From an uncultured Bacillus sp. (GTDB taxonomy: Bacteria > Bacillota > Bacilli > Bacillales > Cytobacillaceae): DNA of 43,730 nt. This document shows, in pieces, positions 1-43,730 of the stretch (positions are counted from its first letter, which is position 1; the number at the start of each line of letters is the position of its first letter). The notes beneath the pieces were generated by a model. The model had not been told where the DNA came from and did no database searches. It saw nothing but the letters and a program-made list of their open reading frames with translations. Both the position numbers and the translations under genes were made by a program. Location of the stretch: the NCBI GenBank assembly GCA_963524115.1, contig CAURFY010000001.1, positions 1 to 43,730 of the forward strand. The letters run 5' to 3'.

Positions 1-2
1 GT

Positions 3-428
3 GTCGGTAAGGTTTCAGAGGTGACAAGCAAGCTGTTATTAGTAACGAAAGAAGCACTATATAAAGGAATTGAACAGGCGCAAGTGGGAAATCGGATTGG
101 CGACATTGGCCATGCCATCCAAACTTATGCTGAGGGTGAGGGCTTTTCAGTTGTCCGGAACTTTATTGGACATGGGATTGGGGCAGTCATTCATGAGAAA
201 CCGGATGTTCCTCATTTTGGGCTCCCAGGGAAGGGTGCTCGCATAAAGGAAGGTATGGTATTCACGATTGAGCCTATGATCAATGTGGGAAGTTATCATT
301 CTAAAATGGATGATAATGGTTGGACAGCAAGAACAATTGACGGGAAAAATTCAGCCCAATATGAGCATACAATTGCAATCACAAAAGATGGCCCAATCAT
401 TTTAACGGACCAAGATAATTTGAAGTAA
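3..428 (+). CDS. map: Type I methionine aminopeptidase, 5'-truncated by window edge
   Basis: GHGIG..IHEKP, FTIEPMIN and SAQYEHTIAIT motifs. Confidence 0.95.
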   Translation, partial: VGKVSEVTSKLLLVTKEALYKGIEQAQVGNRIGDIGHAIQTYAEGEGFSVVRNFIGHGIGAVIHEKPDVPHFGLPGKGARIKEGMVFTIEPMINVGSYHSKMDDNGWTARTIDGKNSAQYEHTIAITKDGPIILTDQDNLK

Positions 429-461
429 ACGTGAAATACGATATGATTTATTCAAAGAAAT

Positions 462-482
462 GAGCCGGCAGTTTGCCGGCTC
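462..482. terminator. Hairpin between convergent map and yfkK
   Basis: GAGCCGGCA-gtt-TGCCGGCTC perfect stem. Confidence 0.7.
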
Positions 483-521
483 TAGTCTTTTTAAAAAGTT
501 TTTGCAATTTACTCTCGTTAT

Positions 522-749
522 TTAATACTTTTTTCTAAGACTCCCAAGTTCTTCGACAATCGCCTGCATTTCACTAATGCTGAAGGAGTCCTTTCTCATG
601 ACAAGATCGTAAATCTCCTTGAGTTCTTCATACATTTCTTCGTCAAAATGGGAAGGTTTGATGGCCCCGAAGTTTAAAACTTTCAATTTTTCCTTCATTT
701 TTTCAATCATATATTCCACATTTTCAACTGATTTTTGAGATAAATTCAA
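522..749 (-). CDS. yfkK: DUF1128/UPF0435 family protein
   Basis: [16 protein letters not shown]...[14 protein letters not shown]; synteny with yfk genes. Confidence 0.85.
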
Positions 750-919
750 ACATAGTCATCCTTTCACGGGTGGTATGGTTTCCATCTTTTCATGTTCATA
801 AATGAAAGTCAACGAAAACAAACCGTCATGTACTATTGACTTGCAAGTTCAGGGAAATATCGAGAAAATAAAGGAATGAGAAATGTACATTTATATTATT
901 GAAAGGTGGAGAAAGATTA

Positions 920-1279
920 ATGAGTGAAACAAATTATTTTTGGAAAGGGGTTTTGATTGGAGCTATGGCTGGGGGGGTTCTAAGCATGCTGGACAAGCAA
1001 ACCCGTAATGCCGTTATCAGCAATTACCAGAAAACCTCAAAAAATGTGACCTACTTGGTAAAAAACCCTTCTGTTATCGTTGATAAAGTTAAGACTACTT
1101 CTGAACAAATGCGCCAAACATTTGAACAAGTAAGTGAAGATATTTTCTTTATAAAAGATAGGGTAGATGAATTGACTCAAGTGGCTCCTCACGATGTGGA
1201 CAGTTCTGAAGAAAAAAAGAATGCGTTTTTTGAAAATGGAGATACATATACAGAAGTGGATTCAATCGCAAATAACTGA
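920..1279 (+). CDS. yfkI: YtxH-like general stress protein (YfkI-like)
   Basis: N-terminal FWKGVLIGAMAGG membrane anchor then helical region; GGTGGAG RBS before ATG 920; upstream of yfkH. Confidence 0.7.
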   Translation: MSETNYFWKGVLIGAMAGGVLSMLDKQTRNAVISNYQKTSKNVTYLVKNPSVIVDKVKTTSEQMRQTFEQVSEDIFFIKDRVDELTQVAPHDVDSSEEKKNAFFENGDTYTEVDSIANN

Positions 1280-1325
1280 AGAATAAGGAAAATTGAACGT
1301 TTTCCGAAAGAAAAAAGGTGAAGAC

Positions 1326-2147
1326 ATGGTACGAATCAACTCATCCTTTATTAAGTTTTTGTGGGTTCGGATTGGAAGGGACGATATCCCTGGTATGGCG
1401 GCTCAATTAGCTTATTTTTTCTTGCTATCGTTGTTTCCTTTATTGATATTTTTAGTGACATTGCTTCCATACTTGTCCATAACGCAGGATTATCTGTTGA
1501 GCTATATTCGTGATTTTGCCCCAGGAGAGTCTATGGACTTAATTGAAACAAGCATAAATGAAGTGATGAATAAAAACGTGAAATTACTTTCCTTCGGGAT
1601 TATTGCGACCCTCTGGTCTGCTTCTAACGGTATCAATGCGATCGTCAGTGCATTTAATAAAGCTTATGATGTAAAGGAAACCAGGTCCTTCATAGTGGCA
1701 AGGGGTATTGCTATTCTTTTGACGTTAGGGATGATATTGGTTATTATCGTTGCTTTACTTCTTCCAGTATTCGGGAAGCATATTGGGGTATTCTTATTTG
1801 CGAAATTTGGTTTTTCAAAACAGTTTTTATCAGGTTGGAATGCACTCCGTTGGCTTATTAGTCCGCTCTTTTTATTCATTATTTTTACCGGCTTGTACTG
1901 GATTGCACCTAATCATAAACTAACTTGTTTAAGTGCGATTCCTGGTGCCCTTTTTTCCACAATTGGATGGGCGATTACGTCTCTTTCTTTTTCCTTTTAC
2001 GTTGGTAACTTTGGTAATTATACTGCTACTTATGGAAGTATTGGAGCCATTATTGTTCTAATGATCTGGTTTTATTTATCAGGTTTTGTAATTATTTTGG
2101 GCGGTGAAATCAATGCTTATTTTACAGAAAAAAAAAGTAGCTGTTAA
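1326..2147 (+). CDS. yfkH: YihY/BrkB family membrane protein
   Basis: AAQLAYFFLLSLFP, YGSIGAIIVLMIWFY and GGEINA motifs. Confidence 0.92.
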   Translation: MVRINSSFIKFLWVRIGRDDIPGMAAQLAYFFLLSLFPLLIFLVTLLPYLSITQDYLLSYIRDFAPGESMDLIETSINEVMNKNVKLLSFGIIATLWSASNGINAIVSAFNKAYDVKETRSFIVARGIAILLTLGMILVIIVALLLPVFGKHIGVFLFAKFGFSKQFLSGWNALRWLISPLFLFIIFTGLYWIAPNHKLTCLSAIPGALFSTIGWAITSLSFSFYVGNFGNYTATYGSIGAIIVLMIWFYLSGFVIILGGEINAYFTEKKSSC

Positions 2148-2237
2148 ATCCCTTAAGTTTCCTTTATTAAAATTCCCATTCCGATAAATGATAAGGAAGG
2201 GGAAATTTAATTGTATCTTGAAATGGAGGCTAATCTC

Positions 2238-2342
2238 ATGGCGAAGCATACAAAAAAAGACGGTGGAACAAAACAAAAAGGCAAGGGTAGTCCAAAGCAA
2301 AAAACCTCTGGATCTGCCAATGGGCAAAACGGTTATCATTAA
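2238..2342 (+). CDS. 34-aa basic small protein MAKHTKKDGGTKQKGKGSPKQKTSGSANGQNGYH
   Basis: GGAGG RBS (2225-2229) 8 nt before ATG; terminator directly after stop; not in ORF track. Confidence 0.75.
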   Translation: MAKHTKKDGGTKQKGKGSPKQKTSGSANGQNGYH

Positions 2343-2350
2343 TTAAGAAA

Positions 2351-2379
2351 AGCGGGAAGCATATCAAATGCTTCCCGCT
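2351..2379. terminator. Bidirectional terminator
   Basis: AGCGGGAAGCAT-atcaa-ATGCTTCCCGCT between convergent genes. Confidence 0.8.
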
Positions 2380-2404
2380 ATTTATTTACCCTTCAGTGTA
2401 GACC

Positions 2405-4375
2405 TTATTTTAATAATCTCAAGCTATTCAAAATAACTAAAATGGTACTACCTTCATGACCAATAACACCTAATGGTAAATCAAGTACTTGAAAGAAATT
2501 AGAAACAATAAGAAGCATAATAATGGAGATTGAAAACACCACGTTTTGTTTAACAATTTTATTCATCCGTTGGGAAAGGGTAATAGCTTCAGCGATTTTA
2601 GGTAAATCATTTTTCATGAGGACGACATCGGCAGTTTCTAAAGCAACGTCCGTTCCTTCCCCCATTGCAATTCCGACTGTTGCTGTGGCAAGTGCGGGGG
2701 CATCGTTAATACCATCTCCAACCATTGCAACGGAGCCGTATTGATTTTTCAATTTCCTTAAATGGTTAACCTTTATTTCAGGAAGACACTCTGCGAAATA
2801 ATCATCAACATGGCTCTCAGTAGCAATGGCCTGAGCGGTTTTTTCGCTGTCACCGGTTAACATAACTGTGTGAATTCCTTTTGCTTTAAGTGTGTCAATT
2901 GCCATCTTTGTTTCATCTCTAACCACATCTTTAAGGGCAATCATCCCCGATAGTTCATCATCGATTTTGATAAACACAATGGTTTTTCCTTCGCTGGCTA
3001 AGGTTTTAGCTGCACCAGAAGCAAACGACTCTGCTTCTATTTTTCCGACAAAGTCTGCCTTCCCAATTTTCCATATTTCATTTTCAACGGTTGCTTTTAT
3101 TCCCCATCCAGCAACATCTTCTATATAATTTGGGTGCAATAAATCCATCTTTAAAGTATCTTTAACGTATTGAACAATTGCTTGCGCTAAAGGATGGTTA
3201 GAGTGGTTCTCGATTGCCCCAACTTTGAGGAGAAGATCTTCCCTAGGTAGCCCGCCTTTTACAATAAAATTCGTCACTTCAGGCTTCCCTTTTGTTAAAG
3301 TCCCTGTCTTATCTAAGGCGATGGCTTTTAAATGTCCAAGGTTTTCTAGATGAACGCCCCCCTTAAATAAAATCCCGTGCTTTGCACCATTAGATATTGC
3401 TGATAATGAAGCTGGCATAATGGAAGCAACAAGGGCACATGGTGATGCCACAACAAGTAAAATCATGGCTCGATAAAAGGTTTCTGTCCAGGTCCAGTCT
3501 AATAAAAAATGAGGTACGAACATCATTAGTAACACAATGGCTAAAACGACCTTGACGTACCTTCCCTCAAATTGTTCGATAAACAGTTGTGAAGGTGACT
3601 TTTCACTTTGAGCTGATTGAACCAATTCAATAATTTTATGAAACAAAGTTTCGTCGTTAGACTTTGTAATGGTAACGTTTATTGACCCTGTTAAATTGAC
3701 CGTTCCGGCAAAAATGTCATGATTAATTCCCTTGGTTACGGGCATTGCTTCACCCGTAATCGTGGCTTCGTCAATAGTGGTCTGGCCTTTGGTAATTTTT
3801 CCATCGGAAGGAACACGTTCGCCTGGTTTTATTAATATTAAATCACCGACAACTAGTTCGGAGACATGAACTCTTTTTTCGATACCATTATTGATTCGCA
3901 AAGCTTCTTCAGGTTGAAGCTTCATTAACGAAGAAATTTCCTTACGACTTTTATTCATGGTATAGGTTTCTAAAGCACCACTTAACGCGAAAATAAAGAT
4001 AAGCATTGCTCCTTCTGTCCAATAGCCAATAATGGCAGACCCAATTGCCGCAAATACCATCAACATTTCCACATTTAATTCCTTATTCTCAATGGTTGAT
4101 TCAATTCCTTGTTTTGCTTTGGCGAATCCACCAATCATAAACGCTAAAAGATAGGCTGCTATAGAAGCAGTTGCTGCATCAAAGTGGTTTAAAACCCATC
4201 CTGTAGCAATTAACACTCCGCAAATTACTGCCGCTGCTAATTCTGCATGTGGAAGTAGTTTATCGATAAACGTTAGATCCTGTGAAGGCTCGACTTGACT
4301 AATCGTTTTTACATCCGTACTAATGGGAATCCCCTCCTGTTTAATGACCCTTGTGTCGTTTCCAAATTTCATCAT
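2405..4375 (-). CDS. P1B-4 heavy-metal (Fe2+/Co2+/Zn2+) P-type ATPase, PfeT/ZosA-like; true start uncertain (possibly ATT at 4324)
   Basis: TGE, SPC in TM, DKTGT, GDGIND and GHEGST motifs. Confidence 0.93.
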   Translation of the reverse strand: MMKFGNDTRVIKQEGIPISTDVKTISQVEPSQDLTFIDKLLPHAELAAAVICGVLIATGWVLNHFDAATASIAAYLLAFMIGGFAKAKQGIESTIENKELNVEMLMVFAAIGSAIIGYWTEGAMLIFIFALSGALETYTMNKSRKEISSLMKLQPEEALRINNGIEKRVHVSELVVGDLILIKPGERVPSDGKITKGQTTIDEATITGEAMPVTKGINHDIFAGTVNLTGSINVTITKSNDETLFHKIIELVQSAQSEKSPSQLFIEQFEGRYVKVVLAIVLLMMFVPHFLLDWTWTETFYRAMILLVVASPCALVASIMPASLSAISNGAKHGILFKGGVHLENLGHLKAIALDKTGTLTKGKPEVTNFIVKGGLPREDLLLKVGAIENHSNHPLAQAIVQYVKDTLKMDLLHPNYIEDVAGWGIKATVENEIWKIGKADFVGKIEAESFASGAAKTLASEGKTIVFIKIDDELSGMIALKDVVRDETKMAIDTLKAKGIHTVMLTGDSEKTAQAIATESHVDDYFAECLPEIKVNHLRKLKNQYGSVAMVGDGINDAPALATATVGIAMGEGTDVALETADVVLMKNDLPKIAEAITLSQRMNKIVKQNVVFSISIIMLLIVSNFFQVLDLPLGVIGHEGSTILVILNSLRLLK

Positions 4376-4385
4376 TGTTGAGAAG

Positions 4386-4404
4386 GATAATCACAATCAT
4401 TATC
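4386..4404. promoter_or_regulatory. Fur box upstream of P1B-4 ATPase
   Basis: GATAATCACAATCATTATC, 17/19 match to GATAATGATAATCATTATC. Confidence 0.8.
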
Positions 4405-4545
4405 CTTATAAAATGACGAAAGCTGTCATCCAGAGATGACAGCAGACAAGCACACAAATTATTCGTTCACATAATGATCACAATTTAGTGTATCACGAAC
4501 AGAAGGGGCTGGAAAAGATTTTTGCCTAGATGTTGATTCCAATAA

Positions 4546-5721
4546 TTAGGGAGTATTTGTTTGACAAGATTTTTGGGGTTGGAACCCTGCGATAGCTATA
4601 AAAATGAGTAATAACATAAAACTGATAACATAGAAAAAACTGCTTGCTGGTAAAAATTGAATCGCCATTCCACCGATAAAAGGACCGCTAATACTACCAA
4701 CACTATAAAAAATACCGCACATTAAATTTCCAGCAGGTAATAACTCCCTTGGAAGAATATCTGCCATAAAACTAATTCCAAGTGAGAATGTGGACCCAAC
4801 CAACATGCCAGCAATAAAAAAGCTGATGGTTAGCCCCATAATAGAATGATGGAGTAGACCTGCAACGGTAAAACAGCCAAACCCCAAGATCATGACTGCC
4901 AATAAGATATTTTTTCGACCATATTTATCGCTCAATATTCCAAGCGGCAATTGAAAAATAATACTGCCAAAAGCAAAAGAGGGTAAAATAATCGAAACCG
5001 CACCAACATCAATTCCATTCCGTAGGGCATATACAGGGAAATTTCCATTAAGCGAAGTTTCCATAAACCCATATCCAAATGGGGGGAGAAAAGCCACCCA
5101 TGCATATTTACATACTTGACCAAATCTTTTAAAGGAGCTAAAGAAGGACTGCGTTTCAACTATTTTTTCTGGGAAATCGTTTTTTAACAGTAACAAAGTA
5201 CTCCAAGCCACAAGACTGAATAGGGAGGAGAGAAAAAAAGGCAAAGCCTCGTTAATTTCAACCAGTCTGGTCATTAGAGGCCCAGCAGCAAATCCAAGTC
5301 CAAAAAACAATCCATAAAGGGAAATATTCCGGCCTCGCCTATGGGCTGGTGAAAACGATGTAATCCAAGTTTGTGTTCCAAAATGAAGCATATGGTCTCC
5401 GATTCCAATAATTAAACGAAGAATAAACCAAAACCAAAATGACTTCCAAATAGGAAATAATGCAATAGAAATCACAACAGATATACCGCCAATTAATATA
5501 ACGGGTTTATACCCGAATCTCCTTAAAGAGCTTTCCATAAAAGGAGAGATAAGAAGGACGCCAATGTATAACCCAGTAGCATGAAATCCATTTAAGGTTG
5601 AAGATAATCCGTCTTTTTCAAATATAATGGCAATAAGCGGAAGAAGCATACCTTGTGAATATCCCGAAATGGCGACAATCCCTATTAAGATCCAAAAACG
5701 CAATCGCAGTTTATCATCCAT
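4546..5721 (-). CDS. yfkF: MFS transporter
   Basis: Multi-TM profile, GILSDKYGRK motif A; divergent from yfkE as in B. subtilis. Confidence 0.85.
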   Translation of the reverse strand: MDDKLRLRFWILIGIVAISGYSQGMLLPLIAIIFEKDGLSSTLNGFHATGLYIGVLLISPFMESSLRRFGYKPVILIGGISVVISIALFPIWKSFWFWFILRLIIGIGDHMLHFGTQTWITSFSPAHRRGRNISLYGLFFGLGFAAGPLMTRLVEINEALPFFLSSLFSLVAWSTLLLLKNDFPEKIVETQSFFSSFKRFGQVCKYAWVAFLPPFGYGFMETSLNGNFPVYALRNGIDVGAVSIILPSFAFGSIIFQLPLGILSDKYGRKNILLAVMILGFGCFTVAGLLHHSIMGLTISFFIAGMLVGSTFSLGISFMADILPRELLPAGNLMCGIFYSVGSISGPFIGGMAIQFLPASSFFYVISFMLLLIFIAIAGFQPQKSCQTNTP

Positions 5722-5876
5722 TATTATTTCTCCATAGTATATTTTTCCCTATGATGGTAACTTCATTATCAGAGCTTTGCAAGGAAAATCGTTTTTTTAT
5801 TCCACAAAGAGATGAAATAGTGTAATCTCAAAATAACAAGAGGAAATAATTGGCTTCGGAAAAAGGAGAGTTAGAA

Positions 5877-6935
5877 ATGGTAAATAAAATATTCTTTATA
5901 GGTGTTCTCATTGGTGTACCCCTGTCCATTATTGGGACTCTGATGCATTGGTCAAGTATTCTGTTATTTGTTATTTATTGTTTAACGATTATCGCTTTAG
6001 CTAGTTTTATGGGAAGAGCAACAGAAAGCTTAGCGATAGTGACTGGACCGCGAATTGGCGGGTTATTAAATGCTACATTTGGGAATGCTGTGGAATTAAT
6101 CATCTCAATCTTTGCTTTAAAAGCAGGGCTTGTAGGTGTTGTGCTTGCTTCATTAACTGGTTCTGTCCTAGGGAACTTACTACTGGTTGCAGGGCTGTCT
6201 TTTTTCATTGGCGGAATAAAGTTTAAACGTCAACAATTTAATGTTTTCGATGCAAGGCACAATTCCGGTTTATTAATGTTTGCTGTGTTTGTTGCATTCG
6301 TTATTCCTGAAGTATTTTCCATGGAAATGAATGAAAGCAAAATTTTAACCCTTAGTGTCGGTATCTCGGTTATTTTAATTTTACTTTATTTGTCTGCATT
6401 ATTTTTTAAGCTTGTTACTCACCGTGGAGTTTATCAGCCTAGTGAATCGGAAGTGCGACATGAAGAAGAAGAACCAGAGTGGAGCAAAGGGAAAGCCCTC
6501 ACGATCCTGGCGGTGGCAACTCTTGCAGTTGCCTATGTATCGGAAAACCTTGTCCATACTTTTGAGACGGTTGCCCATTCTTTTGGTTGGACAGAATTAT
6601 TTATCGGGATCATTATCGTCGCCATTGTTGGAAACGCAGCTGAACATGCTTCAGCAGTCCTGATGGCGATAAAAAATAAAATGGATATTGCAGTGGAAAT
6701 TGCAGTTGGTTCCACTTTACAGGTTGCCATGTTTGTTGCACCCGTACTTGTGCTGGCTTCCCTCTTTTTCGATACCGCTATGCCGCTTGTTTTCACATTA
6801 CCAGAGTTAGTTGCCATGGTGTCAGCAGTTATGTTAATGGTGATTATTTCTAATGATGGGGAAACAAACTGGTTTGAAGGAGCAACCTTACTAGCAGCCT
6901 ATGTCATTATGGGGATTGGCTTTTATTTGTTATAA
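5877..6935 (+). CDS. chaA: Ca2+/H+ antiporter (CAX family, ChaA/YfkE)
   Basis: GNAVE and GNAAEH alpha-repeat motifs. Confidence 0.95.
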   Translation: MVNKIFFIGVLIGVPLSIIGTLMHWSSILLFVIYCLTIIALASFMGRATESLAIVTGPRIGGLLNATFGNAVELIISIFALKAGLVGVVLASLTGSVLGNLLLVAGLSFFIGGIKFKRQQFNVFDARHNSGLLMFAVFVAFVIPEVFSMEMNESKILTLSVGISVILILLYLSALFFKLVTHRGVYQPSESEVRHEEEEPEWSKGKALTILAVATLAVAYVSENLVHTFETVAHSFGWTELFIGIIIVAIVGNAAEHASAVLMAIKNKMDIAVEIAVGSTLQVAMFVAPVLVLASLFFDTAMPLVFTLPELVAMVSAVMLMVIISNDGETNWFEGATLLAAYVIMGIGFYLL

Positions 6936-7116
6936 GAATCAAAAAGGGTTTGAAATGGCGAAATGGTTGCTGTTTCAAACCCGTTTTATTTTTTGGATAT
7001 AAAAATTGAATTGATTTGATGTTATTTTTTTGTAAATGGTTGAATCGATGGATAATATTTGTGTACTCCGAAAAAACTATCATTATTAATGATAGGAAGT
7101 GAGTGAGTTCGACCTT

Positions 7117-7938
7117 ATGAGAAAATTATTATCTATCAGTGCGCTTTGTTTTCTTTTTATGCTTTCTTTCTTACCGCCTACTTTTGCAGAGCAAGGGCAA
7201 AAGAAGACGGTACAACCAAAAGTTGAAAAATATCCTATTCCAAATTCGGTAAAGAACATTGCTAAGGAGAATACATATCCGAATGCTACCCAGGATATGC
7301 CACAATTACAGCCAAGTGAACTAACCAAGAAGCTGCTCCAATCTTCAAGGGTAAAAGTTGAAAACCCAGATTTAATCAGAATGCTGAATGAATCATCTAT
7401 TAATAGTACGCCATTTGCTTTAGGGTATCGAGCGATTATTTACCTGGGTCAGTGGCCACTAAATTATGAATCAACTGAAACTGCACCTAATTGGGAATAC
7501 CAAAGAATTAACACGAATTATTTTGATAATCGGGGTACAACCACGTTATATCAAATCCATTATGTTCAAGAGGCACAAAAGCTTGTTCGCGGTGGACTGA
7601 CAGCAAAAATCCCCAATTCAGAAGATGTGAAAAAAATGATGTTGTTAAAAGCAATGCAAAAAACAAATCTTCCACTAGCATTTGAAACAGTAATTGGACT
7701 TGGCACAAAAAATGATCAAATATATAACATTCCAGCAAATCGGCTAGGATATTTGTATTCCTATGCACCGGCCGTTAATGAAAAAGGAAAGGTTACATAT
7801 GGTGAGGTTTATTTAACTTTAAAAGGCAATAAGAAGGTAATCATCATTAAAAACGTCACTTCACAGGGAGTCGGTGCATGGATTCCAATCCAGGATCATG
7901 TTTCCTTTGGCTTTGCAGTTTCTGAACGACCACGCTAA
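7117..7938 (+). CDS. yfkD: YfkD family exported protein
   Basis: Signal peptide; IAKENTYPN and IYLGQWPLNYES motifs; follows yfkE. Confidence 0.88.
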   Translation: MRKLLSISALCFLFMLSFLPPTFAEQGQKKTVQPKVEKYPIPNSVKNIAKENTYPNATQDMPQLQPSELTKKLLQSSRVKVENPDLIRMLNESSINSTPFALGYRAIIYLGQWPLNYESTETAPNWEYQRINTNYFDNRGTTTLYQIHYVQEAQKLVRGGLTAKIPNSEDVKKMMLLKAMQKTNLPLAFETVIGLGTKNDQIYNIPANRLGYLYSYAPAVNEKGKVTYGEVYLTLKGNKKVIIIKNVTSQGVGAWIPIQDHVSFGFAVSERPR

Positions 7939-8061
7939 AACCGAAAAACGCCATTCTTTGGCGTTTTTTCTTAATAAAGGAAGACCAATATTCCCACCCA
8001 TTGGAGCGATTAAGATACAATGATATAAATACAAAAACTTCATGTGTGGGGGCGGAGTATT

Positions 8062-8685
8062 GTGGACGAAGACAATAGGAAAATCGCTGCTGTTGTCCTT
8101 GCTGCGGGTCTGTCAAAAAGAATGAACGAACCTAAGCAATTTTTGCCACTTAGGGGTGTTCCACTTTTCATGCATGCGGTCTCTTTAGCCTCGGAGTGCG
8201 GACTAGAACCAATTGTTTTAGTCATAGGGGAGAACGAGGGCGAGTACGCAAAATACCCCGAGGATTACCCAAATATTATCCTTTTGCAGAATCCCTGATT
8301 TCGAGAAGGGATGGGCCCCTCTCTCCAATTGGGTGTCCAGTTTCTTAAAGATCAAGTTAAGGCAATTATGATTTTCCTTGCAGATCAACCTTTCGTCACA
8401 AAAGAGGTGGTCATCCAGATGATCAATAAATATCATGAATTGGGAGTACGACCACAATACGCGATAATACGCCCAACCTATGAGAATATAGAAGGCCATC
8501 CTGTTTTGTTTGATAGTTCGTTATTTCCTGAATTTCATTTTCTTAGTGGGGATACTGGTGGAAGAACTATTATAAAAAAATATCGCCAATTTTTGCACAT
8601 CATTCCTTTTGACAAACAAATATATGGATTTGATATTGATACACCTGAAGATTATCTGTTGGCTAAAAGGTTGAGCGATTTATGA
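8062..8685 (+). pseudogene. MocA/YgfJ-like nucleotidyltransferase interrupted by in-frame TGA (8296-8298)
   Basis: LAAGLSKRM..PKQ N-terminal half and LADQPFV/GHPVLF/GDTGGR/DIDTPEDY C-terminal half are in the same frame: NP*FREGMG. Confidence 0.85.
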
Positions 8686-8689
8686 CTAC

Positions 8690-8719
8690 ATTTAATTTCC
8701 CTCATTCAAGGGAATACTA
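8690..8719 (+). promoter_or_regulatory. Possible SigF/SigB-type promoter
   Basis: ATTTA-N15-GGGAATACTA. Confidence 0.35.
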
Positions 8720-8811
8720 AAGACAAATTGGTTCAGGATATTTAAGAAATACATTGCCAAATTCCTGAATTTTCGATAGGATGGTATCGAAACTGAAAAG
8801 GAGTGAATACT

Positions 8812-8997
8812 TTGGGTAGCAAAATCAATGATAAAAACACTCAAGTAGACTTTTTAAAGCACCGCTTAAATATGTTCCTAGATGTATTAGATGCCATTGA
8901 TCCTGAGGATGCAGATGTAGAAGATATTGATCGTCTTATTTCTTTTATTGATGATCTAGAATCAAAATGTCGTGAATTTAATAATCGGGAAGACTAA
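8812..8997 (+). CDS. SE1561 family small protein
   Basis: LKHRLNMFLDVLDAIDPE..DIDRLI; AAGGAG RBS before TTG 8812. Confidence 0.75.
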   Translation: MGSKINDKNTQVDFLKHRLNMFLDVLDAIDPEDADVEDIDRLISFIDDLESKCREFNNRED

Positions 8998-9155
8998 GTG
9001 CCAGATAATCTCTGGCCTTTTTTTTTGGATAAAAGGCGGAGCGTATTTGGCTTTTCAACCTAACGTTCTAAAGAGTATAATAGAAGTTGTGAGAAATAAT
9101 GAAAATATTCAAACTTAAGAAAAAATATAAGGGACAATGTGGAAGGGGATGCCAA

Positions 9156-10709
9156 ATGAATATCGAAAAATTTCAAGAGAGTATGTACCAGCTAATCGTT
9201 GAAACTTCAACAAACCTACCTAAGGACGTTCGTCGTGCTGTTTTAGCAGCAAAAGAACGAGAAAATGCAGGAACAACATCTGCAATGAGCTTGGCAACAA
9301 TTACGAAAAACATCAAAATGGCTGATACTAATGTATCACCAATTTGCCAAGACACAGGGATGCCAACTTTTAAAATCAAAACTCCTGTTGGTGCGAACCA
9401 AATCGAAATGACAAAAGCGATAAAAGCAGCAATTGCTCAAGCAACAAAGGACGGAAAGCTTCGTTCAAACTCCGTTGACTCATTAACCGGGGATAATACG
9501 GGTGACAATTTAGGCGAAGGAACACCAGTCATTAAGTTTGAACAATGGGAAAAGGACTACATAGAAACACGTCTTATTTTAAAAGGTGGCGGTTGTGAAA
9601 ATAAAAACATCCAGTACAGCCTCCCTGCTGAAATTGAAGGTTTGGGTCGAGCTGGTCGTGACTTAGACGGAATTCGTAAGTGTATCCTCCACTCAGTATA
9701 CCAAGCACAAGGACAGGGCTGTAGCGCTGGATTTATCGGAGTTGGAATTGGAGGCGACCGCACTTCCGGTTACGAGCTTGCCAAATTACAGCTTTTCCGT
9801 GGCGTTGAAGATGTGAATCCAAATGAAGATTTACGTAAGTTAGAAGAATATATTATGGATAAAGCAAATGAACTTGGAATTGGTACCATGGGCTTCGGTG
9901 GAGAAACAACGCTATTGGGTTGTAAAATTGGGGTAAATAACCGTCTTCCTGCAAGCTTCTTTGTTTCAGTCGCTTATAACTGTTGGGCATACCGTCGTCA
10001 AGGTGTGAAAGTAAACCCTGAAACGGGCGACATTAACGAGTGGTTGTATCAAGAAGGAGAAAAAATCGAATTTACAGAAACGGAAGCAGAAAAAGAAACT
10101 GCAGCGGCGTCTGAATCTGAAAGCAAAGTTGTGACGCTTCAAGCACCAGTTACAGAAGAACAAATCCGTGCGTTAAAAGTTGGAGATGTCGTTAAAATTA
10201 ATGGTTTAATGTACACTGGCCGCGACGCAATCCATAAATATTTATCAGAACGTGATGATGCTCCAGTGGATTTGAATGGACAAATTATTTACCACTGTGG
10301 CCCAGTCATGCTTAAGGATGAAGAAGGAACTTGGCACGTAAAGGCAGCAGGGCCAACAACTAGTATTCGTGAGGAGCCTTACCAAGGTGATGTCATGAAA
10401 CGTTTTGGTATCCGTGCTGTTATCGGTAAAGGTGGAATGGGTCCCAAAACTCTTGCTACTCTAAATGAGCATGGTGGGGTTTACTTGAATGCTATTGGTG
10501 GAGCCGCACAGTATTATGCTGACTGCATCAAATCTGTTGAGGGTGTAGATCTCATGCAATTTGGTCTTCCTGAAGCAATGTGGCATTTAAAAGTTGAAGG
10601 ATTTACTGCAGTTGTGACTATGGACTCCCATGGAAACAGCCTTCACCGTGATATAGACCAATCCTCTTTAGAAAAACTATCGCAATTTAAAGAAAAAGTT
10701 TTTAAATAA
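9156..10709 (+). CDS. Class I Fe-S fumarate hydratase
   Basis: PICQDTG, KGGGCEN, GRDAIH, AGPTTSIR and GKGGM motifs. Confidence 0.95.
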   Translation: MNIEKFQESMYQLIVETSTNLPKDVRRAVLAAKERENAGTTSAMSLATITKNIKMADTNVSPICQDTGMPTFKIKTPVGANQIEMTKAIKAAIAQATKDGKLRSNSVDSLTGDNTGDNLGEGTPVIKFEQWEKDYIETRLILKGGGCENKNIQYSLPAEIEGLGRAGRDLDGIRKCILHSVYQAQGQGCSAGFIGVGIGGDRTSGYELAKLQLFRGVEDVNPNEDLRKLEEYIMDKANELGIGTMGFGGETTLLGCKIGVNNRLPASFFVSVAYNCWAYRRQGVKVNPETGDINEWLYQEGEKIEFTETEAEKETAAASESESKVVTLQAPVTEEQIRALKVGDVVKINGLMYTGRDAIHKYLSERDDAPVDLNGQIIYHCGPVMLKDEEGTWHVKAAGPTTSIREEPYQGDVMKRFGIRAVIGKGGMGPKTLATLNEHGGVYLNAIGGAAQYYADCIKSVEGVDLMQFGLPEAMWHLKVEGFTAVVTMDSHGNSLHRDIDQSSLEKLSQFKEKVFK

Positions 10710-10714
10710 TAAAG

Positions 10715-10755
10715 AAAAGGCCAGAATTGCCAGTTTGATGCAATTCTGGCCTTTT
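10715..10755 (+). terminator. Intrinsic terminator of fumarase gene
   Basis: AAAAGGCCAGAATTGC...GCAATTCTGGCCTTTT. Confidence 0.85.
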
Positions 10756-10859
10756 TATATATTAATCCAATTAAAATTTAATTAAATACTAACCCAAAAT
10801 AATCATTGAATTCTTTTATCCTTTTAACAAACAATAATGAAAAATATGTTGGAGGATAA

Positions 10860-11663
10860 ATGATGAAATGGATTGTTCGAAGTTTAAGTTTCTTACTATT
10901 ATTAGTGGTTGCATTTACTACAACTGCTCAAGCAAAAATCAACACTTCCTCACTCCACTGGGGTTTTAAAAAGTCAACTAACGGGCAGGGTGTTGATGCA
11001 GGAGAAAAATTGGGAGGACTTCTCGATAGGTATGGGGCACCCTATAAAGGCGACCCAAACAAAAAGGTTTTGTATTTAACCTTTGATAATGGATATGAAA
11101 ATGGCTATACCGAAAAAATCTTGAATGTATTAAAAAAAGAAAAGGCACCAGCAACCTTTTTTGTCACTGGACACTACTTGAATAGTGCCCCAGATCTTGT
11201 GAAACGGATGGTAAAGGAAGGGCATATAATCGGAAACCATTCATGGCATCATCCAGATTTATCGAAAGTAAGTGAGCAAAGGTTTACAGAGGAATTGGAA
11301 AAAGTTCGAGTGAAAACGAAAACTTTAACTGGTCAAAAAGATATGGTGTATTTGCGGCCACCTCGAGGGACGTTTAGTGAACGAACTTTGGCTTTAGCAA
11401 AAAAGCAGGGTTACACACATGTGTTTTGGTCAATCGCCTTTATTGATTGGTATACAAACGACCAAAAGGGTTGGAAGTATTCTTACAATAACATCATGCG
11501 TCAAGCTCACCCGGGCGGGATTATTTTGTTACACACAGTCTCAAAAGATAATGCCGACGCATTAGAAAAAGTAATTAAAGATTTAAAAAAACAGGGCTAC
11601 ACGTTTAAGAGCCTGGATGATTTGATGTTGGACAATGCAATCGAATCACCTATGCTATACTAA
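10860..11663 (+). CDS. pdaA: Spore cortex muramic delta-lactam N-deacetylase
   Basis: LTFDNGYE, GNHSWHHP, RPPRG and ILLHTVS motifs; signal peptide. Confidence 0.95.
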   Translation: MMKWIVRSLSFLLLLVVAFTTTAQAKINTSSLHWGFKKSTNGQGVDAGEKLGGLLDRYGAPYKGDPNKKVLYLTFDNGYENGYTEKILNVLKKEKAPATFFVTGHYLNSAPDLVKRMVKEGHIIGNHSWHHPDLSKVSEQRFTEELEKVRVKTKTLTGQKDMVYLRPPRGTFSERTLALAKKQGYTHVFWSIAFIDWYTNDQKGWKYSYNNIMRQAHPGGIILLHTVSKDNADALEKVIKDLKKQGYTFKSLDDLMLDNAIESPMLY

Positions 11664-11777
11664 GGTAGGGCTTTTACATTTTATAAAAATAAGGCTAATT
11701 TTACCCCGGAAATGGTTCCGGGTTTTCTTTTGGGAAAAATGATATAATACGGGAAAAATGAAAAGGGCGGAAAACTC

Positions 11778-12644
11778 TTGTGGCATGAAAAAATAGCAAT
11801 AAGTGGCCCCTATAATTTTGACCGAGTATTGGAACGACTTTCAATTGACCCACTCAATGTGGTTTCGATTAATCATCAGTCTGTAAAGGTTCCGATATTT
11901 GTTAAAGAACAGCCGAGTGTTGTGGAAGTTCAAGCAACAGGAACCACCGATGATCCTTCTTTTATCATGAGTGGAGAGGACATAATAAATAAAGAACAAG
12001 CAATTGAAAAAGTTAGGGGAATCTTCCAATGGGACATTCCTCTTAGGGATGTCCATCATCATTTTCAAAAAACAAAATTACGAGACTTGTTTTCCGAGCA
12101 TTATGGAACGCCACTTGTCCTAGATTTTGATCCTTACGGCTGCCTACTAAAATGCATAATTCATCAGCAATTAAATATGGCTTTTGCTCATACGCTTTCA
12201 ACAAGATTTGTAAAAACATATGGGTTTGAAGTAGATGGAGTTTGGTTTTATCCACGGCCAGAGGTTGTTGCAGACATAAAGGTTGAACGCTTGAGGGAGT
12301 TGCAATTTAGCAGCAGAAAAGCTGAGTATGTAATCGGGATTGGCAGGGCAATTGCTCAAGGAGAGCTTAATTTTGAAAAAATAAGGCAGCTATCAGATGA
12401 AGAAATTTTAGCGCAATTAGTTAAATTACGAGGTGTTGGACCCTGGACCGTACAAAATTTCCTAATGTTTGGGCTAGGGAGGCCAAACCTGTTTCCTATT
12501 GCGGATATAGGCATTCAAAATGCATTGAAGAAATTGTACTCAATGGAACGAAAACCGACAAAAGAAGAGATGGAGAACTTCATACTGGGTTGGGAACCGT
12601 ACTTAAGCTACGCATCATTATATTTATGGCGTAGTATCGAATAA
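11778..12644 (+). CDS. yfjP: AlkA-family DNA-3-methyladenine glycosylase
   Basis: HhH-GPD motif LRGVGPWT...FPIADIG; between pdaA and rlmD. Confidence 0.9.
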   Translation: MWHEKIAISGPYNFDRVLERLSIDPLNVVSINHQSVKVPIFVKEQPSVVEVQATGTTDDPSFIMSGEDIINKEQAIEKVRGIFQWDIPLRDVHHHFQKTKLRDLFSEHYGTPLVLDFDPYGCLLKCIIHQQLNMAFAHTLSTRFVKTYGFEVDGVWFYPRPEVVADIKVERLRELQFSSRKAEYVIGIGRAIAQGELNFEKIRQLSDEEILAQLVKLRGVGPWTVQNFLMFGLGRPNLFPIADIGIQNALKKLYSMERKPTKEEMENFILGWEPYLSYASLYLWRSIE

Positions 12645-12662
12645 TTTGGAGTGAGAAAAATT

Positions 12663-14066
12663 ATGCAAAAACAAGAAACCGTTACGATTACCGAGAAACA
12701 AACCTTTCCATTAACAATCAAACGTTTAGGAATTAATGGAGAAGGGGTCGGCTATTTTAAAAGACAAGTTGTGTTTGTACCCGGAGCCTTGCCTGGAGAA
12801 GAAGTTGTTGTTGAGGTGACTAAGGTTAATCCTAAATTTGCTGAGGCAAAGATCAAGAAAATCCGTAAATCCTCAGAGCACCGGGTTCAACCATTATGCC
12901 CCGTTTATGATGAATGTGGGGGCTGCCAGCTTCAGCATTTGAATTATGATCAGCAATTAAAAGAAAAACGCGATATTATTATTCAGTCATTAGAGCGTCA
13001 TACCAAAATACCTGTTGCGGAATTCACGATAAACGAAACAATTGGGATGGAAAATCCATGGGGCTATCGAAATAAAAGTCAATTTCAGGTTGGATTGAAG
13101 GATGGCGGCAAAGTGCTCGCTGGTTTGTATGGGTTGAATTCACACAAATTAATTGATATTCAACAATGTGTTGTTCAGCATCCACAAACGAATAAAGCAA
13201 CCGAGGTAGTTAAAGGGATTTTAGAGGAGTTAAAGATTCCTATTTACAATGAGAAATCACGAAAAGGAATTGTCAGAACGATTGTCACTAGAGTGGGTGT
13301 TCAAACTGGAGAACTGCAAATTGTTTTGATTACCGCTAAACATGAACTGCCTAAAAAAGAGGAGATTATTGAAGAAATATTAACTCGGTTACCTGAAGTT
13401 AAGTCGATTATGCAAAACATTAACGAGCAGAAAACTTCGTTGATTTTTGGGGAGGAAACGGTTGGGTTAGAGGGCGAAGAATTTATCCAAGAAACACTAG
13501 GTGATCTTTCTTTCGAGCTTTCTGCTCGGACGTTTTTCCAATTAAATCCCGAACAAACAGTGAAGTTATACAATGAAGTGAAAAAGGCTGCGGCTTTAAC
13601 CGGTACCGAAAAAGTAGTTGATGCTTATTGCGGCGTTGGAACAATCGGGTTATGGTTGGCTGGCCAAGCAGACGAAGTCCGCGGGATGGACATCATTCCT
13701 GAATCAATCGAAGATGCCAAGAAAAATGCCAAACGCCACGGTTTCACCAATACAAAATACGTCCCCGGGAAAGTTCAAGAGGTCCTACCAAAATGGATCA
13801 AAAAGGGCTGGAAACCCGACGTCATCGTCGTCGACCCACCAAGAACAGGACTGGACAATCAGCTATTAGAAACAATATTAGCAGCGGAACCGGAGAAAGT
13901 AGTATATGTGTCATGTAACCCTTCAACATTGGCAAAGGATATTCAAGTTTTGAGTTCTAAGTTTAAAGTTGAGTATATTCAGCCGGTTGATATGTTTCCA
14001 CATACGAGCCACGTTGAGACGGTGGTATTGATGTCACGAAATGAGGGCTGGAAGGCTGATAAATAA
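12663..14066 (+). CDS. rlmD: 23S rRNA (uracil-C5)-methyltransferase, TRAM domain
   Basis: C..CGGC Fe-S motif, FFQLN, DAYCGVG, VDPPR, YVSCNP and DMFPHT. Confidence 0.95.
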
Positions 14067-14085
14067 AGAGTTTTTAAATATTTAG

Positions 14086-14130
14086 AAAAAGTTCAAGATT
14101 GAAGAAGCTTATCAATCTTGAGCTTTTTTT
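14086..14130 (+). terminator. Terminator after rlmD
   Basis: AAAAAGTTCAAGATTGA...TCAATCTTGAGCTTTTTTT. Confidence 0.8.
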
Positions 14131-14160
14131 ATTCTGCCGAAAAATATTAACACGAAACCG

Positions 14161-14322
14161 GCTTGGGAGTTTGCAAAGAAAGAGAATATAGAGCTTTCGG
14201 CTGTGGCGGTCATGGGGCCTGTACTTGGTCAGGACTTTTCGCACTCCAACCAAATTGTTTATGCGATGTTGACAGGCAAAATGCCATTCCTCTTAAAAAT
14301 TGGCTTTGATTATATTGACGTA
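14161..14322 (+). pseudogene. Internal fragment of an extended-SDR aldehyde reductase/epimerase (DFR-like)
   Basis: Translates AWEFAKKENIELSAVAVMGPVLGQDFSHSNQIVYAMLTGKMPFLLKIGFDYIDV; no start or Rossmann motif. Confidence 0.7.
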
Positions 14323-14446
14323 GGTTTACAGTTAAACTATTGAGCTGATTGTCAAATTAGAGTCATAAATTGTATTGCAATAATAATGTTAAGTAATATA
14401 ACATCGAATTAATGATTAACTAAACAAATTATAAGGGAGTCTTTTT

Positions 14447-14950
14447 ATGTTGGAAGATATTATATTTAAAGATGCGAGTATAGAAGATTTACCAATTATA
14501 GTGGAAATTTATAATTCAACTATTCCAAGCAGAATGGTAACTGCTGATACTGAACTTGTTTCTATAAACGATAAATTAGAATGGTTTAGAGAACATAACC
14601 CCTATAAAAGACCTTTGTGGGTTGTAGAGTATGGAGGTGAAATTTGTGGCTGGGTAAGTCTTCAATCTTTCTATGGAAGACCAGCTTATAATGCGACTGC
14701 CGAAATTAGTATTTATATTCATGAAGATTTTCGAGGTAAAGGACTAGGGAGAAGGATTTTAAGCAAAGTTATAGAGGAATGTCCTAAGTTTGAAATTGAT
14801 ACTTTACTTGGATTCATCTTTGGACACAATGAGCCGAGTATTAAACTATTTTCAAGTTTTGATTTTGAAAAGTGGGCTCATTTACCAGAAGTCGCAACAT
14901 TGGATGGAATTAAGAGAGATTTGATTATTCTTGGAAAAAGGATTTCGTAA
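14447..14950 (+). CDS. GNAT acetyltransferase, phosphinothricin/methionine-sulfoximine type (YwnH/YncA-like)
   Basis: IYNSTIPSRMVTAD, FYGRPAY, RGKGLG and HNEPS motifs. Confidence 0.9.
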   Translation: MLEDIIFKDASIEDLPIIVEIYNSTIPSRMVTADTELVSINDKLEWFREHNPYKRPLWVVEYGGEICGWVSLQSFYGRPAYNATAEISIYIHEDFRGKGLGRRILSKVIEECPKFEIDTLLGFIFGHNEPSIKLFSSFDFEKWAHLPEVATLDGIKRDLIILGKRIS

Positions 14951-15024
14951 CGAATATGATATTAAATTGTTTTAAAAATTAAATTAATTTATAATAAAAA
15001 TATCCTTAGGGAAGGTGGCTTAGA

Positions 15025-15054
15025 ATGATGGGGGTAATTATTACTTTGGCATAG
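15025..15054 (+). promoter_or_regulatory. Candidate leader uORF MMGVIITLA overlapping a leader hairpin
   Basis: GGAAGGTGG upstream; stop codon is the start of the 15052-15066/15087-15101 inverted repeat. Confidence 0.45.
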
Positions 15055-15132
15055 CATAAGCTATTGCTAATATATAAATCAATTTTCAATAGCTTGTGCT
15101 AATCCTAAATATTACTTTTTAGGAGGAGCCAA

Positions 15133-15438
15133 ATGAGCTATCAATATCAAAAAGCAACAGAAATCTTACCATTAGAAATAATTGAGGAAATCCAAAAATA
15201 TATAGATGGTGGAATTATTTATATTCCAAAGAAATCCACAAATAAAGTAGCTTGGGGAACAAGAACGAAAACAAAACAACTGTTGTTTTCTCGCAATTTG
15301 GCTATTTATCAGGATTTCACTGACGGTATGAATTATGAAGAATTATCAAAGAAATATTTTTTAGCAATAAAAAGTATTCAGCGAATAATTAGACAAATGA
15401 AAAAACAATATAAATATAGAATAAATGCGATGCGCTGA
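15133..15438 (+). CDS. CD3324/Mor-like small HTH protein
   Basis: ILPLEIIEEIQKYIDG..IYIP..W...RN...ELSKKYFLAIKSIQRII. Confidence 0.8.
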   Translation: MSYQYQKATEILPLEIIEEIQKYIDGGIIYIPKKSTNKVAWGTRTKTKQLLFSRNLAIYQDFTDGMNYEELSKKYFLAIKSIQRIIRQMKKQYKYRINAMR

Positions 15439-15542
15439 GTATATCTTGGAGCATCTTTTTTTATAATTAAGTGTGTACCAAAATCCCTAATTTATTATGA
15501 TATATTTTGATTAACTTAATCGCTAGATAGGGAGGCGATTGT

Positions 15543-17171
15543 ATGGAATTGATAAGAATGATAGGAATAGAAAAATATTTTGGAGGTAAGCTTCTTTTTG
15601 CTTTTGATGAATTAACTGTCTATATGAACGATATTATTGGTGTGGTTGGGTTAAACGGAAGTGGAAAAACGACGTTGTTGGAGATCATAAACGGTGATAT
15701 AGCTCCTGACAAGGGAGGAGTTGAGGTTAAGGGAGATATCTCTTATTTTAAACAATTCAGTCAATACCAGGAATTAGCAGGCTCTTGGCAATTGAAGGAA
15801 TTCCGCACCAGCACATCAATATCTGAAGGTTGGTTCAGCGGTGGGGAAAAAACTCGTTTACGTTTAGCTGAGACTTTTTCTAAGAACAGTTCAATACTTT
15901 TACTAGATGAACCAACAGCGAATTTAGATGCTCAAGGGATACAATTGCTAAAGCGAAATTTAGAAAAATATAACACAATGATGATTATTAGCCACGATAC
16001 AACTTTATTAGATGAATTGTGTAATCGAATTATTGAGATTGACAACAAAACCATACACTGTTTTGACGGGAATTATACAGCATACAAACAGCAGAAAGAA
16101 CATCAAATTCTCACAGAGAAAAGAGAATATGAAAATTATCAAGCAAAGAAAAAGCATTTAGAGGAAGCTTATTTGCAGAAAAAAAAGCAAGCTGAAGCGA
16201 TAACAGATAAGCCAAAGAATATGAGTAATTCTGAAATTAGAGTTAGGAGTTTCTTATCTACTTACAAATCTTTTGGAGGGCGACAAAAAGCAATAGCAAA
16301 GCAAGCAAAAGCTGTGCAATCACGAATAGAGCAGTTAGATGTAAAAGAAAAAATCGAAGATAAGGCAAATATTCGAATTAATTTTGAGCTAACAAATCCT
16401 CCGAAAAATAAAATATTAATTCGCGGTGAAGAAATAACTTTTGGATATGATAATCATTTGATTTTTAGTCATGCCTCTTTTGAAGTCCGAAACAAGCAAA
16501 AAGTTGCTGTATTGGGAGAAAACGGAAGTGGCAAATCTACTCTTTTTTCTTTGATAAGAAATAAGTATGAAGGGATCTATGCTGTACCGAAATTAAAAAT
16601 TGGTTATCTGTACCAAGAGTTTGAAAATTTGCAGCCAGATAAAACTTTACTGGAGTCTGTCTTGGCTGACAGTGTACAAGAAAATGAAACTGTTTATACA
16701 GTATTAATGAATTTACTGTTTACGATTGAGGATTTTGATAAAAAGGTTGCACTATTAAGCGGTGGAGAAAAAATTAGGTTATCTTTTGCAAAGTTGATTG
16801 TATCAAATTATAATTTGCTTATTTTAGATGAACCTACAAACTATTTGGATTTACCGTCAATTGAGGTCGTAAAAAGTGTATTAAAAGAATATGAAGGAAC
16901 AATAATATTTGCCAGTCATGATGAAGCGTTCATTAATGAGCTGAGTACGGAACTTTTCATCATTGATAATAAAAAGCTACAAGGTTATCCGGGAAATCTA
17001 GAGGAATTCAAGAATAAAACGCAAACAAATATTGAACAGCTACAACAGGAGATTGAACAATTCCAGTTAAGTCAGGCAAAATTTCTTTTGGAAAATGAAA
17101 CAAATCCTAGAAAAATAGAAAAAATAAAGAAGAAATATGAAGAGATGACTAGGGAATATAAAGGAGAATAA
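15543..17171 (+). CDS. ABC-F ATPase, likely ribosomal-protection (Vga/Msr-like) type
   Basis: Two NBDs (GLNGSGKT/FSGGE/LLDEPT; GENGSGKS/LSGGE/LDEPTN), long charged linker, no TM segments. Confidence 0.88.
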   Translation: MELIRMIGIEKYFGGKLLFAFDELTVYMNDIIGVVGLNGSGKTTLLEIINGDIAPDKGGVEVKGDISYFKQFSQYQELAGSWQLKEFRTSTSISEGWFSGGEKTRLRLAETFSKNSSILLLDEPTANLDAQGIQLLKRNLEKYNTMMIISHDTTLLDELCNRIIEIDNKTIHCFDGNYTAYKQQKEHQILTEKREYENYQAKKKHLEEAYLQKKKQAEAITDKPKNMSNSEIRVRSFLSTYKSFGGRQKAIAKQAKAVQSRIEQLDVKEKIEDKANIRINFELTNPPKNKILIRGEEITFGYDNHLIFSHASFEVRNKQKVAVLGENGSGKSTLFSLIRNKYEGIYAVPKLKIGYLYQEFENLQPDKTLLESVLADSVQENETVYTVLMNLLFTIEDFDKKVALLSGGEKIRLSFAKLIVSNYNLLILDEPTNYLDLPSIEVVKSVLKEYEGTIIFASHDEAFINELSTELFIIDNKKLQGYPGNLEEFKNKTQTNIEQLQQEIEQFQLSQAKFLLENETNPRKIEKIKKKYEEMTREYKGE

Positions 17172-17493
17172 TTATTTTTTGATATAATTTAAATTGATAA
17201 AAGTAATTATGAGTCCATTTTGATTAAGCTTTTTACTTCAATTATCGGGCGCGATTGTTGTAGAAATTTTATGGGAAATTTAATAGGTAAACAACACTAC
17301 ATCAATATGTCTGCGATCACCACTCAACCCATGTGGAGTGTGTAACACAACTCGTTTTAAAATAAGTTGAAATACTATCGGCCCTGTTACAAAAACCGGG
17401 CCATTTTTGAGTGAGAGATGGTTTTGATGTCCAAACAATTGCAAGAAGCAAGGGTTGAATAGCATTAACAGAATTACATCTTAGGGGGTTGCT

Positions 17494-18510
17494 ATGCTTA
17501 CTATTGGTTATATTGGAAATGGGAAAAGCACGAACAGATATCATCTGCCGTTCGTACTGCAAAGAGAGAATATAAAGGTGAAAACAATCTATCAAAGAAA
17601 TCCTAAGCGTGAAAGTTGGGATAGAATTGTAGGAGTAAATTATACTTCTGATTTAGATGAACTATTAAGTGACAAGGACATTCAACTAATTGTGGTTTGC
17701 ACAAGAACTGACAGTCATTATGAATACGCAAAATTAGTATTAGAACATAATAAACACTGTTTGGTAGAAAAGCCTTTTATGGAAACCTCAGAACAGGCAA
17801 AAGAAATATTTGCAATCGCAAGAGAGAAAGGATTAATTATTCAGGCGTATCAAAATAGACGTTTTGATAGTGACTTTTTAACGGTTCAAAAGGTCATTGA
17901 AGAAGGGAAAATAGGGGACTTATTGGAAGTGGAAATGCATTATGACTATTTTCGTCCCGAAGTACCGGAGGCTGTTCATTCTTTTAATCCTGAGACATCC
18001 TTTTTATATGGACATGGCTGTCATACATTAGATCAGGTCATCAGCTACTTTGGCAAGCCGGATCATATCCATTATGATGTAAGGCAATTATTAGGACAGG
18101 GTAGAATGAATGATTATTTTGATTTAGATCTTTATTATGGCAAGTTAAAGGTATCTGTAAAATCTAGTTATTTCAGACTTAAAGAAAGACCTAGCTTCGT
18201 TGTCTATGGCAAAAAGGGATGCTTTGTGAAAGAAACCAAAGATCGTCAGGAAGAACATTTAAAGTTATTTTACATGCCTGATCACAAAGATTTTGGTATA
18301 GATACAATAAAACATTATGGTGTACTGACCTATATTGATGAAGAAGGTACAATCCACGAAGAAACCGTGAAATCCGTAAACGGTGATTATGGAAGAATAT
18401 ATGATGATTTGTATGAAGCTATCATAAATGGTAAAGATAAAACCATTACGGACGAACAGACACTGCTACAAATGGAAATATTAGCAACTGGAGTTAAAAA
18501 CTTAAACTAA
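17494..18510 (+). CDS. Gfo/Idh/MocA oxidoreductase (YhhX-like)
   Basis: IGYIGNGKS, LVEKPF and YQNRRFDSDF motifs. Confidence 0.9.
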   Translation: MLTIGYIGNGKSTNRYHLPFVLQRENIKVKTIYQRNPKRESWDRIVGVNYTSDLDELLSDKDIQLIVVCTRTDSHYEYAKLVLEHNKHCLVEKPFMETSEQAKEIFAIAREKGLIIQAYQNRRFDSDFLTVQKVIEEGKIGDLLEVEMHYDYFRPEVPEAVHSFNPETSFLYGHGCHTLDQVISYFGKPDHIHYDVRQLLGQGRMNDYFDLDLYYGKLKVSVKSSYFRLKERPSFVVYGKKGCFVKETKDRQEEHLKLFYMPDHKDFGIDTIKHYGVLTYIDEEGTIHEETVKSVNGDYGRIYDDLYEAIINGKDKTITDEQTLLQMEILATGVKNLN

Positions 18511-18679
18511 AATTAAGGGCTGATTCTGTTGTAGGGGTTCATGATACATGACTATAAAAAATATGAATTCAGAATTACTTAAATAGTATTTCACTGCCAT
18601 AAGGCAGTTTTTTTTTGCCTAAAGGGATAAAACTCCGTATAATGATTATTTATTAAAAGAATGAAATGGAGTAGATCAA

Positions 18680-19051
18680 ATGGTTCAATCAATCAATACA
18701 AAAGTCGATTTAGTTATAGATGCAACCTCATATATGGGGATTACAGATTATGGTAAAATCATGATCGGAGACAAAGGATTTGAATTCTTCAATAATCGTG
18801 ATGCTCGTAAGTTTGTTCAAATTCCTTGGGAAGAAGTTGATCACGTAATCGCTTCAGTCATGTTCAAGGGGAAATGGATCCCACGTTATGCCATCAAAAC
18901 AAAGCGAAATGGGATGTATTCATTTTCTTCTAAAGAGCCGAAAAAGGTTTTGCGGGCCATTCGTGAATACGTTGACCCGAATCATATGGTCCAATCATTA
19001 AATTTCTTTGATGTTATCAAACGCGCCTTGAAGGGTAAGTTTAAAGAGTAA
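18680..19051 (+). CDS. DUF956 family protein (ManO-like)
   Basis: MVQSINTKVDL...YGKIMIGDKGFEF; adjacent to man-PTS genes. Confidence 0.85.
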   Translation: MVQSINTKVDLVIDATSYMGITDYGKIMIGDKGFEFFNNRDARKFVQIPWEEVDHVIASVMFKGKWIPRYAIKTKRNGMYSFSSKEPKKVLRAIREYVDPNHMVQSLNFFDVIKRALKGKFKE

Positions 19052-19130
19052 TAGTTCTACATACAAGACAGGTTGGAACTTGTCTTTTTTTGTTAGGACA
19101 AATCCAAAATTGAAAAAAATAAATTTCCTC

Positions 19131-19160
19131 TTGAAGGACGAATAATTTTTGTGCTATAAT
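19131..19160 (+). promoter_or_regulatory. SigA promoter of the man-PTS operon
   Basis: TTGAAG-N18-TATAAT with TG extended -10. Confidence 0.65.
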
Positions 19161-19201
19161 TTCTCTTGTAAGCTCATTAAAGTGATGCAGCAGTTGTTTA
19201 T

Positions 19202-19215
19202 TTACAGCGTTTGCA
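19202..19215. promoter_or_regulatory. Possible cre (CcpA) site
   Basis: TGCAAACGCTGTAA on the minus strand. Confidence 0.4.
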
Positions 19216-19249
19216 AAATAAATTTAAATAGTCATCGCCATTATTTTTT

Positions 19250-19361
19250 ACGTGTTACTGATTCGATCAGGCATGAGTAAAAGGTACGATTGAAATGAAG
19301 GAAAAGGGGCAATCTATACCCAAACCTTCTTTTAGTCGACTTTTTTACTCATGTCTTTTTT
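19250..19361 (+). promoter_or_regulatory. RAT (BglG/SacY/GlcT-type) overlapping a conditional terminator
   Basis: ACGTGTTACTGATTCGATCAGGCATGAGT overlaps stem GGCATGAGTAAAA / TTTTACTCATGTC plus T-run. Confidence 0.85.
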
Positions 19362-19433
19362 GTTTTTGTTGAAACTGTAATCACTTTAGATGAACTAAAA
19401 AAAGCTGTAACAATAATAATAGGAGGTAGAAAG

Positions 19434-20405
19434 ATGGTAGGAATTATTATTGCTAGTCACGGTGAATTTGCCACCGGTATCTTGCAATCTGGAGCGATGA
19501 TCTTTGGAGAACAAGAAAATGTAAAAGCTGTTACATTGATGCCGAGCGAAGGACCTGATGATGTAAAGGCAAAAATGGAAGAAGCAATCGCCTCTTTCGA
19601 CAACCAAGACGAAGTATTATTCTTAGTCGATCTTTGGGGTGGAACTCCTTTCAACCAAGCCAACAGTTTGATTGAAGAACACCAAGACAAATGGGCAATC
19701 GTTGCTGGTATGAATTTACCAATGTTGATTGAAGCTTTTGCATCGCGCTTCTCAATGAACACCGCGCATGAAATTGCCGCTCATATTTTGGGCACAGCTA
19801 AAGAAGGGGTTAAGGTAAAACCTGAGGAATTGGAACCAGCAGTACCATCTACTACAGCTGCTGCTATCCCATCAAAAACAGGCACCCTTGGTAAATTTGA
19901 ATACGTGTTAGCACGTATTGATTCTCGTTTACTTCACGGACAAGTAGCGACTGCTTGGACAAAAACTACACAGCCTACACGTATTATCGTTGTATCTGAT
20001 GCTGTAGCTAAGGATGAACTTCGTAAGAAATTGATCCAACAGGCTGCACCTCCAGGTGTAAAGGCTCACGTTGTTCCTGTCAAAAAAATGATCGAACTTG
20101 CAAAAGATGATCAACACTTCGGAGGTCAGCGCGCGTTACTTCTTTTTGAAAACCCGCAAGATGCGCTTAGAGCAGTTGAAGGTGGCGTTCCATTGAAGAC
20201 AATTAACGTTGGTTCTATGGCGCACTCACCTGGTAAAGTTCAACCAAATAAAGTGTTGGCCTTTAACCAAGCTGATATTGATACTTTTAAAAAGTTAAAA
20301 GAACTTGGTTTGAACTTCGATGTACGTAAAGTACCGAACGATTCAAAAGGTGACATGAACGAAATTATCAAGAAGGCTCAAGAAGAGTTAAAAAAACAAA
20401 AATAA
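19434..20405 (+). CDS. manX: Mannose-class PTS EIIAB
   Basis: IIASHG, VDLWGGTPFN and RIDSRLLHGQV motifs. Confidence 0.95.
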   Translation: MVGIIIASHGEFATGILQSGAMIFGEQENVKAVTLMPSEGPDDVKAKMEEAIASFDNQDEVLFLVDLWGGTPFNQANSLIEEHQDKWAIVAGMNLPMLIEAFASRFSMNTAHEIAAHILGTAKEGVKVKPEELEPAVPSTTAAAIPSKTGTLGKFEYVLARIDSRLLHGQVATAWTKTTQPTRIIVVSDAVAKDELRKKLIQQAAPPGVKAHVVPVKKMIELAKDDQHFGGQRALLLFENPQDALRAVEGGVPLKTINVGSMAHSPGKVQPNKVLAFNQADIDTFKKLKELGLNFDVRKVPNDSKGDMNEIIKKAQEELKKQK

Positions 20406-20433
20406 ATCCAGAGAAAAAGGAGGATTAATAAAC

Positions 20434-21240
20434 ATGGATTTGAATGTGATTCAAATAATATTAGTCTTTATCGTAGCATTTTTAGCTGGTATGGAAGGAA
20501 TTTTGGATGAATTCCAATTCCACCAACCACTCGTTGCTTGTACATTAATCGGCTTAGTTACAGGAAACTTAGTACCATGTCTTATCTTAGGTGGTACGCT
20601 TCAACTAATCGCTTTAGGTTGGGCAAATATTGGAGCTGCCGTAGCACCGGATGCTGCGTTAGCATCGGTTGCATCTGCCATTATTTTAGTATTAAGTGGA
20701 CAGGGTAAAGCAGGTGTGGCATCTGCTATTGCGATTGCTGTTCCTCTTGCAGTTGCTGGCCTTTTATTAACAATCATCGTTCGTACTCTTGCAACAGCAA
20801 TCGTACACTTTATGGATGCAGCAGCTCAAGAAGGAAACATTAGAAAAGTAGAATTTTGGCAAATTGCTGCAATTTGCATGCAGGGGTTACGTATTGCCAT
20901 CCCAGCTTTATTAATCGTAGCTGTAGGTGCAGATCCAGTTAGAAACTTACTTACATCTATGCCAGTTTGGTTAACAGATGGTTTAGCAATCGGTGGGGGA
21001 ATGGTCGTAGCTGTTGGTTATGCAATGGTTATTAACATGATGGCTACAAAAGAAGTATGGCCATTCTTTGTGATTGGTTTTGTATTAGCATGTATTTCAC
21101 AAATTACACTTATCGGTCTTGGTGCAATCGGTGTGGCTCTTGCACTTATCTATTTAGCGCTTTCCAAACAAGGCGGTTCAGGTAAAGGCGGAAACTCAAA
21201 CACTGGTGACCCACTAGGCGATATTATCGATAGTTACTAA
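20434..21240 (+). CDS. manY: Mannose-class PTS EIIC
   Basis: QFHQPLVACTLIG and NIGAAVAPD motifs. Confidence 0.95.
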   Translation: MDLNVIQIILVFIVAFLAGMEGILDEFQFHQPLVACTLIGLVTGNLVPCLILGGTLQLIALGWANIGAAVAPDAALASVASAIILVLSGQGKAGVASAIAIAVPLAVAGLLLTIIVRTLATAIVHFMDAAAQEGNIRKVEFWQIAAICMQGLRIAIPALLIVAVGADPVRNLLTSMPVWLTDGLAIGGGMVVAVGYAMVINMMATKEVWPFFVIGFVLACISQITLIGLGAIGVALALIYLALSKQGGSGKGGNSNTGDPLGDIIDSY

Positions 21241-21258
21241 GAAGGAGGGGACATAAAA

Positions 21259-22170
21259 ATGGCAAATGAATTGAGATTAACTAAAAAAGATCGTATTTCT
21301 GTTTGGTGGCGTTCCACTTTCCTTCAAGGTTCTTGGAACTATGAACGTATGCAAAACGGTGGCTGGGCCTATACGATGATTCCCGCAATTAAACGATTAT
21401 ATAATACTAAAGAAGAGCGTACTGCTGCACTAAAGCGTCATTTAGAGTTCTTTAATACTCACCCATATGTAGCCTCACCTATTATTGGGGTAACTTTAGC
21501 TCTTGAAGAAGAACGTGCAAATGGTGCGCCGGTTGACGACACAGCCATTCAAGGGGTTAAAGTCGGTATGATGGGGCCTTTAGCAGGTATCGGCGACCCA
21601 GTTTTCTGGTTCACGGTTAGACCAATCCTAGGTGCGTTAGGCGCTTCTCTTGCTCTGACCGGTAACATCCTTGGTCCAATAATTTTCTTCGTTTTATGGA
21701 ATCTCATTCGTATGGGCTTCACATGGTATACGCAAGAATTTGGTTACAAAGCTGGTTCTAAAATTACGGACGACTTATCTGGCGGATTACTTCAAGATAT
21801 TACGAAAGGTGCATCCATCCTTGGTATGTTCATCCTTGGTTCACTCGTTAACCGTTGGGTATCGGTAAGATTCGCGCCAGTTGTATCCGAAGTTAAACTT
21901 TCCAAAGGTGCTTATATTGACTGGAATAATTTGCCTGCTGGAGCGCAAGGAATTAAAGCTGCGTTGCAACAGCAAGCTGGCGGCCTTTCATTAGAACCTG
22001 TTAAAGTAACTACTTTACAAGGTAACTTGGATAGCTTAATTCCTGGTTTTGCAGGATTACTAATCACATTCCTTTGCATGTGGCTGCTTAAGAAAAAGGT
22101 TTCTCCAATCGTTATGATTCTTGGGTTGTTTGTGGTTGGTATTGTCTTCCACTTATTAAAATTAATGTAA
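21259..22170 (+). CDS. manZ: Mannose-class PTS EIID
   Basis: WNYERMQ, FFNTHP and MGPLAGIGD motifs. Confidence 0.95.
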   Translation: MANELRLTKKDRISVWWRSTFLQGSWNYERMQNGGWAYTMIPAIKRLYNTKEERTAALKRHLEFFNTHPYVASPIIGVTLALEEERANGAPVDDTAIQGVKVGMMGPLAGIGDPVFWFTVRPILGALGASLALTGNILGPIIFFVLWNLIRMGFTWYTQEFGYKAGSKITDDLSGGLLQDITKGASILGMFILGSLVNRWVSVRFAPVVSEVKLSKGAYIDWNNLPAGAQGIKAALQQQAGGLSLEPVKVTTLQGNLDSLIPGFAGLLITFLCMWLLKKKVSPIVMILGLFVVGIVFHLLKLM

Positions 22171-22183
22171 TAACAAACAATTC

Positions 22184-22222
22184 AAAGCACCTCCTGGTAA
22201 ATCCTATCAGGAGGTGCTTTTC
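22184..22222. terminator. Bidirectional terminator
   Basis: AAAGCACCTCCTG...CAGGAGGTGCTTT. Confidence 0.85.
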
Positions 22223-22249
22223 ACTTTTCATATGCCTTTAGTAAATATA

Positions 22250-23023
22250 TTATGTTATAATTCCTTCTTCTAAGTTTCTCCATAAGTGGTGGGCTTCCCT
22301 TGCTATATGTTCTAATAAATCTGGTGGCGATGTTGTAGCGATTGCACACTTTTTAATTAAGTCGTCTAGTTCTAATTTAAATTCTTCTAGGCTTTTGGCT
22401 TCTTTAATAATCGTTTGCTTGAAATGTTCTAATACAGGTAGCATTTCATTGCGAGGTTTGCGTATCATTGTTTTCAATGCAGTTGCCTGCATTAATAGCC
22501 GCTCAAATTTTTGCATCATATTTGTTACTTGATAGTTCACGTCATAATTCGATATATCTGAATAATGACGTATATAACCAAGATGGTCTGCCATTTGTCT
22601 TAACCAAAAGACGGTTTCATGTATGGTAGCATCTGCAGGTGTAACTTGACCACCACTTTGCATTAATCTAAAGACCTTTTGGGACTCTTCCGCTTCTCGT
22701 ACCATGTGGTCAAGAAGTGAAACCGGTGTTGAAATAATCACTTCACAATGTAACGATTTATCCATTGTATAAGTGAGCAGACTGTGAAATTCGTGTGTAG
22801 CATGTTGGGCTTCATTTATCAAACTGCCAAGATCCCCTTGTTTCGCCTCTGCCTTTTTCCATATTACTTCCAAGCGCTGAATATTATTCTGGTTTGCACG
22901 TGCCAGTTCTACTTCGTAGTGGCTTATTTCTCTATCAAAAAATCGACCATGGTCATAATCGTTCCTCAACCAAAAAGCAATGATTCCATAAGCATCTCTT
23001 TCATAGTTATCCGTATAACCCAT
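22250..23023 (-). CDS. DUF2935 domain protein
   Basis: Duplicated FWL...DH and (D/E)H..REA motifs; GGAG RBS before ATG 23023. Confidence 0.75.
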   Translation of the reverse strand: MGYTDNYERDAYGIIAFWLRNDYDHGRFFDREISHYEVELARANQNNIQRLEVIWKKAEAKQGDLGSLINEAQHATHEFHSLLTYTMDKSLHCEVIISTPVSLLDHMVREAEESQKVFRLMQSGGQVTPADATIHETVFWLRQMADHLGYIRHYSDISNYDVNYQVTNMMQKFERLLMQATALKTMIRKPRNEMLPVLEHFKQTIIKEAKSLEEFKLELDDLIKKCAIATTSPPDLLEHIAREAHHLWRNLEEGIIT

Positions 23024-23280
23024 AGTCTTCACTCCATTCTTATTAGTAATCACTTGCCTTTTCTAATTAGCTAAAATAAATCAATATTTTCTGAGCCCTT
23101 TGGACCACAGACCTCAACCTCTTTTGATATCGGTCTGCATTAAATGTATTATATTCGCATTGTTCGTTCTATATGATAAGCTTTCTAAATAAAAAGCAGC
23201 TTTCCATTTGGTATGTTACAAAAGATGTGGAAATTTCTCGTCAAGCGATAATAAATGATGTCCAAAAGGAGGAATTTTAA

Positions 23281-23844
23281 ATGGATATGATTGAAAGGGC
23301 CATTATTTTTGCAGCAAAAGCACATAAAAATCAAACCAGAAAAGGAACGGATATACCCTACATCACACACACCTTTGCTGTAGGAATGCTTTTGCAAAAG
23401 GAAAAATGTTCAGAAGAAGTTATCGCTGCGGGAATCTTACACGACACACTTGAGGATACTGAAACAACTTTCAAGGATTTGACAGAAGCGTTTGGCGTTC
23501 GTGTAGCAAACCTCGTTCTGGCGGCATCTGAAAATGACAAGAGCCTGCCATGGACAGTAAGAAAACAACATACCATTGAAATGTTAAAAGATGCATCCCT
23601 AGAAGAGATTCAAGTCATTGTTGCTGACAAATTGCATAATTTAAAATCAATCCGAACTGACATCAATTTATATGGGGATATCATATGGCAACGTTTTAAT
23701 CGTGGTAAATGTGATCAGCACTGGTATTACGCTAGTATTGTGAAAGCTTTATCTCCTAGAAAGAAAGAGTTCAAAATGATTTGCGAATTGGAAGGAGAAG
23801 TAAAAGGGATTTTCGGCTCTTTAGATATTCTTTCAGAACACTAA
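23281..23844 (+). CDS. Stand-alone HD-domain protein, small alarmone hydrolase/Mesh1-like
   Basis: AH..Q.RK...PYITH, LHDTLED and ADKLHN motifs. Confidence 0.85.
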   Translation: MDMIERAIIFAAKAHKNQTRKGTDIPYITHTFAVGMLLQKEKCSEEVIAAGILHDTLEDTETTFKDLTEAFGVRVANLVLAASENDKSLPWTVRKQHTIEMLKDASLEEIQVIVADKLHNLKSIRTDINLYGDIIWQRFNRGKCDQHWYYASIVKALSPRKKEFKMICELEGEVKGIFGSLDILSEH

Positions 23845-24005
23845 CTAAGTTCCTGTTTATGTCATGTGTAAAAGATTAAAAAGGAATGAGAAATTTTGTG
23901 AAACTTGTATAAGTTTCTATTCTATTCATAATAATGAAGAGGAATTATATACAGCTTTGGTGAATGATAGAATAGTTCAACTCTTTTTAAAAATAGGAGG
24001 TAATC

Positions 24006-24401
24006 ATGGGAAGACTAATTCATTTCGAAATTCATGTGGATGACATGGAGCGGGCGAAGAAGTTTTATGGTGAAGTTTTTGGTTGGTCATTTGAAGATTG
24101 GACTGATTATGCTGGAATGCCTTACTTTGGAGCTGTGACGGGCGATGAAAAGGAAATGGGAATCAATGGTGCCCTGATGCAACGTCAAAGTGCTCCACCA
24201 GAACCCAATCAAGCTGTAAATGGTTATGCCTGTACGATGGGAGTTGGAGATTACGATTCAGCGGAGAAGAAAATTCTTCAAAACGGGGGCAAAGTAGCCA
24301 TGCCGAAATACGCACTCCCTGGTATGGCGTGGCAGGGGTACTATATAGATACCGAAGGAAATGTATTTGGAATTCACCAACCAGATGAAAATGCAAAATA
24401 G
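24006..24401 (+). CDS. VOC/glyoxalase family protein
   Basis: HFEIHVDD..RA..FY..VFGW and DTEGNVFG motifs. Confidence 0.9.
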   Translation: MGRLIHFEIHVDDMERAKKFYGEVFGWSFEDWTDYAGMPYFGAVTGDEKEMGINGALMQRQSAPPEPNQAVNGYACTMGVGDYDSAEKKILQNGGKVAMPKYALPGMAWQGYYIDTEGNVFGIHQPDENAK

Positions 24402-24544
24402 GATTCTTTTACTAAACTCTAAAAATTAATTCTATAAAAAGGGTAGACCCAGCTCTGAGTGATGTTCAAAGCTGGGGATTCTTTTTATTTGGTGAAAATT
24501 TTTCATCTTTGTCTAATTAGGTATTAATCTTTAACATCAACATC

Positions 24545-26032
24545 TCAATTTTCCTCTGTGGCAGGATTATACTTTTTTCTCTCATCACCTTGTTTCACCT
24601 GTTGCGTTAAGGCCTTTTTCGTTGGCATGAAGAGCGTCACAATGAAGGCGATGATCCCTAATATTGCGATAAACATATAAGCCTCACTTGTCCCATGGAT
24701 CGATGCCTGCATGGTAAGCTGAGCTTTGGACGTCACACTGCCAGATTTTATCAAATCGGTAGCATAGTTGGTGCTGCTTGTTGTCATAATCGTAACAACC
24801 AATGCTGTTCCGATCGCCCCGGCAACTTGGCGAACGGTGTTTGTAACGGCTGAACCGTGTGCATTGAGCTGGTTTGGAAGTGCATTCAGTCCAGCAGTTG
24901 TGATTGGCATTGTCAGTAAGGAGATCCCCACTCGCAAGACGATGGTTCGAATCATTAAATAGCTATAAGTTGTTGTCTCAGTCAAATCAGTCACGCCCCA
25001 AATGGCCGCAATCGTTAAAATTAAACCAATTAGAGCAAGCGGTTTTGCACCGAATTTATCAAACAATCGGCCAGATAAGGGGGACATTACCGCATTTAAT
25101 AATGCACCTGGCAGCAAAAGTAAGCCTGTGTCAAGGACGGAAAAACCTCGGCTTGCTTGTAAGTAAATAGGCAGTAATATCATATCTGCATACATGATCA
25201 TCGTCATAAATGTATTAATAATGGCGGTCATCGTGAACATTTTGTCCTTGAAGACTCTTAGATTAAGCAAAGGCTCACTTGAAGCAAGCTGGCGCAAACA
25301 GAAAAAGATAAGGAATATTACTCCGCCAACCAAATAAGTCAACACTACAGCACTTCCCCATCCGTGTTTACCTGCGCTACTAAACCAATAAAGTAAACCG
25401 ACAAACCCTACGGTTGAAAGAATAACACTAGTGATATCGAGTTTTGGCTTGGATGTTTCCGCCACATTTCCTAGGTATTTAAATGATAAAGCAATGACGA
25501 TGACAGCAATTGGAAACATTCCGATAAAAATCCAGCGCCATGAAAAATGTTCAATAACGAGCCCCGCCAAGGTTGGACCTATTGCAGGTGCGAATATCAT
25601 GACAAGACCAATCATTCCCATTGCCGTTCCACGGCCTTCCTCAGGAAACACCACGAGGACAACCATCATTAATAGAGGCATAATAATACCGGCACCCGCT
25701 GCTTGAATCATTCGGCCTATTAATAGAAAAGAAAAGCTTGGAGCCATCGCGTTGATGAACGTACCAACTAACAACAATAACATGGAACTAATGAAGAGCT
25801 GTCTAGTCGTAAAACGTTTCATTAAAAAGGCAGTCACTGGGACTAAAATACCATTCACTAACATAAAGCCTGTTGACAGCCATTGAATCGTTGTAGCAGA
25901 AACCTCAAATTCTTTCATTAAATCAGGTAAAGCAACATTTAGTATCGTTTGATTCAGGACAGATAGAAATGATCCCAAGAGTAAGATGAAGAGAAGGATC
26001 CCTTTTTTCTTTTTTTGATCCTGTTGATTCAT
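24545..26032 (-). CDS. DHA2 (EmrB/LmrB-like) MFS efflux pump
   Basis: LNQTILNVALP, GRMIQAAGAG, APAIGPTL and WRWIF motifs. Confidence 0.92.
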   Translation of the reverse strand: MNQQDQKKKKGILLFILLLGSFLSVLNQTILNVALPDLMKEFEVSATTIQWLSTGFMLVNGILVPVTAFLMKRFTTRQLFISSMLLLLVGTFINAMAPSFSFLLIGRMIQAAGAGIIMPLLMMVVLVVFPEEGRGTAMGMIGLVMIFAPAIGPTLAGLVIEHFSWRWIFIGMFPIAVIVIALSFKYLGNVAETSKPKLDITSVILSTVGFVGLLYWFSSAGKHGWGSAVVLTYLVGGVIFLIFFCLRQLASSEPLLNLRVFKDKMFTMTAIINTFMTMIMYADMILLPIYLQASRGFSVLDTGLLLLPGALLNAVMSPLSGRLFDKFGAKPLALIGLILTIAAIWGVTDLTETTTYSYLMIRTIVLRVGISLLTMPITTAGLNALPNQLNAHGSAVTNTVRQVAGAIGTALVVTIMTTSSTNYATDLIKSGSVTSKAQLTMQASIHGTSEAYMFIAILGIIAFIVTLFMPTKKALTQQVKQGDERKKYNPATEEN

Positions 26033-26222
26033 GATTTATTTCACATTCCTTTCATTTTTTAGAAAATTGACAGTTAGTCTATTAATTGATAATGTGTCAA
26101 TAAATACTAACATAAGAAATGTGGAAATAGCCATTTACACTTTCTTGATAAATGTAAACTAATTGACATTTTGTTAAGTAAATGTTGAAAAAGTAAAAGA
26201 TATTAGACGGAAGGTTGATAAG

Positions 26223-26777
26223 ATGTCTGGCAAAGAGAAGAAAATAGACCCCAGAATTAGGCGGACGAAGAGAATGTTTACTGAAGCACTCATCGTATTA
26301 ATTCAGGAAAACGGTGATAAAAGCAAATTGACTGTCCAGAATATTGCCGATCGAGCTGAATTAAATCGTGCGACATTCTACTTACATTATCAAGATATTG
26401 ATGATCTAATGGAGCAAATGATTAATGAAATCCTTGATGAGTTAAATAAAACAATGAAAATTTCAACTGAGGATCAGCCGTCATCGAGTGGAACATCATC
26501 ACCCCAGGGCCCGCTTATTTCTTTTCTTGAGCATTTTTATCGAAATGCAGGTCTCTACAAGGTAATGCTAGAGAACAAGGATTTTCGAAAAAGGGTGTTT
26601 GATCTTTTGTTAGATATTGTTATCTTTTGGTCTGAAAATCGAAAAGGTCCGTCTTTCATTGTACCAAATGAGATAATTTCTTCGTCAACCTTGGGAATTA
26701 TATCTTGGTGGTTAGAGGAGGGGACACCATATAGTCCAATCTACCTAGCAAATCAAATCAGGGAAATATACAAATAA
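26223..26777 (+). CDS. TetR/AcrR family regulator, divergent from efflux pump
   Basis: DPRIRRT...TVQNIADRAELNRATFYLHY. Confidence 0.92.
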   Translation: MSGKEKKIDPRIRRTKRMFTEALIVLIQENGDKSKLTVQNIADRAELNRATFYLHYQDIDDLMEQMINEILDELNKTMKISTEDQPSSSGTSSPQGPLISFLEHFYRNAGLYKVMLENKDFRKRVFDLLLDIVIFWSENRKGPSFIVPNEIISSSTLGIISWWLEEGTPYSPIYLANQIREIYK

Positions 26778-26795
26778 CCGTTTTTTTTAATATTA

Positions 26796-27068
26796 GCTCT
26801 ATTATAGCTGAATGTTGATTTTTATTTGTTTGAAAAATAGCGGTAGAAATTCCGCTTAAATTGGGAAATACCCATATTTCCATAAAAATAAGGGGAGTTT
26901 TTCCGGTTATGTTATCCGAATCTTTGAATTTTTTCCTATTTAGAGTTAATAGTCGGAATATCTCCGCTTAGTTCGGCTTTTTAAGCTTCCTTTTGTACAT
27001 TAGCCGGAAATTCTCCGCCTATGAATTCTTATACCTACACGAAAATCAACAATGAAAAATAACAGAGC
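26796..27068. repeat. MITE-like intergenic element with bipartite terminal inverted repeats and four internal palindromes
   Basis: GCTCTATTA-N8-TGTTGATTTT ... AAAATCAACA-N8-TAACAGAGC; internal CGG/GGG...TCCG units. Confidence 0.7.
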
Positions 27069-27594
27069 CAAAATATTAAATGGAGAGAGATCAAATAGTC
27101 TGGCATCTATTGTACTAGATTAGAGTGATGGCTCTCCTATTTATTTTGCAGGATTTTCAACTTGTGTTTACTCAATGTATGTTATTCCCCTTTTTAATTT
27201 CTACAAAAATATGTTATTCCCTCACGAAGTGTATTATATCTAAATAACAAATATATGATATTTAACATATGAAAGATTGGTACGAATTGCTATTTCAGTG
27301 AATATTTCAATCCTTCAAACTTTTAGTAAAGTGAATATTAATATTGTAATATATCTAAAAATTCATTATAATACTAGACAAGGACAAGTGTATATCTGGG
27401 GTGGAATTAAAGGCAAACGGCAATCTACCGAATAAAAAAACGAATCTCCAATTCTGTTAACGCTGCTATTGAACGAAACTTCTCGAGCAAAACTTTTTTA
27501 CTAGTGCCAAAGGAGAAATCGTTAGGATAAAGTCAGAAAGTGGGAATATGGATCAGAGTGAATAAAAGTAATCAAATTTGTGGGGGAACGCTAA

Positions 27595-28833
27595 ATGAAA
27601 GAACTGTTGAATAAGTGGAATCAAGTGAGTTTGGTAAAACAAATAATTGTAGGGTTAATTATAGGTATTATCCTTGCAGTAACCATGCCAGATGCAGCAA
27701 AACCTGCTGTAATTTTAGGCTCTTTATTTGTAGGAGCTTTGAAGGCAATTGCCCCTATGTTAGTTTTGTTTTTGGTTATGTCGGCGATCGCGCAACATAA
27801 AACTGGTCAGAAAACGAATATGTCTACGATCATTGTCCTTTATCTATTAGGAACCTTTTTAGCTGGCCTAGTAGCGGTTATTGTAAGCTTCATGTTTCCT
27901 GTAAGCTTAACACTTGGATCAGGCGCTGAAGGTGTGGCGGCTCCAAGCGGGGTTGTAGAGGTTCTCAAAACATTATTGCTAAACGTTGTCGATAATCCTG
28001 CTAAAGCTATTTATAATGCTAACTATATAGGTATTTTAGCTTGGGCAGTGATCCTTGGTTTTCCTCTAAAAAATGCTTCCGATACGACAAAAACGATGAT
28101 TTCTAATTTTTCAGATGCTGTATCTAAAATGGTTACCTGGGTGATTAGATTTGCCCCATTAGGAATTATGGGTTTGGTATTTGATTCGATTACGACAAAT
28201 GGAATTGAGTCTTTACTGAGTTATGGAAAATTACTTGCCGTTTTAATTGGATGTATGCTCTTTGTCGCACTGGTAGTCAATCCAATTATTGTGTTCGTAA
28301 CTATCCGCCAAAATCCATTCCCACTTGTATTCAAGTGTATAAGAGAAAGCGGTATAACAGCCTTCTTTACCCGAAGTTCGGCTGCAAATATTCCAGTAAA
28401 CATGAGATTATGTGAAAAATTAGGTTTGAATAAAGATGCATATTCAGTTTCGATTCCTTTAGGTGCAACCATTAATATGGCGGGTGCTGCGGTTACAATT
28501 TCTGTCTTGACCCTTGCTGCGGTTCATACATTAGGTATTCACGTGGACATCCCAACTGCGATAATTCTCAGCGTCCTTTCAGCTGTATGTGCTTGCGGTG
28601 CTTCAGGGGTAGCAGGTGGTTCACTATTACTGATTCCACTAGCATGTAGCTTATTCGGAATCCCAGATGATGTAGCGATGAAGGTGGTCGGTGTCGGCTT
28701 TATCATCGGTGTTTTACAAGACTCTTTTGAAACAGCGCTTAACTCATCCACTGACGTACTTTTCACGGCAGCAGCTGAATTCAAAGAATGGCGTAAGAAA
28801 GGTAAAAAAATAGATATCCAAAAGGCAGCGTAA
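27595..28833 (+). CDS. sstT: Serine/threonine transporter SstT (DAACS family)
   Basis: [24 protein letters not shown] and [14 protein letters not shown] motifs. Confidence 0.95.
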
Positions 28834-28862
28834 TGGAGAAAGTACCTTAATTGCGATTATAT

Positions 28863-28904
28863 TGCACCCCAATTGTTAGATTTGACAAACAGTTGGAGGT
28901 GCAG
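28863..28904. repeat. Hairpin resembling fused IS3/IS150-type termini, acting as sstT terminator
   Basis: TGCACCCCAATTGTTAGA...AACAGTTGGAGGTGCAG plus T-run. Confidence 0.5.
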
Positions 28905-29055
28905 TTTTTTTATTTTAGGTTAAACTATGTAACATGTCTTTAAAGTGATAAACTATTGACTTGATGAACATTACTTAAAACGGATGGGTTTTTGTTTTGT
29001 TGGCAAATTAGCCATTAACTGCTGTGCAAAAGTCAATATTATAGGAGGTCAAAAG

Positions 29056-29580
29056 ATGGGTATGGATAATAATGATATATTAATCAGATTAAGATATGCA
29101 CTCGATATAAAAAACATAGATATGGTAGAGATTTTTCACCTTGGTGGCATTGAAGTAACCAAAGAAGATGTGCTTAAGATGCTCATTAAATCAAAGGACA
29201 ATTACCAAAATGAAGTTGGCGATGATATAGATGAAGAAGAGAATAAAAAATGCAATAATTTCATGTTTGAGTCTTTTTTAAATGGACTTATCATTTTTAA
29301 AAGAGGGAAACAGGATTCAAAACCAGGTCAACCTGAAAGACCAGCAATGTCCATCAAGGATCATGGAAGTGTTAATAATGTATTGCTAAAGAAATTGAAG
29401 ATAGCTTTAGAATTAACAAGTGAGGACATGCTTGAAATATTAGCGGAAACAGGAGTCATCGTAACAAAAGGAGAATTAAGTGCAATTTTAAGAAAAGAAG
29501 GACATAAGAATTATAAAGAGTGCGGAGATAGGTACGCTAGGAACTTCTTAAAGGGATTAGCGATTAAATATAGGAAATAA
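29056..29580 (+). CDS. DUF1456 (YehS-like) protein
   Basis: MDNNDILIRLRYAL, NNVLLKKLKIAL and YKECGDRYARNFLKGL motifs. Confidence 0.9.
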   Translation: MGMDNNDILIRLRYALDIKNIDMVEIFHLGGIEVTKEDVLKMLIKSKDNYQNEVGDDIDEEENKKCNNFMFESFLNGLIIFKRGKQDSKPGQPERPAMSIKDHGSVNNVLLKKLKIALELTSEDMLEILAETGVIVTKGELSAILRKEGHKNYKECGDRYARNFLKGLAIKYRK

Positions 29581-29659
29581 TGGACAATCAAAGCAATTAA
29601 CAATTGGAATTTCCTCGCGTCATAAAATATACATAACTAAATTAGCCCAGAGTACTTAT

Positions 29660-29827
29660 GCAGGTGCAACAGTAATTGACCATCTGCCACACGGAACTTA
29701 TTTCTACGTTACACGGAATGCAATGAACATGACTACGAAAGACAGAATGAGGGTTGTTTTGTTTGAAAGTATTGTCGGTTTAATGATGACGATCGTCGCA
29801 ACCATCCTGTATGGATTTATTTTATAA
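29660..29827 (+). pseudogene. 3' remnant of a GntP-family (glycerate) permease
   Basis: AGATVIDHLPHGTYFYVTRNAMNMTTKDRMRVVLFESIVGLMMTIVATILYGFIL*; stop 18 nt before glycerate kinase; 5' part absent. Confidence 0.75.
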
Positions 29828-29845
29828 AAGAAAGGGGTGTAAAGA

Positions 29846-30982
29846 ATGGGGGAAACATTTTTATTGGCCCCTGATTCATTTAAAGAAAGCATGACAGCAA
29901 AAGAAGTGTGTGAATCAATGGAAATTGGCATAAAAAGAGCTTTTCCGGATGCAACTTGTATCCATGTACCAATGGCTGACGGCGGTGAAGGCACCGTCCA
30001 GTCATTAATAGATGCAACAGGCGGCACATTAATTATTAGAGAAGTTACCGGACCACTTGGTACACCAGTTATGGCACAATATGGAATTTTGGGTGATGGA
30101 AAGACCGGCGTGATTGAAATGGCATCTGCCAGCGGAATTCATTATGTTACGAAGGAAACAAAAAACCCGTTTATTACAACTACATTTGGAACAGGGGAGT
30201 TAATTAGGGACTGTATCGAACAAGGCATAACTGATATTATTCTGGGAATTGGCGGAAGTGCTACGAATGATGGTGGCACTGGAATGGCAGCAGCACTGGG
30301 ATATAAATTCCTGAGTAAAGAAGGATATGAGCTTCAACTGGGCGGCGGTTATTTAGGTGAGCTCGATACAATCGATTCTTCTGATGTTATACCACAATTA
30401 AAAAATATAAACATTTTGGTAGCATCGGATGTAACCAATCCATTGTGCGGAGAACGTGGTGCATCAGCTGTATTCGGTCCGCAAAAGGGTGCCACACCTG
30501 AAATGGTTCAAATTTTGGATAAAAATTTGAGGCATTACGGTAAAGTTGTTAAGGACCAGCTAGGAATCGACATGGTGGATGTACCTGGTGCAGGCGGTGC
30601 AGGCGGACTTGGCGCAGGACTGCTTGCATTCACTAATTCCACAATGAAAAAGGGAATCGAAATTGTTATCGAGTATACTAAGTTAAAAGAAAAATTAGAG
30701 AATGTGGACTACTGTTTTACAGGAGAGGGCGGAATCGATTTCCAGACGAAATTTGGGAAAGCCCCTTACGGCGTTGCACAAGCAGCTAAAAGTGTAAACA
30801 AAGATATTAAGGTGATCGCACTGGCAGGTTATGTGGGCCAAGATGTTGAAACTTTATATGATGAAGGTTTTGATGCCATTTTTGGAATCGTACCTGGAGC
30901 AGCTGATATTGATATCTTACTGGTACAGGGCAAGGAAAACGTTGTCCGAACCTCTGAAGCAATCGCTCGTTTGTTAAAATAA
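29846..30982 (+). CDS. glxK: Glycerate kinase (class I)
   Basis: APDSFKES, PMADGGEGT, GIGGSATNDGG and TGEG motifs. Confidence 0.95.
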   Translation: MGETFLLAPDSFKESMTAKEVCESMEIGIKRAFPDATCIHVPMADGGEGTVQSLIDATGGTLIIREVTGPLGTPVMAQYGILGDGKTGVIEMASASGIHYVTKETKNPFITTTFGTGELIRDCIEQGITDIILGIGGSATNDGGTGMAAALGYKFLSKEGYELQLGGGYLGELDTIDSSDVIPQLKNINILVASDVTNPLCGERGASAVFGPQKGATPEMVQILDKNLRHYGKVVKDQLGIDMVDVPGAGGAGGLGAGLLAFTNSTMKKGIEIVIEYTKLKEKLENVDYCFTGEGGIDFQTKFGKAPYGVAQAAKSVNKDIKVIALAGYVGQDVETLYDEGFDAIFGIVPGAADIDILLVQGKENVVRTSEAIARLLK

Positions 30983-31318
30983 TAGTCAAAAAACAACACA
31001 CTGGAGATTGGTGTGTTGTTTTTATTTCTCCTGAAGGATGTTTTAATGTAAGTTTTTCTAGATTCGCCTGTTCCCATGCAACACTTTGACTTCTATTTTT
31101 GTCGATTTTATGAAATCTTAGCTGGATAATCAATGTAAATTAATGTAAACTTTCCCAACCTTTAATAATGTAGGTGTATAATTATCATTGTGTCATCTGG
31201 TGATTTTTGTCACAAATACATAATAGGAATTTACGATAAACACTATGATTTTATTACTTATTACAAGCGTTAGTAATATTTTCATAAATAAAATGACTTC
31301 CGTTGTTAGGAGGACCAA

Positions 31319-31936
31319 ATGGAAAAATCTATAAGGGTGATGATTATCGACAACCATCTATTTACTATCGATGCTATTTCCTATTTTTTCGAAAATGAGG
31401 AAACAGATATTGAAGTAGTTTGTAAGCTAACTGATGGAAAAAGGGCAATCAGTTTGATTAACGAAACTAAGCCAGATATTATTGTGATGGATCCATATTT
31501 AACCAATATAAATGGAGTAGAATTAGCAAGGCAGATTAGTGAGAAATATCAAGATTCGATAAAACTGGTAATGTTTGCAAGCCATTCTTGTGAGGAGTTA
31601 ATAAGAATTCTTTTTAAAATCGGAGTAAATGCTTTTGTACTCAAGGAAGAGCCGTTTAAGGTGCTGATTAATGCTGTTAGGCAAAGCTATTTAGGCAATA
31701 TTTTACTCTCTAATAGAAAAATTTTAAAACATACTAATCTACAATTGACCATGACAGAAATAGAAATACTGCAATTAATTTCACAAGAAAAAAAGAATCA
31801 GGAAATTGCCAAATTATTAAATATGAGTAAAAGAACAGTAGAATATCATATTACCTCGTTATTTCAAAAACTCGATGTTGATTCAAGAGTTGGTGCGATT
31901 ATGAGGGGTGCTCAGAAAGGGCTAATTTACATATAA
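31319..31936 (+). CDS. Orphan NarL/LuxR-family response regulator, ComA-like
   Basis: REC domain (IIDNH, IVMD, VLKE) plus LuxR HTH NQEIA..L.MSKRTVEYHITSLFQKL. Confidence 0.9.
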   Translation: MEKSIRVMIIDNHLFTIDAISYFFENEETDIEVVCKLTDGKRAISLINETKPDIIVMDPYLTNINGVELARQISEKYQDSIKLVMFASHSCEELIRILFKIGVNAFVLKEEPFKVLINAVRQSYLGNILLSNRKILKHTNLQLTMTEIEILQLISQEKKNQEIAKLLNMSKRTVEYHITSLFQKLDVDSRVGAIMRGAQKGLIYI

Positions 31937-32056
31937 ATAATCAATAATGTTGACACATTGGACATAGATCAGATACTTAAACCTCTCGACATTTAAATAC
32001 AGGTTCCTAGTGCATTCTGACTATAAACTCTAAAAAATGTTTTTTTTTGACTCTTT

Positions 32057-32072
32057 TTGCGGAATCGCGCAA
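32057..32072. promoter_or_regulatory. ComA-box-like inverted repeat upstream of the peptide cassette
   Basis: TTGCGG-aatc-GCGCAA versus consensus TTGCGG-N4-CCGCAA (one mismatch). Confidence 0.65.
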
Positions 32073-32228
32073 AAAATATACGAAAACTAACACTAAAATT
32101 GTCGGAAAATACGATGTTTTGGAAAAATGATAAATTATATTATTAGATTAACAAATTGATAAAGGTTAAAAACACGGTTTCATCTTTTTAATCTTTTCAA
32201 TAAAAATGAATAATAGGAGGTGAAATGC

Positions 32229-32318
32229 ATGTTAGCATTAGCTCTTTCTTTAGCAGCAGTACTTGATCTATCTCCAGTATTTGGTCTTTTAGGTGGTTTA
32301 CTAGGTGGTTTACTTTAA
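32229..32318 (+). CDS. 29-aa hydrophobic glycine-zipper peptide, copy 1: MLALALSLAAVLDLSPVFGLLGGLLGGLL
   Basis: AGGAGGTGA RBS with 8-nt GGAGG-ATG spacing; paralogous to copies 2 and 3. Confidence 0.88.
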   Translation: MLALALSLAAVLDLSPVFGLLGGLLGGLL

Positions 32319-32351
32319 TTTTTATTTAAGCAAAGGATGGAGGTGAAATGC

Positions 32352-32441
32352 ATGTTATCATTAGGACTTTCATTAGCAGCATTACTTGATCTAACTCCAG
32401 TGTTTGGTCTTTTAGGCGGTCTACTAGGTGGTTTGCTTTAA
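32352..32441 (+). CDS. 29-aa peptide, copy 2: MLSLGLSLAALLDLTPVFGLLGGLLGGLL
   Basis: GGAGGTGA RBS; same length and frame structure. Confidence 0.88.
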   Translation: MLSLGLSLAALLDLTPVFGLLGGLLGGLL

Positions 32442-32474
32442 TTCTGATTTAAGTAAAGGGCGGAGGTGAAACGC

Positions 32475-32564
32475 ATGTTAGCATTAGCTCTTTCATTAGC
32501 AGCAGTTCTTGATTTAACTCCAGTGTTTGGTCTTTTAGGAGGTCTTCTTGGTGGATTACTTTAA
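32475..32564 (+). CDS. 29-aa peptide, copy 3: MLALALSLAAVLDLTPVFGLLGGLLGGLL
   Basis: GGAGGTGA RBS; differs from copy 1 at 8 synonymous codons and 1 S/T change. Confidence 0.88.
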   Translation: MLALALSLAAVLDLTPVFGLLGGLLGGLL

Positions 32565-32584
32565 TAGGTTACATAATTTTTAAT

Positions 32585-32630
32585 TAATAAAAGAGTCTTC
32601 CAACTCATAAGGTGTAAGACTCTTTTATTA
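32585..32630 (+). terminator. Terminator of the peptide operon (possibly bidirectional)
   Basis: TAATAAAAGAGTCTT...AAGACTCTTTTATTA. Confidence 0.8.
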
Positions 32631-32655
32631 TATTTTTTTTCGGTAACTATTCTTA

Positions 32656-32953
32656 TTACAGAAAATATTTCGCGTTTAGTGATTTCTCACATCTACTTAA
32701 TTCATGCGGTGTTCCTTCAAATAGGACCTCTCCACCTTTAATACCACCTTCTGGTCCAATATCAATAATCCAATCTGCCTGTTTCATAATATCTACATTA
32801 ATGGTTGGCCGAGGGTTAAATAACCAATCCCCATTTCTTCAAGTGCCACTAAACGCACGTTGATTTTCTTTTCATCGAAAAACAGGATTGCTTCACTCAC
32901 TGTCATTTCTAGTACTTCTAAGATCGTTTTACTTTTGTCAGGTGTATTTCAGG
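32656..32953 (-). pseudogene. Decayed C-terminal remnant of a UvrA-like (class II/DrrC-type) ABC ATPase
   Basis: KTILEVLEMTVSEAILFF...[11 protein letters not shown] joined out of frame to [30 protein letters not shown]. Confidence 0.85.
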
Positions 32954-32998
32954 TTCCAGAGATACAATAATTTCAAACTTATTCGAAGGAGACTTGAG

Positions 32999-33457
32999 AT
33001 TACGCCATTACATCCATTAGTAGTTCATTTTCCTATTGCATTATTATTAACAGCAACAATTATTGAAATTGTAAATTTATTTCTTAAAAAAGAAAGCGTA
33101 AGTAGAATGGGTACCGTATTAGTTTTTGTGGGGGTAATTTTAGGTTTTGTTTCCTTAGCAACAGGGGATCCTGCCGAAGAATTTGCCTTTAAAAACTGGG
33201 GGAATGGGATTCATGATACCGTTGAATTGCACTCTTTTCTTGCCGGTACTTCTATTACTCTCTTTGCAATTGTGGCAGTCATTAAGCTGTTTGGTAAATG
33301 GCTCAAATTTAATAAAAATTTAATTATCGCTTTAGTTATTCTCTTTAGTATTGCTGGTTCAACCACTTTAGCAATTACTGGTCACTTAGGTGGAAAAATT
33401 GTTTATCAACATGAACAGTTGACTAGCAAATCAGGTGGAACAGTGGACAAAGATTAA
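32999..33457 (+). CDS. DUF2231 family membrane protein; start codon unclear
   Basis: PLHPLVVHFPIALL, ATG, conserved H and TGHLGGKIVY; the track's upstream extension overlaps the uvrA remnant. Confidence 0.75.
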   Translation: MTPLHPLVVHFPIALLLTATIIEIVNLFLKKESVSRMGTVLVFVGVILGFVSLATGDPAEEFAFKNWGNGIHDTVELHSFLAGTSITLFAIVAVIKLFGKWLKFNKNLIIALVILFSIAGSTTLAITGHLGGKIVYQHEQLTSKSGGTVDKD

Positions 33458-33706
33458 CGGACTTCAGGGGAAATTTTGTGGAAAACGTTTTTAATTATTT
33501 TTATGCAATTATGGTAGGGATGAAGTCAATCCATGTAAGTCCATGTCTCAACTCATATTAAAATAGAAACTGTGTAAATTGGGCTCAGTCGTATTAGGAC
33601 TGGGCCTTTTCGTGAGTGTTTTTAAAAAGATGTTGAAGTTTTTGAGTTGCTGGTAGGAGAGAGAAAAAATCCTAAATGGAAATAGTTTTTTTCACTTACA
33701 CAGTTA

Positions 33707-33759
33707 TTGAATTTTATTATGTTATAGTGTTATAATGTTATAGTATGATAATATGGTAA
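33707..33759 (+). promoter_or_regulatory. SigA promoter overlapped by 8-bp tandem repeats
   Basis: TTGAAT-N18-TATAAT; TGTTATAG/TGTTATAA/TGTTATAG/TATGATAA. Confidence 0.55.
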
Positions 33760-33804
33760 CGTACTAAAGCAAAATATACTCAATTAAAGGTGGTTTTATC
33801 CAAT

Positions 33805-34587
33805 ATGAAGCGTTTAGCAACGATTATTCTAGTAATTGCCGCAGTATTCTCGCTCCTTTCAGCATGCTCTAGCTCCTCATCGAAAGATAATGGAAAAGAT
33901 AAAACTTTGGTGATTGGTATCGATGATAAATTTGCCCCAATGGGATTCCGTGATGAAAATAACAAAATTGTAGGTTTTGATATCGACTTAGCAAAAGCAG
34001 CAGCCGAAAAAATGGGGAGAAAAGTTAAATTTCAACCTATCGACTGGACAACAAAAGAATCTGAGCTAAGCAGTGGTCGAATTGATCTCATTTGGAATGG
34101 TTACACTATAACGGATGAGCGTAAAGAGAAGGTTCTTTTTACAAAACCTTATTTAAAAAATGCACAGGTAGTAGTAACCCTTAATGATTCAAAGCTTACA
34201 AAACTGAAGGATTTAGAAGGTAAGGTTGTCGGTCTTCAAACACTTTCATCTGCAGCAGATGCTTTGAACGCTAATCCAATCAAAGACAAGCTTAAAACTG
34301 TTACCGAGTTTTCCGACAATGTTTTAGCTTTGAATGATTTAAAGAGTGGTCGTTTGGATGCAGTGGTTATTGATGAGATTGTCATTAATTATTATATGAC
34401 GAAAGAGAAAGAAACTTTTAAGGTTCTTGATGAAACTCTTGCACCCGAAGAATATGGAATTGGTGTTAAAAAAGGAAACGAAGAATTACTTAACAGTCTT
34501 CAAAAGGCACTTGATGATATGAACGCAGATGGAACTTCCGCTGATATATCGAAAAAATGGTTTGGTGAAGATAAAGTTTTAAAATAA
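33805..34587 (+). CDS. Polar amino acid ABC transporter substrate-binding lipoprotein
   Basis: LSAC lipobox; FAPMGF, GFDIDLA and IDLIWNG motifs. Confidence 0.93.
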   Translation: MKRLATIILVIAAVFSLLSACSSSSSKDNGKDKTLVIGIDDKFAPMGFRDENNKIVGFDIDLAKAAAEKMGRKVKFQPIDWTTKESELSSGRIDLIWNGYTITDERKEKVLFTKPYLKNAQVVVTLNDSKLTKLKDLEGKVVGLQTLSSAADALNANPIKDKLKTVTEFSDNVLALNDLKSGRLDAVVIDEIVINYYMTKEKETFKVLDETLAPEEYGIGVKKGNEELLNSLQKALDDMNADGTSADISKKWFGEDKVLK

Positions 34588-34657
34588 TGTATTAACGAAT
34601 ATAAGGCAAAACAGGATTTCCATTGGGAACCCTGTTTTGTTTTGGAGGAATTCTTTT

Positions 34658-35317
34658 ATGTCTTTTGATTATATTAGCTCTATCCTTAAGCCCATGTTAG
34701 AAGGGGCACAGATGACAGTCCTCCTGTTTGTGATCGCTATAGTGGTTTCAATACCACTAGGCTTTTTATTAACACTGGCTGTAAAAAGTAGCTACAAGCC
34801 TATTTCTTGGCTTGCTCAGTTCTATATTAATGTAATGCGTGGCACTCCACTATTGCTCCAATTGCTGTTTATTTGTTTTGGGTTGCCGATGCTGCCTGTT
34901 ATTGGTGAATATTTAGTCCTAGACCGCTTCGTGGCCGCCTGTTTAGGGTTTATATTAAACTATGCCGCCTATTTTGCTGAAATTTTCCGTGGTGGGCTAT
35001 TGGGTATTGATAAAGGCCAGTATGAGGCTTCACAGGTTCTTGGTTTGAATAAATGGCAAACGATGACACGAATTGTATTACCTCAAATGTTCCGCATCGC
35101 TCTTCCTGCAGTTGCTAACGAAACGGTGACATTGGTCAAGGATACGGCCCTTCTTTATGCGGTTGCTGTACCGGAATTGTTGCACTTTGCCCAGACTGCG
35201 GTTAACCGTGACTTTACGATCGTGCCGTTTTTCATTGCGGGTATTATTTATCTAATCATGACCTTAGTATTGACCATGATTTTTAAATGGATCGAACGAC
35301 GGTTTAAATTTGAATAA
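34658..35317 (+). CDS. Polar amino acid ABC permease
   Basis: RGTPLLLQL and AYFAEIFRGG...GQYEAS motifs. Confidence 0.93.
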   Translation: MSFDYISSILKPMLEGAQMTVLLFVIAIVVSIPLGFLLTLAVKSSYKPISWLAQFYINVMRGTPLLLQLLFICFGLPMLPVIGEYLVLDRFVAACLGFILNYAAYFAEIFRGGLLGIDKGQYEASQVLGLNKWQTMTRIVLPQMFRIALPAVANETVTLVKDTALLYAVAVPELLHFAQTAVNRDFTIVPFFIAGIIYLIMTLVLTMIFKWIERRFKFE

Positions 35318-35332
35318 AAAGGAGTGGTGAAT

Positions 35333-36079
35333 GTGGCGATCATTGAAGTATCTAACCTGAAAAAATCGTACGGTCAGCTAGATGTATTAAAACAAATTAC
35401 CTTTGATGTAAATAAAAATGATGTTGTTGCTGTGATTGGCCCTTCTGGTTCTGGAAAAAGCACACTGCTCCGAAGTCTGGTCCATCTTGAAGAAATAAAT
35501 GGCGGCAGTATTTGTGTATCCGGCGCCTATCTTGTGAAGGATGGGATCTACTCAAAACAACAAGAGATCAAGCAGATTACCTCAAAAATGGGAATGGTCT
35601 TTCAACATTTTAATCTTTTCCCACACCTTACCGTCAAAGAAAATCTGGAGCTTGCTCCTAGATTAGTTAAAGAAGAGTTATCAGCAGTTATCAACCAACG
35701 AAGCAATGAACTTCTTGATAAAATTGGTCTTTCTGAACGTGCATCTGCATATCCAGCAAATTTATCAGGTGGCCAGAAACAAAGGGTAGCCATTGCACGG
35801 GCTCTGATGATGAATCCTGAAATCCTCCTGTTTGATGAACCAACATCTGCACTAGATCCGGAATTAACCGGGGAGGTATTGCAAGTAATGAAAAATCTTG
35901 CGGAAGAGCATATGACGATGATTGTGGTAACACATGAGATGGGGTTCGCCAAAGAGGTTGCAAATCGTGCTATTTTTATGGATAATGGGGAAATCGTTGA
36001 ATCTGGTCACCCTAATCAGTTGTTTACTAATCCTCAGTTCGATCGAACAAAAGCTTTCTTGACCCGTAGTTTGAATTAA
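35333..36079 (+). CDS. Polar amino acid ABC ATPase (GlnQ-like)
   Basis: [16 protein letters not shown] and [11 protein letters not shown] motifs. Confidence 0.95.
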
Positions 36080-36152
36080 AATGTAAGTTACTCATTATAG
36101 AAAAACTCATCCTAAAACGTAATTTGGATGAGTTTTTTTGCTTTTAACTAAT

Positions 36153-36226
36153 AGCTTGGTTAAAGTACATTGTTGATATTGATTGGATACCATGGAGCGG
36201 AAATCAATATTTTTGCAAAGGAGCCT
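36153..36226. repeat. Short degenerate relative of the 26796-27068 element
   Basis: GCT..GTTAAAG....TTGTTGAT ... ATCAATA ... GAGCC. Confidence 0.45.
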
Positions 36227-36428
36227 ATTCTTTAAATAACTCTAAAAATATGTCCTTTCAATATATTAATTGAATATATAGGTATATAATATGAGTGAAA
36301 TATCTTCAAACAAGAACAGAATACATATGGTTTATTTTATTATCAACTCTAATCATGACTTTTCCTATTTATCTAACTAACAAATACTATTAATCTGTTA
36401 GGCATTCCTTTTTTAGAGGAGGGGAATA

Positions 36429-37721
36429 GTGAAAACGTTTTATTTTAAAAAAACCTTTGTAATTATGATCACTACAACTATCATTGTATTTACACCGCTT
36501 ATGCTTATATTTACTTCAGAAAATGGTAAAATCTCCCCGACCTTAACAAACCAAAAAGCCTATGCTATCGATGTTGGAATTTTAGAATTACAGAAATTAG
36601 ACGCCTCCTTTAATTCTGTAACTGGAGAACTTGTTTTGAATATTAATGGAGTGACACTGGCAACTGTTGGAAGTACTCAACAGTTTGTTTATCAGCTTCC
36701 GGAAGAATTAAAATTGATTCTAACCCATCCGCATTTTAGTGACTACGCAAAAATTGACTATAGGTGTACTTTGCTTTTAGGGCTCTTTCCAATAGAAGGA
36801 ACTATTCCTGGCAGTTCATTAAAAGTGGATAGTTTGGATGGTACAGTAATTGGCGCATCAGGGCTTGCTCTTTCAATTGGCTCCCCCGTTAGCGCAATGC
36901 TAAGGATTAATTTATACCAATTAGGATTTTCATCACTACCACCAAGCCAGGATGGTAAGCTTGATTTTTATGCTATGGCGGCTAAGGGTAATGCGGGTCT
37001 TATAGATATTAAACTAGAATTACTAACAAACCATGATACGTATGATTATATTGACACGGGGGTAGATGACAACATTGCACCCGACCCGCCAGTATTAAAT
37101 TCTGTGACTGATGTTGATGAAGTCGTAACAGGAAAGGGGGAAATTGGTGCAACAGTTCATATTGTCACGCCTTCAAATAGCTATACTGGGATTGTAGATA
37201 CTCTTGGAACCTATTCAGTTGCTATTCCAGCCCAAGATGCTGGTACAGTAATTACCGCGTCGCAAACAGACACAGCAGGAAATGTAAGTGGAACAAGTAC
37301 AACCGTAGTAATTGGAACAAAACTTGATTTTACAGTTCCAACCGAAATTCGTTTTAAGAGTACTTCAATTGGCTTTCATGAGGTGACGGTCCCAAGGGAA
37401 ATTCCGAGTATGTCTGTAAAAGTTTACGATACTCGTGGAAATGAATCAAAGTGGAAAATAAAAGCAAGGGCTGTCGAGCCTCTAACTTCTACCGATGGAG
37501 AGACTCTTGATCCCACTGCGCTTATATTTGTAAAAGCTGATCAGGTAAAATATTTAAAAGATGAAACTCTTATTTATGATGGAGTTACAGGGCAAGACAG
37601 GGAAACAATAATTACTTGGAATGAAAATGAAGGAATATTAATAAAACTCATTCCTAGTGAAGTTCATCCAGGAGTTGAATACTCCACCACAATTAATTGG
37701 ACAATAGAAAAAGCCCCATAG
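36429..37721 (+). CDS. Large WxL surface protein: N-terminal export segment, putative adhesive domain, bacterial Ig-like repeat, C-terminal WxL domain
   Basis: DNIAPDPPVLN...DTAGNVS Ig repeat; terminal YSTTINWTIEKAP. Confidence 0.8.
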   Translation: MKTFYFKKTFVIMITTTIIVFTPLMLIFTSENGKISPTLTNQKAYAIDVGILELQKLDASFNSVTGELVLNINGVTLATVGSTQQFVYQLPEELKLILTHPHFSDYAKIDYRCTLLLGLFPIEGTIPGSSLKVDSLDGTVIGASGLALSIGSPVSAMLRINLYQLGFSSLPPSQDGKLDFYAMAAKGNAGLIDIKLELLTNHDTYDYIDTGVDDNIAPDPPVLNSVTDVDEVVTGKGEIGATVHIVTPSNSYTGIVDTLGTYSVAIPAQDAGTVITASQTDTAGNVSGTSTTVVIGTKLDFTVPTEIRFKSTSIGFHEVTVPREIPSMSVKVYDTRGNESKWKIKARAVEPLTSTDGETLDPTALIFVKADQVKYLKDETLIYDGVTGQDRETIITWNENEGILIKLIPSEVHPGVEYSTTINWTIEKAP

Positions 37722-37774
37722 AATCTGCAACTATTTTTGCAATGTTTTTGAGAATAAAAAAGGAGGTCAATATT

Positions 37775-38467
37775 GTGCGATTATCTAAGTATGCCTTATT
37801 TGGTGTTGCATCTATTCTGTCTCTGTCATTTTTCTCACAAGGAGTTTTAGTTTTTGCAGATTCTATAGGAACTTCAAACGCAACAATTGAATTTAGTGAA
37901 GACACAACTGTTCCGCCAGTTTTAGATCCAACTGATCCAACTCATCCATATGTCCCAGGTGGAGGTGATAATCCTCCAACGGGAAATTCAGGACCGCTAA
38001 GTCTTGACTACGTTTCTCATTTGAATTTTGGTCCACAAGTTATATCTATAAAGAATGTTACTTATGAAGCGGAAACTTTAAAACCATTTATTCAAGTAAC
38101 AGACAAACGGGCCAATCCAGATGGTTGGCATGTTACCGTTAAGGCATCACCTTTTGCTAGTAGTAGTTTACATGAATTAACGGGTGCATATTTGACATTT
38201 AAAAATGGTGAAACTCTATCAGATCTTGGAGCCATGTATGGTCCACCAAAAACTGGACCATTTACCTTATATACAGATAGCCAAGCTGTTAAAGTTGTTT
38301 ATGCAAATGTAAATGAAGGGCGTGGATCATGGATTACAAGATGGTTTCCTAAAACTCCCTCAGGACCTACTAAGAATGATAGTGTAATGTTAACGGTCTA
38401 TGGTGGGACTATGAAAGCAGAATCCTATAATTCACAATTGACATGGACATTAACTACCGCTCCATAA
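37775..38467 (+). CDS. Small WxL domain protein (CscB-like)
   Basis: Signal peptide; GPLSLDYV..LNFG, QVTDKR...GW and YNSQLTWTLTTAP; AAGGAGG before GTG 37775. Confidence 0.92.
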   Translation: MRLSKYALFGVASILSLSFFSQGVLVFADSIGTSNATIEFSEDTTVPPVLDPTDPTHPYVPGGGDNPPTGNSGPLSLDYVSHLNFGPQVISIKNVTYEAETLKPFIQVTDKRANPDGWHVTVKASPFASSSLHELTGAYLTFKNGETLSDLGAMYGPPKTGPFTLYTDSQAVKVVYANVNEGRGSWITRWFPKTPSGPTKNDSVMLTVYGGTMKAESYNSQLTWTLTTAP

Positions 38468-38558
38468 AGTGTTAACTAAACTAGTCTCGAATAATAGGGT
38501 AATTCTATTGTTCGAGGCTTTTCTTTTCTGAAATTGATTGTATAGCGGGGTATGTAGG

Positions 38559-39584
38559 ATGAAGCATTTAAAAATAGCCATATTATTTGTTATTTCAATT
38601 CTACTATTGTTGAATATAAATCTGTCACAGGTTAAAGCTAAGGAGGAAAGTGTTGGTTATTCAGTTCGAGCAATTATCCCTGAGAATCAAATTGATCATA
38701 GTATCTCTTATTTTGATTTAAGAATGAGCCCTAACCAACATCAAGAGATTCAAACTGAAATTTTCAATAGTTCTAATGAAGATATAAATATTGATGTCCA
38801 TATTACCAACCCAATCACAAATAGTAATGGATTAATAGATTACACTGATTTAGAAGTAAAGACTGATAGGAGTTTGAAAATTCCGATAACAAAGATTGCC
38901 TCAATTAACGATATGACAATAAATATACCTGCGGGGGAGTCAAAGATTGTACCAATTCAACTTGAAATGCCTGAAAAAGAATTTGATGGGATTATTCTCG
39001 GTGGGGTTTATTTTGAAAAACGTATAGAGAAAACCGCGGAGAAAACCAGTGGAGTCCAAATTACTAATAAGTATACCTATGTTCTCGGTTTGAAATTGTC
39101 TGAAACTGAAAATGAAGTTAAACCGAAACTTCATTTGAAATCGGTGTACCCAAATTTGGTGAATTATCATACAGCGGTTATAGCTAATATACAAAATAGT
39201 ACACCAGTGATTGTCGACAAATTGGCTATTAATGCGAAGGTATTTAACTCAAAAGGTAAAGTGGAAAATAGAGTTGATGTTGAAGATTATAAAATGGCGC
39301 CAAACTCTTCAATGGATTTCGTTATTGACTGGAAAAATAAAGAATTGAAGCCAGGCAAATATACTTTATCATTACATGCAAATAGCGGAATCCAAAATTG
39401 GGATTGGGAAAAACAGTTTGTTATCCAAGAAGGTAAGGCAAAAATACTAAATGAGGAAGCAGTTGAAATTTCCAAAGATAATAATTATCTAGTTTATGGC
39501 CTATCCTTCGTTATTTTGATTCTAATAGTTGTCATTGTTTTGTTAATAAGAAAGAACAAACAAAAGATGGATAACCCGGATTGA
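38559..39584 (+). CDS. DUF916/DUF3324 WxL-interacting protein (CscA-like)
   Basis: IPENQID..SYFDLRM.P, TNSNGLIDY, GIILGG and MAPNS motifs; C-terminal TM. Confidence 0.92.
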   Translation: MKHLKIAILFVISILLLLNINLSQVKAKEESVGYSVRAIIPENQIDHSISYFDLRMSPNQHQEIQTEIFNSSNEDINIDVHITNPITNSNGLIDYTDLEVKTDRSLKIPITKIASINDMTINIPAGESKIVPIQLEMPEKEFDGIILGGVYFEKRIEKTAEKTSGVQITNKYTYVLGLKLSETENEVKPKLHLKSVYPNLVNYHTAVIANIQNSTPVIVDKLAINAKVFNSKGKVENRVDVEDYKMAPNSSMDFVIDWKNKELKPGKYTLSLHANSGIQNWDWEKQFVIQEGKAKILNEEAVEISKDNNYLVYGLSFVILILIVVIVLLIRKNKQKMDNPD

Positions 39585-39619
39585 AATTGCAAACGCTAAG
39601 AAGCAAAGGGGGTCATCCG

Positions 39620-39850
39620 ATGAGTTCTGGTATATTAAAAGGAAAGAATGACGATGAAAGGGGAAATCTAGAAGAAATACTAAAAAATTCAATCGAAATT
39701 GAAGAAGATTTAATGAGGACCTATCTCATAACCGCTGAGCGGATTCACGATGATGTTGAACTTAAGGAACGTCTTGAAAACTTTGCTGAAGGAAATGCAA
39801 AAAGGACAAAACAGCTCATGAGCGAACTAAGTGAAAGTAAAGAGAAATAG
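39620..39850 (+). CDS. Small helical, ferritin-like hypothetical protein
   Basis: EIEEDLMRTY...FAEGNAKRTKQL; RBS before ATG 39620; terminator 39851-39894. Confidence 0.7.
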   Translation: MSSGILKGKNDDERGNLEEILKNSIEIEEDLMRTYLITAERIHDDVELKERLENFAEGNAKRTKQLMSELSESKEK

Positions 39851-40208
39851 AAAAAAGCTGTGTGGATTAATTTAAATTGATCCCACAGCTTTTTCTAATT
39901 TAATATGCACAAGATCGTTGTTAAAGTAATGATTTTAGTCACCCACTTTAGCATTGGAACAACTCCTTTTTTGCTTGTTTTTTCAAAGAATCCCCATTAA
40001 CAGATCCGTTATATAAGTTGATAAAAAGTATCGGCTCCACCTTCGCCAAATACTATGATAGCCACTCGCGCTATCCCCACTACAGCTAGTATAGTGTTGT
40101 AACATTAAGGAAATAAGTCATAAATGTAATTAATTTGTAAATGTTTATTGGGAATAATTGAATAAATAGACTGGGAATTCATATGCTATTTCCAAAGGCG
40201 GTGTACTT

Positions 40209-40670
40209 ATGGATCGGTTACTTCTATGGGCGATGTTAATTATTCCATGGTTATCATTATTTTTTATAAAAAAATATTCTTTAAAAAGGTTTATGCCTGT
40301 TGCCATATTGGCGTCTCTTTTAGTCACGATGGTCTTTGAAATGGGTTACGTTTTTAATTGGTGGGTCATCCATAAAAAATTAGTTCCATGGGGCGAAATA
40401 ACGAGTCTTCCATTGACATATGGAGTATTTTTAGTTGGTACTATATGGATTTTCCATTTTTCTTATGATAAATCTATTTGGAGGTATTTTCTAACAAATG
40501 CATTCTTCGATGGTTTATATGCATTTGTCCTTCTAAAGGCTTTAATTTTTATAGGAATTTATGATTTAGAGAAAATGGGGCATTTAGGTATATTTATAAT
40601 GATGATGATAATCTCAGTTATCATCTATATTTACCAGGGATGGCAGGATAAAATAATGAAACAGGAATAG
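40209..40670 (+). CDS. Hypothetical membrane protein
   Basis: Several TM segments; AAAGGCGGTG RBS. Confidence 0.75.
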   Translation: MDRLLLWAMLIIPWLSLFFIKKYSLKRFMPVAILASLLVTMVFEMGYVFNWWVIHKKLVPWGEITSLPLTYGVFLVGTIWIFHFSYDKSIWRYFLTNAFFDGLYAFVLLKALIFIGIYDLEKMGHLGIFIMMMIISVIIYIYQGWQDKIMKQE

Positions 40671-40713
40671 TGCGAGCCTTTCATGTTAAGAAGCAAAAAT
40701 CACCTTCAAATAA

Positions 40714-40752
40714 AAAGAGGTAAGCCCTTAAATATTAAAGGCTTACCTCTTT
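40714..40752. terminator. Bidirectional terminator at tRNA 3' end
   Basis: AAAGAGGTAAGCC...GGCTTACCTCTTT. Confidence 0.8.
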
Positions 40753-40761
40753 GTTTGTTAG

Positions 40762-40835
40762 CGTCCCAGAGAGGATTCGAACCTCCGACCTACAGTTTAG
40801 GAAACTGTTGCTCTATCCTACTGAGCTACTGGGAC
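40762..40835 (-). tRNA. tRNA-Arg(CCU); CCA not encoded
   Basis: GTCCCAG/CTGGGAC acceptor stem, ACAGT-TTCCTAA-ACTGT anticodon arm, GGTTCGAATCC T-loop. Confidence 0.97.
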
Positions 40836-41028
40836 ATAGAATTATATTATAAGCCCTTTGGCTGCAAAGGTCAAAATAAACTTGCCTTCAGAATGAAATA
40901 AGGTGAGCTAGGATCAAATATCACTTAGATGGTTTTGTGTTCACAAGTAAATATGATGCTTGAATCTGATCCGAGTAAAGGCTATGTTGTAGAAAGGTAG
41001 GAGTAATTAAAAAAATGGAGGCTGTACA

Positions 41029-41955
41029 GTGATTAAATTTGGAGTCATCGGTCTTGGGGATATCTCCCAAAAAGCATATATGCCAGTTTACTGTAGTATG
41101 AGGGATATTGAGTTTCACTTTTATACAAGAAATCAACAAAAGTTAGCGACAATTGGAAGTCGATTTCGCTTTGAAAATCTCCATTCAGATCTTGACTCGT
41201 TGATAAAAAGTGGGATTTCAGGGGCATTTGTCCATACGTCGACAGCGTCCCATGGAGAAATTGTCCATGAGCTTTTAAAACGCAATATTCATGTATTCGT
41301 TGATAAACCGATTACAGACCATTATGAAGAGACCAAAAGCCTTGTTGAGTTGGCAGAACAGAAGGGTCTTATTCTGATGACGGGGTTTAATAGGAGATAC
41401 GCTCCTTCCTACACAAAACTAAAAGAGGTTGAACAGCCGAATATGGTTATTGTACAGAAGAACCGCAAAAGTCTTCCAAGCGAGCTGCGAACATTCATAT
41501 ACGATGATTTTATCCATGTTGTTGATACAATGAGATACTTATTTCCGTACCCGATTGCTGATCTAATAGTGAACGGAAGAATGGTGGGGGACACACTTTA
41601 TCACGTCATCCTTCAATTCATTTCGGAGGGAGGAGCGACAGCAGTAGGAATTATGAATAGAGATAATGGGACAAACGAAGAAATAGCCCAGGTCATGGGT
41701 CCTTTCGAGAAAAGAACAGTCTATAATGTTTCGAAGCTAGAGATTTCAAAAGACATGAAGGAAATTGAAGTTCGGGGCGGAGACTGGGATTCAACACTAT
41801 CGAAACGTGGTTTTGAGCACATGGTGAATGAATTCGTTCATTCTGTTCGTTCTAACTCAAAACCAAGAATTTCCGCTTTGGACGCATTGGAGACCCACGA
41901 AATTTGTGAAAAAATTATTTTGAAATTGTCGGGAAGTAATATTGTTGAACAGTAA
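41029..41955 (+). CDS. Gfo/Idh/MocA oxidoreductase (MviM/YceM-like)
   Basis: GLGDISQKAY, VDKP, GFNRRYAP and DDFIHVVD motifs. Confidence 0.9.
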   Translation: MIKFGVIGLGDISQKAYMPVYCSMRDIEFHFYTRNQQKLATIGSRFRFENLHSDLDSLIKSGISGAFVHTSTASHGEIVHELLKRNIHVFVDKPITDHYEETKSLVELAEQKGLILMTGFNRRYAPSYTKLKEVEQPNMVIVQKNRKSLPSELRTFIYDDFIHVVDTMRYLFPYPIADLIVNGRMVGDTLYHVILQFISEGGATAVGIMNRDNGTNEEIAQVMGPFEKRTVYNVSKLEISKDMKEIEVRGGDWDSTLSKRGFEHMVNEFVHSVRSNSKPRISALDALETHEICEKIILKLSGSNIVEQ

Positions 41956-42114
41956 AAATTAATAGTTCAAATAGGGCCTAGTTGCGGAACGGGTCCTTAT
42001 TTGACTAAACGTTTTATTTTTGCTTTACCTAAATTAGGAAGTAAGTCTTTAAAAGTTCTTGAAAAGCTGTATCATAATAGGTAAATGATAATTCGCTTGA
42101 GTAGGTGTGAAATT

Positions 42115-42723
42115 ATGAACGACCAGTATTATGATGAACTTTTGAACATTATAACAAATGGAGACCAAGAGGGATTCAATCAATCTTTTCATTATCATCG
42201 TTACGAGCCGACCCCATATAGTGCACTAGAAGAATTATTTAATCAATATGAATTGAAAAGTAGTGATTGTGTTGTTGACTTTGGGTGCGGAAAAGGCAGA
42301 TTAAACTTTTACATCAACTATTTATTTAATGCAACTGTTGTTGGGGTTGAAATGAATGAGACTTTCTATCAAGAGGCAGTGGAGAATCGAGATTATTATT
42401 TAGAGAAATTTAGTGACTGTGAAGATAAAATTCATTTCCATTGTTGTCTGGCACAAGAGTATCAAATTAATCCAAAGGACAATCGGTTTTATTTTTTTAA
42501 TCCCTTTTCTATCCAAATTTTTATGAATATCATAAACAATATCTTAATTTCCATAGAAAAGACAAACAGGGAGATCGAACTGATTTTATATTATGTATCA
42601 GAAGATTACTTCTATTATTTGGAAAACCAAACCGCTTTTGAATTGAAACAAGAAGTTACTTTGCAAGGTTTATATGATCAAAATCCTTATGAAAAATTCT
42701 TAATTTATCGATTGGCGTATTAA
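42115..42723 (+). CDS. Class I SAM-dependent methyltransferase
   Basis: YEPTPY, VDFGCGKGR and YFFNPF motifs. Confidence 0.85.
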   Translation: MNDQYYDELLNIITNGDQEGFNQSFHYHRYEPTPYSALEELFNQYELKSSDCVVDFGCGKGRLNFYINYLFNATVVGVEMNETFYQEAVENRDYYLEKFSDCEDKIHFHCCLAQEYQINPKDNRFYFFNPFSIQIFMNIINNILISIEKTNREIELILYYVSEDYFYYLENQTAFELKQEVTLQGLYDQNPYEKFLIYRLAY

Positions 42724-42863
42724 AGAAAATGGGGCTTTAAGTGTGACAAAAATTGTCGCAAAAATGTTCTGTTTGTCCAATCGCAAATGAGACAAATGTG
42801 ATATCGTATAAATAGTAAAATATTTTAAAGTAAATCTAGCTATAGAAGGTGGGGTTTACAACG

Positions 42864-43187
42864 ATGACCACACAAAGAAGAGAACTTAACAATGGGCCAG
42901 TCATCCAAAAGGAAAAAGAAATGGTTACAAAAATGATAGATTTGTACTGTCGAAAAAAACATCATCGTAATGAACTATGTGAACAATGTCAGGACCTAAA
43001 GTCTTATGCCTATAAACGATTGTCGCTTTGCCGTTTTGGTGAAGAGAAAACGGCATGCTCTAATTGCTCTGTTCACTGCTATAAACCAGATTATCGCCAA
43101 AAGATGAAAACAGTTATGCGTTTTTCTGGTCCATGGATGTTGCTTTATCACCCAATATATTCCGTGAAACATTTGTTGAATAAATAA
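42864..43187 (+). CDS. YgbA / nitrous-oxide-stimulated-promoter family protein
   Basis: MIDLYC..HH...LC..C, C.FGEEK.AC..C.VHCY and MRFSGP motifs. Confidence 0.88.
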   Translation: MTTQRRELNNGPVIQKEKEMVTKMIDLYCRKKHHRNELCEQCQDLKSYAYKRLSLCRFGEEKTACSNCSVHCYKPDYRQKMKTVMRFSGPWMLLYHPIYSVKHLLNK

Positions 43188-43233
43188 GAATGCATTGAAA
43201 AACACCACGAAAACCATTTTTCGGGTGTTTTTT

Positions 43234-43730
43234 TCATTTTGTTAAAAGTCCATAAACTCGGTCGAATAGTTTGTTTATCTCTTTGTCTAAATGGGGATTA
43301 TCTACTGAGTCCAGCCAGTGCTCAGGGATTATCCTGTAATTGCTGGGAGTCATCTTTAAATAGCTATAAATAATCTGTGATTCATCAATCTCTTCACTGC
43401 TTACCTCAACAGGAGAATAAGATGCTTTGTTTGTAAAATAGGTAAAGATATTTGACTTAATTATAGACCTAATCCGTTCAGAACTTGTCATTTCTAGGTC
43501 ATACTTTTCACTAAAAAGAACCCTATTTCCCTTAATAAGGAACAGTTTAATCGTGCTGTCACTTAGGTGTTCCATCATGGTGATATTATGATTTTCCTCG
43601 GTGAATCTGATAACCTTCCCTCTATTAAGGAGGAAGTTAATGGATTCGATTATGTCCCGATATTTTGCTGCAGTTTCAAAGTCAAAATTATCGGAAGCCT
43701 TAAGCATTCTTTGCTCCAAATCTTCAAGGA
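43234..43730 (-). CDS. UvrB/UvrC-motif protein (probably UvrC/Cho-like), 5' end outside window
   Basis: UVR motif LEQRMLKASDNFDFETAAKYRD. Confidence 0.7.
   Translation of the reverse strand, partial: LEDLEQRMLKASDNFDFETAAKYRDIIESINFLLNRGKVIRFTEENHNITMMEHLSDSTIKLFLIKGNRVLFSEKYDLEMTSSERIRSIIKSNIFTYFTNKASYSPVEVSSEEIDESQIIYSYLKMTPSNYRIIPEHWLDSVDNPHLDKEINKLFDRVYGLLTK

Follow-up and report, generated by a model that had tools for sequence, protein, structure and literature searches.

Organization of the Locus

The window, that is, the whole stretch of 43,730 nucleotides analyzed here, carries at positions 31319-32630 a gene for an orphan response regulator, an inverted-repeat box, three short peptide genes and a terminator (table 1). 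An initial annotation had described this arrangement as a candidate new system composed of a ComA-like regulator, a ComA box and a triple peptide operon, and each of these elements was found where that annotation had placed it. Upstream of the module lie genes for a DUF1456 protein and a glycerate kinase, and downstream a UvrA C-terminal remnant, a DUF2231 membrane protein and a solute-binding protein. In agreement with the initial annotation, none of the neighboring genes in the window encodes a sensor kinase, an exporter, a modifying enzyme or an immunity protein. The UvrA remnant does not represent a gene replaced by the module, as the corresponding slot in the closest relative, G001, holds a CdaR-type regulator and a 535-aa kinase.

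The peptide frames in the list of open reading frames start earlier (32220..32318, 32337..32441 and 32466..32564) than the conserved ATG codons at 32229, 32352 and 32475, each of which lies about 5 nt past a copy of GGAGGTGA. The terminator hairpin escaped the consensus terminator scan because its loop exceeds the limit of that scan. No significant terminator was found between the regulator gene and the box in the window or in G005, and read-through could therefore contribute to the expression of the peptides. About 20 nt downstream of the -10 of the regulator gene there is an inverted repeat, GTGAT-N4-GTCAC, which looks like an operator for some factor; that factor is likely the true input to the module.

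Table 1. Features of the regulator and peptide locus (positions in the window)
Feature	Position	Strand	Remarks
Probable promoter of the regulator gene, extended -10 TGTATAAT	31175..31182	+	GTGTATAAT invariant in G000, G005 and G006 (alignment A10)
Inverted repeat GTGAT-N4-GTCAC, candidate operator	31200..31213	.	GTGAT.TTT.TCAC invariant in three genomes (A10)
Orphan NarL/LuxR-type response regulator, 205 aa, ComA superclade	31319..31936	+	Acid pocket D11-N12, phospho-acceptor D58, helix SKRTVEYHITSLFQKL
Box TTGCGGAATCGCGCAA, inverted repeat TTGCGG-AATC-GCGCAA, putative site of a regulator dimer	32057..32072	.	Sequence conservation
Alternative -10 candidate TAAAAT	32094..32099	+	Box spacing constant, hexamer poorly conserved
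TTGTCGG-AAA-ATACGA, possible second site of direct-repeat type	32099..32114	+	CG and TACG invariant in A8
Favored core promoter: weak -35 TGTTTT (32115-32120), 17-nt spacer, -10 TATTAT (32138-32143)	32115..32143	+	TAT.AT invariant in A8
Peptide gene 1, 29 aa, MLALALSLAAVLDLSPVFGLLGGLLGGLL	32229..32318	+	Shine-Dalgarno (SD) sequence GGAGGTGA at 32216-32223
Peptide gene 2, 29 aa, MLSLGLSLAALLDLTPVFGLLGGLLGGLL	32352..32441	+	Conserved ATG start
Peptide gene 3, 29 aa, MLALALSLAAVLDLTPVFGLLGGLLGGLL	32475..32564	+	Conserved ATG start
Intrinsic terminator, hairpin followed by T-run	32585..32630	+	dG -18.3 kcal/mol, z -4.21, 0/200 shuffles as stable

The Box and the Promoter of the Peptide Genes

The window contains a single exact TTGCG-N6-CGCAA; the expectation from shuffles is 0.05 occurrences, at least one being seen in 5 of 100 shuffles. 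With one mismatch allowed the motif is not rare in the window (0.79 expected), and the weight of the evidence therefore rests on conservation and not on the window alone. The box is invariant as TGCG..T..CGCAA across seven aligned promoter regions (A8), and a TTGCG-type palindrome is kept upstream of the peptide genes in six of the seven peptide-bearing genomes, the exception being G738. In sequence it resembles the inverted repeats of ComA type. Its position before the peptide genes is retained where the regulator gene lies on another contig, as in G369 and in G285, the latter with a perfect palindrome, TTGCGTGATAACGCAA, before four peptide genes. Compared with the ComA target TTGCGG-N4-CCGCAA, as given in an excerpt of PMC4797271, the sequence here has one base changed and is conserved.

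Boxes of this type also serve other regulators, for example at L018 before an MMPL gene and in G666, and perfect TTGCGG-N4-CCGCAA sites serve comQ in G457. No further regulon target of the orphan regulator was found among the exact TTGCG-N6-CGCAA sites of G000: one of the others falls within an sdhB-like coding sequence, and the remaining one (G000:C243) is conserved in G001, a genome without the orphan regulator. A second response regulator with a ComA-like helix is encoded in G000 behind sigD.

Two hexamers may be considered as the -10 of the peptide genes. The one favored by the alignments belongs to a putative core promoter at 32115-32143 and reads TATGAT in G666; its distance from the ATACGr motif is 23 nt in six promoters (hand count) and 24 nt in G285. 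It would put the inverted repeat near -85 and the direct repeat beside the -35. The other candidate, TAAAAT, would place the center of the box near -41.5 and is the less favored, its position reading TATAAT in G005 and TGATTT in G006 (A5, A8). The element at 32099-32114 consists of two degenerate half-sites 3 nt apart and reads TTGCGG-TAT-ATACGG in G666 and TTGCGT-TAT-ATACAG in G738. In ComA promoters, according to the excerpt of PMC4797271, the inverted repeat is accompanied by a further repeat, degenerate and adjoining a poor -35, and by analogy with the RE3/RE4 sites described there the element may be a second site for the regulator. CodY boxes, Spo0A boxes and alternative sigma promoters were also considered for the TGTCG..ATACG block, and none of them is conserved across lineages (by eye). 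A weak hint of transcription of the peptide region comes from one RNA-library contig (251 nt, depth 3) covering 32173-32418, uninformative as to transcript start, strand and level.

A Family of Hydrophobic Peptides

The three peptides of the window are 29 aa long each and very hydrophobic, and gave no match in Pfam or NCBIfam. In all 31 pairs of peptide genes compared, synonymous differences exceed non-synonymous ones (pS > pN), as judged from which the genes are real and under purifying selection; copies 1 and 3 of the window, for instance, differ by eight synonymous codons and one non-synonymous codon. Gene callers mostly overlook these genes. Searched with a profile, 1.84 billion representative proteins yielded two clusters only, a metagenome pattern scan gave no relative, and a pattern scan of genome contigs, limited to the N-terminus of the g1 type, gave a single record from Bacillus marasmi, which is the G005 locus. 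The best match in the ESM Atlas (0.79) was below any useful level. Weak matches to the peptide profile were also seen within long frames of G207 (148-aa frame) and G534 (249-aa frame), which we treated as chance.

The peptides have an Eisenberg mean hydrophobicity of 0.63-0.72 and a net charge of -1 or -2, and contain no K, R, H or W. The initial annotation had taken them to be amphipathic, which the hydrophobic moments do not support: muH is 0.06-0.09 in the g1 clade, where 42-69% of shuffled sequences reach values as high, and 0.16-0.17 in the Schinkia clade. The peptides are uniformly hydrophobic. Since they contain nothing basic, they depart from the positive-inside rule that membrane proteins usually follow. 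Conservation begins at Met1 and extends over the whole length, N-terminal half included, with neither a basic n-region nor a double-glycine leader, and Asp13 is invariant in an otherwise hydrophobic sequence. The window peptides carry a glycine zipper, S/T15-G19-G23-G27, with G19, G23 and G27 on one face, which is prolonged in the G285 peptides (G19-G23-G27-G31-G35); it conforms to the (G/A/S)xxxGxxxG pattern by which transmembrane glycine-zipper peptides are commonly defined. For the 33-aa member from G006, AlphaFold2 predicted one helix spanning residues 2-32 (pLDDT 85.7), and a complex prediction with four peptide copies scored 0.10, which is evidence neither way. Operons hold from one to four copies of these leaderless genes in tandem.

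The Regulator and Its Ancestry

The regulator matches the Pfam families Response_reg (3.3e-17, residues 7-121) and GerE (3e-16, residues 142-195) and aligns over its full length to the structures of VraR, DesR and NarL, having the receiver and the LuxR-type helix-turn-helix of the NarL/FixJ family; it reached no NCBIfam equivalog cut-off. Against the ComA structures 2krf and 3ulq it scored 42.4 bits, and the recognition helices (lskrsieysltsifnkl in 2krf, mskrtveyhitslfqkl in the regulator) have SKR..EY..TS.F.KL in common. The ComA helix quoted in the initial annotation was thus right, and so was its resemblance to the one found here. LiaR matches the regulator equally well overall (43.3 bits) but is devoid of the EY motif. 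The regulator, an orphan with a recognition helix like that of ComA, is not a ComA orthologue: it shares only 25% identity with the genuine ComA of the comQXPA operon in G457, where the orphan coexists with it, and belongs to a separate clade.

In a tree of 44 rows, the orphan clade was monophyletic (support 100/99) and the ComA-like rows formed a clade of their own (100/100); with G738 added, the orphan clade kept an SH-aLRT of 91. Its nearest outgroups lie in cassettes made up of a small ORF, a polyprenyl synthase, a HisKA_3 kinase of 695-735 aa and the regulator. The closest relatives of the orphan thus sit in comQXPA-like cassettes. On the evidence of tree and gene order, the orphan clade descended from the regulators of such cassettes and lost the kinase, prenyltransferase and pheromone genes, and intermediates of this loss are visible in G666, G330 and Priestia pBM700. 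Downstream (3') of its regulator gene, G666 retains the inverted repeat, the direct repeat and a TATGAT promoter. A plasmid search returned only kinase-linked relatives from Priestia (42.5% identity), a phage search none, and a metagenome pattern scan only matches of 27-32% identity.

The acid pocket of the regulator reads DN and aligns to the DD of VraR. The DN pair was found in the window, in G005, in G006 and in the eight other clade members read, with DDN in G738, whereas the kinase-linked relatives have DD. The window regulator keeps D58 and K109, and the phospho-acceptor position is occupied by Glu in G005 and G006. The clade thus departs from the canonical set of residues of phosphorylation-dependent regulators (DD pocket, acceptor Asp, Thr/Ser and Lys). 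Its members are intact and 73-87% identical among close relatives. No kinase gene adjoins the orphan regulator in G000, G005, G006, G457 or G738. A search for comQXP, proposed in the initial annotation, gave no ComX Pfam match in G000, G005 or G006, with a model that performs poorly even in B. subtilis. In the same three genomes the ComP-like query returned kinase-core matches only (26-31% identity) and no kinase of full length. With neither ComX nor ComP found there and with a degenerate receiver pocket, control of the module by cell density looks doubtful.

Distribution of the Module

The orphan regulator and the peptides were found together in seven genomes from three GTDB families of Bacilli. 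In genus g1 both are present in three of the seven genomes and both absent from the other four, where the best match to the regulator is only 28-34% identical. Among the 401 genomes sampled from the order, the peptides occur in G000, G285, G369 and G457, exactly the four with a full-length regulator of at least 48% identity; among the 401 sampled from the class, they occur in G000 and G738, both with a regulator of the orphan clade. These counts come from samples (about 400 genomes each for order and class) in which kin are not independent, and G000 is only 74% complete.

The regulator gene adjoins the peptide genes in G000, G005, G006 and G457. The linkage, whose absence from other genomes the initial annotation had named as a ground for rejecting the system, is thus recurrent. 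Moreover, the neighborhood differs between lineages and other genes occupy the slot in G001; the pair therefore travels as a unit. In G738 the orphan regulator and five peptide genes are unlinked; the promoters of the latter look sigma-A-like and are without a clear box, and a perfect box lies 3' of the regulator gene, where no peptide gene follows. In G333 the orphan regulator is present as a degenerate copy, and the peptides have been lost along with it.

Discussion

From the parts of the locus, their conservation, the co-occurrence of regulator and peptides, the purifying selection on the peptide genes and the ancestry of the regulator, all of which can be read directly in the genomes, we infer how the module may work: regulator binding, activation, promoter location, membrane insertion and any phenotype belong to this model. 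A dimer of the regulator would bind the inverted repeat TTGCGG-N4-nCGCAA that lies downstream of the regulator gene and probably also the degenerate direct repeat abutting the weak -35. Binding would activate a sigma-A-type promoter, as ComA does at class I plus class II promoters, and from this promoter one to four genes in tandem (three in the window) would be transcribed, each preceded by a strong ribosome-binding site. The predicted products are leaderless, unmodified peptides of 29-37 aa, each a single long helix with an (S/T/G)xxxGxxxG zipper running down one side, which are expected to enter lipid bilayers and to associate by helix packing. We lean, with some confidence, toward the view that a kinase-less activator of the ComA family, working independently of phosphorylation, drives abundant membrane-inserting peptides in a self-contained two-part module. 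Such peptides would be made in quantity on the command of the regulator and would be membrane-active, resembling the phenol-soluble modulins (PSMs) in genetic logic but not in chemistry. The initial reading stands as regards the orphan regulator, its helix, the box, the linkage and the kin in quorum-sensing cassettes, and had to be given up as regards amphipathicity; the regulator is also not an orthologue of ComA.

What the peptides do once made, whether to the producer's own membrane or to neighbors, may be pictured in more than one way. They might act on the membrane of the producer itself, as pore- or channel-forming glycine-zipper proteolipids comparable to holins or type I toxins, causing depolarization, dormancy, lysis or release of extracellular DNA, or tuning some membrane property under stress. 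The locus has no signal peptide, exporter or immunity gene, and the single predicted helix is long enough to span a bilayer, both of which fit this picture. On the other side, strong SDs and up to four or five gene copies point to a high output, odd for a self-toxin; type I toxins usually have charged tails, which these peptides lack; and no antitoxin or antisense feature was noticed, although no systematic search was made for one. The motif itself speaks for such a role, a glycine zipper being needed for the membrane toxicity of TelE, as reported in an excerpt of PMC10434224. Overall we regard an action on the producer's own membrane as possible, if on the unlikely side. Somewhat unlikely, in our view, is bulk export by an unlinked transporter, as for staphylococcal PSMs, which would put the peptides, under density control, outside the cell as a ribosomally made surfactant, a spreading factor or a cytolysin. 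Leaderless tandem genes with strong SDs behind what would be an activator-dependent promoter, the ancestry of the regulator in quorum-sensing cassettes and the fact that ComA drives surfactin synthesis in B. subtilis all favor export, but peptides whose muH in the g1 clade equals that of shuffled sequence are not amphipathic, and poor solubility is to be expected of such hydrophobic, anionic peptides. The locus offers no adjacent exporter, ComX and full-length ComP-like kinases were not detected in the three genomes searched for them, and a degenerate receiver, in two species with Glu as the phospho-site, speaks against phosphorylation of the classical, density-dependent kind.

The box may instead be used by another ComA-type regulator, such as the genuine ComA in Schinkia or the ComA-like one behind sigD in G000, leaving the orphan as a bystander or a decaying gene. 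Further response regulators with the EY helix in G000 and G457, the comQ sites of G457 and the degenerate copy in G333 could be read in this sense. Nevertheless, regulator, box and peptides are all kept in G005 and G006, where Schinkia ComA has no match closer than 34-37% identity, the orphan regulators show no decay among close relatives, the peptides were found only in genomes with a regulator of the orphan clade (in the samples searched) and G333 lost both together, which makes a bystander role very unlikely. Still more improbable is that the peptides are precursors of a hydrophobic signal feeding back on a kinase-less, ligand-controlled regulator, with the invariant Asp marking the start of the mature form, as in streptococcal SHP. 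The conserved Asp13 in an otherwise hydrophobic peptide, the need of an orphan regulator with a degenerate pocket for some other input and its descent from pheromone systems agree with a signal; the lack of the basic N-terminus of SHP precursors, multiple tandem gene copies, which are unusual for a signal, and conservation over the whole length do not. In addition, Rgg/SHP systems have an RRNPP-type receptor beside the peptide gene, whereas the regulator here has REC and GerE domains.

Returning to the kinase-less activator and its membrane-inserting peptides, we found no description of such a regulator and peptide system in the literature, in sources available in part and outside subscription journals, and the peptide family is without a Pfam or NCBIfam model. 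For a micropeptide from bacteria its chemistry is unusual, combining the absence of basic residues with a single invariant Asp and an extended glycine zipper. The regulator lineage illustrates, in a handful of genomes, that a quorum-sensing response regulator can lose its kinase, its pheromone and residues of its pocket and yet keep its DNA site and promoter design. With intermediates at hand, the evolution of atypical, phosphorylation-independent regulators becomes testable in a small system. Should the peptides prove surface-active or membrane-damaging, they would constitute a PSM-like system outside the staphylococci; should they act on the membrane of the producer, a new regulated proteolipid. 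Export and a surfactant role being pure conjecture at this stage, we propose only tentatively that a ComA-type lineage without kinase and pheromone has been hard-wired to ribosomal, unmodified, leaderless, anionic glycine-zipper peptides of lipopeptide-like character as a gene-encoded counterpart of surfactin or PSMs, a secreted public good in soil Bacillales that would be surface-active or would damage membranes. It is just as tentative that surfactant production in Bacillales would then be governed by ComA-family regulators, with or without nonribosomal peptide synthetases (NRPS). The distribution of the module is narrow, and a regulator beside genes for small hydrophobic peptides is not new in kind.

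Comparison with Known Systems

In staphylococci, AgrA drives the psm-alpha and psm-beta operons, whose products, like those of the genes described here, are short helical peptides that are almost identical to one another, leaderless and unmodified; an exporter is adjacent in neither case. The analogy drawn in the initial annotation therefore holds for the leaderless tandem genes and the absence of processing signals, but it breaks down on amphipathicity. AgrA is a LytTR regulator with its own kinase and pheromone, and PSMs are amphipathic; the present peptides are not, and bear no sequence relation to PSMs (no Pfam family matched). At the locus itself, no Pmt-type exporter adjoins the module. 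The leaderless multi-peptide bacteriocins aureocin A70 and garvicin KS likewise come from three or four genes in tandem, the products being similar to one another and about 30 aa long. Those peptides are cationic and rich in Trp and Lys, and are accompanied by ABC transporter or immunity genes, whereas here they are anionic and no such genes are adjacent, which sets them apart from leaderless class II bacteriocins.

A further parallel in layout is RamR and ramCSAB/SapB of Streptomyces, in which an orphan, atypical NarL-type regulator also stands beside the genes of a small peptide that is hydrophobic and surface-active. That peptide, SapB, is a lanthipeptide and depends on a modifying enzyme as well as on a transporter; the system described here belongs to another phylum and has no modification genes. 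With glycine-zipper toxins and type I toxin peptides the family shares a GxxxGxxxG face on a small hydrophobic helix, as in the C-terminal zipper of TelE, a T7SS (type VII secretion) effector according to the excerpt of PMC10434224. It differs from them by its multi-copy genes with strong SDs, its uncharged tails, and a context without a secretion system or any antisense partner noticed.

Another close counterpart is ComA of the B. subtilis ComQXPA system, a NarL-type response regulator whose targets include srfA and rapA and which has the same SKR..EY..TS.F.KL helix as the orphan. ComP, ComQ and ComX are missing from the vicinity of the present module, and the receiver differs by its DN pocket and, in two species, by Glu at the phospho-site. 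The architecture of the candidate sites resembles that of ComA promoters, in which TTGCGG hexamers form an inverted repeat with a gap of 4 nt and a degenerate repeat lies by a weak -35 (excerpt of PMC4797271); one half-site reads GCGCAA or ACGCAA here and not CCGCAA, and the spacer of the direct repeat measures 3 nt as opposed to 5 nt in ComA. The output also differs, the orphan having as its putative target a set of ribosomal peptides in place of an NRPS operon.

Organization of the Module

The orphan regulator (a NarL/LuxR response regulator without a kinase beside it), the box (a TTGCG-type inverted repeat, its presumed site), three tandem genes for 29-aa hydrophobic peptides and the terminator are all present in the window where an initial annotation had placed them. 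None of 200 shuffled sequences was as stable as the terminator hairpin. The module is flanked upstream by genes for a DUF1456 protein and a glycerate kinase, and downstream by a UvrA C-terminal remnant, a DUF2231 membrane protein and a solute-binding protein; with these neighbours annotated, no partner kinase, exporter or modifying enzyme adjoins it in the window, as had been noted before.

Features of the module and of related loci
Feature	Location	Strand	Remarks
Extended -10 TGTATAAT, then ~20 nt further on inverted repeat GTGAT-N4-RTCAC	31175-31213		upstream of regulator
Regulator ORF, 205 aa	31319..31936	+	ORF listing
Box TTGCGGAATCGCGCAA	32057-32072		sequence; starts 121 nt past regulator stop
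Alternative -10 TAAAAT	32094-32099		would set box centre at -41.5
CG + TACG block, TTGTCGG-AAA-ATACGA	32099-32114
TAT.AT hexamer, TATTAT	32138-32143		favoured candidate -10
RNA contig of 251 nt, library run X1	32173-32418		five additional letters (TTTAA) at 32313, just past the coding end of peptide gene 1; otherwise 95-99% identical to window
Peptide gene starts (conserved ATG)	32229, 32352, 32475		each ATG 5 nt past GGAGGTGA
Terminator hairpin + T-run, end of unit	32585-32630		dG -18.3 kcal/mol, z -4.2
Two short frames, leftovers of UvrA-like gene	32656-32906	-
43-aa piece	32659-32787		matches C-terminus of UvrA structures (E 4e-17)
44-nt palindrome ACGCAAATCGCATTGCGG-GATA-CCGCAATGCGATTTGCGT	L087 2150-2215 (G738:C177)		3' of orphan regulator; nested half-sites inside
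Palindrome TTGCGTGATAACGCAA, intergenic	L054 999-1014 (G000:C243); L068 (G001)
Second regulator	L084 5344-5985 (G000:C8); L073 (G001)
comQ-comX-comP-comA operon	L059 (G457:C35:1-7200)		second perfect box ~10 kb off
56-74-aa ORF before, not after, prenyltransferase gene	L092 1617-1784; L090 1397-1618; pBM700 138118-138291

The slot holding the UvrA leftovers has been rearranged, because most of that gene is missing. In G001, the closest relative of the window's genome (G000; glycerate kinases 92% identical), the module's place between the flanking genes is taken by a CdaR-type regulator and a 535-aa kinase, and the module's surroundings vary from lineage to lineage. Ahead of the regulator, the extended -10 and the GTGAT-N4-RTCAC repeat are both kept in G000, G005 and G006; the repeat is likely an operator for another factor, and possibly the actual input to the module.

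Coding Evidence and Chemistry of the Peptides

Neither Pfam nor NCBIfam gave a match to the peptides at E up to 1, and the only hits of a profile search over 1.84 billion representative proteins were two 29-aa clusters. Twelve peptide genes from six genomes were compared by codon, in pairs within two length classes, omitting copy 1 of genome G285 (alignable only with gaps), and pS exceeded pN in 31 of 31 pairs. Copies 1 and 3 of the window differ by eight synonymous and one non-synonymous codons (pS 0.32, pN 0.03), and copies 2 and 4 of G285 have a pS of 0.38 and a pN of 0.01; the tandem copies are therefore old duplicates held alike at the protein level, the three in the window being 86-97% identical among themselves. 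Conservation starts at Met1, and the in-frame codons 5' of it vary among copies. Judged by these patterns, the small ORFs are real genes. The X1 contig, whose source is a related strain and not G000, gives a weak hint of their transcription.

Fifteen peptide members share nine invariant positions (M1, L6, L8, D13, L14, V17, G22, L24 and L28). The window and G005 have peptides of 29 aa, G006 of 33 aa, family f18 of 35-37 aa and G738 of 31 aa. Lys, Arg and His occur in none of them, net charge is -1 or -2 and Eisenberg mean hydrophobicity 0.63-0.72. The peptide had been described as amphipathic, but the helical hydrophobic moment of the window clade, 0.06-0.09, is matched by 42-69% of shuffles, and at this level the peptides are not amphipathic in the usual sense. 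S/T15, G19, G23 and G27 follow at four-residue steps on the same helix face as G22 and G26, and the run in G285 is G19-G23-G27-G31-G35; by this spacing, the ordered glycines are a glycine zipper. AlphaFold2 predicted one helix over residues 2-32 (mean pLDDT 85.7) for the 33-aa peptide of G006 with the family alignment.

Distribution of Peptides and Regulator

Searches were six-frame, in samples that hold related genomes and are not independent trials. Peptides were found in three of seven genomes of genus g1 (G000, G005, G006), three of the eight of family f18 (all searched), four of an order-wide sample of 401 (G000, G285, G369, G457) and two of a class-wide sample of 401 (G000, G738). The 262 other genomes of family f1, which includes g1, gave one more weak match, 17 residues inside a 148-aa frame, and the order-wide sample one extra weak profile match, inside a 249-aa frame; both are treated as chance.

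G005 and G006 have the gene order of the window: their regulators are 75-76% identical to that of the window, and box TTGCGGAATCACGCAA, a pair of peptide genes and a terminator follow. The regulator of G457 (53%), near-identical to a protein named Schinkia azotoformans, is followed by a strong terminator, the same 16-mer inverted and one 37-aa peptide gene. Box and peptide gene lie at one contig's end in G369, with the regulator at the end of another contig, while G285 has a perfect palindrome, TTGCGTGATAACGCAA, then four tandem peptide genes, and its regulator on a separate contig. Five peptide genes at two loci in G738 have sigma-A-like promoters without a clear box; the orphan regulator is elsewhere, and its 44-nt palindrome surrounds a perfect TTGCGGGATACCGCAA, which no peptide gene follows. 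At that locus, the next ORF identified, an SLH-type gene, begins ~370 nt beyond the palindrome, and several TGTCGAA (Spo0A-box-like) motifs were spotted by eye ahead of it. In G333 the regulator is broken, the box present and the peptide absent.

The linkage first noted in the window thus recurs, the regulator adjoining the peptide genes in four of seven peptide-bearing genomes (linkage is known for six) and the box preceding them in six of seven. G001-G004 of genus g1 have neither peptides nor an orthologous regulator (best match 28-34% identical), and in the order-wide sample a full-length regulator at 48% identity or above occurs in the four peptide genomes and in no others. Regulator and peptides are present or absent together.

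Ancestry of the Regulator

Pfam assigns the regulator a receiver domain (Response_reg, 3.3e-17) and a LuxR/GerE helix-turn-helix (3e-16); the protein reached no NCBIfam equivalog cut-off (best MctR, 93 bits where 300 are needed, and NarL, 92 of 250). Against solved structures, its helix-turn-helix scored about equally with LiaR (43.3 bits) and ComA (42.4 bits). The recognition helices of ComA (2krf, 'skrsieysltsifnkl') and of the window regulator ('skrtveyhitslfqkl') share a pattern that differs from that of LiaR, bearing out the resemblance reported earlier. The regulator is no orthologue of ComA, being 25% identical to the ComA of the complete comQ-comX-comP-comA operon of G457.

In a tree of 44 regulators from the genomes searched (one duplicate row removed), ten were labelled kinase-linked, with a long adjoining frame in seven and none in three. 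The peptide-associated orphans formed one clade (100/99), joined by a group of kinase-linked regulators (95/89) and then by ComA-like rows (99/96), with LiaR-like and other NarL regulators outside. In a second tree, with G738 and genome G666 added and nine distant rows left out, G738 grouped with the orphans (SH-aLRT 91), next to G666 and locus L018 (95). Cassettes in G666 and G330 comprise a small ORF, a polyprenyl-synthase family protein, a 695-735-aa HisKA_3 kinase and the regulator, an order also annotated on Priestia megaterium plasmid pBM700; in gene content, all three correspond to comQXPA-like quorum-sensing cassettes. L018 (genome G323) is accompanied by a 764-aa kinase but by no prenyltransferase, and a perfect TTGCGGAACTCCGCAA comes after it, ahead of an MMPL gene. 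With its nearest relatives in comQXPA-like cassettes, the orphan is therefore a broad-sense ComA-family regulator that lost its partners. The search for comQXP proposed in the initial annotation gave no ComX Pfam match in G000, nor in G005 or G006, with a model that is weak, and the G666 kinase as query gave kinase-core matches only (26-31% identity) in G000, G001, G005, G006 and G738.

The 56-74-aa ORFs come from those comQXPA-like cassettes whose regulators are closest to the orphan. Those of L092, L090 and pBM700 have no ComX Pfam match, and the small ORF of G330 ends in ...KKEGNLWV; such an ORF may be a pheromone precursor in altered gene order.

The acid pocket reads DD in kinase-linked relatives, DN in the window, G005, G006 and eight other orphans read, and DDN in G738, and the acceptor Asp is replaced by Glu in G005 and G006. 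As far as these residues tell, pocket decay went along with partner loss. The orphan regulator presumably works without phosphorylation; its activity would then depend on how much of it is present or on another partner.

Box and Promoter

By chance, the window should contain 0.05 exact TTGCG-N6-CGCAA sites, or 0.79 with one mismatch allowed; the case for the box is one of conservation, the window alone proving little. G000 has three exact sites against none for the reversed control, and four other genomes searched have 2-4 against 0-1. One of the three lies inside coding sequence, and that on contig C243, near flagellar genes, is kept in G001, a genome without the orphan regulator. The C243 palindrome follows the terminator of a fliT-like gene, precedes a 105-aa ORF without a Pfam match, and is a possible target of the regulator in the flagellar operon. 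The second regulator of G000 and G001, directly 3' of flhA-flhF-flhG-sigD, carries a helix of ComA-like pattern (GQRSFEYSLTKIF) and shares 46% identity with Schinkia ComA. No ComP lies beside this regulator, which looks like a ComA-type regulator within a flagellar operon. A perfect TTGCGGAAAACCGCAA upstream of comQ in G457 suggests autoregulation of the quorum-sensing operon. Going by these sites, the box type is not private to the orphan regulator.

Seven aligned promoter regions share three invariant elements: TGCG..T..CGCAA, a CG + TACG block and a TAT.AT hexamer. Counted by hand, 23 nt separate ATACGr from the hexamer in the window, G005, G006, G457, G369 and G666, which would put a weak -35 (TGTTTT) directly beside the block; the figure for G285 is 24 nt. 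The block can be read as two half-sites 3 nt apart in G666, G285 and G738 (e.g. TTGCGG-TAT-ATACGG), and G005 and G006 have an extra TTGCGT 3 nt 5' of the inverted repeat. TATTAT is favoured as the -10 over TAAAAT, a type of hexamer less conserved than TAT.AT. Between regulator and box, G457 has a clear terminator (z -5.8) and G006 a moderate one (z -2.8), but neither the window nor G005 has a significant one, so read-through from the regulator gene is possible in the window.

Discussion

The evidence best supports a dedicated activator-target pair, which would yield membrane-inserting glycine-zipper helices in quantity; an abundant product is favoured because the genes are multi-copy and their ribosome-binding sites strong. 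The initial annotation had drawn an analogy to the AgrA-driven PSM genes of staphylococci, and a rival in that line is export of the peptides for an extracellular surface-active or lytic role; the missing amphipathicity and exporter weaken a simple PSM analogy. The same helices might act on the producer's own membrane, or the peptides might be a signalling precursor. The orphan regulator could also be a bystander, with another regulator using the peptide box: the second ComA-like helix in G000 and the box sites found elsewhere would agree with this, but it is a poor fit to G005 and G006, neither of which gave a close ComA match.

The literature outside subscription journals yielded no account of either the peptides or the module. 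Regulators next to genes for small hydrophobic peptides are familiar in kind; what is new is the peptide family, its chemistry and a kinase-less ComA descendant keeping the ComA promoter design. At ComA promoters, as described in PMC4797271, the inverted repeat serves as class I site, and the class II site is a degenerate direct repeat beside a poor -35. The module promoter likewise combines an inverted repeat with a degenerate repeat beside a weak -35, although the spacer of the direct repeat is 3 nt, against 5 nt for ComA in that source.

Follow-up and report, generated by a model that had tools for sequence, protein, structure and literature searches.

The window analysed here, a stretch of 43,730 nucleotides from an uncultured Bacillus sp., harbours three near-identical open reading frames placed head to tail, each coding for 29 residues, and the question arises whether these frames are genuine genes, what controls them and what their products may do. 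Tandem Repeats Finder detected a single array at 32216-32565 (period 123, 2.8 copies, 88% matches), in agreement with an earlier note on this DNA, which had described an exact 123-bp period with three ATGs. As can be seen in Table 1, the array consists of three 123-bp units, and every copy has its own Shine-Dalgarno sequence: GGAGGTGAAA(T/C)GC precedes all three ATGs, with GGAGG located 8 nt 5' of the start. The period itself is not constrained, since in close strains (one DNA run and one RNA run) 5 nt, TTTAA, are duplicated at the gene 1 stop, a change that sits in the spacer and leaves the frame intact. Orthologous peptide operons with two copies were found in two other species.

Table 1. 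Features of the peptide locus; coordinates are those of the window.
Feature	Coordinates	Strand	Basis
NarL/LuxR-type orphan regulator, 205 aa, receiver and GerE HTH	31319..31936	+	Pfam Response_reg 3.3e-17, GerE 3e-16
Conserved promoter/operator footprint 5' of the peptide genes	32041..32165	+	Three-species alignment
Inverted repeat TTGCGG-AATC-GCGCAA, proposed regulator binding site, ComA-box-like	32057..32072	+	Same place in 3/3 species
Candidate weak sigma-A-type promoter: TTGTCG, 18-nt spacer, TGg, AAAAAT	32099..32128	+	By-eye reading, conserved in three species
Shine-Dalgarno GGAGGTG (32216-32222) and peptide gene 1 (ATG 32229, stop 32316-32318; 29 aa)	32216..32318	+	Sequence, ORF list, copy comparison
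Shine-Dalgarno and peptide gene 2 (ATG 32352, stop 32439-32441; 29 aa; Ser3, Gly5, Leu11 variant)	32339..32441	+	Sequence, ORF list, copy comparison
Shine-Dalgarno and peptide gene 3 (ATG 32475, stop 32562-32564; 29 aa)	32462..32564	+	Sequence, ORF list, copy comparison
Intrinsic terminator: 21-nt arms 32585-32605 / 32610-32630, 90% complementary, then T run	32585..32640	+	Hairpin analysis

Comparison of copies 1 and 3 revealed nine differing codons, eight of them synonymous and one a Ser15/Thr15 exchange, the same count as given previously. When 10 random substitutions were introduced into copy 1, at most one non-synonymous codon was left in a fraction of 7e-5 of 100,000 simulations. The NG86 dN/dS ratio was below 1 in 21/21 pairs of the seven genes of three species (range 0.08-0.58), while start, stop and frame were kept in all seven genes as well as in five further database peptides; the frame disruptions that the earlier note had named as evidence against coding were thus encountered in none of the seven. 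Together with the separate Shine-Dalgarno sequences and the orthologous operons, these data support the claim of a real coding function, and the peptide frames are best regarded as coding genes under purifying selection, all three of which are probably translated. The C-terminal PVFGLLGGLLGGLL, previously described as invariant, is indeed the same in all three copies of the window, silent changes notwithstanding, but across the family the same region varies at positions 18 (F/V/I/L), 21 (L/V) and 23 (G/A). The mRNA, the terminator aside, folded into no more structure than its shuffles (z=0.00), and Rfam returned no match at gathering score, the matches at E up to 1 being due to chance only (e.g. 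Phe_leader, 24.7 bits vs a gathering score of 55).

A hint that the peptide operon is expressed, in soil, comes from a metatranscriptome, an RNA library whose sole contig covers 32173-32418 (5' UTR, the whole of gene 1 and the greater part of gene 2) of the 1401 bases compared, contains no mismatches and bridges gene 1 into gene 2. One must bear in mind that this contig, taken from an assembled library, carries no information on strand, level or ends and that DNA carry-over is possible; the regulator gene was uncovered, and uncovered parts do not indicate silence. The gene arrangement suggests a single transcript of the peptide genes, controlled by the regulator. Shares of 0.07-0.13 were also recorded in several metagenomes, from which no habitat is drawn; four of the sequencing runs were compared with the locus.

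Apart from one invariant Asp, the peptides (29-33 residues) consist almost entirely of Leu, Gly, Ala and Val. They start with MLAL or MLSL, contain no Lys or Arg, and their highly conserved N-terminal half ends in LDLTP, whereas the only difference in coding length is a lengthening of the GL(L/V)G repeat by 12 nt in frame, which gives rise to the 33-residue form. Ala3-type and Ser/Thr3-type peptides are adjacent in the window and in one related genome (G006), and the protein cluster search yielded two further Ala3 / Ser-Thr3 pairs whose members share contig statistics. Within the family set of 12 distinct peptides 16 positions are invariant, among them D13, G22 and G26 as well as Ser7; Thr15 is near-invariant. 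The register of the G19-G23-G27 zipper proposed in the earlier note is present in the window copies, yet in the family Gly19 was found in eight of the 12 peptides, Gly23 in seven and Gly27 in 11, the substitutes being Ala, Ser or Asn, and the invariant glycines are G22 and G26. Judged by the alignment, the conserved putative packing motif is therefore G22xxxG26 flanked by small residues, and not G19-G23-G27.

Searches of Pfam (at E up to 1), NCBIfam, PADLOC and PHROGs gave no match for the peptides, and the seven protein clusters matched are all either unnamed or labelled "hypothetical protein". When 1.84 billion representatives were searched with a profile, four matches emerged, one of them a true relative. 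Two of the others are long Gly/Asp/Asn-rich proteins with GGxGxD-type repeats, which contain a chance LDLTG..NLLG string, and the remaining one is a repeat protein aligning to the spurious N-terminal extension of one alignment row; all three were rejected. Among 269 genomes of the taxonomic family, the peptide profile matched three, all from the genus of the window (3/7 species). A scan of genome contigs showed 45 stretches that fit the pattern, two of which were confirmed. In metagenome contigs the protein pattern fitted 595 stretches, none confirmed by tblastn, and a degenerate DNA pattern had no matches, the reach of the two scans being reduced by the shortness of the queries and by fixed codons; a protein atlas search gave no usable match. 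The records of two named Bacillus strains carry the module. The previous reader had not recognised the family and had called for a search for homologs and in small-protein catalogues; that search has now been made with the same outcome, no characterised family being matched, and in the databases searched the peptides, by their sequences, belong to no described family.

The gene preceding the array codes for an orphan response regulator, and the linkage of this regulator to a conserved operator, absent from the earlier note, is the most informative context of the locus. Orthologues of the regulator (75-76% identity) were detected only in the two other peptide-bearing genomes, while the other four genomes of the genus contain paralogues only (28-34% identity). 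The orthologue is thus present in exactly the 3/7 genomes that carry the peptides, and the peptides always lie 3' of it, in spite of dissimilar flanks: glycerate kinase borders the module on one side in the window and a UvrA remnant and DUF2231 on the other, whereas in the two other species the neighbours are DUF3939 and TrkH, the DUF3939 orthologue of the window genome being on another contig. Hence, on comparative grounds, the regulator and the peptides are taken to be a two-part module. Neither genomic context has an exporter, immunity or processing gene beside the module, no ABC exporter adjoins it in the three loci, and no partner gene was found to travel with it. In the window, the binding protein of a nearby ABC system is of the amino-acid type. 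Two ideas about the surroundings were rejected, namely that of a Leu-codon attenuator, because only a terminator follows the peptides, and that of TrkH as a partner, because the module is not flanked by TrkH in the window. The module appears to be self-contained and was found in a few species of one Bacillaceae genus, soil Bacillus relatives.

The receiver of the regulator is degenerate. Its second acidic-pocket position is Asn in 3/3 orthologues (Asp-Asn, not Asp-Asp), and its phospho-site is Asp in the window copy and Glu in two of the three, the Ser and Lys being kept. According to the available part of a study of pseudo-receivers (PMC12632262), the commonest substitutions are those to Asn at the second acidic residue and to Glu at the phospho-site. 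The regulator resembles the proteins described in that part of the source in lacking at least one of five conserved receiver residues, in showing both of these substitutions and in being an orphan, and it falls under the definition of a pseudo-receiver or atypical response regulator given there (PMC12632262). As the window copy keeps the phospho-Asp, it is a pseudo-receiver but not an aspartate-less one. Among the ORFs of 90 aa or longer in the 4 kb flanking each side of the two related loci, none encodes a histidine kinase, and the genes annotated around the window module include none either. Distant relatives from four other genera (34-43% identity) have Asp-Asp and the phospho-Asp wherever the match reaches those positions, and the three whose upstream gene was scanned are each preceded by a NarX/LiaS-type kinase. 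Since its receiver has lost residues for normal phosphotransfer, the regulator probably needs no kinase for its activity, or else is subject to a different kind of control.

The recognition helix of the regulator (MSKRTVEYHITS) is similar to that of ComA (LSKRSIEYSLTS), with 10/18 residues in common as compared to 5/18 for a LiaR-type domain in a by-eye count on alignments; in overall PDB similarity, however, ComA ranks no higher than VraR or LiaR-type proteins. A ComA-box-like site lies 5' of the peptide genes. While the DNA between the regulator stop and the conserved block does not align in the three species and the 5' UTR has diverged, the block from the repeat to AACAAAT(T/C)GA is near-identical and gap-free, and the repeat TTGCGG-N4-NCGCAA is conserved with fixed spacing. 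The ComA inverted repeat of B. subtilis likewise comprises TTGCGG, a 4-nt spacer and the inverted copy (PMC4797271). The site TTGCGGAATC(G/A)CGCAA agrees with the ComA box TTGCGG-N4-CCGCAA at 11/12 bases, occupies the same place in 3/3 species and is separated by 26 bp from the candidate -35 downstream. Taken alone, the repeat is statistically unremarkable: it is the only match in the window at two or fewer mismatches, where shuffles give 0.93, and TTGCGG-N5-CGCAA occurs 2-3 times per genome, the four other sites in the three genomes being a chance-level count. Two of these, when inspected, were located at the end of a PhoH-like gene and inside a coding frame, and no wider regulon of the repeat was found in the three genomes. 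No copy of the ComA-type direct repeat (TTGCGG-N5-TTGCGG) could be recognised by eye in the 26 bp before the -35, an element that is degenerate even in B. subtilis (PMC4797271).

The consensus promoter scan made no call at the candidate promoter, which is thus sub-consensus, as expected for an activator-dependent promoter; an alternative -10, TATTAT, is situated at 32138-32143. The terminator was missed by the consensus scan as well, but in both other species a hairpin and T run could be seen by eye after the final peptide gene. On these grounds the regulator is proposed as the activator of the peptide operon, presumably through binding to the repeat. Like ComA at the srfA, rapA, rapC and other promoters of B. 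subtilis, it combines a receiver with a GerE-type HTH and a comparable recognition helix, and the 11/12 box precedes a weak -35. Unlike ComA, it has a degenerate receiver, no adjacent kinase and no visible direct repeat, its proposed target is a ribosomal peptide operon, and ComX (PF05952) was detected in 0/5 genomes of the genus (it was matched in the B. subtilis control, with a score under the curated cut-off).

The GRAVY values of the 11 peptides scored range from 1.8 to 2.1, the Wimley-White octanol sum is negative for 11/11, and the Eisenberg helical hydrophobic moment of the whole peptide is 0.06-0.09 in all of them; Lys, Arg and His are absent and the net charge is negative. The surfactant or PSM-like role suggested in the earlier note therefore fits poorly: not being amphipathic, the peptides are PSM-like in gene layout but not in chemistry. 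AlphaFold2, supplied with an 11-row alignment, predicted one helix over residues 2-32 with a mean pLDDT of 88.5, and the Gly or Ala at positions 23 and 27, the small residue at 19 and both G22 and G26 fall on one helical face. In the C-terminal half the side-chain-size moment at 100 degrees is significant against shuffles (P=0.012). The N-terminal 15 residues show a two-residue big/small periodicity instead (size moment at 180 degrees, P=0.015), a pattern just as compatible with a beta-strand or with amyloid-like assembly outside the membrane. Prediction of a four-copy complex of the 33-residue homologue, run with no controls, gave scores of 0.26 and 0.28 against a mark of 0.42 and is uninformative either way.

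In transmembrane segments, GxxxG motifs and glycine zippers on one helix face drive self-association. The present peptides resemble them, as far as sequence and model tell, in the invariant G22xxxG26 on one face of a predicted single long helix, but differ in that the strict 19-23-27 GxxxGxxxG register is not conserved in the family. Membrane insertion and oligomerisation are presumed, and the reading to which we would give about an even chance is that of regulator-driven, membrane-inserting peptides made in bulk and packing through their Gly face. The ComA-related orphan regulator would bind TTGCGG-N4-NCGCAA upstream of the weak -35 and activate a short, terminator-bounded operon of two or three near-identical genes with strong ribosome-binding sites. 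Having no signal peptide and being far too hydrophobic for water, the products would partition into the membrane as single helices and pack side by side via G22, G26 and the small residues 19, 23 and 27, Asp13 lying inside the bilayer. The amplification of the genes implies that the peptides are needed in bulk, which argues for a membrane-acting effector rather than a stoichiometric regulator, and their physiological effect might be to alter the permeability, packing or surface properties of the membrane of the producer or of a neighbour. Against a membrane helix stand the N-terminal 180-degree periodicity and the lack of any positively charged residue to orient it; such a residue usually orients the transmembrane helix of small membrane proteins, and its absence is unusual.

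An unlikely reading, though one deserving to be taken seriously, is that the peptides are secreted and act on the membranes or interfaces of other cells, either as a leaderless multi-peptide bacteriocin or as a counterpart of neutral, Gly/Leu-rich antimicrobial and surface-active peptides. Tandem, slightly different leaderless copies do resemble leaderless multi-peptide bacteriocins and the alpha-PSM operon, and the adjacent Ala3 and Ser/Thr3 types hint at two cooperating peptides. As described in the available part of PMC6428751, the alpha-PSM operon of S. aureus yields four peptides without signal sequence from one transcript directly activated by AgrA, which is tied to cell density via agr, and PSMs are amphipathic helices of 20-25 residues with a dedicated exporter, Pmt. 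The present locus shares with it several short signal-less peptides placed head to tail with their own starts and, presumably, promoter binding by a response regulator. It differs in that the peptides have neither a polar face nor a basic residue, are net negative and have no exporter adjacent, in that the regulator belongs to the NarL type, its receiver being degenerate and a neighbouring kinase being absent, and in that sequence relation to PSMs is lacking (no Pfam match at E up to 1). Leaderless and two-peptide bacteriocins, which are cationic and come with linked immunity and transport genes, are unlike the present peptides too: these have no basic residue, and in either context they are surrounded by housekeeping or unrelated genes. 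A neutral precedent is offered by leptoglycin (GLLGGLLGPLLGGGGGGGGGLL), a Gly/Leu-rich frog skin peptide that acts on Gram-negatives (MIC 8 uM for P. aeruginosa; PMC10876013) and which is likewise uncharged, Gly/Leu-dominated and endowed with a GLLGGLLG string; this is a likeness of composition and not homology, as leptoglycin is an animal peptide of 22 residues, cut from a precursor and containing a poly-Gly run. Searches for an NRPS condensation domain gave 0/5 genomes of the genus, so no lipopeptide surfactant would be made, which favours secretion as well. However, exporter, immunity and processing genes are missing beside the module, and at a GRAVY of about 2 the peptides would be hardly soluble once released.

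It seems rather improbable that the peptides are self-directed stress or dormancy peptides which, like type I toxins, would be induced to depolarise the membrane of the producer. TisB, a type I toxin, has 29 residues, and the size, hydrophobicity, mid-membrane carboxylate and small-residue face of the present peptides would suit a pore or proton leak; export and immunity genes would be unnecessary, in line with the bare two-part module. Yet no antisense RNA gene is evident, the minus-strand promoter-like sites point away from the genes, and the consensus scan showed no convergent promoter-like site over the peptide genes. The mRNA is not unusually structured, each gene has a strong, exposed-looking Shine-Dalgarno sequence, the opposite of the usual tight translational repression, a protein activator appears to control the operon, and two or three copies would be odd for a self-toxin.

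Small subunits such as KdpF, MgrB and AcrZ bind larger membrane proteins, and the invariant Asp and Ser7 together with the near-invariant Thr15 look like a specific contact surface. That the peptides tune a larger membrane protein as accessory subunits, the buried Asp13 pairing with a basic residue of the partner, is distinctly improbable nonetheless. A TrkH-family cation transporter is next downstream in two species, but a terminator separates it from the peptides and the window module is not beside TrkH; in addition, the copy number and strong ribosome-binding sites point to bulk rather than stoichiometric production, and no partner gene travels along.

Very doubtful, too, is the idea of hydrophobic signalling-peptide precursors, cut in the membrane, released and sensed, possibly by the kinase-less regulator itself. 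The streptococcal SHP and XIP pheromones are made as precursors with a basic N-terminus, processed and sensed by an adjacent Rgg/ComR receptor of the RRNPP type. The conserved acidic residue in a hydrophobic peptide and the hydrophobic, Gly-rich C-terminus recall SHPs, the dedicated regulator next door has lost phospho-signalling and needs another input, and regulator and peptides move together. Nevertheless, the regulator is of the receiver and GerE type, not RRNPP/Rgg, and peptide binding by a receiver domain is not known to us; the peptides start with MLAL or MLSL, lacking the Lys or Arg of the basic N-terminus of SHP and XIP precursors, they are conserved over their full length rather than in the C-terminal part alone, and no peptide exporter is adjacent. 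Scarcely credible, finally, is a repeated cis-regulatory or RNA element that is not translated, its open frames being incidental: the very small size of the family would suit it, but synonymous sites hold most substitutions in 21/21 pairs, frame, start and stop are retained in the seven genes of three species and the five database peptides, indels fall in the spacers with a sole in-frame coding change of 12 nt, and neither an Rfam match at gathering score nor an excess of RNA structure was found.

The locus carries several implications. Annotation mostly misses very small hydrophobic proteins, and the compact cassette of regulator, operator, two or three peptide genes and terminator makes one such family exceptionally accessible to study. 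Should the peptides prove membrane-active, they would represent a class that, being anionic and non-amphipathic, differs from both PSMs and cationic bacteriocins. The regulator orthologues, one with phospho-Asp and two with Glu, each with apparently one dedicated target, form a natural series on pseudo-receiver control. It is even conceivable, if rather unlikely, that the ComA-family regulator is controlled by its own peptides, via a processed fragment or the membrane load, in a kinase-less autoinduction or membrane-sensing circuit, in which case the peptides would be a ribosomal stand-in, in an NRPS-less genus, for the ComA-driven surfactin of B. subtilis.

A single repeat array with a period of 123, 2.8 copies and 88% matches was detected at 32216-32565 by Tandem Repeats Finder, and every unit in it consists of GGAGGTGAAA(T/C)GC followed by ATG and a 29-codon frame closed by TAA, with GGAGG placed 8 nt 5' of each of the three ATGs. 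Both the repeat scan and the ORF list agree with the earlier note, which had described the region by its period, its start codons and the sequence shared by its units before each ATG. Alternative longer frames of 32-34 residues (GTG or ATG start) open within or just 5' of the Shine-Dalgarno sequence, and their extra N-terminal residues show no conservation in relatives; the peptide products are therefore taken to be 29 residues long. In close environmental strains (public runs X1 and X2, represented by one RNA contig and one DNA contig), a 5-nt TTTAA duplication is found at the gene 1 stop (window 32313), which extends the gene 1 unit to 128 bp and leaves the reading frame intact.

Copies 1 and 3 show 10 nucleotide differences in 9 codons, namely 8 synonymous changes and one Ser/Thr exchange. 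Not only was this previously noted pattern borne out by the codon comparison, but one amino acid change or fewer was obtained in only 7e-5 of 100,000 simulations with 10 random substitutions each. Among the seven genes of three species, dN/dS was 0.08-0.58 in all 21 pairs (NG86). The spacer between genes 1 and 2 differs from that between genes 2 and 3 at 6 of 33 positions, while each spacer differs from the stretch 5' of gene 1 at 14 of 33, the shared ribosome-binding site aside. The mRNA structure of the operon is at shuffle level (z=0.00).

Sixteen positions are invariant across 12 distinct peptides (M1, L2, L4, L6, S7, L8, A9, L12, D13, L14, V17, L20, G22, L24, G26 and L28). The G19-G23-G27 register proposed earlier for a glycine zipper is not the conserved one: position 19 is Gly, Ala, Ser or Asn, positions 23 and 27 are Gly or Ala, and the invariance of G22 and G26 makes G22xxxG26 the conserved glycine pair. 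The peptides are strongly hydrophobic (GRAVY 1.8-2.1), with Asp13 as the sole ionisable side chain, and their helical hydrophobic moment of 0.06-0.09 indicates that they have no polar face. Their Wimley-White octanol sums are negative even when Asp is counted as charged. For residues 17-29, the side-chain-size moment at 100 degrees exceeds that of shuffles (P=0.012), which points to a face of Gly and other small residues opposite a Leu face, and in residues 1-15 large and small residues alternate (moment at 180 degrees, P=0.015). AlphaFold2, run with an 11-row alignment, predicted a single helix over residues 2-32 of a 33-residue homologue with a mean pLDDT of 88.5.

A DNA search of 41 genomes (that of the window and 40 relatives) placed the peptide locus in two more species of the window's genus, G005 with two tandem genes of 29 residues and G006 with two tandem genes of 33 residues, the four additional residues in the latter being one more GL(L/V)G turn. 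Of 269 genomes in the taxonomic family, the peptide profile matched three, each from the genus of the window (3 of its 7 species). Seven clusters were matched among 5.8 billion protein clusters, and among 1.84 billion representatives scanned in full with HMMER, one true relative emerged beside three spurious repeat proteins. The earlier failure to recognise the family is upheld, as there were no matches in Pfam, NCBIfam, PADLOC or PHROGs at E up to 1 and the sole name among the clusters is "hypothetical protein". Two metagenome scans yielded nothing, and a full-text literature search with four- to ten-residue peptide strings found no paper on these peptides, its matches being limited to leptoglycin-related papers, a paper on a SPLUNC1-derived peptide and one unrelated paper. 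The peptide family is thus very small; the genome of the window is 74% complete in 452 contigs, and the absences hold for the genomes and databases searched.

An Ala3-type peptide adjoins a Ser/Thr3-type peptide both in the window and in G006, and two more such pairs of database peptides (P0003/P0005 and P0006/P0007) have identical contig statistics within each pair in the database listing. Both G005 copies are of the Ala3 type. The two types may be old paralogues working together.

Directly 5' of the peptide genes lies a gene for a NarL/LuxR-type response regulator (31319-31936, + strand), whose orthologues (75-76% identity) are confined to the two other peptide-bearing genomes, the other four species of the genus having paralogues only (28-34%). 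The module is flanked in the window by glycerate kinase upstream and by a decayed UvrA-like gene and a DUF2231 protein downstream, and in G005 and G006 by DUF3939 and a TrkH-family transporter. The DUF3939 orthologue of the window's genome sits on a different contig, and the DNA adjoining DUF3939 varies among species. This co-occurrence, together with the differing flanks, indicates that regulator and peptides remain together while their surroundings change. No kinase, exporter, protease or modifying-enzyme gene was found beside the module in either genomic context.

Two short frames at 32656-32906 on the - strand, one of 43 aa matching UvrA C-termini (E=4e-17), are remnants of the UvrA-like ABC ATPase and mark a decayed gene that directly follows the terminator of the peptide genes; this suggests that the module edge bears a rearrangement scar. 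Further along the window, a cell-surface gene cluster (36429-39584) consists of genes for a Big_6/WxL protein, a WxL protein and a WxL-interacting protein, the last of which carries peptidoglycan-binding and host-binding domains.

In an alignment with VraR, DesR and NarL, the receiver of the regulator retains the Ser and Lys positions and carries Asp-Asn in place of the typical Asp-Asp; the phosphorylation site is Asp in the window's protein and Glu in both orthologues. PMC12632262 counts as atypical those receivers that lack at least one of five conserved residues; the replacements it reports most often are Asn for the second acidic residue and Glu for the phosphorylated Asp, and it notes that such a Glu can in part mimic phosphorylation. 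By this definition the protein is an atypical response regulator, and an orphan one. Several solved GerE-type domains score nearly equally against its DNA-binding domain. The recognition helix (MSKRTVEYHITS) shares, as counted by eye over 18 aligned residues, 10 identities with that of ComA (LSKRSIEYSLTS) versus 5 with that of a LiaR-type domain (ITLKTVKTHVSN). An S(K/Q/R)RT(V/A)E(Y/H/R)H helix is common to relatives at a greater distance, with 34-43% identity and from four other genera; these have Asp-Asp and the phospho-Asp wherever the match extends to those positions. A NarX/LiaS-type kinase gene precedes the distant relative in all three loci in which the upstream gene was scanned, and no hydrophobic small ORFs with a Shine-Dalgarno sequence resembling these peptides were found downstream of such relatives. 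Hence, judged from sequence, the peptide-linked clade resembles a ComA-like two-component regulator after loss of its kinase and phosphochemistry. One distant relative, L046 (G071:C1:743679-744215), is probably a pseudogene, since its reading frame contains two TAA stops and its first 21 residues are missing.

Between regulator and peptides, a gap-free block (about 32041-32165) is near-identical in the three species and bordered on either side by diverged DNA. The inverted repeat within it matches 11 of 12 bases of the canonical ComA site, described in PMC4797271 as a TTGCGG inverted repeat with a 4-nt spacer. It is the sole window match to a ComA-type repeat with up to 2 mismatches, where shuffles yield 0.93. 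A looser pattern was counted 2-3 times in each genome, and the two further genomic sites that were inspected fall at the end of a PhoH-like gene or within a coding frame. Since such occurrence is at chance level, the case for an operator rests on conservation and position. A consensus promoter scan made no call at the TTGTCG/AAAAAT candidate. Counterparts of the terminator hairpin were seen by eye 3' of the last peptide gene in the other species. ComX was found in none of five genomes of the genus (a B. subtilis control matched, but below the curated cut-off), nor was an NRPS condensation domain (control above the curated cut-off).

Features of the peptide operon and its control region
Feature	Position	Basis
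Peptide gene starts (ATG)	32229, 32352, 32475	Sequence and ORF list
Inverted repeat TTGCGG-AATC-(G/A)CGCAA	32057-32072	Within conserved block, three species
Candidate sub-consensus promoter TTGTCG, 18 nt, TGg, AAAAAT	26 bp 3' of the repeat	Conserved; read by eye
Terminator hairpin, 21-nt arms and T run	3' of gene 3	

About 85 bp within 31937-32040, from the regulator stop to the conserved block, are present only in the window among the three species. The region's best match to a promoter consensus (TTGACA, 16 nt, GATACT; 31950-31977) lies in this stretch and could provide a second, regulator-independent start in the window's species. Two copies of the hexamer ATACGA, 31 bp apart (32078-32083 and 32109-32114), flank the candidate -35; both are kept in all three species, and a second factor may bind there.

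Part of the stretch is contained in 11 public runs, four of which, including one RNA library, were compared over 31300-32700. The RNA library gave a single contig of 251 nt without mismatches, covering 32173-32418 (5' UTR, gene 1 and most of gene 2); the regulator gene has no contig in it and is covered by the DNA runs. As contigs are blind to strand, ends and level, and DNA carry-over is possible, this is only a hint that the peptide operon is expressed.

In the arrangement of its genes, the module comes closest to the alpha-PSM operon and AgrA, as outlined in PMC6428751; for the regulator and operator, the closest counterpart among known systems is ComA and its box. Chemically, the peptides are unlike both PSMs and cationic bacteriocins, and their nearest documented analogue in composition is leptoglycin, a neutral Gly/Leu-rich frog peptide listed in a review table. 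The products might be antimicrobial or surface-active peptides that are released, peptides that depolarise the producing cell itself, accessory subunits that belong to a larger membrane protein, or precursors of pheromones; what mainly distinguishes these alternatives is the site at which the peptides act. On the best-supported reading, the module is a cassette driven by its regulator, from which helical peptides that partition into membranes are produced in large amounts. The regulator would bind and drive the operon, the peptides would be translated in large amounts, and their helices would partition or insert into the membrane, where they may pack through the small-residue face with the carboxylate within the bilayer and thereby presumably exert a physiological effect.
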